From: a virus
Virus genome (UHGV): UHGV-0200285
DNA length: 46,722 nt
Reading direction: 5' to 3' (one strand)
Shown: piece after piece, positions 1 to 46,722 of the stretch
How the letters are laid out: each line of letters opens with the position of its first letter
How positions within the stretch are numbered: position 1 is the stretch's first letter
Notes under the pieces: generated by a model
The model's input: only the letters and a program-made list of their open reading frames with translations
Databases searched by the model: none
What the model was told of the DNA's origin: nothing
Program-made: the position numbers and the translations under genes

Positions 1-60
1 GCCCCGTAACCTGTCGGATCGCCGGAAAGGACCCGAAAAATGATAATAATTATCATCTAC
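1..60. other. cos right-end region; window begins with GCCC, the last 4 nt of the lambda-type 12-nt cohesive end
   Basis: First ~800 nt match my recollection of the lambda right end (reverse-complemented); window start reads GCCC+CGTAACCTGTCGGATC. Confidence 0.5.
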
Positions 61-203
61 ATATCACAACGTGCGTGTACGCCATCAAACCACGTCAAAT
101 AATCAATTATGACGCAGGTATCGTATTAATTGATCCGCATCAACTTAACGTAAAAACAACTTCAGACAATACAAATCAGCAACACAGAATACGGGACAAC
201 CTC

Positions 204-398
204 ATGTCAACGAAGAACAGAACCCGCAGAACAACAACCCGCAACATCCGCTTTCCTAACCAAATGATTGAACAAATTAACATCGCTCTTGATCAAAAAG
301 GGTCCGGGAATTTCTCAGCCTGGGTCATTGAAGCCTGCCGTCGGAGACTAACGTCAGAAAAGAGAGCATATACATCAATCAAAAGTGATGAAGAATGA
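204..398 (+). CDS. YlcI/YnfO-like small protein with ribbon-helix-helix-like motif
   Basis: ORF 75..398; internal ATG at 204 gives MSTKNRTRRTTTRNIRFPNQMIEQINIAL...; resembles small prophage protein family (DLP12 ylcI) from memory. ORF track start at 75 is GTG. Confidence 0.45.
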   Translation: MSTKNRTRRTTTRNIRFPNQMIEQINIALDQKGSGNFSAWVIEACRRRLTSEKRAYTSIKSDEE

Positions 399-1049
399 AT
401 ATCCCGGTTTCTTTACCTCCCCTCCCACCCCGCACAGGACTGGCGAGCGTGTGGGACAAATATGTGAGTCATAAACGCCTTATCCTCAGAAATGCAGTTG
501 GCATCCGAACAGGACGATATTGTAAATTCACCTAATTACGAGGCATTGCAGTAGTTGAATTGTAGTTCTGTATTAGCCTGACAGTGACAGAATGCGATAT
601 TGACTCTGTCACAGGTGAAATAGTTTGAATGGTTAGCAGTTATGGTGATCAGTCAACCACCAAGGAATAATCCTTCGAATTCTTATCGTGCTTCACCAAC
701 GCTGCCTCAATTGCCCTGAATGCTTCCAGAGACACTTGATGTTCTATACATGCAATTACAACATCCGGGTAACCCATCGAAATGGTGCTATTAAGCATAG
801 TTTTTACACGAACCTGCTCCTGGGAGGGGGCATCAGTGTTAACGCATGATTAACCAACCATAGCAAGGATTACTTTTGTAAAGAAAAACACACGAATGAA
901 ACAATAGCTTTATTTATTAATAAAACGTGTCATTCTGTCTAATGACCTTTTATCTTACCCTTAAGATTTCAAGGATTTTGACTCATGGAAGAGTCCTTTT
1001 TATTTAAATTTCACATTCAGCGCTAAAAATAATCCGATTTAATATTAAT

Positions 1050-2077
<1,028 letters not shown>

Positions 2078-2190
2078 GGATATTTATCAGGATTTATCGG
2101 CTTCAAATCCCTGGATATGTTAAATCTTACCTCACCAGTGATGGGCACTGGCGGGAGGAGGATGTCAATCTGATAAACACAGAGGTGACT

Positions 2191-2451
2191 ATGGATTACA
2201 CAAATCTACCAAAACAAACTTTTGCTGATTTAATCGCACTCAGGCAAGCAGTCGTAGCCCTAATCAACTTGTTGCCGGAGAAGGAAAAGGAATTAGTTAA
2301 AGCGCTTCTTAACAGAACTGCCGCCGATTTTTCATCATATCCACTGACAGATGACCTTGCGGACCTTCCTGAATTAATTGCAGCGTCCGCCATTAAGCTT
2401 ACTGAAGAGATTTACCCTCCTCAAAAATCTTCACAAAATTCCTGCGAGTAA
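2191..2451 (+). CDS. hypothetical small acidic protein, antisense to the lysis operon
   Basis: ORF 2185..2451; ATG at 2191 preceded by AGAGGTG RBS; converges on and overlaps the 3' end of the 183-aa gene by ~50 nt. Confidence 0.35.
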   Translation: MDYTNLPKQTFADLIALRQAVVALINLLPEKEKELVKALLNRTAADFSSYPLTDDLADLPELIAASAIKLTEEIYPPQKSSQNSCE

Positions 2452-2950
2452 CTTCAATGCAATAATCGTAAAACGCCGCAAACTGCTCATCGCGGCGTTT
2501 TTTTTCATCTTCAGAAGGAATCAGCACCGACAATTTTTTATTCAGATCAGCGACGCTGCCCTCCAGTTTTTCAATGGGCGATTCAATATCATCTTTTTCT
2601 GACCGCAATGCCGTCGGTGGCGTCTTCAGAGAACCAGTAATTCTTCCCGGTAGCTTTCCTTTGTAGGTTATCCACACATTCTGCGCCTCTAAAATTATGG
2701 GGCGCTTTTCCGGCGACTGCTCATCCCCTTCACATAACCCGGCTGCAACTTCCAGGAAGACCTGTCTGATGCTCCTTCTGGCTGCTGCCTCATAAAACTC
2801 CAGCGCGGCACCTTCAACACGGTCCAGCGAGATGTCCAGGTCAAAAATTTCACCGTCAAAGCGTTTTTTGTCCCTTAATGCTACAGTTACCGCAACTTTA
2901 TTCTCAAAATTGCGGATCCCTTTCACAATCAGTTCATAGTTTTGTGTCAT
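2399..2950 (-). CDS. hypothetical protein inserted between holin and endolysin (lysis-cassette cargo)
   Basis: ORF 2399..2971; ATG at 2950 (MTQNYELIV...) with GGGGAGAG RBS, 5 nt after holin stop; soluble, charged, no TM segments. Confidence 0.6.
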   Translation of the reverse strand: MTQNYELIVKGIRNFENKVAVTVALRDKKRFDGEIFDLDISLDRVEGAALEFYEAAARRSIRQVFLEVAAGLCEGDEQSPEKRPIILEAQNVWITYKGKLPGRITGSLKTPPTALRSEKDDIESPIEKLEGSVADLNKKLSVLIPSEDEKKRRDEQFAAFYDYCIEVTRRNFVKIFEEGKSLQ

Positions 2951-2954
2951 TGAA

Positions 2955-3170
2955 TTACTCTCCCCGTGCAACCTTACGCTTGTCTTCTTTAATCTTGAAA
3001 TAAAGGTTTGTCAGGTACGTCAGCAAGCCAAATACCAGACTACCCAGCACACCGATTGCAGCCCACTGTGACGGAGTTACTTTATCGAGTAACTGCAATG
3101 CCCAGAAACCAGCATTACCAGCCGATGTGCCATAGGCGATACCTGTTGTTAACTTATCCATTGATTTCAT
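2955..3170 (-). CDS. class II pinholin (S21-like) with dual-start motif
   Basis: 71 aa, near-identical from memory to phage 21 S21 / E. coli EssD; starts MKSMDK (Met1-Lys-Ser-Met4 dual start); two TM helices. Confidence 0.85.
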
Positions 3171-3388
3171 ATCCTCACCCCGATGTACACAGATGGTGCA
3201 ATATGTTTGAAAAGATCGGAGTCTATGGGGTAGTTTTTATAGCAAACGTTGTTCTCAACGGCGCTAAAAAACAGACACATTAAAAATGTGGGTAATTATT
3301 TTAAAAGAAAATCATATGTTAAATAATAATACGAGATATGTTTTCATATTTAGTGTACTGTATACGGCCATTTATACAGGAAAAGCCT

Positions 3389-3559
3389 ATGTCAGAACGT
3401 AAAGACTCAAAATCACGCCGTAATTATCTCGTTAAATGTTCCTGCCCAAACTGCACCCAAGAGTCAGAACACAGTTTTTCAAGAATACAAAAAGGTGCCC
3501 TTTTGATCTGCCCTCATTGCAACAAAGTATTCCAGACAAATCTTAAAGCTGTAGCTTGA
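3389..3559 (+). CDS. small zinc-ribbon protein
   Basis: ORF 3338..3559; ATG at 3389 with AGGA RBS; CxCPxC...CPxC motif (CSCPNC ... CPHC). Confidence 0.45.
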   Translation: MSERKDSKSRRNYLVKCSCPNCTQESEHSFSRIQKGALLICPHCNKVFQTNLKAVA

Positions 3560-3616
3560 TTGATTTTATTCGTAACAAGTATTTTTTATATTTTAATAAC
3601 ATATTTAAAGCAGATA

Positions 3617-3640
3617 ATAAAAAACCCGCCTGAGCGGGTT
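3617..3640. terminator. bidirectional intrinsic terminator-like hairpin (strong on minus strand, downstream of cspB)
   Basis: CCCGCC-TGA-GCGGG stem; minus-strand reading gives stem followed by TTTTTTATT. Confidence 0.5.
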
Positions 3641-3922
3641 TAATATTGTGGTACTTTTTGTGGGAGTCATCCACTTACGCACTTTGTTTTGCTATGCCAG
3701 CAGTTAGCTTCTGCTGTAAAACTATTCATGCAGCAAACCTGCACTTCACCACAATGGTTAGCATACTTTTCCTGATTAAGTTATTGCCAAATATGCTGGC
3801 CATTGTTTCATGTATTGGACCTCCTTACTATTTATTAAAGAGATCCAATATTCACCACTCTGTCTGTATCTCCACTCAGGCATCAGCCTTCTTCGTTATC
3901 GTATACAGACAAACTATGAATT

Positions 3923-4138
3923 TTAATCAGTAATTATGACATTTGCTGCTGCAGGACCTTTAGCACCACTCTCTACAGAGAAGGTAACCTTTTGACCTTC
4001 AAATAAGGTTCGATAATTATCATTCTGAATCGCAGAAAAATGCACAAACACATCTTTACTACCATCAACAGGAGAAATAAAGCCAAAACCTTTATCAGCG
4101 TTAAACCATTTTACTAAACCAGTCATTTTATTTGACAT
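3923..4138 (-). CDS. cspB: cold-shock protein CspB-like
   Basis: 71 aa, [23 protein letters not shown]...; RNP1/RNP2 motifs (KGFGFI, VFVHF). Confidence 0.85.
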
Positions 4139-4437
4139 TCTACATTCCTTAACTTGAGCCTTTCGGCATAAATGGCTTGTATAACAGAAACGACTTCGTA
4201 CTTAATTGGAGAGACTCAAAGAAGGAATAAGTGAATAACACCTGAAATGAGAACTGCTTTAGTAAACTACTTCGTATATCGTCTGTTCTTCAAACCGACG
4301 CAATCATTAACGCATAGTTGAACATATGAAGCAATGTTTATTTTAGACATCCAGCCATCTTCAACCCCATCAAAAAACTATAGCTTTCTTCAGGAACGTG
4401 TGTATAGTGCGCCAAGTTATCAGTATTAAGGAATTTT

Positions 4438-4650
4438 TTGTCCCGTAAAATGACAGGAATTCTCAAAACCTTTGACGGCAAAAGCGGCAAAGGTCTTATA
4501 ACCCCATCCGATGGTCGTATCGATGTCCAGCTTCATGTTTCAGCGCTCAATCTCCGCGATGCAGAAGAAATTACCACCGGATTACGCGTGGAATTTTGCC
4601 GGATAAATGGTCTGCGTGGACCATCAGCTGCCAATGTTTACCTTTCATGA
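4438..4650 (+). CDS. cspF: cold-shock protein CspF-like
   Basis: 70 aa [23 protein letters not shown]...; codon at 4438 is TTG, alternative ATG at 4450. Confidence 0.7.
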
Positions 4651-4940
4651 GCTATATTAAAGCTTTAACTTCAAGCCCCATCGAATCAAACATGGAGAGT
4701 TTTCATGAATAAACCCGTCTGTCTTGATGACTGGTTGATTGGCTTTAAAAGCTTATGCTGTACTTTGACCTTAATAGCTCTGCTAATAATGTAATAAGCA
4801 AACTCATTGTATCTATGGACATTGTACTGGAAGAAAACATTTTAAACATCAGGCAAAAAACAAAGTCACCCGATAAATAATAAGTAAACTAACATGAATC
4901 CCGTAATGAGATTCAACATCTCTATTACCCTATTTAAAGC

Positions 4941-4966
4941 ACAAAAACCCGCTCATCAGCGGGTTT
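4941..4966 (-). terminator. intrinsic terminator downstream of candidate late promoter (tR'-like)
   Basis: CCCGC-TCATCA-GCGGG hairpin; on minus strand followed by TTTTTGTG; ~60 nt downstream of candidate pR'. Confidence 0.5.
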
Positions 4967-5005
4967 TCTACTTTTTCTTAACTTCGGGTATACAAAGCCC
5001 ATCGT

Positions 5006-5040
5006 TGAAAAAATTTATCCATATTTTTTGAAAAATGCAA
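5006..5040 (-). promoter_or_regulatory. candidate late promoter pR' (Q-dependent antitermination region)
   Basis: Minus strand reads TTGCAT-N17-TAAATT immediately downstream of the Q stop codon. Confidence 0.4.
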
Positions 5041-5071
5041 GCATCACGTCGCCATCTTCGGCGAAAATCAC

Positions 5072-5824
5072 TTATCTCGTCACCTTTCTCAATTGTGCTT
5101 CAGCGTAAGATTCCTCCTGCCAGCACTTTGTAACCAGTTTATCAATGACATTTGCATATCCTTTATACCACTGATAATCACTCAGGTCCGGTACCAGCTT
5201 CTGGACATGATGCCGCGCCAGTGTGGTTGGTAAACGACTAAACCGTTTTCCATTGCAACGCCCACAAATCTTATAAACAGGTGTGCCATGAAGCCGGGTC
5301 CTTTTTTCATCCAGGACAATACCTTTACCCTTACACCCTCTGCACGCTGTGCTGACTTCTCCCTTACCATGGCAATGCTGACATAGTTCCTTCACCCACT
5401 CTTCTTTGATAACAGATTCCCCGCTTCTGGAGTGTTTCACCACTTCGCGCAATACATTATGAAATCCAGTACCAGCACAATGCTCACAACGAGCCTTACT
5501 TGCCGCAGACCTGGAATAATCAGCAAAGGCAAAATTCACAAGGTAAGGAATAATCTGTAGCCGGGTTTCTTCACTCAATTTATTCAATGTCGGGTTATCC
5601 AGTGCCATCGCGTAATTGAGCAGACCTTCAATCGCAAACTGAGGATCCTGAACACCAACTTTTGCCAGGAATAAGGCAAACCCAAGCGGTGCTTTCGATT
5701 GCACCATCCCCTGCGCAGCCATCACATCCGTAATCGTTAAACCACCAGAGCCTGTCGCCGGTGCGTCATCACTCAATTTTGGAGATTTTGGGGAGTAATA
5801 TTTTGGTAAGGCTTCAAGGTTCAT
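5072..5824 (-). CDS. late-gene antiterminator Q
   Basis: 250 aa; Cys-rich zinc-binding C-terminal half (CEHCAGTGF, CQHCHGKG, CRGCKGKG, CGRCNGK); position between nin-like genes and lysis cassette; resembles QuuQ-type Q from memory. Confidence 0.75.
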   Translation of the reverse strand: MNLEALPKYYSPKSPKLSDDAPATGSGGLTITDVMAAQGMVQSKAPLGFALFLAKVGVQDPQFAIEGLLNYAMALDNPTLNKLSEETRLQIIPYLVNFAFADYSRSAASKARCEHCAGTGFHNVLREVVKHSRSGESVIKEEWVKELCQHCHGKGEVSTACRGCKGKGIVLDEKRTRLHGTPVYKICGRCNGKRFSRLPTTLARHHVQKLVPDLSDYQWYKGYANVIDKLVTKCWQEESYAEAQLRKVTR

Positions 5825-5837
5825 GCTCGTTCTCCAC

Positions 5838-6833
5838 TTACGCCAGTACGCCTATTGCCAGCGCACGATCGATAAAACGAAATATCAGCTCCAGCTGGGA
5901 GCCATACTTCTCTTCAAATGCCACGGTATCCGCATGCAGCTCGTCGTGATGCTTTCTGCACAAAGGCAACACAAAAAGGTCATGCGCTTTTGTACCCATT
6001 CCCCCCTGACCGTGGCCTATCAGGTGGTGGGGATCATCAGCAGGTTTTCCACAACATGCGCACGGCTGCGTCTTAACCCAGCGCGTGTACTTTTCATTAA
6101 CCCAGCGGTGACGTTTTGGGCGTAACATAAAAGACTCCGGCGACTCCGGATCCACTTTCAGCGCCAGCACCTTTTTCGCCTTATCCTGGATGATGCTGGT
6201 GGCAGGAACCGAAGGCACAAGGTCACTTTCCCGGGTAACAGACGGCACAACAGGCTTCGGTAATCTCAGTGCCTTACGGGCTGCACTTTCCGGTAAGGCA
6301 TCCGCCAGATCATTACGAATCAGCCACCAGCACAGTTCCGGCATTGTCACAACATGACTGTCATCAAAACCGAGATCCCGACGCACAACAGACAACACCC
6401 AGCGGGCACAGTTATCCGTTGCCATTGATTCCAGCCGTTCCGTGAACTGATCGCGCAGCTGGTTATCGCAGTGCCAGCACAGACGGATTGCGCCCGGAGC
6501 GTGTCGCATTGTTGTCATATTCTCGCTGTGCCAGTCGGAATGAGGCCACTGGCAGCCTTTTTCACGAAGTAACCAGCTTTCAAGACATTCCACGCCACCA
6601 GCACGACGGATCACTGCCTCATTGCGGAACACGGCCCGAACGGCAGGATCATCCGCCAGCGGTTGTGATGCCGCCGGAACGGCACCACTGGCGAAAGATG
6701 AATAACGTTCCGGCTCAGGCTCCAGCAGGACACGCCCCTGCATAAACAAGGGCATCAGCTCTGAACCTGGTCTGAACAATACGATCCCCATACGCGGGGC
6801 AATTTCAGGGGTCAGTAGTGCTCTCACGGTCAC
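5838..6833 (-). CDS. DUF968-type protein with C-terminal HNH-like Cys/His motif (YdfU-like)
   Basis: 331 aa; C-terminus PCACCGKPADDPHHLIGHG...CRKHHDELH; resembles Qin YdfU from memory. Confidence 0.6.
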   Translation of the reverse strand: MTVRALLTPEIAPRMGIVLFRPGSELMPLFMQGRVLLEPEPERYSSFASGAVPAASQPLADDPAVRAVFRNEAVIRRAGGVECLESWLLREKGCQWPHSDWHSENMTTMRHAPGAIRLCWHCDNQLRDQFTERLESMATDNCARWVLSVVRRDLGFDDSHVVTMPELCWWLIRNDLADALPESAARKALRLPKPVVPSVTRESDLVPSVPATSIIQDKAKKVLALKVDPESPESFMLRPKRHRWVNEKYTRWVKTQPCACCGKPADDPHHLIGHGQGGMGTKAHDLFVLPLCRKHHDELHADTVAFEEKYGSQLELIFRFIDRALAIGVLA

Positions 6834-6834
6834 C

Positions 6835-7650
6835 TCAATGAACGGTATCGAGCAGCTTTAACAGCTCAGGGAATCGGGATTCGAAGAAATGCGGCTGCGT
6901 CTCGCGCGGATTTGCAGGACTGGTGATGTTCTTGCCGAACATGCAGCCTTTCGCGGTCAGCGACCAGAATTTTTTGATGTTGTTAATCGCGGTACGACTG
7001 TATCGTTCGCGTTGTTCAACGATCCCCAGCTTCGCCATCTGGTGATATGCCTGATTAGCCGTCAGGCGGATACCATACTGCTTCAGCAGTGCACTCAGCG
7101 ACAGCGTAGGGCGGCTTGAACCATCTGGCGCATCAGCAGGTGCATCAATGGCATAGATCGGCATAAGTTCAGGAAGACCAGCTACCTTTGATAATTTCTG
7201 GTATGCACCAAGTTTCGAGGAGTTTGACAGATTTAGAGTCTTTGCTGCTGATTCAAGCAGAATGACCCCGGATTTAATTTTGTCGGATGTGGTTTCTTCT
7301 GGTGATGAATTATGAAGCGCATCAAAAGTACGTATCACTTTTAAGCTGAATGCCGGGCTGATCCACATTGCATATGCATAGACCAGCTCTTTACAGACAT
7401 ACGTCCCACCATTGCGCCCCTGAATGGTGATGACAGGAATACTACGGGAATCTCCCGTAGTTTCTTCTTCCAATAATTCCACAAGAGCCTTCGTTTCAGG
7501 ACGACGCATAAACTCGTGAACTTCCAGCGAACGGGAGGAGCGATTCTCACCAGCGGCAAGAAGAGCAGCTTTCTGAAGGTCGTTAAGACAGTAGTTAGAT
7601 TCGAAGTACTGGCGCACAGAAACGCCATCAATTACAAGCAACTGATTCAT
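6835..7650 (-). CDS. KilA-N domain protein (antirepressor-like)
   Basis: ORF 6835..7662; ATG at 7650 with GGAG RBS; N-terminal KilA-N-like region (LLVIDGVSVRQYF...GGTYVCKELVYAYAMWISP). Confidence 0.6.
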   Translation of the reverse strand: MNQLLVIDGVSVRQYFESNYCLNDLQKAALLAAGENRSSRSLEVHEFMRRPETKALVELLEEETTGDSRSIPVITIQGRNGGTYVCKELVYAYAMWISPAFSLKVIRTFDALHNSSPEETTSDKIKSGVILLESAAKTLNLSNSSKLGAYQKLSKVAGLPELMPIYAIDAPADAPDGSSRPTLSLSALLKQYGIRLTANQAYHQMAKLGIVEQRERYSRTAINNIKKFWSLTAKGCMFGKNITSPANPRETQPHFFESRFPELLKLLDTVH

Positions 7651-7812
7651 TGGTTTCTCCACAAATTTTTATCCACGAGCGGGACTGCACTCCCTTTTCG
7701 TTGATGCAGGATGAACTTACTGCGATTTTTAATAGTTATCAAGGATACACTGTTCATAAATACAGTATCTTTAACGAGGTAATACCCAAATTTAGGGTGT
7801 TGCTCAATTCCG

Positions 7813-8208
7813 TTACCGAGTTGCTAATTTGCAACTCGCTTTTTCGTACTTACTGATAGTGATCTCGACCTTCCCCTCCGGGATAACCGGTCCCCACTCC
7901 ACCAGCATTCTTTTCACCTGACTGTCGTCTTCCCACACACCCGCGTGGGTCAGGGCGTCAAACAGCGCCTTGTTATAGTTGTCCAGATCGCGGATCCGGT
8001 TATCCGGAGGAAACAACACGATCTCCACTGAAGCAGGTGCCGACGTTGGTTTTGGCAGACGACGTAACTGCTCAACTATTGCTGCACACGCCGCGCTCTG
8101 GAATTTTCGCCCCGCCGCGCTTATCAGGCTCTTACCAGCAAACGCCCCTTTGTTGGGGTGTCGCCAGTACGTGTTCACGCTGGGCGGAAAAGGCAGGATC
8201 AGCTTCAT
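7813..8208 (-). CDS. RusA-like Holliday junction resolvase
   Basis: 131 aa; acidic catalytic-type motif region (PPDNRIRDLDNYNKALFDALTHAGVWEDDSQV) and typical lambdoid nin position. Confidence 0.6.
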   Translation of the reverse strand: MKLILPFPPSVNTYWRHPNKGAFAGKSLISAAGRKFQSAACAAIVEQLRRLPKPTSAPASVEIVLFPPDNRIRDLDNYNKALFDALTHAGVWEDDSQVKRMLVEWGPVIPEGKVEITISKYEKASCKLATR

Positions 8209-8531
8209 ACTTTCAGGCCCCTCTCATGTAACCAGTGGGCTGCACGCAGCCTGGCGTTTTCCTCACCGGCAAGCAGTGAGCGGATAATCCCGACCGCCTC
8301 GCTGTCGTCGTCCTTCACCACGGTATGAAGCGTGATCCCCCGGGCCACACCACGCTTTATCGTGATGACGCCTTTTTTCTCCAGTGCGCGAAGATGCTCC
8401 ACCGCTGCATTCACTGAACGGTATCCCAGCATGGTTGCCACCTCCTGATTGGTTGGCGGGAAGCCACGTTCTTTCTGATAAGAAATCAGCATATCCAGCA
8501 CCTGCTGCTGGCATTGAGTTAAAGTCGTCAT
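8205..8531 (-). CDS. LexA N-terminal DNA-binding-domain-like protein (no peptidase domain)
   Basis: 108 aa; LTQCQQQVLDMLISYQKERGFPPTNQEVATMLGYRSVNAAVEHLRALEKKGVITI resembles the LexA winged-helix domain; lacks S24 Ser/Lys peptidase region. Confidence 0.6.
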   Translation of the reverse strand: MTTLTQCQQQVLDMLISYQKERGFPPTNQEVATMLGYRSVNAAVEHLRALEKKGVITIKRGVARGITLHTVVKDDDSEAVGIIRSLLAGEENARLRAAHWLHERGLKV

Positions 8532-9151
8532 GCCGCCATCTCCCTGACCAGTTTTTCCGCCTGCTGGCGAACCTGCGCCAGAAACGCCTCACCACATGCC
8601 TCAAGTTCATCGCGCCCGATGTAGCTGATTGCCGGTCCCTTCCAGGTCTTGTCGAAAACAGCAATAGCACCAGCGAAGAAAGCGCCTGTCGGCACCTGCT
8701 TCTCATCTTTCGGGATAAACCAGGCAGGCAGTTCAAAACCAATACGCCCGCGAATAAAAGCAATATGATCTGCATCTTCCGGCCACCACACTTCGCTGGT
8801 GGCAGCTTTGATCAGGAAAACATAGCGCCCGCCTTTATCACGCATGCCGGTGATGTATTGCCCCTCATGCTGACTGGCGCGGCTGTATGGGGGATTACCA
8901 AAGGCAGCACCTTTAAGCTCCGCAAGACGTTCTGACCAGTCATGCGCCAGCGCGTTGTCTTCCGCCGTGTAATACGCGGTACATTTGGCGTTATCACCGT
9001 CAGTAAACAGATCCAGGACAAACGGGCCAAACAGGGTGTTAATTCCCCAGAAAATGTTATCCGGCGTGCGCCACTGATCGCCCACTTCCTTCAGTTCATG
9101 GGCTGGTTTGTTCCGCAGCTCCACCAGCTCCTGGCAATATTTATTACTCAT
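8528..9151 (-). CDS. phage DNA N6-adenine methyltransferase (Dam-like)
   Basis: ORF 8528..9184; NPPY catalytic motif (FGNPPYS); ATG at 9151 overlaps upstream stop as TAATG (translational coupling). Confidence 0.75.
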   Translation of the reverse strand: MSNKYCQELVELRNKPAHELKEVGDQWRTPDNIFWGINTLFGPFVLDLFTDGDNAKCTAYYTAEDNALAHDWSERLAELKGAAFGNPPYSRASQHEGQYITGMRDKGGRYVFLIKAATSEVWWPEDADHIAFIRGRIGFELPAWFIPKDEKQVPTGAFFAGAIAVFDKTWKGPAISYIGRDELEACGEAFLAQVRQQAEKLVREMAA

Positions 9152-9639
9152 TAAGCCCCCACGTAATTCCCTGACAGATACCACTCATCACCCGATACAG
9201 CGCGCTTGCTGCTTTTCCGTAAGCACCGCTCACGACGTGCCAGAAAATTGTTTCGTTCTGGCTGGGAGTGGCTTTCACGGAATGCCGCCATCCACACGGT
9301 TGCAGCACGACGGTATAAGCCCCTGGACTCCAGTTCTTCAGCCTGGCGGGTCAGGCACAAAATCACCCGGGGATCGTTAGTGCCGACATAGAAATTGCGC
9401 ACAGGTCTGGTTTCACGAACTGGTTGTGGTTCCGGCTCCTGCGCTCTCTCAGTCAGGCGCGGGAAATGTCTGCGTGTATATCCTTCACAACGGTGAGCCA
9501 CACGCCCACTCTGACGTAACTTGCTTGCAGACTGCAGAACGCGCTGCCGTGAGTAACCTGCAAAAGCATCCGCAATGTCTCCGGAAGTACACCCAGGATG
9601 GGCTTCAATGAATTTCTGAACGTCATTTAACAGACTCAT
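9151..9639 (-). CDS. hypothetical nin-region protein
   Basis: ORF 9151..9645; ATG at 9639 two nt after upstream stop; Arg-rich C-terminal half. Confidence 0.5.
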   Translation of the reverse strand: MSLLNDVQKFIEAHPGCTSGDIADAFAGYSRQRVLQSASKLRQSGRVAHRCEGYTRRHFPRLTERAQEPEPQPVRETRPVRNFYVGTNDPRVILCLTRQAEELESRGLYRRAATVWMAAFRESHSQPERNNFLARRERCLRKSSKRAVSGDEWYLSGNYVGA

Positions 9640-9641
9640 GA

Positions 9642-10460
9642 TCACCCCCTGAATCCTGCCGGGATCTGGCTGTAGTCCACTTTGTCGTAACTGGCTTTGA
9701 AGTACGGGTCCTCGCGTCTGGCTGCAGATACCGCAGGAACTTCCCAGGATTCTTCGAAATGACGATCCGGACCAAAGAACGTGACAGCCTGTTTCACAAA
9801 TTGTGTACCGCTATTGCCCATCGCAGATACCCAGCCCGCGTAGCGATTCACACCTTCCAGCATGGTTTCGGGGTTTACCCCCTCGTTCAAACGGGCTTTC
9901 CAGGCTTTGAAGGCTGCTGATTTTGAATTGCCACCAGCACGTTTGGGATATGCCAGCCATGCCTGCTCAAACTCCGGAGAGTATTCCGGTCGGTTTGAAC
10001 GAACTCGCACAGACTCATCAGCAGATGCACCAACAGCTATTGGTTCATTGACTGATTCTTTGACTGGTTCAAAAGAGTGACTGGTTCTGGGTGAATCTCC
10101 TGCACTACCCCCTGGTGCAACTCCTGCACTACCTGGTGAATTTGCTGCACCAGATAGTGAATTATTTGCACTACCCCCTAGTGAATCTCCTGCACCATCC
10201 AGATGAAGGAGATAGATATTACTTGAGTTACCTTTTTCACCTTTCCGGGTGACTTTTTTTACCAGCCCGGACTCACAAAGGGCCGCAATATGATTCATCA
10301 CAGAACGTTTGCTAATCTCGCACTGGTCAGCAATATGCTGGTAGCTGGGCCAGCACTCACCCTGATCGCTGGCATTATCAGCCAGCTTGATCAGAACCAG
10401 TTTTCGCAATGGATTACCCACTCGAATTTTCATCGCTTTAACCATCAGCTCCATACTCAT
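9642..10460 (-). CDS. replication initiator (N-terminal HTH, Gly/Ser-rich linker, C-terminal domain)
   Basis: 272 aa; N-terminus LRKLVLIKLADNASDQGECWPSYQHIADQCEISKRSVMNHIAALCESGLV (replisome-organiser-type HTH); C-terminal PEFEQAWLAYPKRAGGNSKSAAFKAWKA motif; contains iteron-like DNA repeats. Confidence 0.6.
   Translation of the reverse strand: MSMELMVKAMKIRVGNPLRKLVLIKLADNASDQGECWPSYQHIADQCEISKRSVMNHIAALCESGLVKKVTRKGEKGNSSNIYLLHLDGAGDSLGGSANNSLSGAANSPGSAGVAPGGSAGDSPRTSHSFEPVKESVNEPIAVGASADESVRVRSNRPEYSPEFEQAWLAYPKRAGGNSKSAAFKAWKARLNEGVNPETMLEGVNRYAGWVSAMGNSGTQFVKQAVTFFGPDRHFEESWEVPAVSAARREDPYFKASYDKVDYSQIPAGFRG
10040..10260. repeat. iteron-like direct repeats inside the initiator gene (candidate replication origin)
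   Basis: ~22-bp units starting near 10090, 10114, 10136, 10157, 10181 (e.g. GTGAATCTCCTGCAC perfect at 10091 and 10181); GACTGGTTC repeats at 10063-10087; AT-richer flank 10200-10260. Confidence 0.5.
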
Positions 10461-10693
10461 GCTGCACCTCCGAGATGCTTCATGTTTTTTCCGGAGCGAA
10501 AGGCTATAAGCGGCATACTGACGCGGTAATTACGGCCCAGCGGTTCACAAACCACCTTCTGACATTCACGGTCAACCAGGCTAACACGTAGAACATGCCC
10601 TGCAGGCGTGGTATACCACTGACCAACGGTAGGAATTGATGTTTTTTTACGCTGAAGCAAACGGCAAATATTGAGGATCAACGGATTAAGCAT
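10457..10693 (-). CDS. hypothetical protein
   Basis: 78-aa ORF, 4-nt overlap with downstream initiator gene (operon packing). Confidence 0.35.
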   Translation of the reverse strand: MLNPLILNICRLLQRKKTSIPTVGQWYTTPAGHVLRVSLVDRECQKVVCEPLGRNYRVSMPLIAFRSGKNMKHLGGAA

Positions 10694-10919
10694 GACGATG
10701 CCCTCCGCTGATATTCAGAAGACGGTGAATATGAAAATTAGCCTTACCCGCCAGACGAATACGTTCAGCCTGCAAGTTAAGAAGGGTTTCTACCAGAACC
10801 TGATGCGCCTGCGGATCCGAAAGAGTTACCTTGCGCAGAGCACGTAGTGCAGTTGTTACATAACTGAGTTTATGTAAGTCTTCATCATTCAGACGAGTGA
10901 GGGCTGGGACAGTAGCCAT
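10686..10919 (-). CDS. hypothetical protein
   Basis: 77-aa ORF, tightly packed in the early-right operon. Confidence 0.35.
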   Translation of the reverse strand: MATVPALTRLNDEDLHKLSYVTTALRALRKVTLSDPQAHQVLVETLLNLQAERIRLAGKANFHIHRLLNISGGHRHA

Positions 10920-11497
10920 GATGGCAGCCTCCGATAACAGTGAATTTCGCTGGTGGTGAACTGAACGGGGTTGGCGTAACCGGCGTTATCGGAAACCGGC
11001 GCACCTTTCGGTGCCCCCGTCCAGCCCACCATAATTTGGGTGTGCGCAGACGCAGACGATAAAAAAAACGCTGGCGCGTCATATATCGCCGATAACATTT
11101 CCAGGACGCCAATCCCGGCACCCGCTTTATAAGGTGCCTGAACAGTGTAACGTCCCGGAATGGAAGAATCAATGTGCTGGTGGTCCTTCACACTCAACAA
11201 AATCACGCCTGAATTTCCACAAAGGACTAAAGCACTCATGCGGGTAGTCTTTGCGAAGATAGATAACGCGCTGTGTTTCTGGTTCCCAACGAATAACATG
11301 GACATAAAGCCCTCTTCCGTCACGAAACCAGCGGTTAAGTTCCCGCACAACTCGCCCCCCACAGTCAGGTAAAGTTCTCTGTGGTTACTTACAGCCAGGT
11401 GATTTGGTAATCTGCATTCATGCCGTAACAACAGGTGTTCAGCGACACTGACCACCAGCTGTTGCGACAAACGGTTATTTGCCGTTAAACTGTTCAT
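10889..11497 (-). CDS. hypothetical early protein
   Basis: 202-aa ORF; 4-nt ATGA-type overlap with upstream gene; no family recognised. Confidence 0.45.
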   Translation of the reverse strand: MNSLTANNRLSQQLVVSVAEHLLLRHECRLPNHLAVSNHRELYLTVGGELCGNLTAGFVTEEGFMSMLFVGNQKHSALSIFAKTTRMSALVLCGNSGVILLSVKDHQHIDSSIPGRYTVQAPYKAGAGIGVLEMLSAIYDAPAFFLSSASAHTQIMVGWTGAPKGAPVSDNAGYANPVQFTTSEIHCYRRLPSWLLSQPSLV

Positions 11498-12057
11498 GCG
11501 TTAGTTTCTCCACAGACACAAAACGCCACGACGCCCGGAGCTGCACACTCGCGGGCGTCACTCTTTTCTGGGGCGCAAAAGATTTTGTAGACCAGTGCTG
11601 CATGCTCCTGGAGCTTCGAAATTGACAGATACAACTCATCATTAATTGCTGTCTGCTCGTGTGGCTCCACGACCCCATCTTCGATTGCCGAACGAATCTG
11701 CTTTGAGTAATTCCCGATCTGTTCGATGACTTCCAGCAGGCGCTGGTTTATATCGGCGTTCTCTACTTCCTCAATTTCAGGAAGCGATACGAACACCCCA
11801 CCAGCAGACTGTGCGACAGCATCCGCAATGTAGTGAGTGCCAGCCGCGCGCTGTAAAACCATTGCCCATCCCAGCGGGAAAATCTGATCGCCATCGGCAC
11901 GAAGGCGGTTAAATAATGCGTTCTCTGTTACATCCAGCCAGTCAGCTGCTTCAGCGTAACCACCCGGCAACGCTGCGATAGTTTTTCTGACAGCTTTCAC
12001 GTACCACTCAGGCTGTTTTTCTACTTTCCAGTGATACTTACCCACGGTTAGCCTCAT
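11494..12057 (-). CDS. putative CII-like early regulatory protein
   Basis: 187 aa immediately downstream of cro-like gene; assignment by position and vague resemblance to prophage CII-type proteins. Confidence 0.35.
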   Translation of the reverse strand: MRLTVGKYHWKVEKQPEWYVKAVRKTIAALPGGYAEAADWLDVTENALFNRLRADGDQIFPLGWAMVLQRAAGTHYIADAVAQSAGGVFVSLPEIEEVENADINQRLLEVIEQIGNYSKQIRSAIEDGVVEPHEQTAINDELYLSISKLQEHAALVYKIFCAPEKSDARECAAPGVVAFCVCGETNA

Positions 12058-12088
12058 CGTTCTGTGGTTAAAAATTGAAGGTGTTCTG

Positions 12089-12289
12089 TTAATCTTTCGG
12101 ATAGATATCCGGTCTTAAGTCAGATTTCGTAATTGCACCTGACGTGCATTGCTCAAGTTTTTTCGCCAGCACAAAACTGGCTTTTTTATAACCATTGAAA
12201 ACCAGCCGTAAGTAGCCAGGTGTTGAGCCAACTTTTCCGGCCAACTCGCCCTGCTGTTCTTTGGTTAAAGAGTCCCAATACGCTTTCAT
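12089..12289 (-). CDS. Cro-like HTH repressor
   Basis: ORF 12089..12394; ATG at 12289 with GGAGG RBS gives 66 aa MKAYWDSLTKEQQGELAGKVGSTPGYLRLV...; divergent from CI gene. Confidence 0.65.
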   Translation of the reverse strand: MKAYWDSLTKEQQGELAGKVGSTPGYLRLVFNGYKKASFVLAKKLEQCTSGAITKSDLRPDIYPKD

Positions 12290-12379
12290 ACAATATGTAC
12301 CTCCGGTATACATATTACATGATTGAAATGAACCTTCAAGATACTTGCACCTTATCGGTACAAAGGTTTTAATTTCGTT
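12290..12379. promoter_or_regulatory. divergent immunity control region (candidate pR, pRM and operators)
   Basis: Minus strand TTGAAG-N16-TAATAT then GGAGG RBS for cro; plus strand TTGCAC-N16-TTTTAA ending ~7 nt before the CI ATG (leaderless-type); ATACAT/ATGTA-containing inverted repeats at 12295-12325. Confidence 0.4.
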
Positions 12380-13053
12380 ATGAAAACAATCCATGACATC
12401 CGGCGGTCTAACGCCAGAAAACTGAGAGATGGTGTTGGCGGAAATTCATCCTTTGCCACCATGATTGATCGCGAGCCAACCCAAACCAGCAGGTTTATGG
12501 GGGATGGCGCTACTAAAATATCGGTGACAGCATGGCACGGCACATCGAAAAATGTTTCGACCTGCCTGTCGGATGGCTTGATCAAGAACACCAGACAACG
12601 AACATCACAAAAAAACCTGATGTTTCAATCACTAACAAACAAATAACGTTAGTCCCTGTCATATCATGGGTACAGGCCGGAGCATGGAAAGAAGTTGGCT
12701 ATTCTGAGGTTGATTTGAGCACAGCAGAAACTTATCCCTGCCCTGTACCCTGTGGCGAAATGACTTATATCTTGCGGGTGATTGGTGATTCAATGATTGA
12801 TGAGTACCGCCCTGGAGACATGATTTTTGTTGATCCCGAAGTCCCTGCCTGCCACGGTGACGACGTTATTGCATTGATGCACGATACAGGCGAAACCACC
12901 TTCAAGCGATTGATAGAAGATGGAACACAGCGTTATCTCAAAGCATTAAACCCAAACTGGCCTGAGCCTTACATTAAGATTAACGGTAATTGCTCTATAA
13001 TTGGTACAGTGATTTTCTCGGGAAAACCAAGAAGATACACAATAAAGGCCTAA
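12380..13053 (+). pseudogene. CI-like repressor (HTH plus S24 peptidase domain) interrupted by a frameshift in an A4 run
   Basis: Frame 2 encodes HTH (12380..12516); frame 1 from 12517 encodes NIGDSMARHIEKCF...PVGWLD... and S24-type domain (VIGDSM ... K) to 13053; one extra A in 12515-12518 would restore a ~225-aa protein. Confidence 0.6.
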
Positions 13054-13065
13054 TCAATATTTATG

Positions 13066-13089
13066 AACCTGCTTCGGCAGGTTTTTTTA
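13066..13089 (+). terminator. intrinsic terminator after CI
   Basis: AACCTGC-TTCG-GCAGGTT stem followed by TTTTTTTA. Confidence 0.6.
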
Positions 13090-13092
13090 TAC

Positions 13093-13128
13093 TTGACAAT
13101 GTACCCATGAGATACATAATGTATCCAA
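13093..13128 (+). promoter_or_regulatory. candidate pL with operator palindrome
   Basis: TTGACA-N17-CATAAT; overlapping 15-bp perfect inverted repeat GATACAT-A-ATGTATC at 13111-13125. Confidence 0.45.
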
Positions 13129-13721
13129 AAGAAACATGAGGCAGGCAAGATTCAAACAAAATTTGGTTGCAACACGGCGTATGGCACATGCGTCGTTAGC
13201 GGTCTGGGGACGTTAAAGGGGACAATCCACTTCTTGCTCGGGCAAACAAACCAAGTAGCCGGAATGTGCAAGTCAATGATGATGCTGATAAGACGCCTAA
13301 CCAGCGTGGCGATCCGGTTTGACGCCTGGGAAGAGACCAGGGTGCAACGATGAGGGCATTTATGGAGCCGCGACAAAGTGTGGTGCCGTAACTGGCTAAG
13401 TGCTCTCAGTGTTGTGGTAATCCGCGAAATGGCGCGGCGGTAAGTATGGCGGGGTTACTCTTTCCCCGTTGAGGACACCGGATTGTCAGGTTGACCATAC
13501 GCCTGAGTGACAACCCCACCACAACAGCCACTGCTTTGGCGGTACCAGTTTGTACACTTTCTTCCGGCTGGTACCGCTCTTTTTACAAAACAGAGAAGAG
13601 CATCACCGGACGACGGGCTCATAACCCAATCCATCCGGGCGGCTGCCACCGCAGGTGTTCTTCTCTGTTTTGTGGAGAAACCAACCGACCTTGCAGGGTT
13701 GATATGATGAGGAGCAGCAAA

Positions 13722-14084
13722 ATGGCTAGCGAACGCAGTACTGATGTGCAGGCATTTATCGGGGAGCTGGACGGCGGCGTATTTGAAACCAAAATCGGCG
13801 CAGTTCTCAGTGAAGTCGCTTCCGGTGTGATGAACACGAAAACCAAAGGTAAGGTCTCACTCAACCTGGAAATCGAACCATTTGATGAGAACCGTGTGAA
13901 AATCAAACACAAACTCTCATATGTTCGCCCGACTAACCGCGGGAAAATTTCCGAAGAAGACACCACCGAAACGCCGATGTATGTCAATCGCGGTGGTCGC
14001 CTGACTATTCTGCAGGAAGACCGGGGACAATTACTGACTCTTGCCGGTGAGCCTGACGGAAAACTACGCGCAGCAGGTCATTAA
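13722..14084 (+). CDS. YfdP-like early protein
   Basis: ORF 13491..14084; ATG at 13722 with GAGGAG RBS gives 120 aa; resembles CPS-53 YfdP from memory. Confidence 0.5.
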   Translation: MASERSTDVQAFIGELDGGVFETKIGAVLSEVASGVMNTKTKGKVSLNLEIEPFDENRVKIKHKLSYVRPTNRGKISEEDTTETPMYVNRGGRLTILQEDRGQLLTLAGEPDGKLRAAGH

Positions 14085-14149
14085 TATCGTTTTTAATAAA
14101 CTGATTATTTATCTCATCACTGAATATCTTTATATAGTGAGGACTTATT

Positions 14150-14974
14150 ATGTCTCAGAACTTAGACGCAACCGCAATTAATCAAATCCATGCCCTTATT
14201 TCTGCTCAGGGTGTTAATGAAATTATCAGTAAGATTGGTGCCGATGCTGTGGCATTGCCTGAGAATTTCCGCATTCATGATCTGGAAAAATTTAATTTAA
14301 ATCGCTTCCGTTTCCGTGGTGCGCTTTCCACTGCCAGCATCGATGACTTTACCCGTTATTCTAAAGATCTTGCAGATGAAGGCACCCGCTGCTTTATCGA
14401 TGCTGATAATATGCGTGCCGTCAGTGTACTTAACCTGGGTACTATTGATGAACCAGGTCACGCAGATAACACCGCCACTCTCAAACTGAAAAAGACAGCA
14501 CCGTTCTCTGCCCTGTTGTCTGTTAACGGCGAGCGTAACTCCCAGAAGTCACTGGCAGAATGGATTGAAGACTGGGCCGACTACCTTGTGGGCTTTGATG
14601 CTAATGGTGACGCTATTCAGGCAACAAAAGCGGCTGCGGCAGTCCGTAAAATCACGATTGAAGCAAACCAGACCGCTGATTTTGAAGATAATGACTTCAG
14701 CGGCAAACGCTCCCTGATGGAATCTGTCGAAGCGAAGACCAAAGATATTATGCCAGTGGCATTTGAATTTAAATGCGTTCCGTTTGAAGGCCTGAAAGAA
14801 CGTCCGTTTAAATTACGCCTCAGCATTATCACTGGCGATCGTCCTGTACTGGTTCTGCGCATTATTCAGCTGGAGGCGGTGCAGGAAGAAATGGCTAACG
14901 AATTTCGTGATCTGCTTGTTGAGAAATTCAAAGACAGCAAAGTAGAAACCTTTATTGGTACTTTCACCGCCTGA
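14150..14974 (+). CDS. YfdQ-like protein (DUF2303-type)
   Basis: 274 aa; length and sequence resemble E. coli YfdQ from memory. Confidence 0.55.
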
Positions 14975-15101
14975 TTTCATTACTGCAAATGCCCCTGCGG
15001 GGGCATTTATGGAAACGTAATTAACTCAATAATCACCGGATGGTGAGGGCTTCCTTTTACCCAAACTCAGCGCGGTGCAGCGCATATACGTGGAGAACAA
15101 A

Positions 15102-15638
15102 ATGTCATTTATTAAAACTTTTTCCGGGAAGCATTTTTATTATGACAAGATAAATAAAGACGACATCGTGATTAACGATATCGCGGTTTCCCTTTCAAAT
15201 ATCTGCCGCTTTGCCGGTCATCTTTCTCACTTCTACAGTGTCGCCCAACATGCGGTGCTTTGCAGCCAGCTGGTGCCGCAGGAATTTGCTTTTGAAGCGT
15301 TAATGCATGATGCAACAGAAGCGTATTGCCAGGATATTCCCGCTCCACTGAAACGCCTTCTTCCTGACTATAAACGGATGGAAGAAAAAATTGACGCCGT
15401 AATCCGTGAGAAATACGGGTTACCCCCAGTTATGAGTACGCCCGTGAAATATGCCGATCTTATCATGCTGGCAACCGAACGCCGCGATCTCGGGCTTGAT
15501 GATGGCTCTTTCTGGCCTGTACTGGAAGGCATCCCGGCAACAGAGATGTTCAACGTGATTCCACTGGCACCTAGCCATGCCTACGGGATGTTTATGGAAC
15601 GTTTTAACGAGTTATCGGAGTTACGCAAATGCGCATGA
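15102..15638 (+). CDS. HD-domain phosphohydrolase, YfdR-like 5'-deoxynucleotidase
   Basis: ORF 15075..15638; ATG at 15102 with GGAG RBS gives 178 aa; HD motif context (FAGHLSHFYSVAQHAV ... MHDATEAY). Confidence 0.65.
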   Translation: MSFIKTFSGKHFYYDKINKDDIVINDIAVSLSNICRFAGHLSHFYSVAQHAVLCSQLVPQEFAFEALMHDATEAYCQDIPAPLKRLLPDYKRMEEKIDAVIREKYGLPPVMSTPVKYADLIMLATERRDLGLDDGSFWPVLEGIPATEMFNVIPLAPSHAYGMFMERFNELSELRKCA

Positions 15639-16354
15639 ATGTTTTCGAAATGGAAGGGTTTCTTCGCGGGAAATGTGTACCGCGAGATCTGAAAGTGAAC
15701 GAAACAAATGCTGAGTACCTGGTACGTAAATTCGACGCGCTTGAAGCTAAATGTGCGGCACTGGAAAACAAAATAATACCAGTGTCAGCTGAACTGCCAC
15801 CAGCAAATGAAAGTGTTCTGTTATTTGATGCTAACGGAGAAGGCTGGCTGATTGGCTGGCGTTCTCTCTGGTACACCTGGGGACAAAAAGAAACCGGAGA
15901 ATGGCAGTGGACATTTCAGGTCGGGGACCTTGAAAACTTCAATATCACTCACGTTCAGCCGCTATATATAGCCAAGCCAGTGCCGATGGTGCCAGATGCT
16001 CGTCCGTCTTTAAATAATGGCATAGTCGGCTTTGATGAAGGCTGGAACGCCTGCCGCGCCTCCATGCTTAATGGTGCCGAACCTGTAAGCCAGACTTACA
16101 AGTTGAACGAGCTGTCGGGCAACTCTCCGGTAACTCCGGATGGTTGGATAAGCTGTAGTGAGCGAATGCCGAACGATAAACAGTATGTTTGGTGTTGGGG
16201 GAAGTTTTACGGCTGGACTGAGTGCGATACCTTCGAAGGGTATTACGATTGGTCGAAAAACAAATGGTGGGCAGTTACTGACGATGTGGAAGAATCGGCA
16301 TCGAAAGTAACCCACTGGATGCCGCTACAGGAACCGCCGCATGAGGTGAAGTAA
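15629..16354 (+). CDS. DUF551-type domain protein
   Basis: 241 aa; C-terminal WISCSERMP...W..W motif typical of the DUF551 phage family. Confidence 0.5.
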   Translation: MRMNVFEMEGFLRGKCVPRDLKVNETNAEYLVRKFDALEAKCAALENKIIPVSAELPPANESVLLFDANGEGWLIGWRSLWYTWGQKETGEWQWTFQVGDLENFNITHVQPLYIAKPVPMVPDARPSLNNGIVGFDEGWNACRASMLNGAEPVSQTYKLNELSGNSPVTPDGWISCSERMPNDKQYVWCWGKFYGWTECDTFEGYYDWSKNKWWAVTDDVEESASKVTHWMPLQEPPHEVK

Positions 16355-16548
16355 TGAACAACTTAATGACAACTAAACAAGTCGCCGACTTCTGTGGCGT
16401 TTCAATATCAACAGTGCTTCGCTGGAACAGCATAAACCATAGGACAGGTAAGAAATATAGACCAGACTTTCCTGATCCTGATATAAAATCCTGTCCCAAT
16501 AAATGGGCTTCACACAAGATTTATAGATTTGCAGGTATTATCGAGTAA
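16354..16548 (+). CDS. AlpA-family excisionase / transcriptional regulator
   Basis: 64 aa; LMTTKQVADFCGVSISTVLRW HTH; TAATG start-stop overlap with upstream gene. Confidence 0.65.
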   Translation: MNNLMTTKQVADFCGVSISTVLRWNSINHRTGKKYRPDFPDPDIKSCPNKWASHKIYRFAGIIE

Positions 16549-16834
16549 CGTTTATTAGTTTCGATGTTAGCCAACACATCTATGGCACAATGTCAAACCC
16601 AATCTTACTTCCTGCGCTGTACTAGAACGGCCAGCCCTGACTTCATAAATTATTAACCAACTGGGAACAAGTTAGCTAGTTGGTGATGGGTGTCAGTTGT
16701 CGAAAGTCCCCCCCCCACCATCACCACTAGCTGAGACTCTTCAGTGTTACAATTGCTTTAAATGGTTGCCAAAGTACTGAAATCGAGTCTAATAGTAAAG
16801 TTTATATCTCACAAACAGTATATAGGGACAGAGA

Positions 16835-24641: not shown

Positions 24642-27022
24642 TAGATTGACTCCCCCACCTGAGCATCAGTCAATGCCTTGTGCCATATTCTGAAATTCCT
24701 TACATGACCAAATAAATGACGTAACCCGGCTGTAGTCTGGCCTCCAATACGGATAATTGCGGTGTTCTGAATACAGGACCATGTGGTTTTTGTTTCGCTG
24801 GATATACGCCCGTTACTTACTGCGCATGTAGACTGATCAGACTTTACACGCATCCCCATAACCATTTTTTCAAGTGATGCATTTTCGTTTATCCGTCTGT
24901 TAGACCCACCAATATCGCAATAAGGAAATCCGTCGTAATCTGCTGAAGAACCGAAGCCAAGAATAATAGCCGCTCCGGTTTGATGACCGCCGGTATCAAA
25001 AACACGCGGTGCTGCATTTGGCGTTTTATACCAGTTCTTATGTACCTCACAAAGAACCGTAAAAGGAAGATTATAAAGATTATTCTTAATGGGAACTGTG
25101 ACTATATCGCTTGCGCGGGTCGCCGCCGTCGTTCCTGATATAATAAAAGATGATACACAAGGCCCATTTTCTACTTGTGGGGTGGCCAGATAAATATAGT
25201 CACCAGATACGGTTGCCCCGCCCTGCTTAGGAGAATACTGTATCTGAGAACCTATTTTTAACTCCCCATCAATTGCCTGAATTGTTGCCTCTGCAAAAAT
25301 CCATCCGATAACTTCGTCCTTTCTGACTCTCGCTGTAATCCTTGAGGCAGCGCCGCCTGTCATATTAATTTCAAGCGTTTGTGTATCAATATACACATCA
25401 CCAAGAAAAGTTGTTGCGCTACCGTCATATTTATCAAATCGGATACGCAACCTTACCTGCAGTTCTGTTTTAAAACGACATGAGGTTGTCACGTATTTAT
25501 TATCGTCTGAGACATCAACTGACTTTGTTGCAGCAATTGATGCCATATTAATGGCTGAGGTTTGCCCAATCAGAGAATCGTTACAGACAAACTTTCCATA
25601 GGTAAAACCAAAACTATCCGTCCCGGTTTCGGGAACATCCATATTTGACGATCGCCCCCAACTGGCAGGGCTTTCCGAATTGAGCATGTAGTTCGTTCTT
25701 TGCCCCTCAATAAGCAGGCCATCACGTTCAAACCGTGGCTCGTCAATGGCAGCCTCTGTCAGCACACCAGATTTATTAATATAGGTTGCTTTCGATGCGC
25801 GTTTAAACTTAACAACCTTGTCGCCAGGCATCGTTATTTCATCATCACCAATAACAATCTTTTTATATGACGGCGAAAAGCCCGTAATCATATCCAGCGA
25901 ATCGTTAAATGGTATCCACACATCAGGCAGCGGCTGTAAGACATATTTATACGGCTCCGCAGCCTGGCTTGCGTACTCTCTGGCTGCATCTTCGCTTGCT
26001 TTAGCTGCCGTCTGGCTTGCTGCCGATGCTTTCGCTGAGTTCGCAGCCGCTGTTTCGCTCACCTTTGCGTTGGTTTCACTGGTTTTTGCTGCTTTTTGAC
26101 TGTTAGCTGATGCAGTGGCAGAAGCAGCAGCCGCGCTTGCAGAACCAGCTGCAGCACTCTCGCTTTCGGCTGCTGCATCCTGACTGCTTTTCGCCGCAGT
26201 TTCGCTGGCTTTGGCATTCGTTTCGCTGGTCTTCGCTGCCGTCTGGCTGGACTTTGCGTTAGTTTCACTCGTCTTCGCTGCTTTCTGACTGTTAGCCGCA
26301 GCAGTTGCTGATCCAGCAGCTGAAGTCGCAGAACCGGCTGCCGCGCTCTCGCTTTCGGCTGCTGCATCCTGACTGCTTTTCGCCGCAGTTTCACTGGCTT
26401 TGGCATTCGTTTCGCTGGTTTTCGCTGCCGTCTGGCTGGACTTTGCGTTGGTTTCGCTCGTCTTTGCGGCTGTCTCGCTATTTTTCGCGTTGGTTTCTGA
26501 TTTTTTGGCTGCTGTCGCGGAGTTTTCTGATGCAGTCTGTGAGGTCGCTGCCGCCTGTGCACTATTAGCTGCATTCGTTTCTGAGGTTTTCGCCGCGTTC
26601 TTCGATGATGCCGCTGCAGTTTCGGATTTCTTTGCCGCCGCTGCGCTCTGAGAGGCGGCTTCGGCGTTGCGTGCCGCTTCTTCCACCATTTCCTCAAAAC
26701 GACGCAATGCCTCCGGCATGACATCATCTTCCGTCATGGCACCGAGAAAATCATTCAGCGTACCTGGTCTGGAACCTTCATAGACGGTAATGGTTCCGGC
26801 ATGTGAAGGCGGAAAACCTTCAACAAGCAGGATAACGCTGTACTGGCCATACTCAACATCCATGCTGTAACGCCCGGCTTCATCCGGATTTTCAGAGGCC
26901 ACCGTGTTCACCAGTACCGTGGTGCTGTTACGCTTTGCCTTCAGTTGAATAGTGCAGTTCTGTATTGGTTTTCCCGCACCATCTTTCAGCACACCTGAGA
27001 TTTTTACTGCTGCCATATCCAC
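24641..27022 (-). CDS. stf: side tail fibre protein Stf-like with internal tandem repeats
   Basis: 793 aa; lambda Stf-like N-terminus (MAAVKISGVLKDGAGKPIQNCTIQLKA); long Ala/Ser/Thr/Lys repeat region; distinct C-terminal domain. Confidence 0.75.
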   Translation of the reverse strand: MDMAAVKISGVLKDGAGKPIQNCTIQLKAKRNSTTVLVNTVASENPDEAGRYSMDVEYGQYSVILLVEGFPPSHAGTITVYEGSRPGTLNDFLGAMTEDDVMPEALRRFEEMVEEAARNAEAASQSAAAAKKSETAAASSKNAAKTSETNAANSAQAAATSQTASENSATAAKKSETNAKNSETAAKTSETNAKSSQTAAKTSETNAKASETAAKSSQDAAAESESAAAGSATSAAGSATAAANSQKAAKTSETNAKSSQTAAKTSETNAKASETAAKSSQDAAAESESAAAGSASAAAASATASANSQKAAKTSETNAKVSETAAANSAKASAASQTAAKASEDAAREYASQAAEPYKYVLQPLPDVWIPFNDSLDMITGFSPSYKKIVIGDDEITMPGDKVVKFKRASKATYINKSGVLTEAAIDEPRFERDGLLIEGQRTNYMLNSESPASWGRSSNMDVPETGTDSFGFTYGKFVCNDSLIGQTSAINMASIAATKSVDVSDDNKYVTTSCRFKTELQVRLRIRFDKYDGSATTFLGDVYIDTQTLEINMTGGAASRITARVRKDEVIGWIFAEATIQAIDGELKIGSQIQYSPKQGGATVSGDYIYLATPQVENGPCVSSFIISGTTAATRASDIVTVPIKNNLYNLPFTVLCEVHKNWYKTPNAAPRVFDTGGHQTGAAIILGFGSSADYDGFPYCDIGGSNRRINENASLEKMVMGMRVKSDQSTCAVSNGRISSETKTTWSCIQNTAIIRIGGQTTAGLRHLFGHVRNFRIWHKALTDAQVGESI
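26040..26480. repeat. tandem ~189-bp direct repeat (about 2.2 copies) inside stf
   Basis: CTCGCTTTCGGCTGCTGCATCC recurs at 26158 and 26347; encodes repeated ~63-aa segment. Confidence 0.7.
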
Positions 27023-27080
27023 TCCACAAAAAAGCCCGCCTGAACCGGCGGGCTGTCATAACACTGTGTTACCTGGCTAA

Positions 27081-27680
27081 TCAGAATTTATAACCGACAC
27101 CCACGATGAAACCGTCAGTGCGCCAGTCACCACTGCCGGAACCTTCATAAGCAAGGTCAATGGCCACGGATTCGGTCGGGTTAAACTGCACGCCAGCCCC
27201 CCACGCCAGAGACGTGTTGCTGTGGCGACCGTCATCACTTCCGGTCAGCACATCGTGCGTTTTCCCCTTGTTGTCAGTTACGCGGAGATAATCCCCGGAG
27301 AAGGTCGACACACGGCTGTAAGCCATACCCGCCATCGCATAAGCACTGAACCATTCATTCACGCGTACAGATGGCCCCGCCATCATGCTGAACCAGCGGT
27401 TACGCACGGAATCTTCATGCCAGCGGGTATCGCTGTAATGCGTTTTTTGCTCATCTTTGGCATTGGCATAACTGAATGACGTCACCAGCCCCAGCGTGTC
27501 CGTAAATTCATAACGGTATTTCACGTTAATGCCCTTCAGGTCATCACTGCCTGGCATATCAGTATGGGTCTGAAGATACCCGGCGCTTAGTGTGGACTGA
27601 TGCTCTGCTGCGCTCGCTGGCGTACCAGCGGCAACCAGCCAGACTACTGCGGACAGAATAACAGCACATAATTTACGCAT
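27081..27680 (-). CDS. lom: Lom-like outer membrane protein (Ail/Lom family)
   Basis: 199 aa with signal peptide and beta-barrel alternation ending GVGYKF. Confidence 0.8.
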   Translation of the reverse strand: MRKLCAVILSAVVWLVAAGTPASAAEHQSTLSAGYLQTHTDMPGSDDLKGINVKYRYEFTDTLGLVTSFSYANAKDEQKTHYSDTRWHEDSVRNRWFSMMAGPSVRVNEWFSAYAMAGMAYSRVSTFSGDYLRVTDNKGKTHDVLTGSDDGRHSNTSLAWGAGVQFNPTESVAIDLAYEGSGSGDWRTDGFIVGVGYKF

Positions 27681-27747
27681 AATTACCTCTCGCTTTTCTG
27701 CAATAAAAAAGGCGTCATTTCTGACGCCCGTATTGGGGTTATAAAAT

Positions 27748-30700
27748 TCAGCTGATACTGATGCCTGCGGTGGCTTTCTTCATCACCACAACCAGCAAAT
27801 CGCTGATACTTGCTGTGGGATACCAGTCATTTACCAGCCATGCTGACACCGAAAACTCCAGCGTCATGTGACCGTGACCGGCAGGCATATCAATAACGCC
27901 ACTGTAAATCAGCGTATTATCCAGCGCGGTACGGTTATAAATTTCAGCACCGTTTTTCCGCACTATCAGACGGCATGAGGAGTAAATATCAGTATGCTCT
28001 CTCTCATGTTTAGCGCCGCTGAATGCCACCGCCGGAATAACAATCTGCCGGTCAAACGGCTGATCGTCATAAACCCTGACGGTAATGGTCCCTGATGGCC
28101 ACCGCTCCGGTGCACGGGAGTCCCGGGGGAAAGCTTTGCCCACCGTTTTAACAATATCGCCTTCAATCTGGTTGGCTGACAGTTTTCCCAGAATCCGGCA
28201 GTTCTGATTAATCGTGACATTGTTGAGCGTCCCGGAGTTCGCATTCACGTTACCGCTGATATCTGCATTTTTCGCCGTCAGCCGCCCGTCCGGTGTCAGG
28301 GAAAATGCCGGAGGATTACCGCCGCTGGTAATGGTGGGAGCCGTCAGGTATTTCAGGAACACTTCGTTCATGAATATCTGATCGCCCTGACCAACAAACA
28401 TCGGCTTTGTGTTGCCATTCGCAGGATTAATCATCGCAATCCTGTCCGCCGCCAGCAGCACCTGACTCTGCATACCGTCAGGGGTATTCTCAATACCGGC
28501 ACCAATACCCGCGATATAAAGGCGTCCGTCCTGCATCTGCTGCAGCTTCACAGCCCACATGCTGTTCAGGTTATTATTTGTATCAACCTGAACCTTCTGT
28601 ATCTGCTGGATCGCTGCACTCTGGTCTTCCAGTTTCTTATTGACGGTCTGCGTGATTTCATTGCTGACATCCGTAATGGACATCCTGATTTCAGCCAGGT
28701 CAGGCGCAAGCTGACCGTTATCAATCTGCGTCCACAACTCCTGAGCCAGATGGGTTTTCCCTATCTCTCCTTTGAAAAAATCCAGATAGCCGGATGCATC
28801 ATCACTCGGCTGGCCAACAGCCTCCACAAATGCCGATTTGCCAACGGTGTTCACACTGCGGATGTAAAAATAATAATCATGGCCCGGCCTGATATTGATA
28901 CTGGCAGCTATCCAGTACAGCGCCGTGCCAAGATAGCGCGCTGTGGTTTCAACCTGTCTGATATCCGCAATCCGCTTTTCCGAGAACCAGAATTCAAACT
29001 GTACCGTCGGGTCATAAACGGCAAGATGCGGCGTGGCGGTTATCTGAAAATACCCCGGTGTCAGCTCAATCCGCGACGGTGCTGCCGGTGCGGCAATCCG
29101 GAACGATACCGACGCCGGATCGCCCTGCTGCCCCCAGGCATTTGCCGCCCGGACTGTCAGCCTGTAGTTTCCCAACGCCAGTTGCGTGAAGCGGTATGTG
29201 GTTTCCGTCGTCCGGGCCGTGCTGACCAGCCGCTCACTGCCGTCATCCGCTGCCACGGTCAGGCGAAGCATAAAGCTCACGCCCTTCACCACCTTCGGCG
29301 TGTCCCAGCGCGCCAGCACCTGATATTCCCCGCTGTCTGCGGTGACTTCGGCAGTCAGGTGCTGCACCGCTGGCGGCGTGACACCATTCACCGTGCCGCT
29401 CTGGTCGCCGTCAAAGTGCGCCCCGTTATCCACGATGGCTTCTTTTTCCGGTACATGCTGCACGGCGGTGATGGCATACGTGCCGTCGTCGTTCTCACGG
29501 ATACTCACGCAGCGGAACAGGCGCTGGCGCAGCGTCGGCAGCTTCAGCCCCCACACGCTGTATCCGGCAACGCCGTCAGGAACACGGCTCACTTTTACCT
29601 TCACGCCGTCGGTGACGGACTGGACCTCCACGCTGACCGGATTGCCACTTCCGTCAACCTGGCTTATCAGCGTGGTACCGGAGGATGGCAGCGTGATTTC
29701 ACGGTCGAGCGTCAGCGTCCGGGTCTGGCTGTTTACCGCCAGCACGCGCCCGCCGATGCTGATACCGGCATAGTCATCATCACAGATTTCAATGACATCG
29801 CCCGGCACATGGCGAAGCCCTTCTGCGCCCACGCTGAAGTCCACGGTCTGCGTTTCCAGCAGTTCCGTTTTAATCAGCCACAGCCCGGCGCGGTGCGCCT
29901 GCCCCCGGCTGGTACAGCCAAAGGCATCCATTTTCGTGACGTTACGACCGTAACGGGCAATGGCCTGCGTGTCCTCCACAAGCTCTGTTGCCGTTTCCCA
30001 GCCGTTATTCGGGTCAATCCAGTTCACCTCAACGGCATTATGGCGGTCCTTCAGGGCGCTGAAACTGTAGCGGAACGGCGCGCCATCATCCGGCATCACC
30101 ACATTACTGCGGTTATAGGTCCACACCTTATCCGACGGCCGGTCCTGCACGAACGTCAGCGTCTGCCCGTTCCATACCGGCATACAGCGCATCGCCGAGC
30201 AGAAATCACTGAGCACATCCCACGCCTTGCGCTGTGTGGTCAGGTACGCATTACAGGTGATGCGCGGCTCCGTGCCGCCAAAGCCGTCCGGCACTGACTG
30301 GTCGCAGTACTGGCCGATGACATACAGCGCCCATTTATCCACATCCGCCGCACCAAGACGTTTCCCCATGCCGTAGCGCGGGTGGGTCAGCATATCCCAC
30401 AGACACCAGGCCATGTTGTTGCTGTATGCCGGTTTAAACGTTCCGTCCCAGATACCGCTGTATTGCCGCGTCTGCGGGTTATAGTTCGACGGCACCTGCA
30501 GAATACGCCCGCGCAGATGATAATTACGGCTCACCTGCTGGCTGCCGAACTGCTCCGAGTCCACCTGCACGCCGACCAGTGCCGTGTTCGGGTAGCACTG
30601 TTTCACATCGATAATTTCGGTGTATGACGACCAGAGCGTTTTGTTCTGCAGCTGGTCTGTGGTGCTGTCCGGTGTCATCCTGCGCATCCGGATATTGAAC

Positions 30701-31227
30701 GGGCGCGGCGGCAGGTTATCCACCACCACCGAGGCCAGATACTGCGACGTGGTTTTGCCCTTAATGGTGATGTCTTTTTCTGTCACCCAGCCACCGTTAC
30801 GCTGTATCTGAACCAGCAGGCGGACCTCCGACGGATTCCTGTCCCCCTTTGAGGTGGTTTCCACCAGTGCCTGCACACCGAAGGTAAAGCGCAGACGGTC
30901 GATGTTTGCAGACGTGATAGTCCGGGTGATCGGCGTGTCGTATTTCACTTCCGTACCCAGTACCGTCTCAGAACCTGATGATTCAAATCCCTCCGGCGGT
31001 GACTGCTCCTGCTCACCGGTCCGGAACACCACCGTGACGCCGGAGATATTGGTATTCCCCTCACTGTCCAGCACCGGCGTACTGTTCAGCAGCACGCTTT
31101 TTAATCCGTCCACCGGACCTTCAACCGGCCCTTCGCTGATGGCATCGATCACACTCAGCAGCTGCGTGGACTTCAGGTTGTCCTTCGCTTCGCGCGGGGT
31201 ATGCCCCTTACTGCTGCCTTTACCCAT
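27748..31227 (-). CDS. J: tail tip / host specificity protein J
   Basis: 1159 aa; N-terminus [24 protein letters not shown] matches lambda J from memory; C-terminal part appears divergent. Confidence 0.9.
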
Positions 31228-31287
31228 TCCTCACGCTCCATAAACGACAAAACCGCCCGCAGGCGGTTTCACATAAAACATTTTGCA

Positions 31288-31959
31288 TCAGCGACCAATC
31301 ACCACAACCTGACCACCATCCCCTTCGTCTGCCGTGCTGATCTCCTGAGAAACCACGCGTGACCCCACGCGCATTTCACCGTACAGAACAGGCAGAACAT
31401 TGCCCTGGGCAACCATGTTATCCAGTGAGGAGAAATAGGTGTTCTGTTTGCCGTTATCCGTTGTCTGTGTACGGGGAGTTCTGGCTTTCGGTGCCAGCAT
31501 CTGCGCCACACCACCGAGCACCATACTGGCACCGAGAGAAAACAGGATGCCGGTCATACCACCGGCCCCAATGGCTGCCCCCCATGCTGCAAGGGTGGCT
31601 CCGGCAGTAAAGAATGATCCGGCAATGGCGGCTGCTCCCAGGACAATCTGGAATACGCCACCTGACTTGGCCCCGGCGACTCTGGGAACAATATGAATCA
31701 CAGCGCCATCAGGCAGAGTCTCATGTAACTGCGCCGTTAACCCGGACGTGCTGACGTCCCGCCCGGCAATCCGTACCTGATACCAGCCGTCGCTCAGTTT
31801 CTGACGAAACGCCGGGAGCTGTGTGGCCAGTGCGCGGATGGCTTCAGCCCCCGTTTTCACACGAAGGTCGATGCGGCGGCCAAATCGTTGCAAATCCCCG
31901 TAAAGGCAGATGCGCGCCATGCCCGGTGACGCCAGAGGGAGTGTGTGCGTCGCTGCCAT
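31288..31959 (-). CDS. I: tail assembly protein I
   Basis: 223 aa, lambda I-like. Confidence 0.85.
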   Translation of the reverse strand: MAATHTLPLASPGMARICLYGDLQRFGRRIDLRVKTGAEAIRALATQLPAFRQKLSDGWYQVRIAGRDVSTSGLTAQLHETLPDGAVIHIVPRVAGAKSGGVFQIVLGAAAIAGSFFTAGATLAAWGAAIGAGGMTGILFSLGASMVLGGVAQMLAPKARTPRTQTTDNGKQNTYFSSLDNMVAQGNVLPVLYGEMRVGSRVVSQEISTADEGDGGQVVVIGR

Positions 31960-32600
31960 TTGTCGGTATACCTCTCTCGTTTGCTCAGTTGTTCAGGAAT
32001 ATGGTGCAGCAGCTCGCCATCACCACAGTAAATGGCGGCATGATTCGGCACCGATGAACCAAAACAGCACAGCAGCACATCGCCCGGTTGTGCTGATGAC
32101 AACGGCACCTGATACAGCCCTGTGGCCTCCAGATTATCCAGATAGAGATTCTGACCGTGACGCCACCAGTCATCCCCGCGATGAAAATCCGGCATCTCAA
32201 TCCCCGCCAGATGATAAGCATCCCGGAACAGCGTGTAACAGTCCGTCACCCCGTGCTCAAAGCGCCGCCCGGTAAGATGCGGCACACAGCGGAATTTATG
32301 AATCTCACCCCGGCAGACCAGCCACCACGGCAAATCGCTCTGCACCTGCAGCCGCCTGTCAGCCTCACTCAGCCAGGGCAGACCACCGGGGTGGCTGTGG
32401 ACCAGCGCCACAATCTCACCCTGCATCTCTGCCCGCAGCCAGTCCTCCGGCGACATCCGGAAATACGCCTCCGGCTCACCGGAGATATTCACGCAGGGAA
32501 AATATCTTTCCCCCTTCGGCGTTCTCACCACGAAGCCGCACGACTCCGCTGGCGCACATCGCCGGGCGTGCGCCAGAATCGCTGATTCTGTCTCTGTCAT
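31857..32600 (-). CDS. K: tail tip assembly protein K (MPN/JAMM plus NlpC/P60-like)
   Basis: ORF 31857..32675; ATG at 32600 (MTETES) 4 nt after L stop; HSHPGGLPWLSEAD JAMM motif; start uncertain (alternative Met near 32456). Confidence 0.75.
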   Translation of the reverse strand: MTETESAILAHARRCAPAESCGFVVRTPKGERYFPCVNISGEPEAYFRMSPEDWLRAEMQGEIVALVHSHPGGLPWLSEADRRLQVQSDLPWWLVCRGEIHKFRCVPHLTGRRFEHGVTDCYTLFRDAYHLAGIEMPDFHRGDDWWRHGQNLYLDNLEATGLYQVPLSSAQPGDVLLCCFGSSVPNHAAIYCGDGELLHHIPEQLSKRERYTDKWQRRTHSLWRHRAWRASAFTGICNDLAAASTFV

Positions 32601-32604
32601 GGGA

Positions 32605-33303
32605 TTACTGCGAAAGTTTGTTAATGGAAAGGAAGCCGCCAAAGTTGCCGACGTTATTGCGGAACTTACAGCCACTCAGGCATTTGCTGCATTTATCCTT
32701 CGTGATATCGAACGTCGGCTGGTCATATTCATCCGCGACCGCCGGACCGCTATAACCGCACTCATCACCGCGATAGGTCCAGGTGCAGGTGTTGGCCAGC
32801 ATGATGCGCCCCGGAAAAACAGCACCATCCGTTTCCGTCGGCGTGGACAACACAAAGGAGGCACTGACCGCGCTCAGTTCGCTGCACTGCTCGACGCGCC
32901 AGCGGCTGATCACCTCCTGCTCCGGATCGGCATCGCTGTTTCCGTTGACGAAATTCACCGCATCCAGAAAACGGGCGTAAACCTTACGCCTGACCACCGT
33001 TCCGCCGACCAGACTCTGCAGATCTTCCACCATCCCGGTGACCATACCGTACAGGTTAGAAACCGTCAGCGTGGGGCGCGTACTGGCGCCTTTGCCATTC
33101 AGTTCAAAACCGCTCCCCTGAATGGGATACGGCTGATACTGTCGCCCCTGCCAGGTGACCGGCTCACCTTTTTCGTTCTGCTCATTACAGAAAAAATAAC
33201 GTTCTCCACCGACCTCTGTCAGATCGATTTCCCAGAGCACCACGCTGGCCGACTGCTCCGCACGGGTGCATTCATTCAGTGTTTCCTGCCGGATATCCTG
33301 CAT
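32605..33303 (-). CDS. L: tail tip assembly protein L
   Basis: 232 aa, lambda L-like. Confidence 0.85.
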   Translation of the reverse strand: MQDIRQETLNECTRAEQSASVVLWEIDLTEVGGERYFFCNEQNEKGEPVTWQGRQYQPYPIQGSGFELNGKGASTRPTLTVSNLYGMVTGMVEDLQSLVGGTVVRRKVYARFLDAVNFVNGNSDADPEQEVISRWRVEQCSELSAVSASFVLSTPTETDGAVFPGRIMLANTCTWTYRGDECGYSGPAVADEYDQPTFDITKDKCSKCLSGCKFRNNVGNFGGFLSINKLSQ

Positions 33304-33632
33304 CAGTTCACCACCTGTTCAAACTCTGCGCTGAACTCAACACGCAGCATACTGACCCGCGACGACCATTTTGCGCAGGTCACCTTTATCTGCCTGTAAC
33401 CATAAGGCGGCGTCCACAGAAAGGCCTTCCAGCCCCCGTGCTCAGCCAGAAACGACTCCAGCGCCGTGGCCTCCTCACGGGAGACAGACAGCGTCACGCT
33501 GTACGTTTTCAGGTCAGCGTTCAGCCCGGCAGGCGCACGCTGGGAATAGCCATCACCAAAGCGCACCTCCCTGACGGAAGGAGCCGATGTCACATCCATC
33601 CCGGGTTTCACTTTCCAGCGGAAGGTTTTCAT
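33303..33632 (-). CDS. M: tail tip protein M
   Basis: 109 aa, lambda M-like. Confidence 0.85.
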   Translation of the reverse strand: MKTFRWKVKPGMDVTSAPSVREVRFGDGYSQRAPAGLNADLKTYSVTLSVSREEATALESFLAEHGGWKAFLWTPPYGYRQIKVTCAKWSSRVSMLRVEFSAEFEQVVN

Positions 33633-36190
33633 CGTCCACCTCCGGAGAACAGACCACCATCGCGCATCTGTGCCTGGATTTCATCACGGGCACCCTTGCG
33701 GGCCATGTCATACACCGCCTTCATCATCTGTGGACCTGGCAGACCATTCGTACCGTCGTTCTGAATCACCACGTTGTTGTTCTGCTCAAACCTGATACCC
33801 TCTGAACGCCGCATTTGCGCCGGACTTCCGGTGCCACCGACATAACCGCCGGTGGCATAGCCGCGCATCAGCCGGTAGAGATTTCCCACGCCAATCCGGC
33901 TGGTTGCCTCCTTCGTGAAGACAAATTCACCACGGTGAACAATCCCCGCTGGCTCATATTTGCCGCCGGTTCCCGTAAATCCTCCGGTTGCAAAATGGAG
34001 TTTCGCCGCAGCGGCCTGAATGGCTGTACCGCCTGACGCGGATGCGCCGCCACCAACAGCCCCGCCAATAGCGCTGCCGATACTCCCGACAATCCCCACC
34101 ATTGCCTGCTTAAGCAGAATTTCTGTCATCATGGACAGCACGGAACGGGTGAAGCTGCGCCAGTTCTGTTCACTGCCGGTCAGCATCGCCGCCATATTCT
34201 GCGCAATACCATCAAAGGTCTGCGTGGCAGCACTTTTAACCTGCGACATACTGTCCGTGGCACTCTCTTCCCACTCACTCCAGCCGGACTTCAGGCCTGC
34301 CATCCAGTTCCCGCGAAGCAGGTCTTCAGCCGCCCAGGTCTTTTTCTGCTCTGACATGACGTTATTCAGCGCCAGAGGATTATCGCCATACTGTTCCTTC
34401 AGGCGCTGTTCCGTGGCTTCCCGTTCTGCCTGCCGGTCAGTCAGCCCCCGGCTTTTCGCATCAATAGCGGCCCGTTTTGCCCGTTGCTGCTGTGCGAATT
34501 TATCCGCCTGCTGCGCCAGCGCGTTCAGGCGCTCCTGATACGTAACCTTGTCGCCAAGTGCAGCCAGCTGGCGTTTGTACTCCAGCGTCTCATCTTTATG
34601 CGCCAGCAGGGATTTCTCCTGTGCAGACAGCTGGCGACGTTGCGCCGCCTCCTCCAGTACCGCGAACTGACTCTCCGCCTTCCACAAATCCCGGCGCTGC
34701 TGGCTGATTTTCTCATTTGCTCCGGCATGCTTCTCCAGCGTCCGGAGTTCAGCCTGAAGCGTCAGCAGGGCAGCATGAGCACTGTCTTCCTGACGATCGC
34801 CCGCAGACACCTTCACGCCGGACTGTTTCGGCTTTTTCAGCGTCGCTTCATAATCCTTTTTCGCCGCCGCCATCAGCGTGTTGTAATCTGCCTGCAGGAT
34901 TTTCCCGTCTTTCAGTGCCTTGTTCAGTTCTTCCTGACGGGCGGTATATTTCTCCAGCGGTGTCTGCAGCCGTTCGTAAGCCTTCTGCGCCTCTTCGGTA
35001 TATTTCAGCCGTGATGCTTCGGTATCGCTCTGCTGCTGCGCATTTTTGTCCTGTTGACTCTGCTGTTCAGCCTTCTTTCGGGCGGCTTCAAGCGCAAGAC
35101 GGGCCTTTTCACGATCATCCCAGTAACGCGCCCGCGCTTCATCGTTAACAAAATAATCATCCTTGCGCAGATTCCAGATGTCGTCCGCTTTCTTAAACGC
35201 AGCCTCTGCCTTAATCAGCATCTCCTGAGCGGTATCAGGACGACCAATATCCAGCACCGCATCCCACATGGATTTGAATGCCCGTGCTGTCCTGTCTGCC
35301 CAGGTTTCCAGCGTGCCCATGTTCTCTTTCAGGCGTCGGGTCTGGTCATCAAACCCTTTCGTTGCGGCCTCGTTCGCCGCCTGCAATGCCCCGGATTCAT
35401 CGCCGGAACGCTGCAACTGAGCAACATACGCAATCTGCTCCGCCGTTACGTTATGGAACTGGCGCGCCATCGCCGTCAGCCCCGACGTCGGGTCAGTGGT
35501 CAGCTTCCCGAAGGCTTCAGCGACCTTGTCCACCTCCACGCCGGATGCAGAGGAGAAACGCGCCACACTCTGGCTGATGGATGCAATCTGAGCCTCACCG
35601 CTTACTCCCGCCTTAACCAGTGCGCTGAGTGACTCGCTGGTCTGGTTAAACGTCAGCCCTGCCGCCTGCCCGGCTCTGGACAGGACCAGCATACGATCTG
35701 CCGTCAGACCCGACTGATTGCCGGAAAGGACCAGCGTTTTGTTGAAATCGGACAGGGTTGAGTTACCCTGATACCAGGCATACGCCAGCGCACCGGTCGC
35801 CACCGCCAGCGAGGTGGCCCCGACCATCGGCAGGGTGATCGCACCGGCAAGCCCCCGGAACATGGGGATCATCCCGCCGAAGGAGTCCTTAACCTGACCA
35901 CCCTGTTGCAGCAGGATCAGCCACGGGCTTTGCCCGCCTGCAAGCTGCGTGGCCACGTCGGTGAACTGTGCAGGCAGCATACGCATGGCGGCTTTATACT
36001 GCCCGACGGAAATCCCCGCTTTCTGTGCAGCCAGCGCCTGTCGGCTCAGCGACTGTTCAACGACTGCCGCTGTTTTTTTCGCATCACTTTCCGTACCGGA
36101 AAAATGACGCCTGACTCTGGCCATCTGCTCGTCAAATCTGGCCGCATCCAGACTTAAATCAACGACCAGATCGCCTACCGGTTCAGCCAT
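33629..36190 (-). CDS. H: tail tape measure protein H
   Basis: 853 aa, coiled-coil rich, lambda H length. Confidence 0.9.
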   Translation of the reverse strand: MAEPVGDLVVDLSLDAARFDEQMARVRRHFSGTESDAKKTAAVVEQSLSRQALAAQKAGISVGQYKAAMRMLPAQFTDVATQLAGGQSPWLILLQQGGQVKDSFGGMIPMFRGLAGAITLPMVGATSLAVATGALAYAWYQGNSTLSDFNKTLVLSGNQSGLTADRMLVLSRAGQAAGLTFNQTSESLSALVKAGVSGEAQIASISQSVARFSSASGVEVDKVAEAFGKLTTDPTSGLTAMARQFHNVTAEQIAYVAQLQRSGDESGALQAANEAATKGFDDQTRRLKENMGTLETWADRTARAFKSMWDAVLDIGRPDTAQEMLIKAEAAFKKADDIWNLRKDDYFVNDEARARYWDDREKARLALEAARKKAEQQSQQDKNAQQQSDTEASRLKYTEEAQKAYERLQTPLEKYTARQEELNKALKDGKILQADYNTLMAAAKKDYEATLKKPKQSGVKVSAGDRQEDSAHAALLTLQAELRTLEKHAGANEKISQQRRDLWKAESQFAVLEEAAQRRQLSAQEKSLLAHKDETLEYKRQLAALGDKVTYQERLNALAQQADKFAQQQRAKRAAIDAKSRGLTDRQAEREATEQRLKEQYGDNPLALNNVMSEQKKTWAAEDLLRGNWMAGLKSGWSEWEESATDSMSQVKSAATQTFDGIAQNMAAMLTGSEQNWRSFTRSVLSMMTEILLKQAMVGIVGSIGSAIGGAVGGGASASGGTAIQAAAAKLHFATGGFTGTGGKYEPAGIVHRGEFVFTKEATSRIGVGNLYRLMRGYATGGYVGGTGSPAQMRRSEGIRFEQNNNVVIQNDGTNGLPGPQMMKAVYDMARKGARDEIQAQMRDGGLFSGGGR

Positions 36191-36617
36191 ACCGGACTCC
36201 TCCTGCGATCCCTTCTGATACTGTCATCAGCATTACGTCATCCTCCGTCATGCCCGCCATATCCGGGGAAGCGGGGATAACTTCATTTCCGTCCGGGTCA
36301 AAGCGGACGCCTCCGGTAAGCCCTGCCGCTTTCTGCATCAGCACATCATCTTCAGGCTCTTCGTCATCCTCACGCCGGTTCAGCAAACTGAAATCCAGCG
36401 GATGCATATCCGGATCGCTGAAAAACAGGCTGAGCACAGTGTACGTCAGCCCGGAAAAGTGCATATCCAGCAGAACATCATGAAAATAATGGGTACTGTA
36501 AAAGCGGTGCCAGTCGGCATACTCCGTGGATGACATCCCGGCAAGCATGGCGCGCCAGTCAGGTCGCCCCATCTCTCGCGCCAGTTTCAGGGCAAAACTC
36601 AGCTCACCGTCGAACAC
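36183..36617 (-). CDS. T: T frame of the tail assembly chaperone, expressed as G-T fusion by -1 frameshift
   Basis: ORF overlapping 3' end of G in -1 frame; slippery heptamer GGGAAAG (minus strand) at 36618-36624. Confidence 0.75.
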   Translation of the reverse strand: MFDGELSFALKLAREMGRPDWRAMLAGMSSTEYADWHRFYSTHYFHDVLLDMHFSGLTYTVLSLFFSDPDMHPLDFSLLNRREDDEEPEDDVLMQKAAGLTGGVRFDPDGNEVIPASPDMAGMTEDDVMLMTVSEGIAGGVRYG

Positions 36618-37021
36618 TTTCCCGCAGAAACAGGCTCTGCAGGCCCGGAGTCCTCTGCCTGGTCAGGGGCATCATTCACCACAAACCCATACATACCGGA
36701 CAGCCGGTACACCACGTTTTCAGCATGAGAAATTGCCTCCGCGGGCCAGGTGGTAAGCACTTCCTGCTCAATCTGTTTAACGGCTTCATTCATGGAAGGC
36801 TGCTTTGTCTTCTGCGGATGGTTATGCCACAGGGACATCGCCACCACAAAAGCACCGGTTCTGATGGCGTCTTCCACAGTAACCTGCCGGTTGCTGTCTG
36901 ACTCCGCCTGTTCTGCCTGCTGTTTCATCAGGGCGAGATGCTCAATACGCTGCAGGGCTGACAGTTCAGAAAGCGTGACGGTCACGCCGTTATGTTCAAA
37001 TGATTCGGTTTTCAGGAACAT
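36599..37021 (-). CDS. G: tail assembly chaperone G
   Basis: 140 aa, lambda G-like (MFLKTESFEHNGVTVTLSELSALQRIEHLAL). Confidence 0.85.
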   Translation of the reverse strand: MFLKTESFEHNGVTVTLSELSALQRIEHLALMKQQAEQAESDSNRQVTVEDAIRTGAFVVAMSLWHNHPQKTKQPSMNEAVKQIEQEVLTTWPAEAISHAENVVYRLSGMYGFVVNDAPDQAEDSGPAEPVSAGKCSTVS

Positions 37022-37036
37022 CGCTGACTCTCCGGA

Positions 37037-37777
37037 TTAACTGGCGGTGACGTTGATTTCTGCAACCGCAGCAAGTTCACCATTACCGGATACGACCGGA
37101 ATGTTGACCTTGCCTGCAGCAACACCTTTCACGGTGATGGTCATACCACTGACCGACACGGTGGCTTTTGTTTTATCCGCAGACACCGCACGGAAGCTCT
37201 TGTCGGTTGCGCCTTCCGGCTGGAATGCCACGGTCAGCGTCGTGCTCTTCCCTTTCACCACCGAGGTGCTGGCAGGCGTCACGGTCATGCCGGTTGCCGC
37301 TGTTACCGTGCTGCGATCTTCTGCCATCGACGGACGTCCCACATTGGTGACTTTCACCGTGCGGGTGATCACTTCCTTCGCCGTCACCGCCTTACCGATA
37401 CTGCTGACCCAGCCGCGGAACACATCGATCGTGCCGTTCGGGAAGCGGATTTTATAGGCACGGGTATCACCTTCATTAAACCACGCCAGCAGCGCCTGCT
37501 GCCCCTGCTCTCCGGGCATCCACGCCAGCGTGAAGCTGGTATCTCCGGCAGATTTCTGCCCCTGTCCGGTCGCGGTCCAGTCCGCATCTTCATCATCGAG
37601 ATAACTGTCGTCATAGGACTCAGCGGTCAGTTCGCCGGGCGTCAGGTCTTTAACCTTTGCCAGACGCGACCAGTCATTGTCTGAAAGCGGGTTTGCATAA
37701 GGGTCGCCGCTCCCGTTATAAACCCACAGTGTGGTCCCGGCCCCTTTCACCGGTGCCAGAGGATTTGGTGTTGGCAT
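37037..37777 (-). CDS. V: major tail protein V
   Basis: ORF 37037..37807; ATG at 37777 ([20 protein letters not shown]) with GAGG RBS; C-terminal Ig-like domain. Confidence 0.9.
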
Positions 37778-37784
37778 ATCGTCC

Positions 37785-38180
37785 TCACATTTCATAGGTA
37801 ATGACATAAGTCAGATCGGCTGAACTCCACAGGCCCGCATCATCGTCGCGCCGGTAGTCATAGCCACTGGCCACCATACTGGTGATCAAATCTGACAGTG
37901 CCGGGATATCGCTCATCACCGGATAAATCCGGGACTCCATCCACGAATCCAGCTCTGAATCCGGCACCTGAGCAGGCAGGAAAACTTCAATATGCAGCTC
38001 CGCCTGCCAGGTATCGCTGTCCAGCTCTTCGCCCGTGTATTCAGCGCCGGTGAGATAAACGGCAATTGCCGGAAAATCTTCCTCATCAAAAACAGCAGGG
38101 CGACCATCAAAAAGCGTCGCCCCGGTGTCATGCTTCTCCAGTGCATCCAGTACGGCTGCACGGAGTTCAGTATGTTTCAT
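37785..38180 (-). CDS. U: tail terminator protein U
   Basis: 131 aa, lambda U-like. Confidence 0.85.
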
Positions 38181-38755
38181 CGCTTTATTACCATTCTCAG
38201 TTGATGCTGCAGCGCATAGCCCAGCTCTTTCGGAAGACGCTCACGCCGTATCCGCTCAATATTCTGTTTAAACGCCGTGGTCAGCGGCACCGCCATCGGG
38301 ATTTTCACCACATCAATGGGGTAACGGTTTTTCCCGGCCACACGCTGCATGACATGCCACCGGCCATTTTTCAGTTGCTGAATAAACGCGCCGGGAATAC
38401 GACGGTTTCCCACCACAAGCACGCTGCCGCCACCTTTCAGGGATGAACGCTGCCCCTTTTTACGACGCCTGCGTCGGGACAGGACAACCCGCGCGTTACC
38501 CAGCCTGATTACGGGCAAATCCCCCCGGTTAACCTTGATTCTGGCCTGCGGATTTTTGACCGTGGCCCTTTTCAGCCTGGCCCTTTCCTTTACCAGTTTC
38601 CGGCGTACCTTTGTCTCACGGGCAACCTGTGACGCCGACTGCGATATCGCGGATGAAGCAACGCGGTTAATGGCCATTGCGGCGGCACCGGGCACCGCCG
38701 TTCTGCTGATACGGCTGAGGTTTTCAACGGCCTGCTCAAGACCTTTTATGGCCAT
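38177..38755 (-). CDS. Z: tail completion protein Z
   Basis: 192 aa, lambda Z-like. Confidence 0.85.
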   Translation of the reverse strand: MAIKGLEQAVENLSRISRTAVPGAAAMAINRVASSAISQSASQVARETKVRRKLVKERARLKRATVKNPQARIKVNRGDLPVIRLGNARVVLSRRRRRKKGQRSSLKGGGSVLVVGNRRIPGAFIQQLKNGRWHVMQRVAGKNRYPIDVVKIPMAVPLTTAFKQNIERIRRERLPKELGYALQHQLRMVIKR

Positions 38756-38766
38756 ACATCCCCCTT

Positions 38767-39120
38767 TCAGCGGCGACGGTTAACGGCAGGCGGTACGCCC
38801 CGCCCAAGCCAGAGATGACAGCTTCCGCCATCATCCGGCGAAATCCGGTCTATCCAGAAGTTTTCCTCACCGATGGTCAGCGTGTCGCCGCGCCGCAGCT
38901 GCCGCACATCATCAGTCCGGACAAACAGGGACGGGCTGGAGCCTTCAACGCGCACGCCCTGTCCGGCATAGCTGATATTTTCAGGGTCATCAAAAACACC
39001 ACGTATCACAGCACCGGACTGCTCACCGGATGTCATGGTGGCTGACGTTCCCATGTACCCGCGTATCGTTTCATCGGCGCGGGCAATGGCAGCATCGAAC
39101 AGGTTATCGAAATCAGCCAC
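38767..39120 (-). CDS. FII: head-tail joining protein FII
   Basis: 117 aa, lambda FII-like. Confidence 0.85.
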   Translation of the reverse strand: MADFDNLFDAAIARADETIRGYMGTSATMTSGEQSGAVIRGVFDDPENISYAGQGVRVEGSSPSLFVRTDDVRQLRRGDTLTIGEENFWIDRISPDDGGSCHLWLGRGVPPAVNRRR

Positions 39121-39131
39121 AGCGCCTCCCG

Positions 39132-39530
39132 TTATTGCATTCTGGCCAGGCCGCGCTCTGTCATTTCAGCTGCCACACCGGCAGAGACACGGAACGCCGT
39201 TCCCGGCAGCACAAATGCCACAGGTTCATCCCGCGTGGCGTGAAGTGCATCAGTATGCAGCGTCACCAGTGCCACAACCGTGACCAGTTCAGCCGTATCC
39301 TGAATCACGGTATCCGGCTGCGCTGATACCACCTCATTTTCATGCCCGGTCAGCACATTTTCCCGGCTGAGAGGGGTGTCCTGACCGGCAGTTTCATCCG
39401 TGTCATCAAGCTCTTCTTCCAGCTCTGCCACACGAAGCGCCAGTTCTTCTTTCGTTCCCGTCAAACTGACATCGCGGTTCAGTTGCTCACCCAGCTCCTG
39501 AAGACGGGCAATCAGTTCATCTTTCGTCAT
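39132..39530 (-). CDS. FI: DNA packaging protein FI
   Basis: ORF 39132..39569; Met at 39530 gives 132 aa (MTKDELIARLQELGEQL). Confidence 0.8.
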   Translation of the reverse strand: MTKDELIARLQELGEQLNRDVSLTGTKEELALRVAELEEELDDTDETAGQDTPLSRENVLTGHENEVVSAQPDTVIQDTAELVTVVALVTLHTDALHATRDEPVAFVLPGTAFRVSAGVAAEMTERGLARMQ

Positions 39531-39571
39531 GAACTCCTCCACAGAGAGAAAATGGCCCCGAAGGGCCATGA

Positions 39572-40597
39572 TTACGCCAGTTGTACAGACACGAACTCAT
39601 CAGGATCAGCCAGCAGCATCAGCGGTGCTGACTGAATCATGGTGAACTCACGCGCCGGATCGCCGGTGGTCACCCAGTTTTTCGGGTAACGGGCAGAGGC
39701 GTTAATGCCTTCGCGCTGTGCGTCCGCATCCTGAATGCAGCCATAGGTGCGCAGACCGCGTGCCTGAGTGTTCCCCAGCACCATCGTGTTGTCCGGCAGG
39801 AAGTTCTTTTTGACGCCGTTTTCCACGTACTGTCCGGAATACACGACGATGGCCACATCGCCATACATCCCCTTGTAGGACACCGCTTTGCCCAGGTCTT
39901 TCACCGCTGTCTCCAGCTCGGAATGAGAGCCGCGACGAGTATCCAGCTTCTCCTTGACGGCTTTGAAGGAACGGAACAGCGCCCAGCCTTTCGGATCAAA
40001 CACGATGATATTCACCACTCCGCTGGCGTTCAGCGCGTAGGCTTCGATATCGTCGGTCGGGTCATACGTGGACTTGTCACGCTTGCTCCACTCCGTGCCG
40101 CCGGACTGCGTGATGTTGTTGGCCGCACTGCGGCCCATATCCACCTCAACCGGATCGAAAGCTTCACCGGTCATGGTGTATTTGCCCTTAAGCACGGCAG
40201 AAACTGCCTGCATCTCTTCGACCTGGGCAATGGCCAGCTCTTCGTCACGCATGTTCTGCATAATGATGCGACGGCGGCGGTAAGCCGGGTCCGCCAGATT
40301 CTGCGGATCTTCATCCGGCAGGCGACGCAGGGTCATCTGCGGATTCACCTCATGCTTCGGCTTGACATATCCCGGCGTAAATTCAGAGGTGGAGCCGCCA
40401 CGGGAGCGGATAACCTCACCGGAAACAATCGGCGAAACGTACAGCGCCATGTTTACCAGCCCCGGAATTTGTGAGAGATAGACTTTCTCCGTGGTGAAGG
40501 GATAGCTCTCACGGAAAAAGAGACGCAGAAACAGCGGATCAAACTTAAATTTCTGCTCATTTGCCGCCAGCAGCTGGGCGGTTGTGTACATCGACAT
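39572..40597 (-). CDS. E: major capsid protein E
   Basis: ORF 39572..40624; ATG at 40597 (MSMYTTAQLL) gives 341 aa, lambda E-like. Confidence 0.9.
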   Translation of the reverse strand: MSMYTTAQLLAANEQKFKFDPLFLRLFFRESYPFTTEKVYLSQIPGLVNMALYVSPIVSGEVIRSRGGSTSEFTPGYVKPKHEVNPQMTLRRLPDEDPQNLADPAYRRRRIIMQNMRDEELAIAQVEEMQAVSAVLKGKYTMTGEAFDPVEVDMGRSAANNITQSGGTEWSKRDKSTYDPTDDIEAYALNASGVVNIIVFDPKGWALFRSFKAVKEKLDTRRGSHSELETAVKDLGKAVSYKGMYGDVAIVVYSGQYVENGVKKNFLPDNTMVLGNTQARGLRTYGCIQDADAQREGINASARYPKNWVTTGDPAREFTMIQSAPLMLLADPDEFVSVQLA

Positions 40598-40652
40598 AAA
40601 AAAATCCCGTAAAAAAAGCCGCACAGGCGGCCTTTAGTGATGAAGGGTAAGG

Positions 40653-40985
40653 TTAAACGATGCTGATTGCCGTTCCGGCAAACGCGGTCCGTTTTTTCGT
40701 CTCGTCGCTGGCAGCCTCCGGCCAGAGCACATCCTCATAACGGAACGTGCCGGACTTGTAGAACGTCAGCGTGGTGCTGGTCTGGTCAGCAGCAACAGCA
40801 AGAATGCCAACGGCAGCACCGTCGGTGGTGCCATCCCACGCAACCAGCTTACGGGTGGAGGTGTCCAGCATCAGCGGGGTCATTGCAGGCGCTTTCGCAC
40901 TCAATCCGCCTGGCGCGGTTGCGGTATGAGCCGGGTCACTGTTGCCCAGCGGCTGGTAATGGGTAAAGGTTTCTTTGCTCGTCAT
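40653..40985 (-). CDS. D: capsid decoration protein D
   Basis: ATG at 40985 ([12 protein letters not shown]), 110 aa, lambda D-like. Confidence 0.9.
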
Positions 40986-40994
40986 AAACATCCC

Positions 40995-41390
40995 TTACAC
41001 TGGTGTGTTCAGCAAATCGTTAACGGCATCAGATGCCGGGTTACCTGCAGCCAGCGGTGCCGGTGCACCCTGCATCAGACGATCCAGCGCAGTGTCACTG
41101 CGCGCCTGTGCACTCTGTGGTGCTGCGGCCAGAATGCGGCGGGCCGTTTCCACGGTCATACCGGGGGTTTCTGCCAGAACGCGCGCCTGTTCTTCGCGTC
41201 CGTGAGCCTCCTCACAGTTGAGGATCCCCATAATGCGGCTGTTTTCTGCCGCAACCGCTGCAGTGATCTGCGCGTTCACGTCCGGCTGCGCCGCGCTGGC
41301 GTTTTCGCCCTCCGTCGCTGGCACCACGTCAGTAACGTCAGCCTGCGAAGCAGTGGCTGAAACAGTTGTTGATTGAGTCTCTTTGGTCAT
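40995..41390 (-). CDS. Nu3: capsid scaffolding protein Nu3 (in-frame internal start within C)
   Basis: ATG at 41390 preceded by AGGAGG RBS inside the C frame (MTKETQSTTVSATASQ...). Confidence 0.7.
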   Translation of the reverse strand: MTKETQSTTVSATASQADVTDVVPATEGENASAAQPDVNAQITAAVAAENSRIMGILNCEEAHGREEQARVLAETPGMTVETARRILAAAPQSAQARSDTALDRLMQGAPAPLAAGNPASDAVNDLLNTPV

Positions 41391-42294
41391 TCGCCCTCCT
41401 GAGAGACGGGATTTACGTGCATCCAGTGCCTCACGCATGACGGTGATCGCATCGGTGCTGTTAACAAGTTCATCAGCCAGTCCGGCATCAATGGCCTCCT
41501 GACCGCTGTACACTGCTGCCTCGGTATCCAGCACAGCCTGCACGGACAGGCCGGTATATGCCGACACCTTCTGCGCAAACATCCGGCGGGTTGCATCCAT
41601 CCGGGACTGCAGTGTTTCCCGGACATCATCCGGTAGATGGCTGTAGGGGTTGCCATCCACCTTATGGCTGCCGCTGTAAATCAGCGTGATTTCCACGCCC
41701 TGTTTCTCCAGCGCAGTGCCGTAATTACTGTGAGCCATCATGACGCCGATGGAGCCTGTCCGGGCGGTCTGCGTGACCAGACGTCGGGAGGCGGCGCTGG
41801 CAAGCAGTTGACCTGCACTGCAGTTCATGTCGTTGGCCAGCGCCCATACCGGCTTTATGTCACGCACACGGGCGATGATGTCAGCGCAGTCAAATGCTCC
41901 CGCCACCATTCCGCCTGGCGTGTCCATATCGAGCAGAATGCCGTCCACCATCGGGTCGCTGGCAGCCTGTTGCAGACGGGCGATAATGCCGTTGTAACCG
42001 GTCATCCCCGAGTACGGCTGCAGCGCCCGCGTCCGGCTGACCAGCGTGCCGGACACCGGCAGCACGGCGATGCCGTTCATGACCTGATAACTGCGGGCCT
42101 GTCGTGGTCCGTCATCATCACCGGATAATGCCAGCGTCGCAAGTGCCTCCTGGGCAGTCAGGCTGTCGCCGGACACCGCATCCGTCAGGCGGCTGATCCC
42201 AAGCTGGCCTGCAAGCGCACAAAAGAAAACCCGCGCATAGGCGGGTTCAAGCATCAGCGGCTCATTAAAGGCCATGCTGGCAATATGCGGGAGA

Positions 42295-42314
<20 letters not shown>
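40995..42314 (-). CDS. C: capsid assembly protease C
   Basis: ORF 40995..42428; lambda-type GTG start at 42314 (VTAELRNLPH...); ~439 aa. Confidence 0.85.
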
Positions 42315-45995
<3,681 letters not shown>

Positions 45996-46021
<26 letters not shown>

Positions 46022-46541
46022 TCAGCAACCCCGGTATCAGTTCATCCAGCGCGGCTGCTTTGTTCATGGCTTTGATGATATCCCGTTTCAGGAAATCAAC
46101 ATGTCGGTTTTCCAGTTCCGGAAAACGCCGCTGCACCGACAGGGGGATCCCGTCGAGAATACTGGCAATTTCACCTGCGATACGCGACAGCACGAAAGTA
46201 CAGAATGCGGTTTCCACCACTTCAGCGGAGTCTCTGGCATTTTTCAGCTCCTGTGCGTCGGCCTGCGCACGCGTAAGTCGATGGCGTTCGTACTCAATAG
46301 TCCCTGGCTGGAGATCTGTCTCGCTGGCCTGCAGCAGTTCTTCAACCTCCCGGCGCAGCTTTTCGTTCTCAATTTCAGCATCCCTTTCGGCATACCATTT
46401 TATGACGGCGGCAGAGTCATAAAGCACCTCATTACCCTTGCCACCGCCTCGCAGAACGGGCATTCCCTGTTCCTGCCAGTTCTGAATGGTACGGATACTC
46501 GCACCGAAAATGTCAGCCAGCTGCTTTTTGTTGACTTCCAT
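45996..46541 (-). CDS. Nu1: terminase small subunit Nu1
   Basis: 181 aa, MEVNKKQLADIFGASIRTIQNWQEQGMP (HTH), lambda Nu1-like. Confidence 0.9.
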
Positions 46542-46722
46542 TGCTCATTCCACGGACAAAAACAGAGAAAGGAAACGACAGAGGCCAAAAAGCTCGCTTT
46601 CAGCACCTGTCGTTTCCTTTCTTTTCAGGGGGTGTTTTAAATAAAAACATTAGGTTACGGCGAAGAAGAACGGAAACACCTTAAACCGGAAAATTTTCAT
46701 AAATAGCGAAAACCCGCGAGGT
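46542..46722. other. cos left-end region (cosB and first 4 nt of cosN overhang at the window end)
   Basis: Reverse complement of the window end reads ACCTCGCGGGTTTTCGCTATTTATGAAAATTTTCCGG, matching the start of the lambda genome after the first 8 nt of the cohesive end. Confidence 0.6.

Follow-up and report, generated by a model that had tools for sequence, protein, structure and literature searches.

The first 7 kb of the window analysed here, a stretch of 46,722 nucleotides from the virus genome UHGV-0200285, correspond to the part of a lambdoid E. coli prophage, similar to Qin and phage 21, that serves late regulation and lysis. Identical DNA is present in several complete E. coli genomes, and DNA of 98% identity in the isolated phage 2H10. 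The region is organized as follows:

5072-5824, minus strand: Q-type antiterminator
3923-4138, minus strand: cspB
2955-3170, minus strand: S21-type class II holin of 71 aa, essQ-like (PF04971, 'Bacteriophage P21 holin S', E 1.1e-33; essQ in identical RefSeq loci)
2958-2965, minus strand: Shine-Dalgarno sequence GGGGAGAG of the ydfR-family gene, within the end of the holin gene, read from the sequence
2399-2950, minus strand: YdfR-family gene of 183 aa, stop included (PF07041 DUF1327, phrog_2091)
2191-2451, plus strand: ORF86, gene of an acidic, predicted three-helix protein of 86 aa (WP_001306174.1, phrog_2572)
2182-2187, plus strand: Shine-Dalgarno sequence GAGGTG of ORF86, 3 nt before the ATG, read from the sequence
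1544-2077, minus strand: lysozyme, rrrQ-like (PF00959)
1050-1547, minus strand: Rz (DUF2514)

The plus strand of the lysis region carries cspF, ynfU and ORF86. The cold-shock genes cspB, cspF and ynfU lie between antiterminator and holin, as in Qin, and the cspB leader (3860-4299, minus strand) strongly matches the cspA thermoregulator of Rfam (RF01766, 156.7 bits). As the first-pass annotation had recognized, a 183-aa gene with its own ribosome-binding site is located between holin and lysozyme; its coordinates are right, and 4 nt separate the holin stop codon TAA (2955-2957) from its ATG (2950-2948). ORF86 converges on this gene and overlaps its 3' end by 53 nt (2399-2451). Upstream of the lysozyme start no recognisable Shine-Dalgarno sequence was found, and an AT-rich repeat (ATTTATC-AGG-ATTTATC) lies directly before the gene, in the region 2077-2125. 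The 'SAR' character attributed to the lysozyme is suggested by an N-terminal Ala/Leu-rich stretch.

The 183-aa protein matches PF07041 (DUF1327) with 141.9 bits (gathering cut-off 25), its residues 1-112 aligning with model positions 1-92/93, and phrog_2091 matches it over the full length (183/183). The suspicion that a DUF-type family of cryptic prophages is involved was therefore justified. A DUF1327 gene is found between holin and lysozyme in every relative examined, namely K-12 Qin, Stx phages, 2H10, PhiR5_1, PhiR12_2, Chlobot, Salmonella prophages and metagenomic loci, and the Salmonella prophages have it there despite a different holin family. Of 5426 complete E. coli genomes, 4349 contain DNA of the ydfR N-terminal part, some of them as many as 10 times, and about 80% of complete genomes of this species have YdfR-family genes in prophage lysis cassettes, often in several copies. 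Judged from these sequence comparisons, the 183-aa gene is the one normally found in the holin-lysozyme slot of phage-21/Qin-type lysis cassettes, and not the inserted cargo that it was first taken for.

The closest described relative is YdfR of K-12 Qin (P76160). Both proteins belong to the DUF1327 family, both genes are positioned between holin and lysozyme (essQ and rrrQ in K-12), and 82% of residues are identical over aa 1-74. The K-12 protein, however, has only 103 aa, the stop codon of its gene overlaps the rrrQ ATG and there is no convergent gene, whereas the protein in the window has 183 aa with a different C-terminal tail and the lysozyme gene starts 321 nt past the ydfR stop. By length, YdfR homologues group into 103-116, 168-211 and 268-296 aa. 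All of them share residues 1 to about 112 and then differ, and thus the family is modular beyond this point. In the window the two parts are:

2615-2950, minus strand: N-terminal DUF1327 part, aa 1-112, from the Pfam match; three strands and a helix, followed by a low-confidence linker
2399-2614, minus strand: C-terminal 'tail' module, aa 113-183, modelled by AF2 as a helical hairpin (H123-143/H147-182) with low confidence

The AF2 model of the N-terminal part predicts strands E5-14, E18-27 and E34-43 and helix H50-73; the model of the whole 183-aa protein is of low confidence (pLDDT 55.6). Homology to the short YdfR forms ends at about 2614. The long forms (268/296 aa, phrog_1085; Stx2 phage 86 orf5) share the N-domain, the linker and the first tail helix with the window, and their DNA is homologous to it down to about 2460. 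In place of the ORF86 cassette they have a C-terminal domain of about 120 aa. The C-terminal end of the 183-aa protein (…RRNFVKIFEEGKSLQ) recurs in forms of 168, 176, 183 and 211 aa, including those of Salmonella. A further DUF1327 fusion form of 243 aa (loci L115-L119) is paired with an ORF86 homologue of the P0141 type.

In RefSeq, PGAP calls ydfR a pseudogene ('incomplete; missing C-terminus') in identical loci:

2616-2951: RefSeq pseudogene call, equivalent to NZ_CP027579.1 C6996_RS27050; CFT073 and HS are annotated likewise

This label is wrong, because the 183-aa frame is open, its end is conserved in E. coli, E. albertii, E. fergusonii and Salmonella, phrog_2091 matches it from end to end and the exact protein is encoded on 822 contigs. 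The 183-aa form is also present in the isolated phages 2H10 and PhiR5_1. Probably the call arises because PGAP compares with reference proteins of 296 aa or of the short type. The corrected gene model removes a recurrent RefSeq error in which an intact gene is labelled a pseudogene.

The convergent 86-aa acidic ORF at 2191-2451 is confirmed as well, and it belongs to a conserved family rather than being a chance ORF. Its product has a pI of 4.57 with 13 D+E against 8 K+R residues. A search of 1.8 billion representative proteins recovered true homologues of 89-93 aa with 41-57% identity, the family alignment has 27 invariant columns, and indels in it comprise whole codons. Shine-Dalgarno sequence and start codon are at the same aligned position in the diverged loci L023, L026 and L113. 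Among close haplotypes, the non-overlapping part of ORF86 has 22 variable sites, distributed 6/3/13 over codon positions 1/2/3. On the other strand lies a shadow frame, a 65-aa ORF at 2196-2393, and pN/pS is 0.47 in the ORF86 frame and 0.40 in this antisense frame; the codon-position and pN/pS tests fail to separate the two since their third positions coincide. A codon-usage likelihood trained on 23 genes of the window did not discriminate between them either. However, amino acid replacements have a mean BLOSUM62 score of +0.83 in the ORF86 frame versus -0.75 in the shadow frame, and changes at codon position 2 are fewer than at position 1 in three lineage comparisons (19/16, 26/13 and 20/15 for positions 1/2). 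The shadow ORF has no Shine-Dalgarno sequence, its ATG is changed to TTG in E. coli HS and it is absent in L023/L026. AF2 models ORF86 with three helices (H8-25, H30-48, H59-74; pLDDT 74) and predicts disorder for its 12 C-terminal residues, which are encoded within the overlap. This comparative evidence favours translation of ORF86, which we regard as very likely.

The PhiR5_1 and PhiR12_2 records label the ORF86 protein as DUF1823, but the match is below the PF08853 threshold of 25 bits (highest score 13.2 bits, lowest E 0.024 among 9 family members). A phmmer match to a 975-aa TPR/CHAT protein was rejected as repeat-driven, and a resemblance to the 90-aa ORF of Chlobot was rejected on BLASTP, which found no similarity. 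A scan of GTDB genomes returned one locus only.

Downstream of ORF86, the plus strand could fold into a structure that is at the same time part of the ydfR reading frame:

2470-2505, plus strand: predicted hairpin with a 10-bp stem, a 12-nt loop and a T8 end, candidate intrinsic terminator of ORF86

The hairpin (dG -14.6 kcal/mol, z -1.8) begins 19 nt past the ORF86 stop codon, and on the ydfR strand its DNA codes for KKRRDEQFAAF. The terminator scanner skips it because the 12-nt loop exceeds the 8-nt limit. Relative to the 296-aa type, where a convergent gene is absent, there is a 15-nt in-frame insertion (TCATCGCGGCGTTTT) in the window as well as one substitution, and together these create the 3' arm of the hairpin and lengthen the T run. 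The insertion is lacking in the long YdfR forms, and the hairpin is specific to the forms that bear ORF86. It is kept in both diverged lineages, where the U-tract is weaker, and in L113/L026 the stem has a compensatory G-C to A-T change (CGCCGC/GCGGCG becomes CGCCACC/GGTGGCG) that alters two amino acids of the partner protein. A second hairpin with a T run (GCGCCTCTAAAATTATGGGGCGCTTTT) is located within the DUF1327 coding region (2683-2712).

The borders of the variable DNA are sharp. In blastn against the 296-aa type, homology extends from the holin down to about 2460 and is then absent until about 2083, just before the lysozyme start. Unrelated ORFs occupy the same slot in other phages, and all are preceded by a common block:

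2084-2459, no strand assigned: swapped ORF86 cassette (ORF86 and leader), bounded by the blastn break points, no DNA homology to the 296-aa YdfR type
2094-2121, plus strand: candidate weak promoter of the cargo gene by our own reading, TTATCG (2094-2099), 16 nt, TATGTT (2116-2121)
L007 1301-1573, plus strand: Chlobot 90-aa ORF (phrog_2411), same slot, strong ribosome-binding site, unrelated to ORF86
L120 1329-1643, plus strand: Stx2 phage 86 orf6, 104 aa, same slot, strong ribosome-binding site, unrelated to ORF86

Within the cassette DNA, ORF86 has a GC content of 42.6%, against 45-51% in the neighbouring genes, and it occurs in 436 complete E. coli genomes (about 8%) compared with 4349 for ydfR. 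The possibility that the 183-aa ORF is a frameshifted 296-aa gene and ORF86 its antisense remnant was rejected, since 2084-2459 has neither DNA nor protein homology to the C-terminal domain of the 296-aa form. On this pattern of breaks and gene content, the swappable element is the convergent ORF86 and not the 183-aa gene. The idea of a variable slot thus survives in part: the variability is real, but as far as the alignments tell it is confined to YdfR C-terminal to residue ~112 and to the convergent gene, and does not concern the 183-aa gene as a whole.

The upstream block (GGATATTTATCAGGATTTATCGG…CCCTGGATATGTT) is common to the cassettes of ORF86, Chlobot and Stx2 phage 86, and the sequences diverge right after it. 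Because unrelated plus-strand ORFs follow the same block, the site upstream of the lysozyme start can be regarded as a recurrent antisense cargo slot. The block includes the candidate promoter, of which a relative without cargo has CAGGTT in place of TATGTT, and it also forms the 5' flank of the lysozyme gene. The scanner found no sigma-70 consensus promoter upstream of ORF86 and scored TTATCG-N16-TATGTT below its threshold; the block may act as a weak promoter of the cargo genes. In Chlobot, the sequence GCGCCTCTAAAATTATGGGGCGCTTTT follows the 90-aa cargo ORF and might terminate transcription of it. The ORF86 leader contains a small hairpin, CCAGTG-ATGGG-CACTGG (2135-2151), and the diverged leaders of L111 and L023 retain a motif like it (GTGGTGGGACACTG); the consensus fold of the leader consists of a small weak hairpin only (-3.3 kcal/mol).

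Pairing of ORF86 with the YdfR tail was followed in 91 usable IMG/VR loci with an ORF86-family gene. Except in a few contig-cut or disrupted loci, a convergent partner with an overlap of 53-59 nt is present, and the hairpin occurs in nearly all of the loci. As the locus sample is dominated by near-identical copies, these counts represent only three independent lineages. The pairing is kept across about 50% protein divergence. The partner is a DUF1327 fusion of 173, 174, 176, 183 or 243 aa or, in 5 loci, a stand-alone gene of 73 aa. This latter gene, found in some Salmonella prophages, is positioned between Rz and the terminase genes, with a start codon ATG that overlaps the stop codon of Rz (L111, L023-25). 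Its product shares the pattern EQKRRDE…RN.QKLKSTQQG with the YdfR tail (pairwise BLASTP E 2e-4), and outside the overlap its substitutions are distributed 9/3/11 over the codon positions, position 2 being the slowest. A tblastn search of the phage collection with the 73-aa protein gave no match. Taken together, tail and ORF86 appear to be a co-inherited two-gene unit that occurs at two genomic positions.

In the window, the part of the tail outside the overlap (2452-2614) has variable sites at codon positions 1/2/3 in the ratio 6/6/15, a hand tally of the haplotype alignment that leaves out the misaligned L004, and this points to a coding-type substitution pattern. Most of the invariant tail residues, however, lie under the hairpin or under the third helix of ORF86. 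Conservation of the tail is therefore ambiguous, and it could partly reflect constraints of the other strand rather than a partnership of the proteins.

Pfam, NCBIfam, PADLOC and PDB sequence searches, and Rfam for the interval, assigned no function. Lambdoid morons such as lambda bor are independent promoter-ORF-terminator units that are often antisense to the late operon. ORF86 resembles them in its patchy presence in homologous cassettes, its orientation antisense to the late genes, its lower GC content and in having its own Shine-Dalgarno sequence and hairpin-T8. Its presence or absence among homologous phages with sharp break points at about 2084 and 2459 is that of a moron, and the ORF86-like gene of L111 occupies the post-Rz position, like lambda bor. 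Unlike bor, ORF86 shares 53-59 nt with the 3' end of a late gene and has its terminator candidate inside the frame of that gene. It is further always linked to one particular partner, it encodes a soluble, acidic, helical protein instead of a lipoprotein, and its promoter is only a candidate. A second likeness is to the lambda OOP RNA, a short convergent transcript that controls the 3' end of cII by antisense. ORF86, too, would give a short convergent transcript that is antisense to the 3'-terminal part of a phage gene over about 50-100 nt, but in contrast to OOP this predicted RNA includes the gene of a conserved protein. Searches of Pfam and PHROG gave no functional match to antiholin or lysis-inhibition families (T4 RI/RIII, P1 LydB), and ORF86 is on the strand opposite to the holin. 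The only experimental findings retrieved are on K-12 YdfR, for which two-hybrid and co-purification experiments showed binding of residues 1-72 to the N-terminal (catalytic) half of RNase E (PMC13232886, 2026). The K-12 protein also co-purifies with RNA, and its overproduction, in the N-domain form, causes no growth defect and barely changes the transcriptome (PMC13232886). RNase E binding by the YdfR protein of the window is plausible, because it is 82% identical over the K-12 binding stretch.

We favour, with a probability of roughly 0.6, the explanation that the locus holds two real genes, a modular resident late gene ydfR and a moron-like, independently made ORF86 that acts with or on the YdfR tail. 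Accommodated in the late operon, the YdfR/DUF1327 gene would be transcribed together with S, R and Rz, and its product would consist of a constant N-terminal domain, a linker and a replaceable C-terminal part, here a helical tail. ORF86 would be moron-like cargo directed against late transcription, with its own ribosome-binding site and probably its own weak promoter near the lysozyme start. Its hairpin-T8 terminator would have been built into the ydfR frame by the insertion of five codons. The transcript would then have its ends near 2128 and 2505 and would be antisense to the final ~107 nt of ydfR coding sequence. It seems plausible that ORF86 is expressed without the late operon, the lysogen being one possible setting, and that it serves as partner or regulator of the YdfR tail module or of the mRNA for it, by protein binding and/or by antisense pairing at the 3' end. 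Many working cassettes are devoid of the tail-ORF86 pair, and hence the pair is accessory and not a core part of lysis. The sequences show that both reading frames are conserved, that the cassette is exchanged as a whole and that tail and hairpin accompany ORF86 throughout, also where the tail is a separate 73-aa gene. The anatomy of the region is well supported, and the functional link between YdfR and ORF86 is what we infer from it.

Somewhat unlikely, in our judgement, is that ORF86 is an independent moron with a role in lysogenic conversion, exclusion or anti-defence and without any functional tie to YdfR. As by-products of reading through cassette and terminator, YdfR-183 would have acquired its final ~20 residues and the tail its apparent conservation. 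This fits the use of the same slot and upstream block by unrelated cargo ORFs, the post-Rz position of the ORF86-like gene in L111, antisense to the late genes where lambda bor sits, the coincidence of invariant tail residues with hairpin and overlap, and the predicted disorder of the 12 C-terminal ORF86 residues. A mere by-product is difficult to reconcile with a partner frame that is open in every lineage, with the 6/6/15 pattern of the tail outside the overlap and with a pairing that persists over ~50% protein divergence. Nor would it account for a stand-alone 73-aa gene whose ATG overlaps the Rz stop codon and whose codon position 2 evolves slowest (9/3/11).

A more far-reaching version of a functional partnership, which we consider unlikely, would make YdfR a late adaptor that docks on RNase E. 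The DUF1327 domain would bind the catalytic half of the enzyme and carry interchangeable C-terminal effector modules, and tail and ORF86 would form a mobile pair of effector and inhibitor or regulator. The ydfR and ORF86 mRNAs would pair at their 3' ends, and the effector would be silent in the prophage until late transcription overrides this block. As a 73-aa gene after Rz, the tail would also work with ORF86 when detached from DUF1327.

That ORF86 is untranslated, and the 183-aa gene the sole protein gene, seems quite unlikely to us. Its conservation would be a shadow of selection on the other strand, or the element would act as an antisense RNA or promoter that damps read-through into the lysozyme gene. 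Indeed, pN/pS is equally low in the antisense frame (0.40 vs 0.47), codon usage is uninformative, the scanner found no consensus promoter, and a promoter opposing late or read-through transcription in front of an exported lysozyme could make sense on its own. Against this stand the strong, correctly spaced Shine-Dalgarno sequence that is conserved with the start codon in diverged lineages, the antisense 65-aa ORF having no Shine-Dalgarno sequence and no conserved start, the replacements that are conservative only in the ORF86 frame, the lower number of changes at position 2 than at position 1, the whole-codon indels and the confident helical AF2 model.

The first-pass annotation had also considered a toxin/antidote-like pair. 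In such a module the YdfR tail or the 73-aa protein would be harmful and ORF86 would neutralise it. We give this little credence. The two genes are strictly co-inherited and move together between two genomic positions, one partner is acidic, and convergent genes that share a terminator recall type I systems. However, PADLOC, Pfam and NCBIfam yielded no match to a toxin or antitoxin family, and the genes converge instead of forming the co-directional operon of type II systems. In type I terms, neither product is a small hydrophobic peptide, both being soluble (GRAVY -0.11 and -0.47), and the antisense partner is a conserved protein gene. Overproduced K-12 YdfR caused no growth defect, though this form lacks the tail found here (PMC13232886).

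The RefSeq reading, a ydfR pseudogene truncated by insertion of a foreign gene, agrees with the PGAP flag and with the replacement of the C-terminal domain of the 296-aa form by the ORF86 cassette, but it is highly improbable in view of the intact frame with its conserved end, the end-to-end phrog_2091 match, the gene in the isolated phages 2H10 and PhiR5_1 and the coding-type substitutions in the tail.

Both genes belong to families that are already catalogued as of 'unknown function', and on present evidence this is not a new kind of system. New are the corrected gene model, the cargo slot with its shared upstream block, the terminator-forming insertion within a coding frame and the conserved pairing of tail and ORF86 in two genomic positions. 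The unit of tail and ORF86 offers a handle for experiments on accessory genes of the lysis region, including the link to RNase E; if it is only a moron, it represents routine prophage mosaicism.

Two minor observations concern the surroundings of these genes. In some E. coli strains, IS3-family elements are located in or beside ydfR/ORF86 and truncate one or the other gene (L009 1492-2693; L011 1401-2558). In Salmonella prophages with the ydfR-ORF86 module, ParE/HTH, ParE-like/ParD-like and HicA/HicB pairs adjoin the lysis cassette:

L012 1559-2259: gene pairing as named above by the lysis cassette, Salmonella prophage
L014 982-1516 and 5078-5715: gene pairs as named above by the lysis cassette, Salmonella prophage

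Follow-up and report, generated by a model that had tools for sequence, protein, structure and literature searches.

A conserved KilA-N/DUF968 gene pair upstream of Q in lambdoid prophages, with a predicted LexA box and a leader hairpin, as a candidate DNA-processing unit

The KilA-N and DUF968 genes that precede the antiterminator gene Q in virus genome UHGV-0200285 belong to a near-invariant, coupled gene pair, which in this genome is headed by a promoter-like element with a predicted LexA box and by a covarying leader hairpin. These features are what we add here to a widespread pair whose domain names RefSeq already lists; our literature search found no functional study of it. Analyzing the locus within the entire 46,722-nucleotide stretch of DNA (the window), we tentatively read the pair as a conserved lambdoid unit for DNA processing or recombination in the lytic cycle, which would here also be wired to the SOS response.

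Genomic context and pairing of the two genes

The original prediction placed two genes in the slot between RusA and Q, and both lie there on the minus strand, in the order RusA Holliday-junction resolvase (7813–8208; Pfam RusA, E = 6.4e-15), a 162-nt spacer, the KilA-N gene (6835–7650), the DUF968/His-Me (HNH) gene of the YdfU family (5838–6827), and a Q/YdfT-type antiterminator (5072–5824; Pfam Antiterm, E = 1.5e-53). The KilA-N open reading frame spans 6835–7662, with RefSeq and PHROG both starting the 271-residue protein at the ATG at 7650, and the DUF968 frame spans 5838–6833, giving 329 residues from the RefSeq GTG at 6827 and offering an alternative GTG at 6833. Since homologs with 36–100% identity are distributed across Enterobacterales and Gilliamella, both are true genes rather than chance reading frames. 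Q begins 13 nt past the DUF968 stop, and neither sequence inspection nor a scan identified a terminator at this junction. A 68-residue plus-strand reading frame at 7650–7856 was discarded; its frame is broken by an 11-nt deletion in variants that are 91–94% identical.

At the junction of the pair (6827–6841, minus strand), the KilA-N TGA stop (6835–6837) falls inside the GAGG Shine-Dalgarno sequence that serves the DUF968 GTG, a sign of translational coupling. Among 80 viral contigs with a near-identical DUF968 gene, KilA-N is directly upstream in 78, across several KilA-N alleles, and the intervening gap is 10 nt in 77; at species level the gap is 10–30 nt, and DUF968 follows KilA-N at this distance in about 44 of the 47 loci from Enterobacterales and Gilliamella, even where DUF968 identity falls to 36–40%, all sampled loci having been chosen for carrying KilA-N or DUF968. 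In most related loci KilA-N is preceded by RusA, and the Q genes downstream of DUF968 fall into four unrelated Pfam families among the relatives. The near-invariant pairing and the four Q families together argue that the two genes stay together while their neighbors are swapped. Of the 5426 complete E. coli genomes, 538 carry the RusA/KilA-N/DUF968/Q block, which also occurs in phages SfV, SfIV, and 2H10 and in Stx2c phages. The conserved adjacency of the two genes may partly reflect common descent of one phage module.

A mobile origin would be one explanation for such a pair, namely the spread through lambdoid phages of a selfish, free-standing homing-endonuclease cassette in which a DNA-binding subunit would confer specificity and an HNH protein would do the cutting. 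Free-standing phage HNH genes are often homing enzymes, and the DNA-binding head of the KilA-N protein is allelic and mosaic in the viral contigs, with 65–100% identity beside DUF968 proteins that are 98–100% identical; KilA-N domains have also reportedly been seen fused to nuclease-like T5orf172 domains elsewhere (an observation ascribed to Iyer, Koonin and Aravind, 2002). We consider this origin very unlikely given that the position between RusA and Q is fixed across genera, that the nuclease carries a large conserved extra domain, and that the pair is intact in nearly all DUF968 loci (78/80) and KilA-N loci (~44/47), although a sample chosen by gene presence could not contain empty RusA–Q sites.

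Domain architecture of the DUF968 and KilA-N proteins

Profile searches bore out both domain assignments of the original prediction. The DUF968 protein matched Pfam DUF968 (PF06147) with 271.8 bits (E = 3.4e-81; cut-off, 27.8 bits) and PHROG 96, labeled 'HNH endonuclease' (E = 6.5e-177), with a marginal match to Pfam HNHc_6 (26.8 bits versus a cut-off of 26.6), and the KilA-N protein matched Pfam KilA-N (E = 1.3e-15) and PHROG 129 (E = 3.8e-109). NCBIfam held no model for either protein, and with PADLOC the nuclease matched no defense system, the sole hit being a weak one to a KilA-N domain.

The Cys/His cluster that had been noticed at the end of the DUF968 protein is a C-terminal His-Me/HNH core (residues 256–298; 5934–6062, minus strand) in which C256, C259, D264-D265-P266-H267-H268, H282-D283, C290, H294, and H298 are invariant among 21 homologs, down to 37% identity. 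The core is of the canonical His-Me/HNH kind, its zinc knuckles reading CxxC...CxxH, and displays the hallmarks of a ββα-metal fold, in that a catalytic histidine ends strand 1 and a metal-ligand histidine lies in the helix; the position of the HNH-motif asparagine is occupied by an aspartate (D283). Ahead of it is an N-terminal domain of approximately 200 residues with a conserved CQ...H...LCWH(C/H)DN motif (residues 92–122; 6462–6554, minus strand). This half of the protein is predicted to be folded, with pLDDT values of 75–93 over residues 52–195 and no disordered basic tail. No NinB/Orf-like N-terminal domain was found in the protein; Orf–HNH fusions related to Gp16 of S. aureus phage ΦNM1 were reported by Curtis et al. 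in 2014. The N-domain was also considered as a second, degenerate His-Me finger arising from internal duplication, a proposal we treat as no more than a lead: the motifs are in register, but the hhalign E-value of 0.059 was not significant. Searches of PDB sequences with single proteins returned nothing useful, and a profile search reached only YbcO (E = 0.032). The DUF968 protein did not match Pfam RecA_dep_nuc (PF16786) at E ≤ 0.01, and a precomputed match to that family is carried by only two homologs.

One role for an HNH protein would be as a packaging accessory that helps terminase to cut cos, as HK97 gp74 does. In HK97-like phages, terminase is known to work with HNH proteins (background cited in PMC12817073). 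For the DUF968 protein this role is highly improbable, as gp74-type genes adjoin terminase whereas on the prophage map ~10 kb separates the DUF968 gene from terminase, and related prophages have nohA/terminase large-subunit genes of the lambda type. Terminases of the lambda-type class have their own cos nuclease.

The KilA-N protein combines a DNA-binding head that varies with a C-terminal domain that is conserved. The head is an N-terminal KilA-N/APSES-like domain (residues 1–113; 7312–7650, minus strand), identified by a family profile match and an APSES-like fold, and is followed by a helical linker and then by a disordered DAPADAPDGSSRPT stretch. The C-terminal domain (residues 120–271; 6838–7293, minus strand) matches no Pfam family, and elsewhere its family is fused to AntA, Bro-N, Rha, and P22 antirepressor (P22_AR_N) N-domains. 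Beyond Enterobacterales and Gilliamella, proteins containing this C-domain are not adjacent to a DUF968 gene, so the C-domain does not require the nuclease.

Predicted LexA box, putative promoter, and leader hairpin

The spacer between RusA and KilA-N contains a predicted LexA (SOS) box, TACTGTATTTATGAACAGTG in its minus-strand reading (7748–7767), that begins 117 nt ahead of the KilA-N ATG. It is the top-scoring LexA site in the window (46.7 kb), with 21.6 bits, the runner-up reaching 10.0 bits once the dinI boxes are set aside; the scores come from a weight matrix of 19 E. coli SOS boxes that do not stem from a curated file. The pattern CTGT-N8-ACAG occurs five times against 0.53 expected. 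The box is intact in the 91–94% identical variants, related boxes of at least 12 bits occupy the same position (−75 to −165) in 10 other species, and LexA-like boxes are approximately 25-fold enriched upstream of KilA-N relative to the rest of those loci by our own rough count. Five nucleotides downstream of the box is the −35 element of a putative sigma-70 promoter for the KilA-N–DUF968–Q unit (7714–7742, minus strand; −35 TTGATA at 7742–7737, a 17-nt spacer, and −10 TAAGTT at 7719–7714). In an 11-species alignment the columns TTGAAA/17 nt/TAAnnT are conserved, and box, −35, −10, hairpin, and Shine-Dalgarno sequence form a conserved architecture. A consensus promoter scanner returned nothing above threshold in the RusA–KilA-N spacer, so the case for this promoter derives from its conservation across species. 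The promoter is weak by consensus, and the box is placed upstream of, not over, its −35 element. An alternative promoter (TTGAGC/TATTAC, 7807–7779) was dropped, as it is not conserved in relatives.

The spacer with the LexA box is found in only 6 of the 80 near-identical loci and in 186 of 5426 E. coli genomes, from which we conclude that SOS control would be an add-on to the unit rather than its core function. In 72 of the 80 near-identical DUF968 loci there is no promoter or LexA box, and KilA-N is located 34–46 nt behind RusA.

A LexA box in this position is also what would be expected if the KilA-N protein were an SOS-controlled antirepressor (cf. Gifsy GfoA, 186 Tum, P1 Coi, and SPC32H Ant) that acts on the repressors of its own or co-resident prophages, with the nuclease being functionally separate. 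Several observations are consistent with this reading besides the strong predicted box of the present allele, including the AntA, P22_AR_N, Bro-N, and Rha heads of the C-domain relatives, which are typical of annotated antirepressors. On the K-12 map of the Qin prophage, the slot upstream of ydfU is presumably occupied by the antirepressor gene rem instead of a KilA-N gene. Qin-encoded Rem is an antirepressor (PMC10448788), and the LexA-controlled antirepressor operon of Gifsy phages is situated well outside the immunity region, with the replication genes ~1.3 kb upstream of it (PMC3121763). In the window, however, the phage repressor homolog (YmfK-like; frameshifted here) has a self-cleavage domain of the LexA/CI type (Peptidase_S24, E = 1.4e-26), which would make an antirepressor superfluous for SOS induction. 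Moreover, most KilA-N alleles are the promoterless ones located closely behind RusA in the pR operon; expressed only once repression has been lifted, they could not trigger derepression. An antirepressor role also leaves the near-universal tight coupling to an HNH nuclease unexplained, and the KilA-N protein has no sequence similarity to any proven antirepressor. Of the anti-immunity or DNA-processing module originally proposed, the antirepressor half is thus weakened by the S24 repressor and the promoterless alleles, and we rate it as rather unlikely. The DNA-processing half is better supported, by the His-Me core with its zinc knuckles, by phage P1 Ref as the nearest structure, and by the coupling of the pair beside RusA.

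Upstream of RusA, the gene at 8205–8531 (minus strand) encodes a 108-residue protein with a LexA DNA-binding domain only (Pfam LexA_DNA_bind, E = 2.9e-19). It covers positions 1–91 of the 203 positions in the NCBIfam lexA model, and profile searches found no S24 cleavage domain in it. The product is possibly an uncleavable LexA look-alike, encoded two genes upstream of the LexA box; across loci, the presence of this gene and that of the box are not strictly correlated.

Between the putative promoter and the KilA-N start, 30 nt upstream of the ATG, the leader contains a hairpin of the form ACGA..GGGA-GUGCAG-UCCC..UCGU (7675–7701, core 7681–7694, minus strand). Hairpins with a (G/U)UGCAG loop but unrelated stems occur 18–85 nt before the KilA-N start in approximately 40 of the 47 Enterobacterales and Gilliamella loci. 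In 19 distinct sequences the inner four pairs are 100% paired, and covariation was 0.80 compared to 0.23 in shuffles (0/500). The hairpin is present in the minimum free energy fold, the folding energy itself being no better than that of shuffles (z = −0.16, not significant), and no Rfam family matches it. An intrinsic terminator is unlikely, with a core stem of 4–5 bp and no U tract.

The hairpin, with its conserved, fixed loop, is compatible with a regulatory role for the KilA-N protein in which it controls the transcription or timing of Q and the late genes, possibly regulating itself through the leader hairpin or its GTGCA motifs, such that the pair would set late-gene timing and not DNA metabolism. 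The pair is always directly upstream of Q, whichever Q family is present, with no terminator found ahead of Q, and the APSES-type head and the 'transcriptional regulator' label of PHROG 129 point in the same direction. That label is annotation only, however, no operator for the KilA-N protein was identified, and a conserved catalytic HNH nuclease as obligate partner is left unexplained; we regard late-gene timing as an unlikely primary role.

Proposed function and relationship to known systems

In the DNA-processing reading that we favor, KilA-N and DUF968 would be the last delayed-early genes before Q. The DUF968 protein would be a zinc-dependent His-Me (HNH) nuclease, with a core closest to that of P1 Ref, that nicks or cuts RecA-bound, branched, or recombination-intermediate DNA alongside RusA, and the KilA-N protein may serve as its DNA-targeting or regulatory partner. 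With its own putative promoter and predicted LexA operator, the unit would be expected to be switched on directly by DNA damage, probably together with Q behind it. A Ref-like nuclease made after damage could then reinforce the SOS signal and help to commit the prophage to induction. More speculatively, KilA-N, the HNH gene, and Q might form a LexA-gated operon in which damage directly activates a Ref-like nuclease and Q, bypassing or reinforcing the CI switch, the (G/U)UGCAG hairpin is bound by an RNA- or DNA-binding factor that regulates the cassette and may be the KilA-N or the DUF968 protein, and the phage's own uncleavable LexA-DBD protein shuts the operon again; this elaborate version is doubtful.

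Many prophages of E. coli, Shigella, and Salmonella have the cassette immediately ahead of Q, among them Stx2c-converting phages, whose toxin and lysis genes are driven by Q. A nuclease that is indeed Ref-like could modulate the strength of the SOS response, the frequency of induction, and the antibiotic-triggered release of phage or toxin, and a LexA-gated route to Q, if true, would feed a second signal into the decision to lyse. What emerges is chiefly a widespread two-gene unit that can be tested, along with two cis elements, the LexA box and the leader hairpin, rather than a new kind of system.

With regard to regulation, Gifsy dinI-gfoA, 186 tum, and P1 coi also have a LexA box and promoter outside the immunity region (PMC3121763; P1 coi per annotation), as is predicted here. 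Those systems combine uncleavable repressors with small, unrelated antirepressors, whereas the present phage has an S24 repressor, and, unlike in LexA-controlled antirepressor operons, the box is missing from most alleles of the pair. In terms of position, lambda NinG (Rap) and NinH occupy the same slot directly before Q and likewise comprise a His-Me-superfamily nuclease and a small DNA-binding protein (PMC4118853, PMC5714182), but they have no detectable sequence relation to KilA-N/DUF968 and their gene order is reversed. As RusA is also present at the locus, DUF968 would not simply be a substitute for Rap.

With regard to the nuclease itself, E. coli YdfU (Qin) and YbcO (DLP12; PDB 3G27) belong with DUF968 to His-Me finger group 7, YbcO comprising only the 96-residue core, and this group (DUF968 and DUF1364) was earlier proposed to function in recombination and repair (PMC5714182). 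The nearest solved structure to the catalytic core is that of phage P1 Ref (PDB 3PLW), with similarity in sequence and in structural core that is limited to ~80 residues. [quoted passage not shown] Ref, which confines its cutting to RecA-bound DNA, enhances SOS (PMC4713147). Gp16 of S. aureus phage ΦNM1, an experimentally characterized HNH-domain nuclease that is expressed early and depends on RecA (PMC12817073), has the CxxC...CxxH HNH layout in common with the DUF968 protein.

Gene order and prophage setting

The whole window looks like a complete Qin/SfV-like lambdoid prophage, with an integrase (18938-20173), lambda-like structural genes (25-46 kb), an S24-type CI-like repressor and a CII-like gene. 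Every gene in the region of the pair lies on the minus strand. The reading order is an HTH_36 replication-type gene (9642-10460), a PerC/YfdN gene (9151-9645), a Dam methylase (8528-9184), a 108-aa protein comprising only a LexA DNA-binding domain, without the S24 cleavage domain (8205-8531), the resolvase RusA (7813-8208), a 162-nt spacer, the KilA-N gene (6835-7650), the DUF968 gene (5838-6827) and the Q/YdfT-type antiterminator (5072-5824), beyond which lie cspF/cspB and then lysis genes. The original prediction of a gene pair at 5838-7650 was confirmed, these limits being exactly the DUF968 stop and the KilA-N ATG. The KilA-N protein matches Pfam KilA-N (E 1.3e-15) and, over its full length, PHROG 129 ('transcriptional regulator'); the DUF968 protein matches Pfam DUF968 (E 3.4e-81), marginally HNHc_6, and, again over its full length, PHROG 96 ('HNH endonuclease'). 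The KilA-N TGA falls within the GAGG Shine-Dalgarno of the DUF968 GTG, and 13 nt separate the DUF968 stop from the Q start. Fused database entries of DUF968 with Q (584-587 aa; P0243, P0244, P0246, P0273) and of RusA with KilA-N (401-405 aa; P0186, P0191, P0201) probably reflect gene calling that read through or shifted frame where the junctions are very tight, and not real fusion genes.

The 3.3-kb RusA-KilA-N-DUF968-Q block was found, at a coverage of at least 80%, in 538 of 5426 complete E. coli genomes, whose annotation carries precisely these gene names, and also occurs in phages SfV (orf44/orf45), SfIV, Stx2c-converting phages, 2H10, Ayreon and others. Because the block is widespread and annotated, the two genes themselves are not new, and the finding, though real, is an ordinary one: both domain families are known and widely annotated, and the slot that they fill is known as well.

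Other features of the prophage were noted. At the RusA 3' end, the plus strand carries the T run of a hairpin (CGAGTTGC-N6-GCAACTCG; 7817-7848), which therefore reads as a terminator of antisense transcription, not of the RusA operon. Directly downstream of Q, 4900-5030 is presumably a late promoter/terminator region; its Rfam matches (isrK, STnc370, leader-like) are all sub-threshold, and a strong plus-strand terminator-like hairpin lies at 4944-4967. The gene for the CI-like repressor, a homologue of YmfK that carries an S24 peptidase domain (12380-13053, plus strand), is split at ~12515, where an A5 run has lost 1 nt; the two pieces, residues 1-46 and 47-224, lie in differing frames, and both are identical to the YmfK of another strain. 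The split is either a mutation that truly inactivates the gene or an error in sequencing the homopolymer. Between the early-left genes and the integrase, a slot that holds the defence gene dsr1 in E. coli O55:H7 CB9615, lies a gene whose 646-aa product contains DUF4365 and TPR repeats (16835-18775, plus strand), a candidate defence moron with weak PADLOC PDC-M02A matches only.

Coupling of KilA-N to DUF968

When the KilA-N alignment was scanned against one genome per species (65 loci), ~44 of the 47 Enterobacterales and Gilliamella loci had DUF968 10-30 nt after KilA-N, and the pairing was kept in Proteus, Morganella, Gilliamella and Lonsdalea, at DUF968 identities of 36-40%. Searching from DUF968 identified a KilA-N-family gene directly upstream in 78 of 80 viral contigs, with a gap of 10 nt in 77 of the 80, even though KilA-N allele identity ranged from 65 to 100%. 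A Q antiterminator followed DUF968 in nine of ten loci tested, drawn from four unrelated Pfam families (PF03589 in the window; PF06530, PF06323 and DUF1133 elsewhere). That the pair stays joined while its neighbours are swapped argues for a functional link and not mere synteny, and demonstrates a conserved coupled unit upstream of any Q type.

The predicted structure of the KilA-N protein (pLDDT 75) has four parts: an N-terminal domain (residues 1-113), a helical stretch, a disordered DAPADAPDGSSRPT linker and an alpha/beta C-terminal domain (residues 181-266). The C-terminal 150 residues, for which there is no Pfam model, are better conserved than the N-terminal head and include the nearly invariant stretch GKNITSPANPRETQPHFFES. 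A full-library search placed the C-terminal domain in 804 clusters at 50% identity, and 95 representatives carried heads of the types Rha (34), Bro-N (17), KilA-N (11), AntA (8), ORF6N (6) and P22_AR_N (1). Such variety on a common C-terminal domain assigns the protein to the shuffled Bro/KilA/Rha/Ant class of phage DNA-binding proteins, labelled 'regulator/antirepressor'. Outside Enterobacterales and the order of Gilliamella, proteins sharing this domain had no adjacent DUF968, so the link is lineage-specific. The Ant-like relatives give some support to the KilA-N protein being an antirepressor, a role that would leave its obligate nuclease partner unexplained.

A predicted LexA box and a leader hairpin upstream of KilA-N

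The RusA/KilA-N spacer contains a predicted LexA box, TACTGTATTTATGAACAGTG, at 7767-7748. The strict core CTGT-N8-ACAG occurs five times in the window versus 0.53 expected. A weight matrix based on an uncurated set of 19 E. coli SOS boxes exceeded 12 bits at three sites only in 46.7 kb, with this box the highest (21.6 bits) and the next site after the three at 10.0; the other two form a tandem pair (20624-20671). This pair (20.2 and 19.8 bits) overlaps a TTGACA...TAAAAT promoter upstream of a DinI-like gene (20685-20933, plus strand), a second, independent SOS-controlled unit of the prophage.

Aligning the spacer from 11 species revealed a shared architecture from box through ATG: a CTG/GTG-N10-CAG box, 4-6 nt, a -35-type hexamer TTGAAA (TTGATA in the window; 7742-7737, minus strand), 17 nt, a -10-type hexamer TAAnnT (TAAGTT; 7719-7714, minus strand), ~20 nt, a hairpin, a GTGGAGA Shine-Dalgarno and the ATG. 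In ten related loci, boxes scoring 12 bits or more lie at positions -75 to -165 relative to the start codon; over the remainder of those loci we counted about one such site per 20 kb. E. coli variants 91-94% identical have their changes elsewhere, leaving the box, both hexamers and the hairpin untouched. A strong SOS operator is predicted for this allele. The putative promoter is weak by consensus and drew no call from the promoter scanner, and the box sits shortly before the -35 hexamer without overlapping it. Of 5426 E. coli genomes, 186 have the LexA-box spacer, as do 6 of 80 viral contigs; most alleles lack a LexA box and start KilA-N 34-46 nt after RusA. Given this rarity, the weak promoter and the box position, SOS control is plausibly an add-on of this allele and not what defines the pair.

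The recognition helix of the 108-aa LexA-domain protein (RSVNAAVEHL) is close to that of host LexA (RSPNAAEEHL), and the protein may be an uncleavable LexA mimic; its gene and the LexA box do not strictly co-occur across loci. Elsewhere in related prophages, very strong LexA boxes (20-27 bits) lie downstream of Q and upstream of replication genes (relative to the KilA-N start, +3164 in L007, +2950 in L022, +2459 in L042 and +3889 in L049; ~3.4-3.7 kb upstream in L012, L015 and L039).

A LexA box upstream of KilA-N would also suit an antirepressor, for which Gifsy and Qin/Rem are precedents (PMC3121763, PMC10448788), but the repressor of this phage is S24-type and most alleles have no independent promoter. 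Together with the nuclease partner, these points weaken the antirepressor half of the original prediction, whose other half, DNA processing, is best supported; as a whole that prediction has partial support.

The leader hairpin, GGGA-GUGCAG-UCCC (7694-7681, minus strand), lies 30 nt before the KilA-N ATG and is extensible to ACGA...UCGU (7701-7675). In most Enterobacterales and Gilliamella loci such a hairpin is found 18-85 nt upstream of the KilA-N start, in short-gap alleles within the last RusA codons. Its loop reads (G/U)UGCAG, except in Proteus and Morganella, which have GUACG/AUACG; the stems differ widely (for example GGGC/GCCC, GGCGG/CCGCC, GUCGG/CCGAC, CCAGUGA/UCGCUGG, UUAUCUGUUC/GAGUAGAUAA), several with G-U pairs. 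Among 19 distinct sequences, preselected for at least three pairs beside the loop motif, the inner four pairs formed in all 19, 84% of all cells paired, and the covariation score was 0.80 versus 0.23 for shuffled sequences (0/500) and at most 0.34 for slid partners; these patterns indicate a covarying hairpin. The folding energy of the leader hairpin alone is unremarkable, no Rfam family matches it, and the lack of a U tract sets it apart from typical terminators. The same loop pattern recurs in a second hairpin, CGACC-UUGCAG-GGUUG (13686-13701, plus strand), ~22 nt before yfdP, which starts at 13723. Two other strains keep this second hairpin, with a G-U pair changed to G-C; the string GTGGAGAAACCAA precedes both hairpins.

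A candidate DNA-processing cassette

Invariant in 21 DUF968 homologues, down to 37% identity, are C256, C259, D264-D265-P266-H267-H268, G273, G275, K280, H282-D283, C290-R291, H294 and H298, a pattern that constitutes an HNH core, with Asp replacing the usual Asn, and CxxC and CxxH(H) zinc knuckles.

The two genes would constitute a DNA-processing cassette within the delayed-early operon, in which a Ref-like His-Me nuclease and its DNA-binding partner adjoin the RusA resolvase and, in this phage, are additionally wired to LexA. We hold this best-supported reading tentatively, at slightly less than even confidence. Less likely still than an antirepressor are roles in timing Q expression, as a homing cassette or as a packaging accessory. 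No functional study of the pair was found in the literature searched. To its known genes our analysis adds the coupled unit, the predicted Ref-like nuclease, the SOS operator and the hairpin, which make the cassette a well-defined experimental target, notably in Stx and Shigella phages.

PDB sequence searches with DUF968 returned YbcO, a DLP12 prophage protein, as the sole match (E 0.032), which agrees with a study that placed DUF968 and DUF1364/YbcO together in His-Me group 7, noted RusA, Q and antirepressor neighbours and proposed a recombination/repair role (PMC5714182). Two relatives characterised by experiment suggest the same: Ref of phage P1, which cleaves RecA-bound DNA only and raises SOS (PMC4713147), and staphylococcal ΦNM1 Gp16, an early, RecA-dependent HNH-domain nuclease (PMC12817073) that has the CxxC...CxxH layout in common with the DUF968 protein.

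Follow-up and report, generated by a model that had tools for sequence, protein, structure and literature searches.

A likely replication origin within the linker-coding part of a temperate phage initiator gene, with iterons that co-vary with the predicted recognition helix

Where does replication begin in a temperate phage that encodes an initiator and no helicase loader? The question is raised by a minus-strand gene for a 272-amino-acid protein, at 9642..10460 of virus genome UHGV-0200285; the window analyzed here is the whole 46,722-nucleotide stretch. The initial annotation had described iteron-like repeats in this gene and likened them to ori-lambda inside gene O. On the basis of sequence comparisons, we consider it likely that positions 10041-10195 are the vegetative replication origin of the phage, located within the linker-coding part of its own initiator gene. 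Very probably, the arrangement is that of a lambda-type origin, with an initiator whose family has no relationship to lambda O.

The gene, taken from the open reading frame list, is assigned to the phage replication initiators by family because its product matches PHROG 270 ("replication initiation protein") with an E value of 5e-88, and the N terminus contains a Pfam HTH_36 domain (E value, 1.8e-11). At the DNA level, it is 98 to 99% identical to SfV orf39, mEp460 gp43, and the genes of phiSTEC1575-Stx2k, cdtI, and Stx2a_WGPS2. An AlphaFold model divides the protein into an N-terminal winged helix, a disordered linker, and a C-terminal domain that has no Pfam family. The winged-helix DNA-binding domain (residues 1 to 88 by model and alignment; coding region, 10197..10460) is modelled with pLDDT values of 68 to 92 (means of 10-residue blocks), helices at residues 3 to 11, 17 to 29, 40 to 47, and 51 to 64, and wing strands at 67 to 73 and 79 to 85. 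Residues 1 to 48 are nearly invariant in an alignment of 52 sequences (the window's and those of 51 species loci), and the helix at residues 51 to 64 (KRSVMNHIAALCES; coding region, 10269..10310) is the predicted recognition helix, which varies with iteron class. Linker residues 91 to 157 are predicted to be disordered (pLDDT of about 30). The C-terminal domain (residues 158 to 272; coding region, 9642..9989) has helices modelled at residues 162 to 214 with moderate confidence and is presumed, from the gene neighborhood, to be a host interaction module.

A Foldseek search of the model against the PDB yielded generic winged-helix matches to the N-terminal domain only, all with E values above 0.01 and including DnaD-N, RepA_N, and Orc1 WH. 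For the C-terminal domain, the Pfam scan and a profile search of PDB sequences gave nothing, and its use alone as a protein search query returned mostly truncated fragments; NCBIfam gave no family for the initiator. Some database names imply a DnaD-like or primosomal identity. This assignment was rejected, as the DnaD_N score is 24.3 bits against a cutoff of 27, the N-terminal domain of DnaD is one of many generic winged helices, and Pfam offers no match for the C-terminal domain.

The five direct repeats of about 22 bp that had been described in the gene were borne out by repeat-finder analysis. They lie on the plus strand at 10091-10195 as 15-bp cores with start-to-start spacings of 24, 21, 21, and 24 bp, and Tandem Repeats Finder reports a single array at this locus, with the same limits, a period of 24, and 4.6 copies. 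Each core is an imperfect palindrome that reads GTGCA-N5-T[T/G]CAC on the coding (minus) strand (consensus, GTGMA-N5-TKCAC), with dyad symmetry inside every iteron (GTGCA-N5-TGCAC or TTCAC). In gene order, and as read on the coding strand, the iterons are GTGCAGGAGATTCAC at 10181..10195, GTGCAAATAATTCAC at 10157..10171, GTGCAGCAAATTCAC at 10136..10150, GTGCAGGAGTTGCAC at 10115..10129, which is a perfect GTGCA/TGCAC palindrome, and GTGCAGGAGATTCAC again at 10091..10105, where the last iteron abuts a conserved element. They occupy offset 265-370 of the 819-nucleotide gene, and the origin region as a whole occupies offset 265-420. This stretch falls in the part of the gene that encodes the disordered residues 91 to 157; the initial annotation had placed the repeats in the region for a Gly/Ser-rich linker. 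The pattern GTGMANNNNNTKCAC has five matches in the 46.7-kb window, all in the array, against 0.31 expected from shuffles; this window-level enrichment is post hoc, the pattern having been validated independently in other loci.

The spacer before the last iteron (10106..10114) carries a run of five G residues on the coding strand (C5 at 10108-10112 on the plus strand), and a second spacer of this type is seen in the sequence at 10172-10180. Among 54 related loci, the last spacer contains G5 or C5 in 41 and a run one base shorter (G4 or C4) in another 9; both orientations occur, and the run encodes Gly-Gly or Pro-Pro accordingly. An Rfam search over the repeats identified no RNA family, a weak mir-875 match (22 bits; E value, 0.23) being noise.

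Directly 3' of the last iteron is an element of about 40 bp (CCAGAACCAGTCACTCTTTTGAACCAGTCAATGAACC) that is kept in all iteron classes and in 54 of 54 loci, across many bacterial orders. In the window, it occupies 10041..10090 and reads CCAGAACCAGTCACTCTTTTGAACCAGTCAAAGAATCAGTCAATGAACC on the coding strand, with four GAAYC copies at spacings of 17, 12, and 12 bp. The additional short repeats of the initial annotation are found here: GAAYCAGTCA has three matches in the window, at 10049-10087 (TGACTGATTC at 10049-10058 and TGACTGGTTC exactly at 10061-10070 and 10078-10087), compared with 0.22 expected from shuffles, and a fourth GGTTC (plus strand) is at 10042-10046. Neither the iteron nor the GAAYCAGTCA motif occurs elsewhere in the window. 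Conservation of the element extends evenly over codon positions, with information contents of 1.59, 1.78, and 1.64 bits at first, second, and third positions; the corresponding values for the N-terminal domain are 1.43, 1.60, and 0.65 bits, with third positions close to random. Moreover, the element is translated in two frames among relatives, and all 114 IMG/VR occurrences with enough upstream sequence are preceded by an iteron array in the same gene.

The AT-richer flank was also confirmed, and it is present on both sides: GC content is 38 to 40% at 10180-10270 and 42% at 10030-10089, compared with about 50% locally. The conserved element is thus only moderately AT-rich (about 42% GC), far less so than the lambda tract, but it forms a consistent low-stability peak, with a mean stability z score of about +1.5 over 48 loci. 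In the window itself, the stability minimum is on the opposite, promoter-proximal side of the iterons, in the least stable and AT-richest 30-bp patch at 10205..10240 (centered at about 10220; nearest-neighbor value, -1.15 kcal/mol per step; mean, -1.42; standard deviation, 0.09). Because GC-rich relatives do not share the AT richness of this patch, we rank it second, as an alternative candidate unwinding site in the window phage. We propose the conserved GAACCAGTCA element, on the promoter-distal side, as the family-wide candidate for the unwinding or helicase entry region.

Comparative analysis indicates that the repeats are constrained as DNA and not as protein. The array is at the same place in the homologous gene in 54 loci from different species. 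Among 56 species loci, the exact iteron pattern has 97 matches in 23, all within nucleotides 265-430 of the homologous open reading frame and none in the roughly 6 kb of flanking sequence per locus. Adjacent units in relatives are 21 to 24 bp apart, and because spacings of 22 or 23 bp are common (18 of 70 pairs), the units are not all read in one frame. In the window's own five units, the positions that never change (xGT GCA xxx xxT TCA Cxx) include third codon positions, while first and second positions vary, so that Gly/Ser and Asp/Asn/Val alternate. Near-identical alleles from E. coli and phages carry 1, 2, 5, 7, 8, or 9 units (8 in the complete cdtI phage genome record), and the predicted disorder of the linker implies little constraint at the protein level.

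Comparison with related initiators further revealed that iteron sequence co-varies with the predicted recognition helix of the cognate winged helix. Five iteron classes were distinguished over the 54 loci, each with mirrored changes in the two half-sites and its own helix motif at residues 49 to 60, although loci were placed in classes B and D partly by eye because their right half-sites are degenerate. Iterons of the form GTGCA..TGCAC accompany the helix motif [KR]RS[VA]M/I in 24 loci; GGGCA..TGCCC accompanies RSTVK in 9, GTAGGC..GCAC accompanies DRSTVR in 8, and GTGCC-N7-GGCAC accompanies [KH]SxVR in 11. The remaining pair, GTGAC..GTCAC with MRH, comes from two loci, one in an Erwinia genome and one in a Vibrio phage. 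Class membership does not follow host genus, and the class-helix pairing was repeated in an independent IMG/VR set of 111 loci with 32 distinct helix variants.

The initial annotation had seen no helicase loader gene nearby, which is correct both for the window and for complete close relatives. Homologues of P, DnaC, DnaB, and Toprim proteins are missing from the window, as are those of IstB, and the first four are also missing from the complete phage phiSTEC1575-Stx2k (gene copy, 98.8% identical). When the larger open reading frames of the window's early region were scanned with Pfam, no helicase, loader, or primase domain emerged. The place of the relatives' loader gene is taken in the window by a PerC-family (YfdN-like) regulator at 9151..9645 on the minus strand (Pfam PerC; E value, 1.9e-9; RefSeq name, yfdN), whose start overlaps the initiator stop codon. 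Downstream of the initiator in the 54 related loci are lambda-P-like (14), IstB/DnaC-like (14), DnaB-like (15), and Toprim (2) genes, loader genes being immediately next to the initiator and helicase genes second. A C-terminal domain of the window's type occurs in eight other contexts. In five of these (L002, L004, L005, L006, and Stx1_699; 40 to 73% identity) it is followed by a DnaC-like gene, with a DnaB-like gene too in four (not in L006), and in none of the eight is it accompanied by a lambda-P-like gene. Because relatives that share the C-terminal domain usually carry DnaC-like and DnaB-like genes, we infer that the window phage uses host DnaB and DnaC. The C-terminal domain has no recognizable family or structural match, so its putative helicase-recruiting role is deduced from gene neighborhood.

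Beside the initiator cluster is an Ash-domain open reading frame that overlaps the isrK and C4 RNAs, rather than a full Rha gene. A scan of 9500-10700 returned no sigma-70-like promoter site and two terminator-like matches, the latter being within chance. DnaA boxes are absent within 3.6 kb of the origin region; the nearest consensus is at 6045, and their count in the window equals chance.

A mechanism can be suggested from these features. Dimers of the N-terminal winged helix would use the recognition helix (residues 51 to 64) to bind the five iterons, each a palindrome of 15 bp. With iterons about two helical turns apart, the bound dimers would lie on one face of the DNA and could build a nucleoprotein complex resembling the lambda O-some. 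Strain would then be relieved in the adjacent, lower-stability GAACC repeat element at 10041-10090, on the promoter-distal side, and the C-terminal domain would recruit host DnaB helicase, most likely as the DnaB-DnaC complex. Recruitment of the host enzyme is proposed in view of the absence of loader, helicase, and primase genes from the phage.

Other readings of the repeats have to be weighed against this one. The initial annotation had itself allowed that the repeats might result solely from constraint on the protein. They could be a by-product of a low-complexity Gly/Ser/Ala/Pro linker, produced by protein selection or slippage, with no cis-acting function in the DNA; each of the window's four spacings is divisible by 3, the units encode similar hepta- or octapeptides (G-[AS]-[AG]-x-[DNV]-S-[LP]), and the disordered linker tolerates from 1 to 9 units. 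We regard this as most improbable, since DNA units in relatives stand in different frames (the 22- or 23-bp spacings in 18 of 70 pairs), third codon positions of the half-sites are invariant even though the amino acids change, the G5/C5 spacer flips strand and thereby exchanges Gly-Gly for Pro-Pro, and the palindrome arms change together and track the recognition helix. The palindromes might instead be operators for autorepression or attenuation of the initiator, or sites of incompatibility or copy control, with replication starting elsewhere. Dimeric winged-helix proteins on palindromes inside an operon are a typical repressor arrangement, and plasmid iterons also mediate autoregulation and handcuffing. 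This alternative is unlikely in our view: the window has no other iteron-like array, the array is always coupled to the conserved low-stability element and is directly upstream of loader and helicase genes in relatives, and the architecture matches the experimentally defined origins of lambda and P22 (PMC7466680; PMC8022706). Nevertheless, the iterons could also, or instead, serve autoregulation.

The GAACCAGTCA element, too, might be kept for a reason other than unwinding, either because the short peptide motif that it encodes, PRTSHSFEPVNEP, docks a host protein or because it provides a homology patch for recombination between N- and C-terminal modules. The peptide is nearly invariant in most loci, and the element marks the precise boundary at which the N-terminal module meets any of several unrelated C-terminal domains. 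Recombinants (P0068, P0069, and P0072) combine class B or D N-terminal modules with a C-terminal domain that is a close match to that of the window. Against a role for the peptide, the first copy in four loci with intact genes (L038, L045, L049, and L050) is read in a different frame, giving HPEPVT instead of PRTSHS, while the DNA is kept, the third codon positions of the element are as conserved as the first and second, and more distant relatives keep only a periodic GAACC/AACCxTCA DNA core without the peptide. Of these relatives, phage MD8 reads PRTVIEPTREPSGEP, and the copy on a Piscirickettsia plasmid is a pseudogene. Service as a recombination joint would not conflict with a cis-acting role and is probably a consequence of one. 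Overall, retention for the peptide or for recombination in place of unwinding seems rather improbable, and we continue to favor the element as the candidate unwinding or helicase entry region.

More tentatively, the GAACC repeat element may be more than easily melted DNA, namely, a sequence-specific site that is recognized, as duplex or as single strand, either by residues 1 to 48 of the initiator, which are invariant, or by some host factor conserved across Gammaproteobacteria; we rate this as a possibility, with the odds somewhat against it. If it holds, a one-protein phage replicon could open DNA and load host DnaB-DnaC without a phage loader. The element stays unchanged, whereas the iterons and the recognition helix have split into five or six specificity classes at the least, in effect a recognition code provided by nature for an initiator of the winged-helix type.

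Comparison with lambdoid phages clarifies what is shared and what is not. In ori-lambda (gene O of lambda and of the lambdoid Stx phages 933W and P27), as in the window, the origin is in the middle of the initiator gene and encodes a linker that joins an N-terminal DNA-binding domain to a C-terminal recruitment domain; four to six dyad-symmetric iterons are about two helical turns apart, and changes in iteron copy number add or remove linker residues (PMC7466680). The AT-rich regions of ori-lambda and the P22 origin are on the same, promoter-distal side of the iterons as the window's conserved element (PMC7466680). Both the lambda locus and the window locus are in an early right operon after cro and cII. 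The P22 origin (gene 18) and the putative origin of phage L (its gene 18) also resemble the window in having different iterons in the initiator coding region, each matched to its own protein (PMC8022706). In the P22 record, the rep_origin feature is at gene offset 352-496, compared with 265-420 for the window. After their different iterons, lambda and P22 share the tract ACACAAAAGACA.TAT.ACAAAAGA, the same pattern of variable iterons and conserved flank that characterizes the window's family. The window differs from lambda in that its initiator belongs to HTH_36 and not to Phage_rep_O, its iteron sequence is different, its flanking element has about 42% GC with GAACC repeats rather than an A-rich tract, and it has no P gene or other loader. 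P22 gp18 belongs to the lambda O family and is followed by the phage's own DnaB-type helicase, gp12, while the window protein is unrelated and has no helicase gene with it; BLASTP of the initiator against lambda O and P22 gp18 gave nothing meaningful (best E value, 0.036 over 22 residues). The analogy with ori-lambda is sustained for the arrangement, given the repeat anatomy, the DNA-level constraint, and the covariation with the helix. It needs revision on two points, in that the initiator is not a lambda O homologue and the favored unwinding candidate is the promoter-distal element rather than 10205-10240.

Iteron plasmids provide a second point of reference. RK2 TrfA, F RepE, pPS10 RepA, and R6K pi are winged-helix initiators that act on direct iterons beside a repeat-containing unwinding element. 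Some plasmid Rep proteins bring in host DnaB without an intermediary and bind a single strand of this element once it has opened. In plasmids, however, the iterons are found outside rep, and DnaA boxes are usually part of the origin; the window's iterons are inside the gene, with no such box in the 3.6-kb surroundings. Pfam gave no Rep_3 or RepA family match for the initiator. The module is present in 37 of 72,556 PLSDB plasmid records, most of them phage-like circles of about 40 kb, and appears to be essentially confined to phages and prophages. A search for minimal replicons among the PLSDB plasmids returned phage-sized circles only, so that no small plasmid shows the module to be a self-sufficient replicon.

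We found no published description or database annotation of this origin, the SfV genome paper being outside the literature searched, and when the literature was searched for the iteron and the 10-mer verbatim, all matches were to unrelated primer sequences. Its protein-coding unit is represented in an existing scheme, namely, the "Eru6" and "Eru5" replication units of Stx phages, in which phages were classified by gene content only (Fagerlund et al. 2022; PMC8951638). That text uses neither "iteron" nor "origin of replication," and its authors describe the replication proteins of Eru phages as ones about which nothing is known (PMC8951638). The Eru6 reference phage Stx2a_WGPS2 has a gene with 98.2% DNA identity to the window's, and in the Eru5 reference phage, Stx2a_F403, the N-terminal module and the flanking element are those of the window, combined with class B iterons.

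The module is a common one and a putative replication driver of SfV-like serotype-converting phages, the cdtI phage, and the "Eru5" and "Eru6" Stx2 phages. Replication of Stx phages determines toxin gene dosage. A located candidate origin provides testable targets in the iterons, the flanking element, and the recognition helix, and the data constitute a ready-made series of matched initiator and iteron specificities. Together with the conserved element, this series could show how an initiator without a loader recruits the host helicase. The only tandem arrays in the window besides the iterons are the tail fiber coding repeats at 26063-26497 and a two-copy 20-mer at 13098-13137. Among complete E. 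coli genomes, the initiator gene is found at a coverage of at least 80% in 897 of 5,426.

The repeats lie within the 272-aa initiator ORF (9642-10460, minus strand). On the plus strand, there are five direct repeats, with 15-bp cores starting at 10091, 10115, 10136, 10157, and 10181 (start-to-start distances of 24, 21, 21, and 24 bp), which Tandem Repeats Finder reports as a single array at 10091-10195. The coding-strand cores, as listed, are GTGCAGGAGATTCAC, GTGCAAATAATTCAC, GTGCAGCAAATTCAC, GTGCAGGAGTTGCAC, and GTGCAGGAGATTCAC, imperfect palindromes of the form GTGCA-N5-T[T/G]CAC with a variable center. A degenerate core pattern matches five sites in the 46.7-kb window, each of them in the array (0.31 expected). 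There are three copies of GAAYCAGTCA just past the array (10049-10058, 10061-10070, and 10078-10087; 0.22 expected), plus a fourth GAACC at 10042-10046. The direct repeats and 10-mers described in the initial annotation are therefore present inside the initiator gene, and the AT-richer flank that it reported was found by composition.

The N terminus of the initiator matches Pfam HTH_36 (E 1.8e-11), with a DnaD_N match below threshold, and the full-length protein matches PHROG 270, "replication initiation protein" (E 5e-88). The gene belongs to the early-right operon, where cI, a Cro-like gene, and a CII-like gene precede it; its DNA is 98-99% identical to SfV orf39, mEp460 gp43, the cdtI phage gene, phiSTEC1575-Stx2k gp23, and the Stx2a_WGPS2 gene. 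An AlphaFold model has a confident winged helix at residues 1-88, in which helix 51-64 is positioned as the recognition helix, followed by disorder at residues 91-157 (pLDDT of about 30) and a small helical domain from residue 160 on. As evidenced by this model, the array and 10-mers encode exactly the predicted disordered linker, in agreement with the placement first proposed. In one NCBI genome, the initiator is fused to the downstream PerC/YfdN-like protein (P0026, 436 aa); because the genes share an ATGA overlap, a one-base indel or a sequencing error would be enough to produce it.

The initial annotation also named a rival explanation, namely, that the repeats exist only through protein-level constraint. 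Relatives were used to weigh it, in the form of 56 loci from different species fetched with the initiator protein as the query. The exact class pattern has 97 matches in 23 of these loci, all confined to nucleotides 265-430 of the homologous ORF, with no match in the flanks of the fetched loci; when the linker region was read in all loci, every one had three to six repeats at the same place. Adjacent class-A units are spaced by 21 (n = 30), 22 (n = 6), 23 (n = 12), or 24 bp (n = 22), so that 18 of 70 spacings put successive units out of frame with each other, something no protein repeat could do. In the window, units share the fixed positions xGT GCA xxx xxT TCA Cxx, in which third codon positions within half-sites do not vary even as Gly/Ser and Asp/Asn/Val alternate. 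We reject constraint at the protein level alone. The two exact 10-mer copies are offset by 17 bp and hence occupy different reading frames, encoding R-T-S-H and E-P-V-K. Unit number also varies among near-identical E. coli alleles (1, 2, 5, 7, 8, or 9), and eight units, the result of a 66-bp duplication, are present in the complete genome record of the cdtI phage. A useful contrast comes from window positions 26063-26497, where a 793-aa tail-fiber-like ORF (24641-27022) contains tandem repeats whose periods (189, 42, and 21 bp) are each divisible by 3; these are ordinary protein-level repeats.

The iterons fall into five classes that differ by single-base half-site changes mirrored in both arms. 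Class A is GTGCA-N5-TGCAC, including a GTGAA/TTCAC subclass (24 loci); class B is GGGCA-N5-TGCCC (9 loci); class C is GTAGGC...GCAC (8 loci); class D is GTGCC-N7-GGCAC (11 loci); and class E is GTGAC-N5-GTCAC, from one Vibrio phage and one Erwinia genome locus, which share only about 50% identity. Some loci in classes B and D, whose right arm is degenerate, were assigned by eye. Initiator residues 1-48 are almost invariant among loci, and residues 49-60, which begin the predicted recognition helix, sort exactly with iteron class: S[KR]RSVMNHI-like for A, xRSTVKxH[VI]R for B, DRSTVR[KR]HIK for C, x[KH]SxVRxHI for D, and ..MRHI.. for E. Classes are spread across hosts (A, B, and C in Pseudomonas; A and D in Shewanella; A, B, and E in enterics). 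An independent IMG/VR set gave the same pattern with 32 distinct helix variants and a sixth class, GTGTA-N5-TACAC. Such covariation is what sites bound by a dimeric winged helix should show and, although indirect, it is strong support for binding of the repeats by the N-terminal domain.

All loci, whatever their class, have CCAGAACCAGTCACTCTTTTGAACCAGTCAATGAACC or a near variant of it immediately following the last iteron. Across 45 ungapped sequences, the first, second, and third codon positions of this element carry 1.59, 1.78, and 1.64 bits of information, compared with 1.43, 1.60, and 0.65 bits in the N-terminal domain and only 0.33 bits at third positions of codons 49-72. Because third positions of the element are as informative as the others and those of the N-terminal domain far less so, conservation is at the DNA level and not a product of recent common descent. 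Moreover, four intact genes (loci L038, L045, L049, and L050) keep the DNA of the first 10-mer yet read it as EPVT, not RTSH. Each IMG/VR contig has the element just once, and in every one of the 114 cases where sufficient upstream sequence was available, an iteron array in the initiator gene precedes it; a regular expression identified 111 of these arrays and inspection the other 3. Distant relatives keep only its periodic core, such as four AGAACC copies spaced about 12 bp apart in Pseudomonas phage MD8 and TAACCATCACTCTAACCGTCA in a Piscirickettsia plasmid.

The element is a consistent duplex-stability minimum over 48 loci (mean z of about +1.5), adjoining a stable last iteron and G5/C5 spacer. 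The spacer before the last iteron contains G5 or its complement, C5, in 41 of 54 loci, and G4 or C4 in 9 more. This run, which encodes Gly-Gly or Pro-Pro, is a strand-symmetric DNA feature; in the window, G5 is found in the longer, 24-bp iteron spacers (10106-10114 and 10172-10180). The least stable DNA in this E. coli phage lies on the opposite side of the iterons, around 10220, and we rank it second as a candidate unwinding site because it is unconserved in GC-rich relatives. This AT-rich patch just upstream of the iterons holds a terminator-like hairpin, TCACCTTTCCGGGTGA followed by T7 (10237-10262, plus strand), antisense to the initiator gene; the regional count of such matches is within chance.

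The element goes with the N-terminal module irrespective of the C-terminal domain and is absent from the Stx1_699 initiator, which shares only the latter. E. coli-type proteins P0068, P0069, and P0072 have class B or D N-terminal modules with a C-terminal domain closely matching that of the window, and Stx2a_F403 (L138) has another C-terminal domain, followed by an intein-containing Toprim protein. In all four natural recombinants, the join falls right after the element, which therefore also marks a module-exchange joint.

Lambdoid origins consist of O-binding iterons and an AT-rich tract in mid-gene O; additional iterons lengthen the linker, synonymous iteron mutations abolish replication, and O also binds single-stranded AT-rich DNA (PMC7466680). 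The phage L paper gives it as a general rule that initiators only distantly related to one another bind different iterons, each within its own coding region (PMC8022706). Annotated iterons occupy gene O offset 348-432 in lambda, followed by an A-rich tract, and the annotated P22 origin occupies gene 18 offset 352-496. Their iterons differ, but the tract after them is common to both, a precedent for variable iterons beside a conserved flank. The proposed analogy to ori-lambda gains comparative support, since architecture and polarity are the same, with iterons and then a conserved, lower-stability element along transcription. However, the initiator is no homolog of O or gp18, the flank has a different and only moderately AT-rich sequence, and in this phage duplex stability is lowest across the iterons from the element. 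The P22 origin (L142, about 1440-1452) contains GAATCAGTCA, the third 10-mer copy of the window, precisely where the last iteron meets the A-rich tract, although the initiators are unrelated; this may be coincidence.

Downstream of the initiator, relatives carry genes for lambda-P-like (14), IstB/DnaC-like (14), DnaB-like helicase (15), or Toprim (2) proteins, whereas the window has a PerC-family (YfdN-like) gene. No homolog of these partner genes was found in the window, Pfam scans of its larger early-region ORFs revealed no helicase, loader, or primase domain, and none of the three is among 83 annotated features of the complete phage phiSTEC1575-Stx2k (initiator gene 98.8% identical), bearing out the earlier remark that no loader gene is nearby. 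Eight other contexts have a detectable window-type C-terminal domain: it stands beside a DnaC-like gene in five (four of which also have a DnaB-like gene), has no partner gene in three, and accompanies a P-like gene in none. This domain has no match in Pfam, PDB, or a fold search, and no DnaA boxes were found near the locus. We infer that the C-terminal domain might engage a DnaC-type loader or DnaB, with host proteins used here.

Fagerlund et al. (PMC8951638) assign this module type to Eru6 and the class-B relative in Stx2a_F403 to Eru5; they mention neither iterons nor an origin and describe Eru phage replication proteins as wholly uncharacterized. Iterons are also unmentioned by Llarena et al., the SfV and cdtI GenBank records have no origin feature, unlike those of lambda and P22, and the iteron and 10-mer strings retrieved only unrelated primers from the searchable literature, which excludes the SfV genome paper. 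Sequence anatomy and comparison support the view that the repeats are an origin of the lambda type, carried by an initiator family that is not related to lambda O, with putative binding, unwinding, helicase recruitment, and origin activity. This putative origin type is widespread in Gammaproteobacteria, here without a phage-encoded loader. Its chief points of interest are the matched recognition-helix/half-site series and the deeply conserved, frame-independent GAACC-repeat element.

In 12 loci, mostly from Shewanella and Parashewanella (L013, L022, L025, L029, L033, L038, L042, L045, L046, and L048-L050), a tyrosine integrase gene follows the initiator within about 1-2 kb, with a P-like or DnaC-like loader gene in between in 11, a hint that this replicon may underlie compact integrative elements or satellites. 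In the window, C4 antisense RNA (10949-11036, minus strand; Rfam 82.8 bits, E 7e-16) and isrK sRNA (11061-11137, minus strand; 61.7 bits, E 6e-12) both fall inside a mechanically called 202-aa "Ash" ORF (10889-11497). Located between the CII-like gene and the initiator, this region looks like a P1/P7-type immI module (isrK, C4, and antirepressor); mEp460 instead has a 1152-bp Rha gene there. Plus-strand genes encode a YfdQ (DUF2303) homolog (14150-14974) and a YfbR/YfdR-like HD-domain protein (15075-15638). YfdR is reported to bind DnaA, and yfdQRST overexpression to block oriC initiation, with SfV homologs noted (PMC4776307); these genes may be relevant to a phage needing host DnaB-DnaC. Finally, a gene adjoining the integrase gene (18938-20173, minus strand) encodes a 646-aa protein with an N-terminal DUF4365 domain and many TPR repeats (16835-18775, plus strand); an accessory or defense role is probable.

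Follow-up and report, generated by a model that had tools for sequence, protein, structure and literature searches.

The window, by which we mean the complete 46,722 nt of UHGV virus genome UHGV-0200285, carries a phage repressor gene of the cI/ymfK type that lacks a single nucleotide and is divided over two open reading frames (ORFs). The features of this gene are as follows:

12380-13053, plus strand: frameshifted cI/ymfK-type repressor gene, 674 nt (675 nt, encoding 224 aa, in all relatives), assigned by alignment and by the annotation of the relatives
12515-12518, plus strand: A4 run, A5 in the aligned relatives; site of the -1 frameshift at codon 46/47
12380-12646, plus strand: 5′ ORF of 88 aa, comprising native residues 1-46 (helices 1-3) and 42 out-of-frame residues
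12532-13053, plus strand: 3′ ORF of 173 aa in the frame adjacent to that of the 88-aa ORF, starting at native Met51

We aligned the locus with its intact counterparts of 675 nt in phages 2H10, Ayreon and cdtI and in E. coli 04-00955. Compared with ymfK of the E. coli strain, one A is missing from the A5 run and the rest of the gene is identical in this five-way alignment, the window and 04-00955 sharing 99.8% identity over 801 nt. Identity to the phage cI genes amounts to 95-99.5%. The missing A sets the window apart from every relative and is a deterministic difference rather than a statistical trend. The relatives are annotated as cI, as ‘repressor’ or as ymfK ‘LexA family protein’, and always as a single 675-nt gene. 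The alignment thus bears out the preliminary description, made from the window alone, of a CI-like/LexA-like repressor split by a 1-nt frameshift in an A run. Adding back the A of the A5 run yields ...GDGATKNIGDSMARHIEKCF... at the junction, which is exactly the continuous sequence that had been proposed. A natural organisation as two separate genes, named there as the observation that would speak against a lesion, was found in none of the homologues inspected (best 120 of 591 matches). These proteins are 219-249 aa long, apart from shorter entries, and the 11 shorter entries that we inspected are contig-end truncations or other frameshift alleles. All relatives unite the N-terminal domain and the S24 domain in one polypeptide; the window does not.

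The 88-aa product has no match in Pfam, and its exact sequence is absent from 153 billion gene calls. The 173-aa ORF retains one half of helix 4 and, after it, helix 5, the linker and the whole of the S24 domain (Pfam PF00717, E=1.4e-26). Its internal ATG at 12532 is present, is preceded at a distance of 4 nt by GGTGA, and the ORF has been called as a gene on 20 public contigs. Three short, unrelated public contigs (L331, L332 and L337) begin within 2 nt of this ATG, at window 12530-12532.

The position of the lesion within the protein became apparent from a domain map of the intact repressor. In the C-terminal half, Pfam places the S24 domain at residues 93-212, which begins at about window 12656, and the PDB matches of this domain include the C-terminal domains of lambda CI, UmuD and LexA. 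S138, K176, A100 and G101 are nearly invariant in alignments of 42-43 diverse homologues, and the window encodes the corresponding QAG cleavage site and the GDSM and TFKRL Ser-Lys motifs, all intact. Judging from what is known of the family, these intact catalytic and cleavage motifs suggest that the gene encoded a normal SOS-type repressor before it was hit.

The N-terminal domain matches no helix-turn-helix (HTH) family in Pfam at E<=0.1, and its assignment rests on matches to PDB entries 5D50 and 7NKV, on conservation within the family and on an AlphaFold2 model. Residues 1-75 match the DNA-binding domain of Rep from phage SPC32H (5D50, E=5e-4), and the N-terminus shows a weaker match to a 74-aa CI N-terminal domain (7NKV). 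Both alignments extend through ...KNIGxxxARxIE...WLD, past the frameshift. Among the 42-43 diverse homologues, the invariant residues of the N-terminal domain include G49, A53, E57, W66 and D68, which are all found downstream of the shift, and residues ~72-92 are hypervariable in length and sequence, which marks the linker at residues ~72-90. For modelling, the closest protein match (P0001) was rejected as template owing to an inverted internal segment, and P0010 was taken instead; the model was made on an equal-length homologue of 81% identity. It predicts helices at residues 4-19, 22-28, 33-40 and 50-59, a turn at 66-68 and a β-rich domain at 91-215 (mean pLDDT 82.5), and residues 74-85 have a pLDDT below 50, as for a disordered linker. 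Conservation, the SPC32H Rep match and the AlphaFold2 model agree in placing codon 46/47 in the predicted loop between helix 3 and helix 4 of a five-helix DNA-binding domain.

In the preliminary description, the HTH domain had been assigned to 12380-12516 and the S24 peptidase domain to 12517-13053. The S24 domain indeed lies in the second frame. Since it starts at residue 93, however, 12517-12655 encodes the rest of the DNA-binding domain and the linker and not the peptidase, and the HTH domain itself is cut. Nor can the junction be called typical of CI-family linkers, as had been stated, because the shift falls in the helix 3-4 loop and the linker lies further downstream. Judged by their sequences, neither the 88-aa nor the 173-aa product can be expected to combine DNA binding with dimerisation.

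The segment of P0001 that is inverted corresponds to window 12667-12750. Here, the inverted repeats GGGTACAGG and CCTGTACCC lie inside cI and flank 65 nt. In this NCBI protein the segment is inverted in frame and matches the minus-strand ORF of the window at that place.

A missing nucleotide in a homopolymer may reflect an error of sequencing or assembly, in which case the real phage would have A5 and an intact repressor. The preliminary description had left this open as one branch of an either/or. The position of the lesion in such a run speaks for an error, as do homopolymer frameshifts of the same gene in P0049, P0050, P0068 and CP027323.1. We therefore looked at the distribution of the two alleles. 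All wild-type relatives that we checked have A5 (127/127 IMG/VR loci and 8/8 others). The A4 allele, searched as an exact 41-nt or 34-nt pattern, occurs nowhere in IMG/VR, GTDB genomes or JGI metagenomes, and none of the 468 E. coli complete-genome records matched by megablast falls into the band of >=99% identity expected of an ungapped A4 match. The allele was recovered solely by exact look-up of the products of the 173-aa ORF and of a 202-aa ORF that is created by a 25-nt deletion elsewhere in the window, both recorded in ENA and Logan assemblies. Through this approach, we found the identical A4 allele in ENA metagenome contigs of four assemblies, three of which have distinct BioSample ids. 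In all four contigs it occurs together with a C allele in a putative operator and with the 25-nt deletion in an Ash-family gene (both described below):

ERZ28651901: VATA19-1_SAMN10275450 scaffold_22, 46,691 nt, equal to window 17-46707, with 100% identity over the 20.6 kb that were read
ERZ28650185 (L454): SAMN10275455, 38,094 nt, with A4, operator C and 25-nt deletion
ERZ652585: NODE_134, coverage 335, with A4, operator C and 25-nt deletion
ERZ28649555: VATT16-1_SAMN05826868, 3-kb contig, with A4, operator C and 25-nt deletion

Furthermore, the assembly of the window is not prone to homopolymer errors. Of its 688 homopolymer runs of at least 4 nt, 681 match every covering relative and three differ from all of them; the cI run alone differs from three references. 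Within the repressor gene, the longer A7, G5 and T5 runs are normal. An audit against five relatives, restricted to sites covered by >=3 references, yielded just three indels private to the window, namely at 5014, the 25-nt deletion at 10943 and the cI site. The companions of the lesion, a deletion at a microhomology and a substitution, are themselves no homopolymer artefacts. As the same A4 allele is found in separate metagenome assemblies and in two genome variants, we consider a sequencing error effectively excluded. This leaves the other branch of the either/or, a repressor that is genuinely inactivated in a clear-plaque or defective state, as the right one. The study codes VATA19-1 and VATT16-1 point to a single cohort or sequencing programme as the apparent origin of the samples, so that ‘independent samples’ may stand for one host or a few, or even for a phage carried over in the laboratory.

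Different homopolymer frameshifts of the same repressor gene are present in other public assemblies, at G5 12499-12503, A7 12609-12615 and T5 12824-12828. G5 is shortened to G4 in the chromosome of E. coli 2013C-3033 (CP027323.1) and in Logan DRR424407, A7 has become A8 in P0049 and A5 in P0050, and T5 has become T4 in P0053 and P0068, the latter protein having three such shifts.

The four contigs also allowed us to place the lesion in the history of the lineage. Its companion deletion affects the following gene:

10686-11206, minus strand: Ash-family transcriptional-regulator gene, disrupted by a 25-nt deletion with its junction at ~10943

This gene (PF10554; ‘transcriptional regulator’ in PHROG) is located in the early-right operon, downstream of the cro, cII-like and DUF4222 genes, and is truncated by the deletion, which lies between AATT microhomologies. 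The deletion occurs in 0/36 IMG/VR loci, and among the E. coli matches at this site the top-listed genomes span the undeleted 95 nt. In metagenome contigs it always accompanies the cI frameshift. Three of the contigs (ERZ28650185, ERZ652585 and ERZ28649555) belong to a sublineage of their own, marked by an additional 21 nt at 10138. ERZ28650185 and ERZ652585 also carry an indel in the late promoter that differs from that of the window; ERZ28649555 ends short of those sites. As A4 is common to both sublineages, the frameshift is inherited and predates their split.

The 38-kb contig ERZ28650185 additionally differs from the window by two larger deletions and a few SNPs. One deletion removes window 17690-19034, with the last 32 integrase codons and half of a DUF4365/TPR gene, and the truncated integrase stops 4 residues after the predicted catalytic Tyr. 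The other removes window 2292-2879, in the lysis region, and with it the greater part of a DUF1327 gene. Truncation of the integrase fits a lysogeny module that decays once cI has been lost, as would be expected once lysogeny is no longer used.

Next, we asked in which form this genome is found. Judging from its sequence, the window represents a lambdoid E. coli phage genome in linear form with both ends at cos and with an immunity region of the e14/SfV/2H10 type, cI(ymfK) | cro(ymfT) - cII-like(ymfL). Its left half shares ~97% identity with phage 2H10 and as much as 99.96% with the prophage of E. coli YDC107, its right half is ~97% identical to phage 2G7b and many prophages, and its orientation is the reverse of the lambda map. 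Relatives of the immunity region are very common. Megablast with 12300-13100 returned 26 phage records and 1327 E. coli records, and of the 5426 complete E. coli genomes, 1324 (~24%) carry the repressor locus at >=90% identity, in up to 3 copies each.

In prophages, the last base of the window adjoins its first with 4 nt in between. The junction in YDC107 reads ...GGTTACG-GGGCGGCGACCT-CGCGGG..., and we take GGGCGGCGACCT to be a lambda-type 12-nt cohesive end. It is located ~185 nt upstream of the small-terminase gene. Both ends of the window (1-20 and 46700-46722) lie within this 12-nt overhang, of which each retains 4 nt, the central GGCG being missing. Thus, it seems to be linear virion DNA that was assembled in this record. 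Homology to prophages ends at window 20445, beside host yjjG, and the window continues through this point, so that it carries attP and not attL or attR. Both large contigs of the A4 lineage that we inspected likewise read through attP. Contigs with the product of the Ash deletion are all <=50 kb (8 of 8; block counts 1, 1, 0, 1, 5, 0, 0, 0). By comparison, a wild-type neighbour protein is found on host contigs that measure 0.2 to >1 Mb and all encode a 224-aa repressor. None of the contigs found joins the A4 allele to host DNA. Free phage DNA is thus the sole form in which the lineage is seen: its contigs have ends that map to cos or run through attP, and none of them exceeds 50 kb. PhiR49_1 and PhiR49_1_star were considered as a cI-mutant pair and rejected, as cI is intact in both.

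The free form bears on a second explanation, in which the A4 genome is a defective prophage of a polylysogen, a homoimmune second prophage makes CI, and the contigs derive from induced virions. The abundance of this immunity type in E. coli, with some genomes carrying 2-3 copies, would make such a constellation plausible. Moreover, short contigs break within or next to cI, as if a second similar copy were present, and the largely wild-type operators (see below) mean that the phage should obey a homologous CI. Against it stand the read-through of attP in both large contigs, the lack of any link between A4 and host DNA or of any contig above 50 kb, the truncated integrase of one sublineage and the high coverage of the phage contig (335x). 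We therefore regard provision of CI in trans as unlikely, though it could apply in a host with a co-resident homoimmune prophage.

To see what the repressor would have controlled, we inspected its surroundings, which contain the following features:

11494-12045, minus strand: cII-like regulator gene ymfL (Phage_CP76), intact
12089-12289, minus strand: divergent cro-like gene ymfT, YdaS-family HTH, intact
12295-12313: putative cro-proximal OR operator, ATGTACC-N5-TATACAT
12345-12363: putative cI-proximal OR operator, a perfect palindrome TTGTACC-N5-GGTACAA in relatives, with T to C at 12348 in the lineage of the window (TGCACC)
13065-13084, plus strand: intrinsic terminator after the repressor gene, an annotated terminator in Ayreon and SfV
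13093-13120, plus strand: PL-like promoter TTGACA-16-CATAAT, the same as in wild-type relatives

Sites of the TGTACC-N5-GGTACA type cluster on both sides of cI, with starts at 12296, 12346 and 13100. The two sites with one mismatch in the whole window are these flanks of cI, and 27 sites of the motif were found in total against 12.2±3.8 expected. The sites at 12296 and 12346 fall into the cI-cro spacer, the span that is annotated in SfV as ‘putative operator region’. The third, TGTACC-N5-GATACA at 13100-13116, overlaps the strong PL-like promoter just after the cI terminator. The region thus shows the layout of a lambdoid immunity region: cro is divergent, palindromic operators flank cI on either side, and one of them overlaps a promoter. 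A sigma-70 scan of the 90-nt cI-cro spacer returned no PR or PRM candidates at the thresholds used. By hand, we assigned TTGAAG-16-TAATAT as leftward and TTGCAC-19-TAATTT as rightward candidate promoter, the latter possibly giving rise to a leaderless cI mRNA.

The T to C change at 12348 is the sole operator substitution, OL and the other OR site being identical to wild type. A classical ‘vir’ genotype, in which several altered operators in OR and OL permit growth on homoimmune lysogens, is accordingly not what the window carries. With OL and the rest of OR unchanged, the phage should still be repressed by the CI of a homologous resident prophage. None of the 1226 matched E. coli records attained >=99% identity here (the best ones listed have 98.5% and one mismatch), and the C allele was found in 1/103 IMG/VR loci, a prophage contig (L091) in which cI is intact. 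The allele is thus rare but compatible with lysogeny. A selected ‘virulence’ cluster consisting of the operator change, the cI frameshift and the Ash deletion was considered as well. This idea was weakened by private SNPs at 11164, 13700 and 14023, which are similarly dense, and by the same prophage contig.

Taken together, we interpret the window as a natural cI-null mutant that derives from a very common temperate coliphage and is obligately lytic, a reading to which we assign a probability of roughly 80%. Following the inherited A5 to A4 deletion, translation would leave the frame after residue 46, within the DNA-binding domain. As this domain is split, no polypeptide would join a complete DNA-binding domain to the S24 domain for dimerisation and self-cleavage. 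We infer from this a loss of repressor activity: the OR and OL operators would remain unoccupied, cro and the early operons would run, and infection of any non-immune cell would turn lytic, with a clear-plaque phenotype. Such a phage would be unable to maintain lysogeny by itself, and the lineage would persist via lytic propagation.

The split gene might also retain some function, either because a -1 slip on U-AAA-A yields some full-length CI or because the 173-aa fragment, made from the internal ATG, is active, for instance as a dominant-negative partner to a CI that is already resident. Slippage of tRNA-Lys by -1 at ACU AAA AUA would recreate the native TKNIG exactly, and the 173-aa ORF, which might be translated and have some activity, has the GGTGA before its ATG and retains the whole S24 oligomerisation domain. 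The rare change in the best operator of the lineage would also fit a retained function. However, a slippery heptamer of the type X XXY YYZ is absent at the site, A4 is not a conserved state, an in-frame A5 being present in all other relatives, and a fragment without helices 1-3 would not bind DNA. Since the shifted arrangement is conserved in none of the relatives, we see no support for recoding or a functional fragment and consider both very unlikely. The same comparison sets the gene apart from programmed -1 frameshift genes such as dnaX and lambda G/GT. These share with it two overlapping frames at an A-rich site; unlike them, the window lacks the slippery heptamer and its shifted arrangement is found in no relative. 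Programmed frameshifting, or a naturally split repressor, was therefore rejected as a description of this gene.

A more speculative variant, to which we likewise give little credence, is that the frameshift turns the repressor gene into an anti-immunity gene. Here, the resident CI of a homoimmune lysogen would bind the incoming OR and activate PRM, the PRM transcript would yield the 173-aa fragment from the GGTGA-ATG, and the fragment would enter mixed oligomers with the resident CI and weaken repression, helped by the operator T to C change. If this were true, a cI-null phage could prey on the ~24% of E. coli with this immunity type.

Repressor-null mutants of temperate phages have been textbook knowledge since the 1950s. 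The mechanism by which the cI-null reading explains the window is thus not new; this is a known kind of mutant, and its value is mainly ecological. The clear-plaque mutants of lambda cI likewise have a loss-of-function lesion in a CI that consists of an N-terminal HTH and an S24 domain, encoded divergently from cro and flanked by OR and OL operators, and the same obligate lytic growth with retained sensitivity to homologous immunity would be expected. The C-terminal domain of lambda CI is homologous to that of the window (PDB 1F39 and 3BDN; E~1e-9). The two differ in immunity specificity, as the N-terminal domain of the window is not detectably lambda-like and is closest to SPC32H Rep (5D50). 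Moreover, the lambda mutants are laboratory isolates, whereas the phage of the window represents a natural lineage in metagenomes. Much closer are YmfK of the e14 prophage and the CI proteins of SfV, SfIV, cdtI, Ayreon and 2H10, which are products of the same gene with the same cro/ymfT and ymfL neighbours and the same operator region. All of these are intact at 224 aa, whereas the lineage of the window carries A4, the operator T to C change and the Ash deletion.

A related transition has been described for the Roseburia prophage Shimadzu, of which ultravirulent mutants arose in the mouse gut that carry operator and cro mutations and grow on lysogens (bioRxiv 10.1101/575076). In both cases a temperate gut phage is lytic, or in ours probably so, through mutations in the cI-cro region, with abundant free phage (bioRxiv 10.1101/575076). 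Unlike the Shimadzu mutants, the window combines a predicted repressor null with one operator substitution and an unchanged OL.

Since the lesion is real, the genome should be labelled a lytic derivative with a cI pseudogene. Annotators should neither ‘correct’ this genome nor score it as temperate from its integrase and S24 ORF. If our interpretation is right, a cI-null lambdoid lineage exists in several gut metagenomes as free, cos-ended DNA and has already split into sublineages, which would make it a natural example of a temperate coliphage that left lysogeny. With related prophages in about a quarter of the sequenced E. coli, the transition from temperate to virulent in the human gut is testable with existing reads.

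Two further sites of length variation were observed outside the immunity region. At window 16708-16716, a C9 tract is two C shorter than in the sole covering relative, E. coli 2022H047, and may be a hypervariable homopolymer between early-left genes. At window 5000-5045 on the minus strand, just downstream of the Q antiterminator gene, lies a putative late promoter, TTGCAT-17-TAAAAT followed by AACGATGGG. The lineage of the window has a 1-nt deletion in its -10 element (TAAATT), and the sister sublineage (L454 and L455) has a different 1-nt deletion, in the spacer; the -10 element is undeleted in all 119 IMG/VR matches that have the exact wild-type spacer. That 1-bp deletions arose twice independently within 25 bp suggests parallel selection on late transcription.

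Follow-up and report, generated by a model that had tools for sequence, protein, structure and literature searches.

The leader at 13122-13721 of the window, which is the whole 46,722-nt stretch of DNA analysed from virus genome UHGV-0200285, is a chain of portable RNA modules that also occur in the Qin prophage, in phage P1 and in many other phages. This analysis demonstrates that the segment is non-coding, that its modules are structured, that they are homologous to known loci and that they are exchanged as units, a modularity that the initial annotation had not foreseen. On balance, we lean towards reading the leader as the untranslated head of a repressor-controlled early-left operon and, at the same time, as a dicBF-type locus of polycistronic non-coding RNA, whose transcript would be terminated, cut and, by read-through, extended into yfdP. 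The parts mapped below lie on the + strand.

The leader is preceded by a compact control region. The transcript of cI, a gene for a LexA-family repressor, ends at an intrinsic terminator (13065..13090) with an 8-bp stem at 13065-13084 (GAACCTGC/GCAGGTTT) and a T run after it. It is marked as a terminator in the records of phages Ayreon and SfV. Directly after it lies a strong pL-type sigma-70 promoter (13093..13120; TTGACA, 16 nt, CATAAT; 11/12 matches); the Ayreon record has a promoter annotated at the corresponding site. A CI-type operator, ATGTACC-N7-TACAT (13099-13117), sits between the promoter hexamers, and the same half-sites recur at 12295-12314 in the cI-cro intergenic region, which places the pL-type promoter under repressor control. 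Judging from the sequence, transcription would start near 13127. At the other end of the leader, a Shine-Dalgarno AGGAG (13710-13714) precedes yfdP (RefSeq name; 13722-14084, ATG at 13722), which encodes 120 aa without a match in Pfam. It is the first gene of the early-left operon and is followed by yfdQ/DUF2303, yfdR/HD, a DUF551 gene and an excisionase-like gene. The leader was correctly placed by the initial annotation in the position where lambda has nutL and N, here between the pL-type promoter and yfdP.

The segment had also been described as GC-rich. This holds relative to its neighbours (52.7% compared to 45-46% in cI and in yfdP-yfdQ), but not relative to the whole window (50.0%), where it ranks at the 53rd percentile among 600-nt windows; the enrichment is therefore local only. 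The proposal of a structured non-coding RNA, with secondary-structure prediction and covariation across relatives as its check, is borne out: the whole leader folds with a z-score of -3.9, which is structure beyond chance, and covariation was found in three of the modules, called A, P7 and B. In the helices of A, B and P7, G-U cells outnumber A-C cells (121 vs 59, 26 vs 13 and 21 vs 5, respectively), an excess that points to the + strand as the RNA strand. Searches against Rfam 15, at the gathering threshold and, for 12900-13900, with E up to 10, gave nothing relevant in the leader and left A, P7 and B unmatched. Elsewhere in the window, the only Rfam matches are C4, isrK and cspA.

Element A (core 13168..13344) is a double-pseudoknotted RNA of about 180 nt. 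The loop of its 5' hairpin (13175-13195), GCACAU, can pair with AUGUGC within an 18-mer at 13255-13272. P2 (13203-13207 with 13251-13255) encloses a variable insert, the loop of the P4 hairpin (13292-13308; loop 13299-13302) pairs with 13316-13319, and a P5 hairpin follows at 13325-13341. Across 40 non-redundant copies, 87.4% of the cells are paired and 16 pairs have changed on both sides. The covariation score is 0.245, compared to 0.120 after shuffling (none of 500 shuffles equalled it), and slid partners scored at most 0.08, a control in which the structures are favoured both by the retrieval of the alignments by pattern and BLAST and by the derivation of the structures from the same sequences. 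The 18-mer is near-invariant, being exact in 86 of the 96 copies that were retrieved independently of it. A covariance model of A has a single match in the window (150 bits). A possible further helix, GUUGCA/UGCAAC, would close the core in window-type and P7-type copies and is inconsistent elsewhere.

Element A is followed by the P7 stalk (13345..13414), in which CAACGAUGAGGGCAUU (13345-13360) pairs with AAGUGCUCUCAGUGUUG (13398-13414) around a variable hairpin. Here 93.1% of the cells are paired, covariation is 0.195 compared to 0.108 after shuffling (0/500), and five pairs have changed on both sides. P7 is predicted to be an RNase III processing stalk between the modules. Its geometry, like that of the 21-bp hairpin described below, is the one of the RNase III stalks of rRNA operons and of T7 early mRNA, which are long flanking helices that are cut to release their neighbours; the sequences of these stalks are unrelated to the window, and for the elements considered here cleavage has been demonstrated for the Qin homologue only. 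The motif UGCUCU at the junction was considered as a boxA and rejected, as it is the 3' strand of P7 and has compensatory partners.

Element B (13411..13525) is an H-type pseudoknot of about 115 nt. It is closed by P1 (13411-13417 with 13519-13525) and contains the P2 hairpin (13422-13437), P3 (13444-13449 with 13495-13500), the P4 hairpin with a CU-rich loop (13450-13468) and P5 (13480-13488 with 13508-13516), P3 and P5 crossing each other. Of its cells 92.9% are paired, and eight pairs have changed on both sides, compared to 2.7 after shuffling (0/500); compensatory changes are also present in the P1 phage copy. A covariance model of B finds a single copy in the window (148 bits). As GUUG at 13411-13414 belongs both to the 3' strand of P7 and to P1 of B, these two pairings are mutually exclusive. 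Neither ARAGORN nor the Rfam tRNA model detects a tRNA or tmRNA in the window, the relaxed ARAGORN output being noise. A 3' CCA after P1 of B was considered as an RNase P signal and discarded, since it is present in only 15 of the 63 unique B copies and missing from the commonest Qin type. The phi80 M3 RNA, a known RNase P substrate, was likewise rejected as a relative: the phi80 record has it as the homologue of oop, and phi80 carries N and lacks both A and B.

Downstream of B, a linker (AGCCACUGCUUU, 13526..13537) contains a predicted RNase E site, CUGC↓UUUGG, which fits the RN↓WUU rule for RNase E. In Qin, the linker in this position carries the RNase E-dependent 5' end of the 53-nt DicF. 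Next comes a DicF-family terminator hairpin (13538..13584; GGCGGUACCAG...CUGGUACCGC, with a 19-nt CU-rich loop, followed by UCUUUUU), with a folding energy of -21.2 kcal/mol and a z-score of -4.3. An sRNA had been among the initial suggestions, and an sRNA-like element is indeed present, since this hairpin lies between flanks homologous to the Qin dicF locus. Like the DicF RNA (RF00039), it combines these flanks with a terminator stem of the type UUGGCGGUAYCAG...CCGCC and a U run. Hairpin and flanks align with the DicF terminator, except for a 19-nt deletion of the 5' part of DicF. The deleted nucleotides hold the DicF 5' seed, UUUCUGGUGACG, so the DicF arrangement of a seed followed by a hairpin is not found in the window, which makes a role of the hairpin RNA as a trans-acting sRNA uncertain. 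The Rfam DicF model has no match in the window at its gathering threshold (48 bits) or with E up to 10; the Qin control scores 76.7 bits. In other phages, variants of the terminator hairpin occur with compensating stems. The leader is completed by a perfect 21-bp hairpin (13584..13674; -47.3 kcal/mol, z = -6.7), which encloses a small branched insert and ends 36 nt before the Shine-Dalgarno. By analogy, it is predicted to be an RNase III site that separates the non-coding RNAs from the yfdP mRNA.

The closest known system is the Qin dicBF operon (ydfABC-dicF-dicB), with DicF species of 190, 72 and 53 nt. Both loci consist of a repressor gene, a promoter and a long transcript with a P7-type stalk and B, followed in the same order by a linker, a terminator-hairpin sRNA, a long hairpin and a small protein gene; in the window, B, the terminator hairpin and the long hairpin thus stand between a repressor-controlled promoter and a small gene, as in a dicBF-type leader. 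The window B is about 93% identical to the sequence immediately 5' of DicF in the K-12 Qin prophage, where, in the coordinates of our Qin record L004, B spans 4001-4107, the Rfam DicF 4133-4184 and a hairpin in the position of the 21-bp one 4193-4342. The differences are that Qin has three small ORFs before the RNA part and no A core, that the window hairpin has no 5' seed and a different loop, and that the cargo is yfdP instead of dicB. In Qin, the 53-nt DicF species depends on RNase E and the 190-nt species on RNase III; both build up in stationary phase, and the 190-nt form increases when RNase E is inactivated (PMC10448788; PMC9438474). The point 190 nt 5' of the DicF 3' end (about 4185-4189) falls at about 3996-4000, between GUGCGCUUCC and GGUUGUGG, and by this size arithmetic in the 3' strand of the P7-type stalk at its junction with B. 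B is therefore probably the 5' part, two-thirds, of the published RNase III-generated 190-nt DicF species. The same arithmetic puts the RNase III-generated 3' end of the 72-nt DicF in the 5' arm of the hairpin at 4193-4342. [quoted passage not shown]

Following this analogy, derepression would allow RNA polymerase to start near 13127 and to transcribe A, the P7 stalk, B and the DicF-family hairpin, and the majority of transcripts would end at the U tract of the hairpin, at about 13584. RNase III would cut the P7 stalk and yield an A RNA of ~220 nt and a B-plus-hairpin RNA of ~175 nt, the likely counterpart of the Qin 190-nt species. RNase E may cut the linker, setting B apart from a ~50-nt hairpin RNA with a U tail, of the Hfq-binding kind. 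Read-through transcripts would be cut in the 21-bp hairpin, giving a yfdP-yfdQ-yfdR...xis mRNA with its own 5' end. The leader would in this way have two roles, the production of stable RNAs and the attenuation of the protein-coding portion downstream. A and B themselves would be a portable payload that tRNA genes can replace, and not regulators dedicated to yfdP. [quoted passage not shown] For discrete A and B RNAs and their cleavage sites, the extrapolation is from Qin, where B is present and the A core is missing.

The modules are found in many combinations. A and B are mostly separate: A occurs without B at 81 loci and B without A at 103, and the two are adjacent at 27. Of 200 unique A copies, 39 are followed in the adjoining slot by tRNA-Arg(UCU), 35 by B, 25 by a third type of RNA, 5 by a fourth and 37 by something else; in 59, no junction was recognised. 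The non-tRNA slot RNAs that were compared all begin with GUUGUGG, most are closed by ...CCACAAC, and the downstream cargo genes are mutually unrelated. The sister phage SfV has the same cI, promoter and yfdP without A and B, and carries another slot RNA together with the hairpins. In P1, the C1-controlled ban promoter is immediately followed by B and then by a terminator hairpin, while A lies directly after tRNA-Ile, before ban. Here the order of A and B is reversed, and the 2.3 kb that separate them hold tRNA genes and tciABC; a misc_feature, 'dicF-like region', over the 3' half of B is the only annotation. These observations define a portable RNA cassette, consisting of a stalk, a slot RNA or tRNA, an sRNA with terminator, a hairpin and a cargo gene.

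Both RNAs are pseudoknotted, strongly conserved and supported by covariation, and some of the most thoroughly studied genomes carry them unannotated. Copies of A, often immediately next to a tRNA, are present in P1, in numerous prophages of Enterobacterales and in 34% of complete E. coli genomes; in the sequences analysed A is confined to Enterobacterales, and no RefSeq annotation lies beneath it among the E. coli genomes listed. By the size arithmetic above, B is contained in the K-12 190-nt DicF; as far as found, the literature treats this RNA only as a DicF precursor and does not mention the pseudoknot of B. A literature search for the conserved strings gave no match, though older dicF papers may remark on the upstream conservation.

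The extreme conservation of unpaired bases in A exceeds what a passive processed fragment needs, which points to a function beyond that of such a fragment. It is conceivable, though clearly less likely than the dicBF-type reading, that A, and perhaps B, form a new class of phage structured RNA that acts on a conserved host machine or is itself catalytic. Candidates for such a machine are RNA polymerase, the ribosome, an RNase, or a tRNA-related or defence enzyme. Temperate enterobacterial phages would then carry exchangeable RNA cassettes alongside tRNAs, both in their early operons and in small gene cassettes added on. A class of this kind is compatible with the double pseudoknot, with the 18-mer, unpaired and nearly invariant, and with the way the RNA directly abuts tRNA ends. 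Other elaborately folded, phage-borne RNAs of unknown function adjoin tRNA genes as well, namely ROOL, GOLLD and 'species 1/2' of the T4 tRNA cluster. A is much smaller than ROOL and GOLLD, occurs only in Enterobacterales in our data and has no Rfam match, so the likeness is one of context only. An HDV-like or 'theta' ribozyme following a tRNA, the placement of A in P1, was considered for A and rejected; by eye, the helix order of A is unlike the nested HDV fold, and Rfam gave no match.

The initial annotation had suggested a put-like antitermination RNA. On such a reading, nascent A and/or B would bind the transcribing RNA polymerase and, replacing N, cause read-through of the leader terminator and of later ones. 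We consider this improbable. The context does resemble that of HK022 putL/putR, structured nascent RNAs just 3' of pL in a lambdoid phage without N. The put sites measure about 65-75 nt, have two stem-loops and occur once per early operon; the window elements measure 180 and 115 nt, are both pseudoknotted and are present in one copy each. The lambda N/nut arrangement is not found either: the first gene is yfdP, no arginine-rich N-like ORF was seen, a boxA pattern search of the leader gave only one near-match, which is the 3' arm of the terminator (13575-13583), and the P2 hairpin of B, compared by eye with lambda boxB, does not match. Apart from this lack of a recognisable N and of boxA, a polymerase-binding role would fit the strong terminator (-21 kcal/mol) upstream of yfdP...xis, the one or two terminator-like hairpins that lie 3' of A in most cassettes, and the highly conserved unpaired bases of A, which would suit binding to a conserved host machine. 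Moreover, mEp460 carries the leader, and the collection to which it would belong, judging from the phage name, as mEp460 itself is not mentioned there, is described as Nus-dependent (PMC11893012). However, model searches with filters off found exactly one A and one B in the 46.7 kb, with no second copy in the pR operon, and neither covariance model matches the HK022 immunity region (24000-31000). SfV lacks both elements, and in the dicB operons of Qin and O157 a terminator of this kind is read through in the absence of A. B can be swapped for other folded RNAs or for a tRNA, whose processing by RNase P would cut any tether; in Qin, RNase III cuts between the modules. The N-less lambdoid group to which the window belongs thus uses no put-type element that is recognisable by sequence or copy pattern. 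The strong terminator before the excision genes leaves room for a read-through mechanism that has not been recognised.

Only a little less probable is that the leader acts purely in cis, its structures protecting the yfdP mRNA, insulating it from Rho or setting translation, without separate RNAs being made. A long untranslated leader is exposed to Rho, and folding as dense as that of the whole leader would mask Rho loading sites; the short distance from the 21-bp hairpin to the Shine-Dalgarno fits this reading as well. Yet the modules precede unrelated genes, adjoin tRNAs and in P1 lie far from any start codon, and their sequence conservation is far above what simple stability hairpins need. 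Moreover, in Qin the RNA that comprises B and DicF builds up as a species of its own (PMC10448788).

A riboswitch-like attenuator, in which the B pseudoknot, 12 nt 5' of the terminator, would switch termination in response to a ligand, a tRNA or a protein, is unlikely. B is compact and conserved, an intrinsic terminator always follows within about 15-40 nt, and GUUG at 13411-13414 has its two alternative partners. On the other hand, no covarying alternative pairing was found between B and the terminator arms; an antiterminator pairing of the B sequence GGCGGUA with the 3' arm was rejected on this ground, GGCGGUA being constant while the terminator stems vary (GGUGGC..., GGCGGGUAU...). The same terminators also follow tRNA-Arg or unrelated slot RNAs, and no riboswitch in Rfam matches. 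Still less credible are selfish miniature inverted-repeat DNA elements with GTTGTGG...CCACAAC ends and no RNA function: the slot elements compared do have a common terminal inverted repeat and are swapped between phages, but the compensatory changes, like the excess of G-U on one strand, are signs that selection acts on the RNA, the orientation to promoter and terminator is fixed, and the same slot can hold a tRNA gene.

The conclusion of the initial annotation that the leader has no protein gene stands, as its ORFs, of only 39-74 aa, overlap and are not conserved among homologues; that one of them is nonetheless real, as hypothetical proteins annotated there in Ayreon, cdtI, 2H10 might suggest, is highly implausible, because the 39-aa ORF at 13234-13353, intact in 30/30 close homologues, is intact in only one of 39 diverse A copies, because the other five of the six ORFs are disrupted in 7-12 of the 30 close homologues, and because substitutions track helices, not codons. 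Across the 39 diverse copies, the length of the 39-aa ORF is out of frame in 19, a stop interrupts it in 33 and its start codon is missing in 35. With A and B recognised, spurious 'hypothetical protein' calls can be dropped from many phage records. Lastly, an in-frame TTG extension of yfdP (13491) is absent in 11 of the 30 close homologues.

As a lambdoid prophage, the window belongs to the SfV / cdtI / mEp460 / Ayreon type, and a prophage in E. coli VG38-53E1 is 99.9-100% identical to it over the stretches compared. The leader of about 600 nt (13122-13721), which holds only short overlapping ORFs, is proposed to be a dicBF-type polycistronic non-coding precursor. It is preceded by a near-consensus promoter, TTGACA-16-CATAAT (13093-13120), directly 3′ of the intrinsic terminator (13065-13084 plus T run) at the end of the LexA-family cI gene (12380-13053). 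ATGTACC-N7-TACAT is located between the promoter hexamers, and its half-sites recur in the cI-cro interval; the promoter is therefore of the pL type and under repressor control. Beyond the leader, the first real gene is yfdP (ATG 13722); yfdQ (DUF2303), yfdR (HD domain), a DUF551 protein gene and an excisionase-like gene come after it. A 1-nt deletion near 12515, which turns an A5 run into A4 compared to Ayreon and SfV, breaks cI in the window into the ORFs 12380-12646 and 12532-13053. Either the frameshift is real and inactivates cI, in which case pL would be derepressed or the prophage defective, or the sequence contains a homopolymer error.

All elements of the leader are read on the + strand. 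An A-rich stretch of about 40 nt after the inferred start site is followed by the core of element A (13168-13344), the P7 stalk (13345-13360 paired with 13398-13414), element B (13411-13525), a 12-nt linker and a terminator hairpin (13538-13584; 13 bp, a 19-nt CU-rich loop and UCUUUUU; -21.2 kcal/mol, z = -4.3). A 21-bp hairpin with perfect pairing (13584-13674; -47.3 kcal/mol, z = -6.7) follows, and then AGGAG and the start codon of yfdP. The initial annotation called the leader GC-rich, which holds compared to its neighbours (52.7% vs 45-46%) but not compared to the window mean (50.0%). It also suggested a structured RNA, to be checked by folding, covariation and an Rfam search. The fold of the entire leader (z = -3.9) and the covariation within its modules bear this out, whereas no family in Rfam 15 matches the leader, even at E up to 10. 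ARAGORN found no tRNA in it.

Element A was tested on 40 copies with a pairwise identity of at most 93%. It comprises a hairpin with an 11-nt loop, a helix around a variable insert (P2), a hairpin (P4) whose CACC loop pairs with GGUG further downstream (in the window, AACC and GGUU, respectively), and the P5 hairpin CCUSG-GAAGAGA-CSAGG. In total, 87.4% of cells are paired and 16 pairs are altered on both sides. Covariation is 0.245, vs 0.120 for shuffled alignments (0/500 reach the score) and at most 0.08 with slid partners. A second long-range pairing is possible in the model, between a GCACAU hairpin loop and the AUGUGC of the 18-mer GUAGCCGGAAUGUGCAAG, both almost invariant. Of 96 A copies fetched through another motif, 86 match the 18-mer exactly, so its conservation is not an artefact of the first search pattern. 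GUUGCA (13169-13174) could also pair with UGCAAC (13343-13348), likewise nearly invariant, which may act as a switch in folding or processing.

Element B (18 copies) has five helices, of which P3 (GUAUGG with CCAUAC) crosses P5 (GGRUUGUCA with UGACAAYCC), which makes the modeled RNA an H-type pseudoknot. Here 92.9% of cells are paired, with both-sided changes at 8 pairs vs 2.7 ± 1.3 after shuffling. In the P7 stalk (a 16-bp helix and its extension), 93.1% of cells are paired and five pairs are altered on both sides. These values are to be read with the models of A, B and P7 being derived from the same sequences used in the tests, copies being fetched by pattern or BLAST, and kinship among sequences inflating the shuffle statistics. 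In all three structures G-U cells are about 2- to 4-fold more frequent than A-C cells, as expected if the RNA is the + strand. In the window copy of B, P5 position 13482/13514 is an A-C mismatch, G-C or A-U in relatives, which looks like a half-completed compensatory change. GUUG (13411-13414) has two possible partners, upstream CAAC (13345-13348, P7 base) and downstream CAAC (13522-13525, B closing helix); all are nearly invariant, and the alternative pairings may form a folding or processing switch. A boxA reading of UGCUCU was rejected, as this motif belongs to the covarying P7 stalk. The variable hairpin loops of B (P4, 13450-13468) and of the terminator (13551-13567), as well as an equivalent stretch in the P2 insert of A, are consistently CU-rich (UCCUU, CUCC, UUCUUCC) and resemble anti-Shine-Dalgarno seeds.

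The entire leader is found in 135 phage records and parts of it in 4748 of 5426 complete E. coli genomes; the weaker of the evenly spaced matches listed cover the B segment alone. In K-12-like genomes this segment lies between ydfC and dicB of the Qin prophage, ending 25 nt 5′ of Rfam DicF. Element A is present in 81 phage records, among them those of P1 and P7, where it lies between tRNA-Ile and ban, and of phiV10-type podophages. It is also present in 1834 of 5426 E. coli genomes, where the matches listed have no annotation under it. A scan with a single genome per species places it at 23 loci in at least a dozen Enterobacterales genera, and many IMG/VR and metagenome contigs carry it. In P1, B directly follows the C1-controlled ban promoter and its 3′ half is annotated as 'dicF-like region'.

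A and B can occur apart, with A alone at 81 loci, B alone at 103 and the two adjacent at 27; 100 loci fetched via B yielded only one further A. The P7 stalk is followed by the junction GUU|GUGG and then by a slot. In 200 unique A copies, this position is occupied by tRNA-Arg(UCU) (39, the commonest arrangement), B (35), a third type of RNA (GUGAAUGCG...; 25), a fourth (5) or other RNAs (37); in 59 the junction was not recognised. The non-tRNA slot RNAs displayed all begin with GUUGUGG(UG) and most end with a closing (CA)CCACAAC. A P7-type stalk can stand 5′ of the A core too; the stalk therefore behaves as an inter-module spacer. Past the slot, a DicF-like hairpin and its U run usually precede a second long hairpin and then a gene carried as cargo. 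These genes (for YfdP, 140-aa, 137/167-aa, Gp49-like, and 201/262-aa membrane proteins) are mutually unrelated. SfV has cI, promoter and yfdP as in the window, without A and B; in their place it has an insert with an ORF and a slot RNA of the third type. This third type is unannotated and structured, GUUGUGGUGAAUGCGG...GGCACCACAAC (SfV 3244-3378; L135, a further locus; Qin about 4208-4327), and its Qin copy is enclosed by the long hairpin between DicF and dicB. The prophage of E. coli GPEC1258 has a self-contained cassette (2880-3520) in its late region, between the portal and terminase genes on the opposite strand, in the order promoter, A RNA, tRNA-Arg(UCU), conserved hairpin AUCACGCCUAAGGACCGUGAU, DicF-like terminator RNA, hairpin and 140-aa gene.

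In Qin, DicF is derived from the dicBp transcript in three forms: 53 nt, with a 5′ end requiring RNase E; 190 nt, with a 5′ end requiring RNase III; and 72 nt, with a 3′ end requiring RNase III (PMC10448788; PMC9438474). Counting 190 nt back from the Qin terminator (about 4185-4189 in the K-12 Qin region) leads to about 3996-4000, ...GUGCGCUUCC|GGUUGUGG..., the 3′ strand of a P7-type stalk where it meets B. By this arithmetic from published sizes, on unmapped coordinates, the published 'long DicF' would therefore be B, linker and DicF, with the stalk as RNase III site. Likewise, 72 nt from the RNase E end (4133) leads to about 4204, in the 5′ arm (4193-4207) of the Qin long hairpin. By analogy with Qin, the only system in which processing was shown, pL derepression would give transcripts mostly ending at 13584. 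RNase III would cleave the P7 stalk, and also the 21-bp hairpin in transcripts that read through, and RNase E would cleave the linker. This would leave an A RNA of about 220 nt, a B-hairpin RNA of about 175 nt, either whole or as two halves, and the mRNA of the yfdP operon as a separate molecule. In this scheme the leader would both make RNAs and attenuate the operon; its RNAs may be stable and may act in trans.

As A and B are exchangeable with tRNA genes, they are more likely a payload RNA than a regulator of yfdP. A stabiliser acting purely in cis does not account for the portability of the modules, and selfish repeats explain neither covariation nor fixed orientation. A riboswitch-type attenuator lacks support, with no covarying alternative pairing with the terminator. 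The put-like antitermination suggested initially is unlikely, failing the tests that could be run: A and B are single-copy, lack HK022 similarity and are dispensable in SfV, A is absent from Qin-type operons which pass the same kind of terminator, and B is replaceable by a tRNA; what stands of the RNA reading is a structured leader with a DicF-like hairpin. A coding function is excluded, in line with the initial annotation, by five of the six leader ORFs being disrupted in 7-12 of 30 close homologues and the sixth being intact in just 1 of 39 diverse copies of the overlapping RNA element. The non-conserved ORFs annotated over A and B in phage records are probably mis-annotations; such 'hypothetical proteins' occur in the Ayreon (3183-3302, 3404-3598), cdtI and 2H10 records.

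Neither the architecture of an sRNA-generating operon nor DicF-like diversity is new, and P1 already carries its dicF-like annotation. No description of the B pseudoknot, the A RNA, the stalk-and-slot organisation or the tRNA exchangeability of the slot was found in Rfam 15 or the full-text papers searched, and older papers may hold earlier remarks. Elsewhere in the window, the − strand carries a full-length C4 antisense RNA (10949-11036, 82.8 bits) and the Hfq-binding RNA isrK (11061-11137, 61.7 bits), 3′ of the cro-like and CII (CP76) genes in the pR operon. This pair is a P1-immI / Gifsy-1-type RNA immunity module within a lambdoid early-right operon, and the two ORFs listed over it (202 aa and 95 aa) are probably spurious. 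Lastly, a full-length match to the cspA thermoregulator (3860-4299, − strand, 156.7 bits) marks a prophage-borne cold-shock gene with a structured 5′ UTR.

Follow-up and report, generated by a model that had tools for sequence, protein, structure and literature searches.

Hypermutable homopolymers 5' of genes are a well-known kind of locus, and to our knowledge simple-sequence-repeat switches are rare in E. coli. In Bordetella, the poly-C tracts of fim2, fim3 and fimX overlap experimentally defined promoters, and their length alters transcript abundance (PMC1891110). In Helicobacter pylori, the T-tract of sabA adjoins the -35 element and acts through UP-like elements and the alpha subunits of RNA polymerase (PMC4081817). 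The locus described here is a run of nine C in a lambdoid phage genome of 46,722 nucleotides, referred to below as the window, by which we mean the whole stretch of DNA that was analysed. Like the Bordetella tracts, it is an intergenic C homopolymer 5' of a gene, polymorphic in length between close strains, and in both cases interrupted alleles are found in sister lineages (C6TC3 and C9TC8 in B. parapertussis, PMC1891110; CAC6 in E. coli prophages); unlike them, it is predicted to lie 49 nt upstream of the -35 element. Its resemblance to the sabA "rheostat" is that an intergenic homopolymer stands 5' of the core promoter, where its length could shift the axial alignment with upstream elements (PMC4081817), whereas it differs in being poly-C and in its distance of about five helical turns from the predicted -35. 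The locus also resembles the morons, or cargo cassettes, of lambdoid prophages, in which a single gene with its own non-coding flanks sits between excisionase and integrase and the cargo differs among relatives; however, a hypermutable tract does not belong to the ordinary description of a moron, nor does the occurrence of the same cassette, with its flanks, outside phages. Our literature search returned no description of this prophage-cargo tract with its natural C7, C8, C9, C11 and interrupted alleles, and the E. coli instance appears to be undescribed. We assign a probability of about 0.5 to reading the C run as a slippage hot spot of recent origin, neutral or nearly so, with at most weak tuning of expression.

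An earlier note on this DNA had described nine C flanked by an imperfect inverted repeat, with ACCAACT...AGTTGGT 5' of it, and all of these elements are present in the sequence where it had placed them. They are arranged as follows.

16708-16716, plus strand (G9 on the minus strand): C9 homopolymer, polymorphic between strains (C7, C8, C9, C11)
16674-16689: left arm of the inverted repeat, AGCTAGTTGGTGATGG, with the bulge at T16680 or T16681
16718-16732: right arm of the inverted repeat, CCATCACCACTAGCT
16656-16662: ACCAACT, complementary to AGTTGGT at 16678-16684, giving an alternative 7-bp pairing with the left arm

The flanking sequences TAGTTGGTGATGGGTG and CACCATCACCACTAGC occupy 16677-16692 and 16716-16731, respectively. 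The inner part of the repeat, returned by a repeat finder, is a perfect 9-bp pair of TGGTGATGG and CCATCACCA (16681-16689 and 16718-16726), the outer part is a perfect 6-bp pair of AGCTAG and CTAGCT, and a single bulged T separates the two, so that the imperfect repeat totals about 15 pairs. These arms enclose a loop of 28 nt (16690-16717), of which the C tract forms the 3' end. The ACCAACT/AGTTGGT pairing is specific to E. coli, and its length is at chance level. No other G or C run longer than six occurs in the 46.7-kb window; since base composition predicts 0.25-0.35 such runs per window (less than 0.1 when the window's own run-length distribution is extrapolated), C9 alone is only mildly unusual. 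The composite inverted repeat is rarer, with 0.01 expected per window in shuffles and two distinct ones observed, the second of which lies near 46572-46608 and was counted in two registers. Of 200 shuffles of the 121-nt region, 196 fold less well than the real sequence (z = -2.3). Total folding energy was discarded as a measure of unusualness, as -25.8 kcal/mol per 70 nt is reached by 6% of the window's 70-nt windows. As at contingency loci, the homopolymer is long enough to slip (a G/C run of about 8 or more). The fetched loci, about 320 kb in all, contain only one further G/C run of at least 8, a G9 in a Morganella prophage (locus L028, 5248-5256); it lies 65 nt inside a 213-aa ORF directly 3' of the orthologous cargo gene, and this ORF is a candidate frameshift-type phase-variable gene.

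The window is a genome of the 2H10/Glaedevirus type, with yfdP, yfdQ, yfdR, yfdS and DUF551 genes, and the tract lies in its cargo region, organized as listed here.

16354-16548, plus strand: excisionase-like helix-turn-helix (HTH) gene (xis), the last backbone gene before the cargo
16625-16834, plus strand: non-coding segment (about 210 nt) 5' of the cargo gene and mobile together with it, containing the tract and the repeat
16835-18775, plus strand: cargo gene of 646 aa, with DUF4365 at the N terminus (E = 5e-16) followed by TPR repeats
18785-18848, plus strand: long conserved stem-loop after the stop codon of the cargo gene, at the 3' end of the conserved cassette
18938-20173, minus strand: tyrosine integrase gene (int), convergent with the cargo gene

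The ATG of the cargo gene is about 119-120 nt 3' of the C tract. DUF4365 is a nuclease effector domain in short-Argonaute (SPARDA) systems (PMC10810196) and has likewise been described in an integron-borne defence system, which makes "candidate defence gene" a reasonable label for the 646-aa gene. The protein has weak matches to the PADLOC candidate PDC-M02A, while a PDB sequence search and NCBIfam returned generic TPR matches only. The interval from xis to int is a variable cargo slot, since its genes are entirely different in related phages; 2H10 (L011) has a 239-aa hypothetical protein there, E. coli O8:H8 16F5M1D1 (L012) an ATP-binding and a hypothetical protein, and TUM12357 (L013) two small hypothetical proteins. 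Homology of the backbone to related phages reaches 16605-16620, and that of the cassette sets in at 16625, from where the whole stretch up to the start codon is 80% identical to the segment 5' of the Serratia orthologue. Homologous upstream segments are also found in Salmonella (next to invH, outside any prophage), Morganella (in a prophage, after tail-fibre genes), Lonsdalea, Klebsiella, Enterobacter (next to a Cap4-type nuclease) and two conjugative-element-like loci; in total, the upstream segment and the DUF4365-TPR gene occur together in prophages, conjugative elements and chromosomal islands of at least seven genera.

The insertion boundary, which the earlier note had left to an alignment with related phages, is thereby placed at about 16619-16625, upstream of the repeat. 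That note had also offered the inverted repeat as a recombination scar marking the cargo boundary, which these alignments (to 2H10, O8:H8 16F5M1D1, TUM12357 and Serratia) tell against: homology of the cassette begins 50 nt before the repeat does, and other genera have sequence homologous to the repeat region ahead of their copies of the gene. Sitting at least 50 nt inside the cassette, the repeat and the C tract are not boundary marks. A 26-47-nt motif, GCTGTGAGTTCAAYGGGTCGATGCAACGCTATCC, recurs at cassette flanks and may be a shared boundary or recombination sequence; it is found after xis in TUM12357, which has different cargo (L013, 4322-4368), 5' of the DUF4365-TPR gene in Klebsiella (L040, 1300-1346), and about 66 nt 3' of that gene in the two conjugative-element-like loci (L033, 5008-5033; L034, 5007-5032). 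In the stem-loop at 18785-18848, AGCAACGAGCT pairs with AGCTCGTTGCT over 11 perfect bp, and the six-genus consensus has 27 pairs; many one-sided changes keep G-U pairs, there is one compensatory change, and no U tail follows, and this element is probably the 3' end structure of the cassette transcript.

Two further observations concern the surrounding genome. Past the integrase (20174-20420; 20404-22500), the window matches from about 20404 the prfC-side end of related prophages; as E. coli lysogens part from it at about 20418 and run into yjjG while the window continues with prfC-side sequence, it looks like the attP form of an excised or complete phage and not like an integrated prophage. 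Within 15629-16354, the window has a 257-bp deletion relative to seven E. coli lysogens, which fuses yfdS (aa 1-108) in frame to a 206-aa DUF551 protein (aa 73-206) and leaves a hybrid ORF of 241 aa.

The 229 nt 5' of the cargo gene occur in seven of 5,426 complete E. coli genomes, and this gene adjoins them every time. Alignment of the window with these seven genomes (eight sequences, about 311-313 columns) gives 309 invariant columns and four variable ones, all of which are tract length: C7 in EC2341, C8 in MB98, C9 in the window, 04-00955, EC13 and VG38-53E1, and C11 in 2022H047 and 2022H048. A DNA pattern search of the GTDB genome collection returned no match, the 229-nt segment had no match among phage records, and the IMG/VR and JGI metagenome collections yielded only three further copies. 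Outside the complete genomes, C8 is found in two IMG/VR contigs, and C9 in two metagenome contigs (one from the human gut) and two draft genomes. The tally for E. coli prophage copies is then C7 in one, C8 in three, C9 in eight and C11 in two, and these are assembly-level calls, some from complete assemblies whatever their sequencing platform, in which C7 is a single record and C11 two records that are probably clonal.

Between 16343 and 16919 the tract is the only variable site among five copies that have up to about 12 SNPs within the gene, and no indel other than the tract itself is present in the 2.4 kb around it, with copies 5 to about 280 SNPs apart over 8 kb. Length also differs between records of one protein allele (WP_001546420.1 with C9 and C11, WP_106108196.1 with C9 and C7), arguing that length changes happened repeatedly. 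A sister allele in which the tract is interrupted (CAC6), CACCCCCC, has an identical length in all eight independent samples; the lysogen copies closest to it, 04-00955 and 2022H047, are 15-17 SNPs per 7 kb away, and it provides a natural control. The earlier note's view that the tract is prone to slippage is borne out, as lengths of 7, 8, 9 and 11 occur amid identical surroundings and even within one protein allele. Rather than being invariant across strains, which would have counted against the earlier note, the tract varies between them (C7-C11), and as at contingency loci the repeat number differs, in these assembly-level data, between close strains with identical flanks.

Long-read assemblies miscall homopolymers, and this general knowledge, together with the single C7 record and the two probably clonal C11 records, is what could make the length variation a sequencing or assembly artefact around a tract that is stable in vivo. 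We regard such an artefact as quite improbable: C8 and C9 each recur across independent assemblies of different kinds (complete, draft, IMG isolate and metagenome), C11 was reproduced in two separately assembled genomes, and the 2.4 kb around the tract are free of any other indel. A slippage hot spot remains the preferred reading of these data.

One route by which the tract could act is RNA structure. The earlier note had suggested that the inverted repeat terminates the pL operon, and the locus does resemble intrinsic terminators and the lambda sib/tI retroregulation hairpins in placing a stem-loop 3' of the last gene of the leftward operon. Unlike them, it has no U tail and a large loop, lies outside the phage backbone and is not conserved. 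The stem is followed by TGAGACTCTTCAG, without a U tract, and the loop of 28 nt compares with the short loop (3-8 nt) of an intrinsic terminator; a terminator scan found no site on the plus strand, and the repeat is absent or degraded in relatives, so the suggestion was abandoned. A broader proposal is that the hairpin ends or processes transcripts leaving xis (the pL operon), insulates the cargo gene and prevents antisense transcription into the convergent int, with the C tract serving as its loop or as a C-rich Rho-loading patch. The predicted stem of 15-17 bp (-25.8 kcal/mol), its position between xis and the convergent int, the C-rich, G-poor composition of 16700-16740 and the greater perfection of the phage-borne E. 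coli repeat relative to that of its relatives are all in keeping with this. Yet the terminator features just described speak against it, the repeat is part of the cassette and not of the phage backbone, phages of the family with different cargo are without it, and covariation gives no support, so that we consider this proposal improbable.

A conserved RNA structure was likewise rejected: on nine sequences the RNAalifold energy is -15 kcal/mol, the covariation term is +0.68 and compensatory pairs number only two, and the E. coli hairpin is absent from the consensus. Rfam searches of the upstream region, at gathering thresholds and at E-values up to 1, returned nothing relevant; elsewhere in the window, gathering-level matches on the minus strand were to the cspA thermoregulator, C4 antisense RNA and isrK Hfq-binding RNA (3860-4299, 10949-11036 and 11061-11137). 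Across the natural lengths C7 to C11 the predicted hairpin energy stays at -25.4 to -25.8 kcal/mol, and since it is the same at every tract length, slippage cannot work through the hairpin.

A second route would be translation of a small upstream ORF (ATG at 16687; MGVSCRKSPP...) that spans the tract and whose frame slippage would shift. An ORF of 18-23 codons exists in the same frame in most relatives, and its frame is kept by C8, C11 and CAC6 but not by C7 and C9. However, variable sites fall on the three codon positions as 9/7/9, without an excess at the third, the ORF is interrupted by an in-frame stop in one relative and has no ATG in another, GGTG abuts the ATG so that no usable Shine-Dalgarno spacing is left, and the commonest allele, C9, is out of frame. 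We rejected this ORF and find its involvement hardly credible.

The remaining route is transcription initiation, which depends on where the promoter lies.

16766-16793, plus strand: best promoter candidate, with -35 TTGCCA (16766-16771), a 16-nt spacer and -10 TCTAAT (16788-16793; TTTAAT in relatives)

This candidate falls within the best-conserved block 5' of the gene, GTTACAaTTGCTTtAAATgGTTGCCAAAgTACTGAAATCGAGTyTAATAG. All 11 aligned sequences contain TTGCCA-N16-T(C/T)TAAT, the only candidate that they share, and in E. coli it has the top plus-strand score; the ranking comes from a rough position-weight matrix with which chance alone gives a score of about 9 some 1.8 times per kb. Position 2 of the candidate's -10 is not the usual A. 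As a stricter sigma-70 scan called no plus-strand promoter and the ranking rests on the rough matrix, the promoter remains a prediction. Transcription would then start near 16800 and the tract would lie at about -84 to -92; the 5' UTR would measure about 35 nt and include GGGA as its ribosome-binding site. On the minus strand, TTGTGA-N17-TAGACT (16786-16814) has a rough position-weight score of 11.4 and would direct transcription leftward through the repeat toward xis; this element is confined to E. coli and scores below the scan's 9/12 threshold.

The claim that slippage could make expression phase-variable thus divides in two. Its first half, slippage, stands; its second half, an effect on expression, does not follow from the anatomy, in which the tract falls in no supported ORF and is separated by 49 nt from the predicted -35 downstream of it. 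Contingency-locus repeats lie in an ORF or in or against the core promoter, and this tract does neither, a provisional placement given that the promoter is predicted. The predicted start is downstream of the tract, which also speaks against a direct role.

The tract could still act as a contingency locus or rheostat in either of two ways. Its length might alter how far, or at what helical phase, a regulator site formed upstream by the AGTTG repeats and the left arm stands from the core promoter; or the tract might set the spacer of a second promoter further upstream. Expression of the defence-type gene would then be stochastic among lysogens. The length polymorphism with invariant flanks, the proximity of the tract to the ATG (119 nt downstream) and to a conserved repeat array, and precedents for promoter tuning by upstream tracts (PMC4081817, PMC1891110) are compatible with this, and a costly nuclease-type defence gene would be a plausible target for bet-hedging. 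The possible second promoter in E. coli combines TTGTCG (16696-16701) with CACCAT (16716-16721), and the homologous segment of Salmonella, Lonsdalea and Klebsiella reads TTGTCA-N15-TACCAT, with the tract position as its spacer. Against these points, the conserved -35 is 49 nt away, the upstream promoter-like element would have spacers of only 11-15 nt for C7-C11 and a -10 hexamer that matches at 3/6 positions, the presumed operator is degraded because E. coli has lost three AGTTG copies, and a homopolymer at this place is peculiar to the E. coli lineage of the cassette. On balance we think this unlikely, while taking it more seriously than any other alternative considered here. In a bolder version, which we hold to be doubtful, a single-gene nuclease-TPR defence cassette would have become a true contingency locus in a temperate E. 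coli phage; slippage would retune a potentially toxic abortive-infection gene through repeat phase or the second promoter and lysogens would hedge immunity against its cost.

The comparison with other genera indicates how the tract arose. At its position every other genus reads TGTCGCCCGC(C/T), one unit of an AGTTG repeat array, and the poly-C is hence a recent change in the E. coli lineage; no homopolymer is found at this position in any other lineage of the cassette. The direct repeat of the relatives is AGTTGTC-AAA-AGTTGTCG, with the tract position as its second unit, and the Serratia-type sequence at the tract is TGTCGCCCGCC. The array copy replaced by the C tract is AGTTGTCG in relatives and AGTCCCCC in the window, where the following motifs are left.

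16678-16682 and 16695-16699 (within 16678-16699), plus strand: two AGTTG motifs left of an array for which three to five copies are usual in relatives

AGTTG is the most enriched 5-mer in the upstream regions of the relatives, with 4.1 copies per 230 nt, whereas about 0.2 copies are expected of a random 5-mer (230/1024); the E. coli copy has lost three and kept two. The motifs of the array share one orientation, in 16625-16800 as in the homologous regions of L014, L028, L029, L033, L034, L036-L038 and L040, and its AGTTGTC-AAA-AGTTGTC units are spaced at one helical turn. A binding array for some regulator, mostly lost in E. coli, is a plausible interpretation. The pure tract is one base away from the interrupted allele (A-to-C, CAC6 vs C8), a change whose direction cannot be polarised, and five from the ancestral-type sequence. 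The two arms of the inverted repeat match each other far better in E. coli than in all of the relatives: Serratia and Salmonella both have mismatches, and the Enterobacter group has no equivalent pairing.

These observations suggest the following course of events for the hot spot. Poly-C arose recently, in the E. coli phage lineage only, within the non-coding region of about 210 nt that moves with the DUF4365-TPR gene, taking the place of one TGTCGCCCGC unit of the conserved AGTTG array. The pure tract would slip at replication and yield the observed lengths of 7, 8, 9 and 11. It would do so in the loop of the lineage-specific 15-bp imperfect repeat and 49 nt upstream of the conserved -35, positions from which length changes leave the coding sequence, the spacing of the core promoter and the stability of the hairpin unaltered. 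At most, a length change would shift the helical phase of the residual upstream repeats relative to the promoter, and such an effect would be weak tuning instead of an on/off switch. Three points weigh against a neutral hot spot. The promoter assignment comes from a rough position-weight matrix, at a score that is frequent by chance (about 1.8 per kb). The tract is less than 150 nt from the start codon, which is within the regulatory range in Bordetella (PMC1891110) and Helicobacter pylori (PMC4081817). Finally, neutrality leaves the much more perfect E. coli repeat unexplained; its perfection conceivably hints at selection or at templated (quasi-palindrome) mutation, which is speculation.

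As it stands, the locus is a clear case of a newly formed hypermutable homopolymer with a built-in control, the interrupted allele, and the non-coding flanks of a widespread, uncharacterised DUF4365-TPR cassette are now mapped. The position of the tract is also a warning that spurious variants will appear there in strain typing and assembly comparisons. If tract length does tune expression, this would be a natural case of stochastic, heritable simple-sequence-repeat control of a prophage defence-type gene in E. coli, and its natural C7, C8, C9, C11 and interrupted alleles would make it a handy system.
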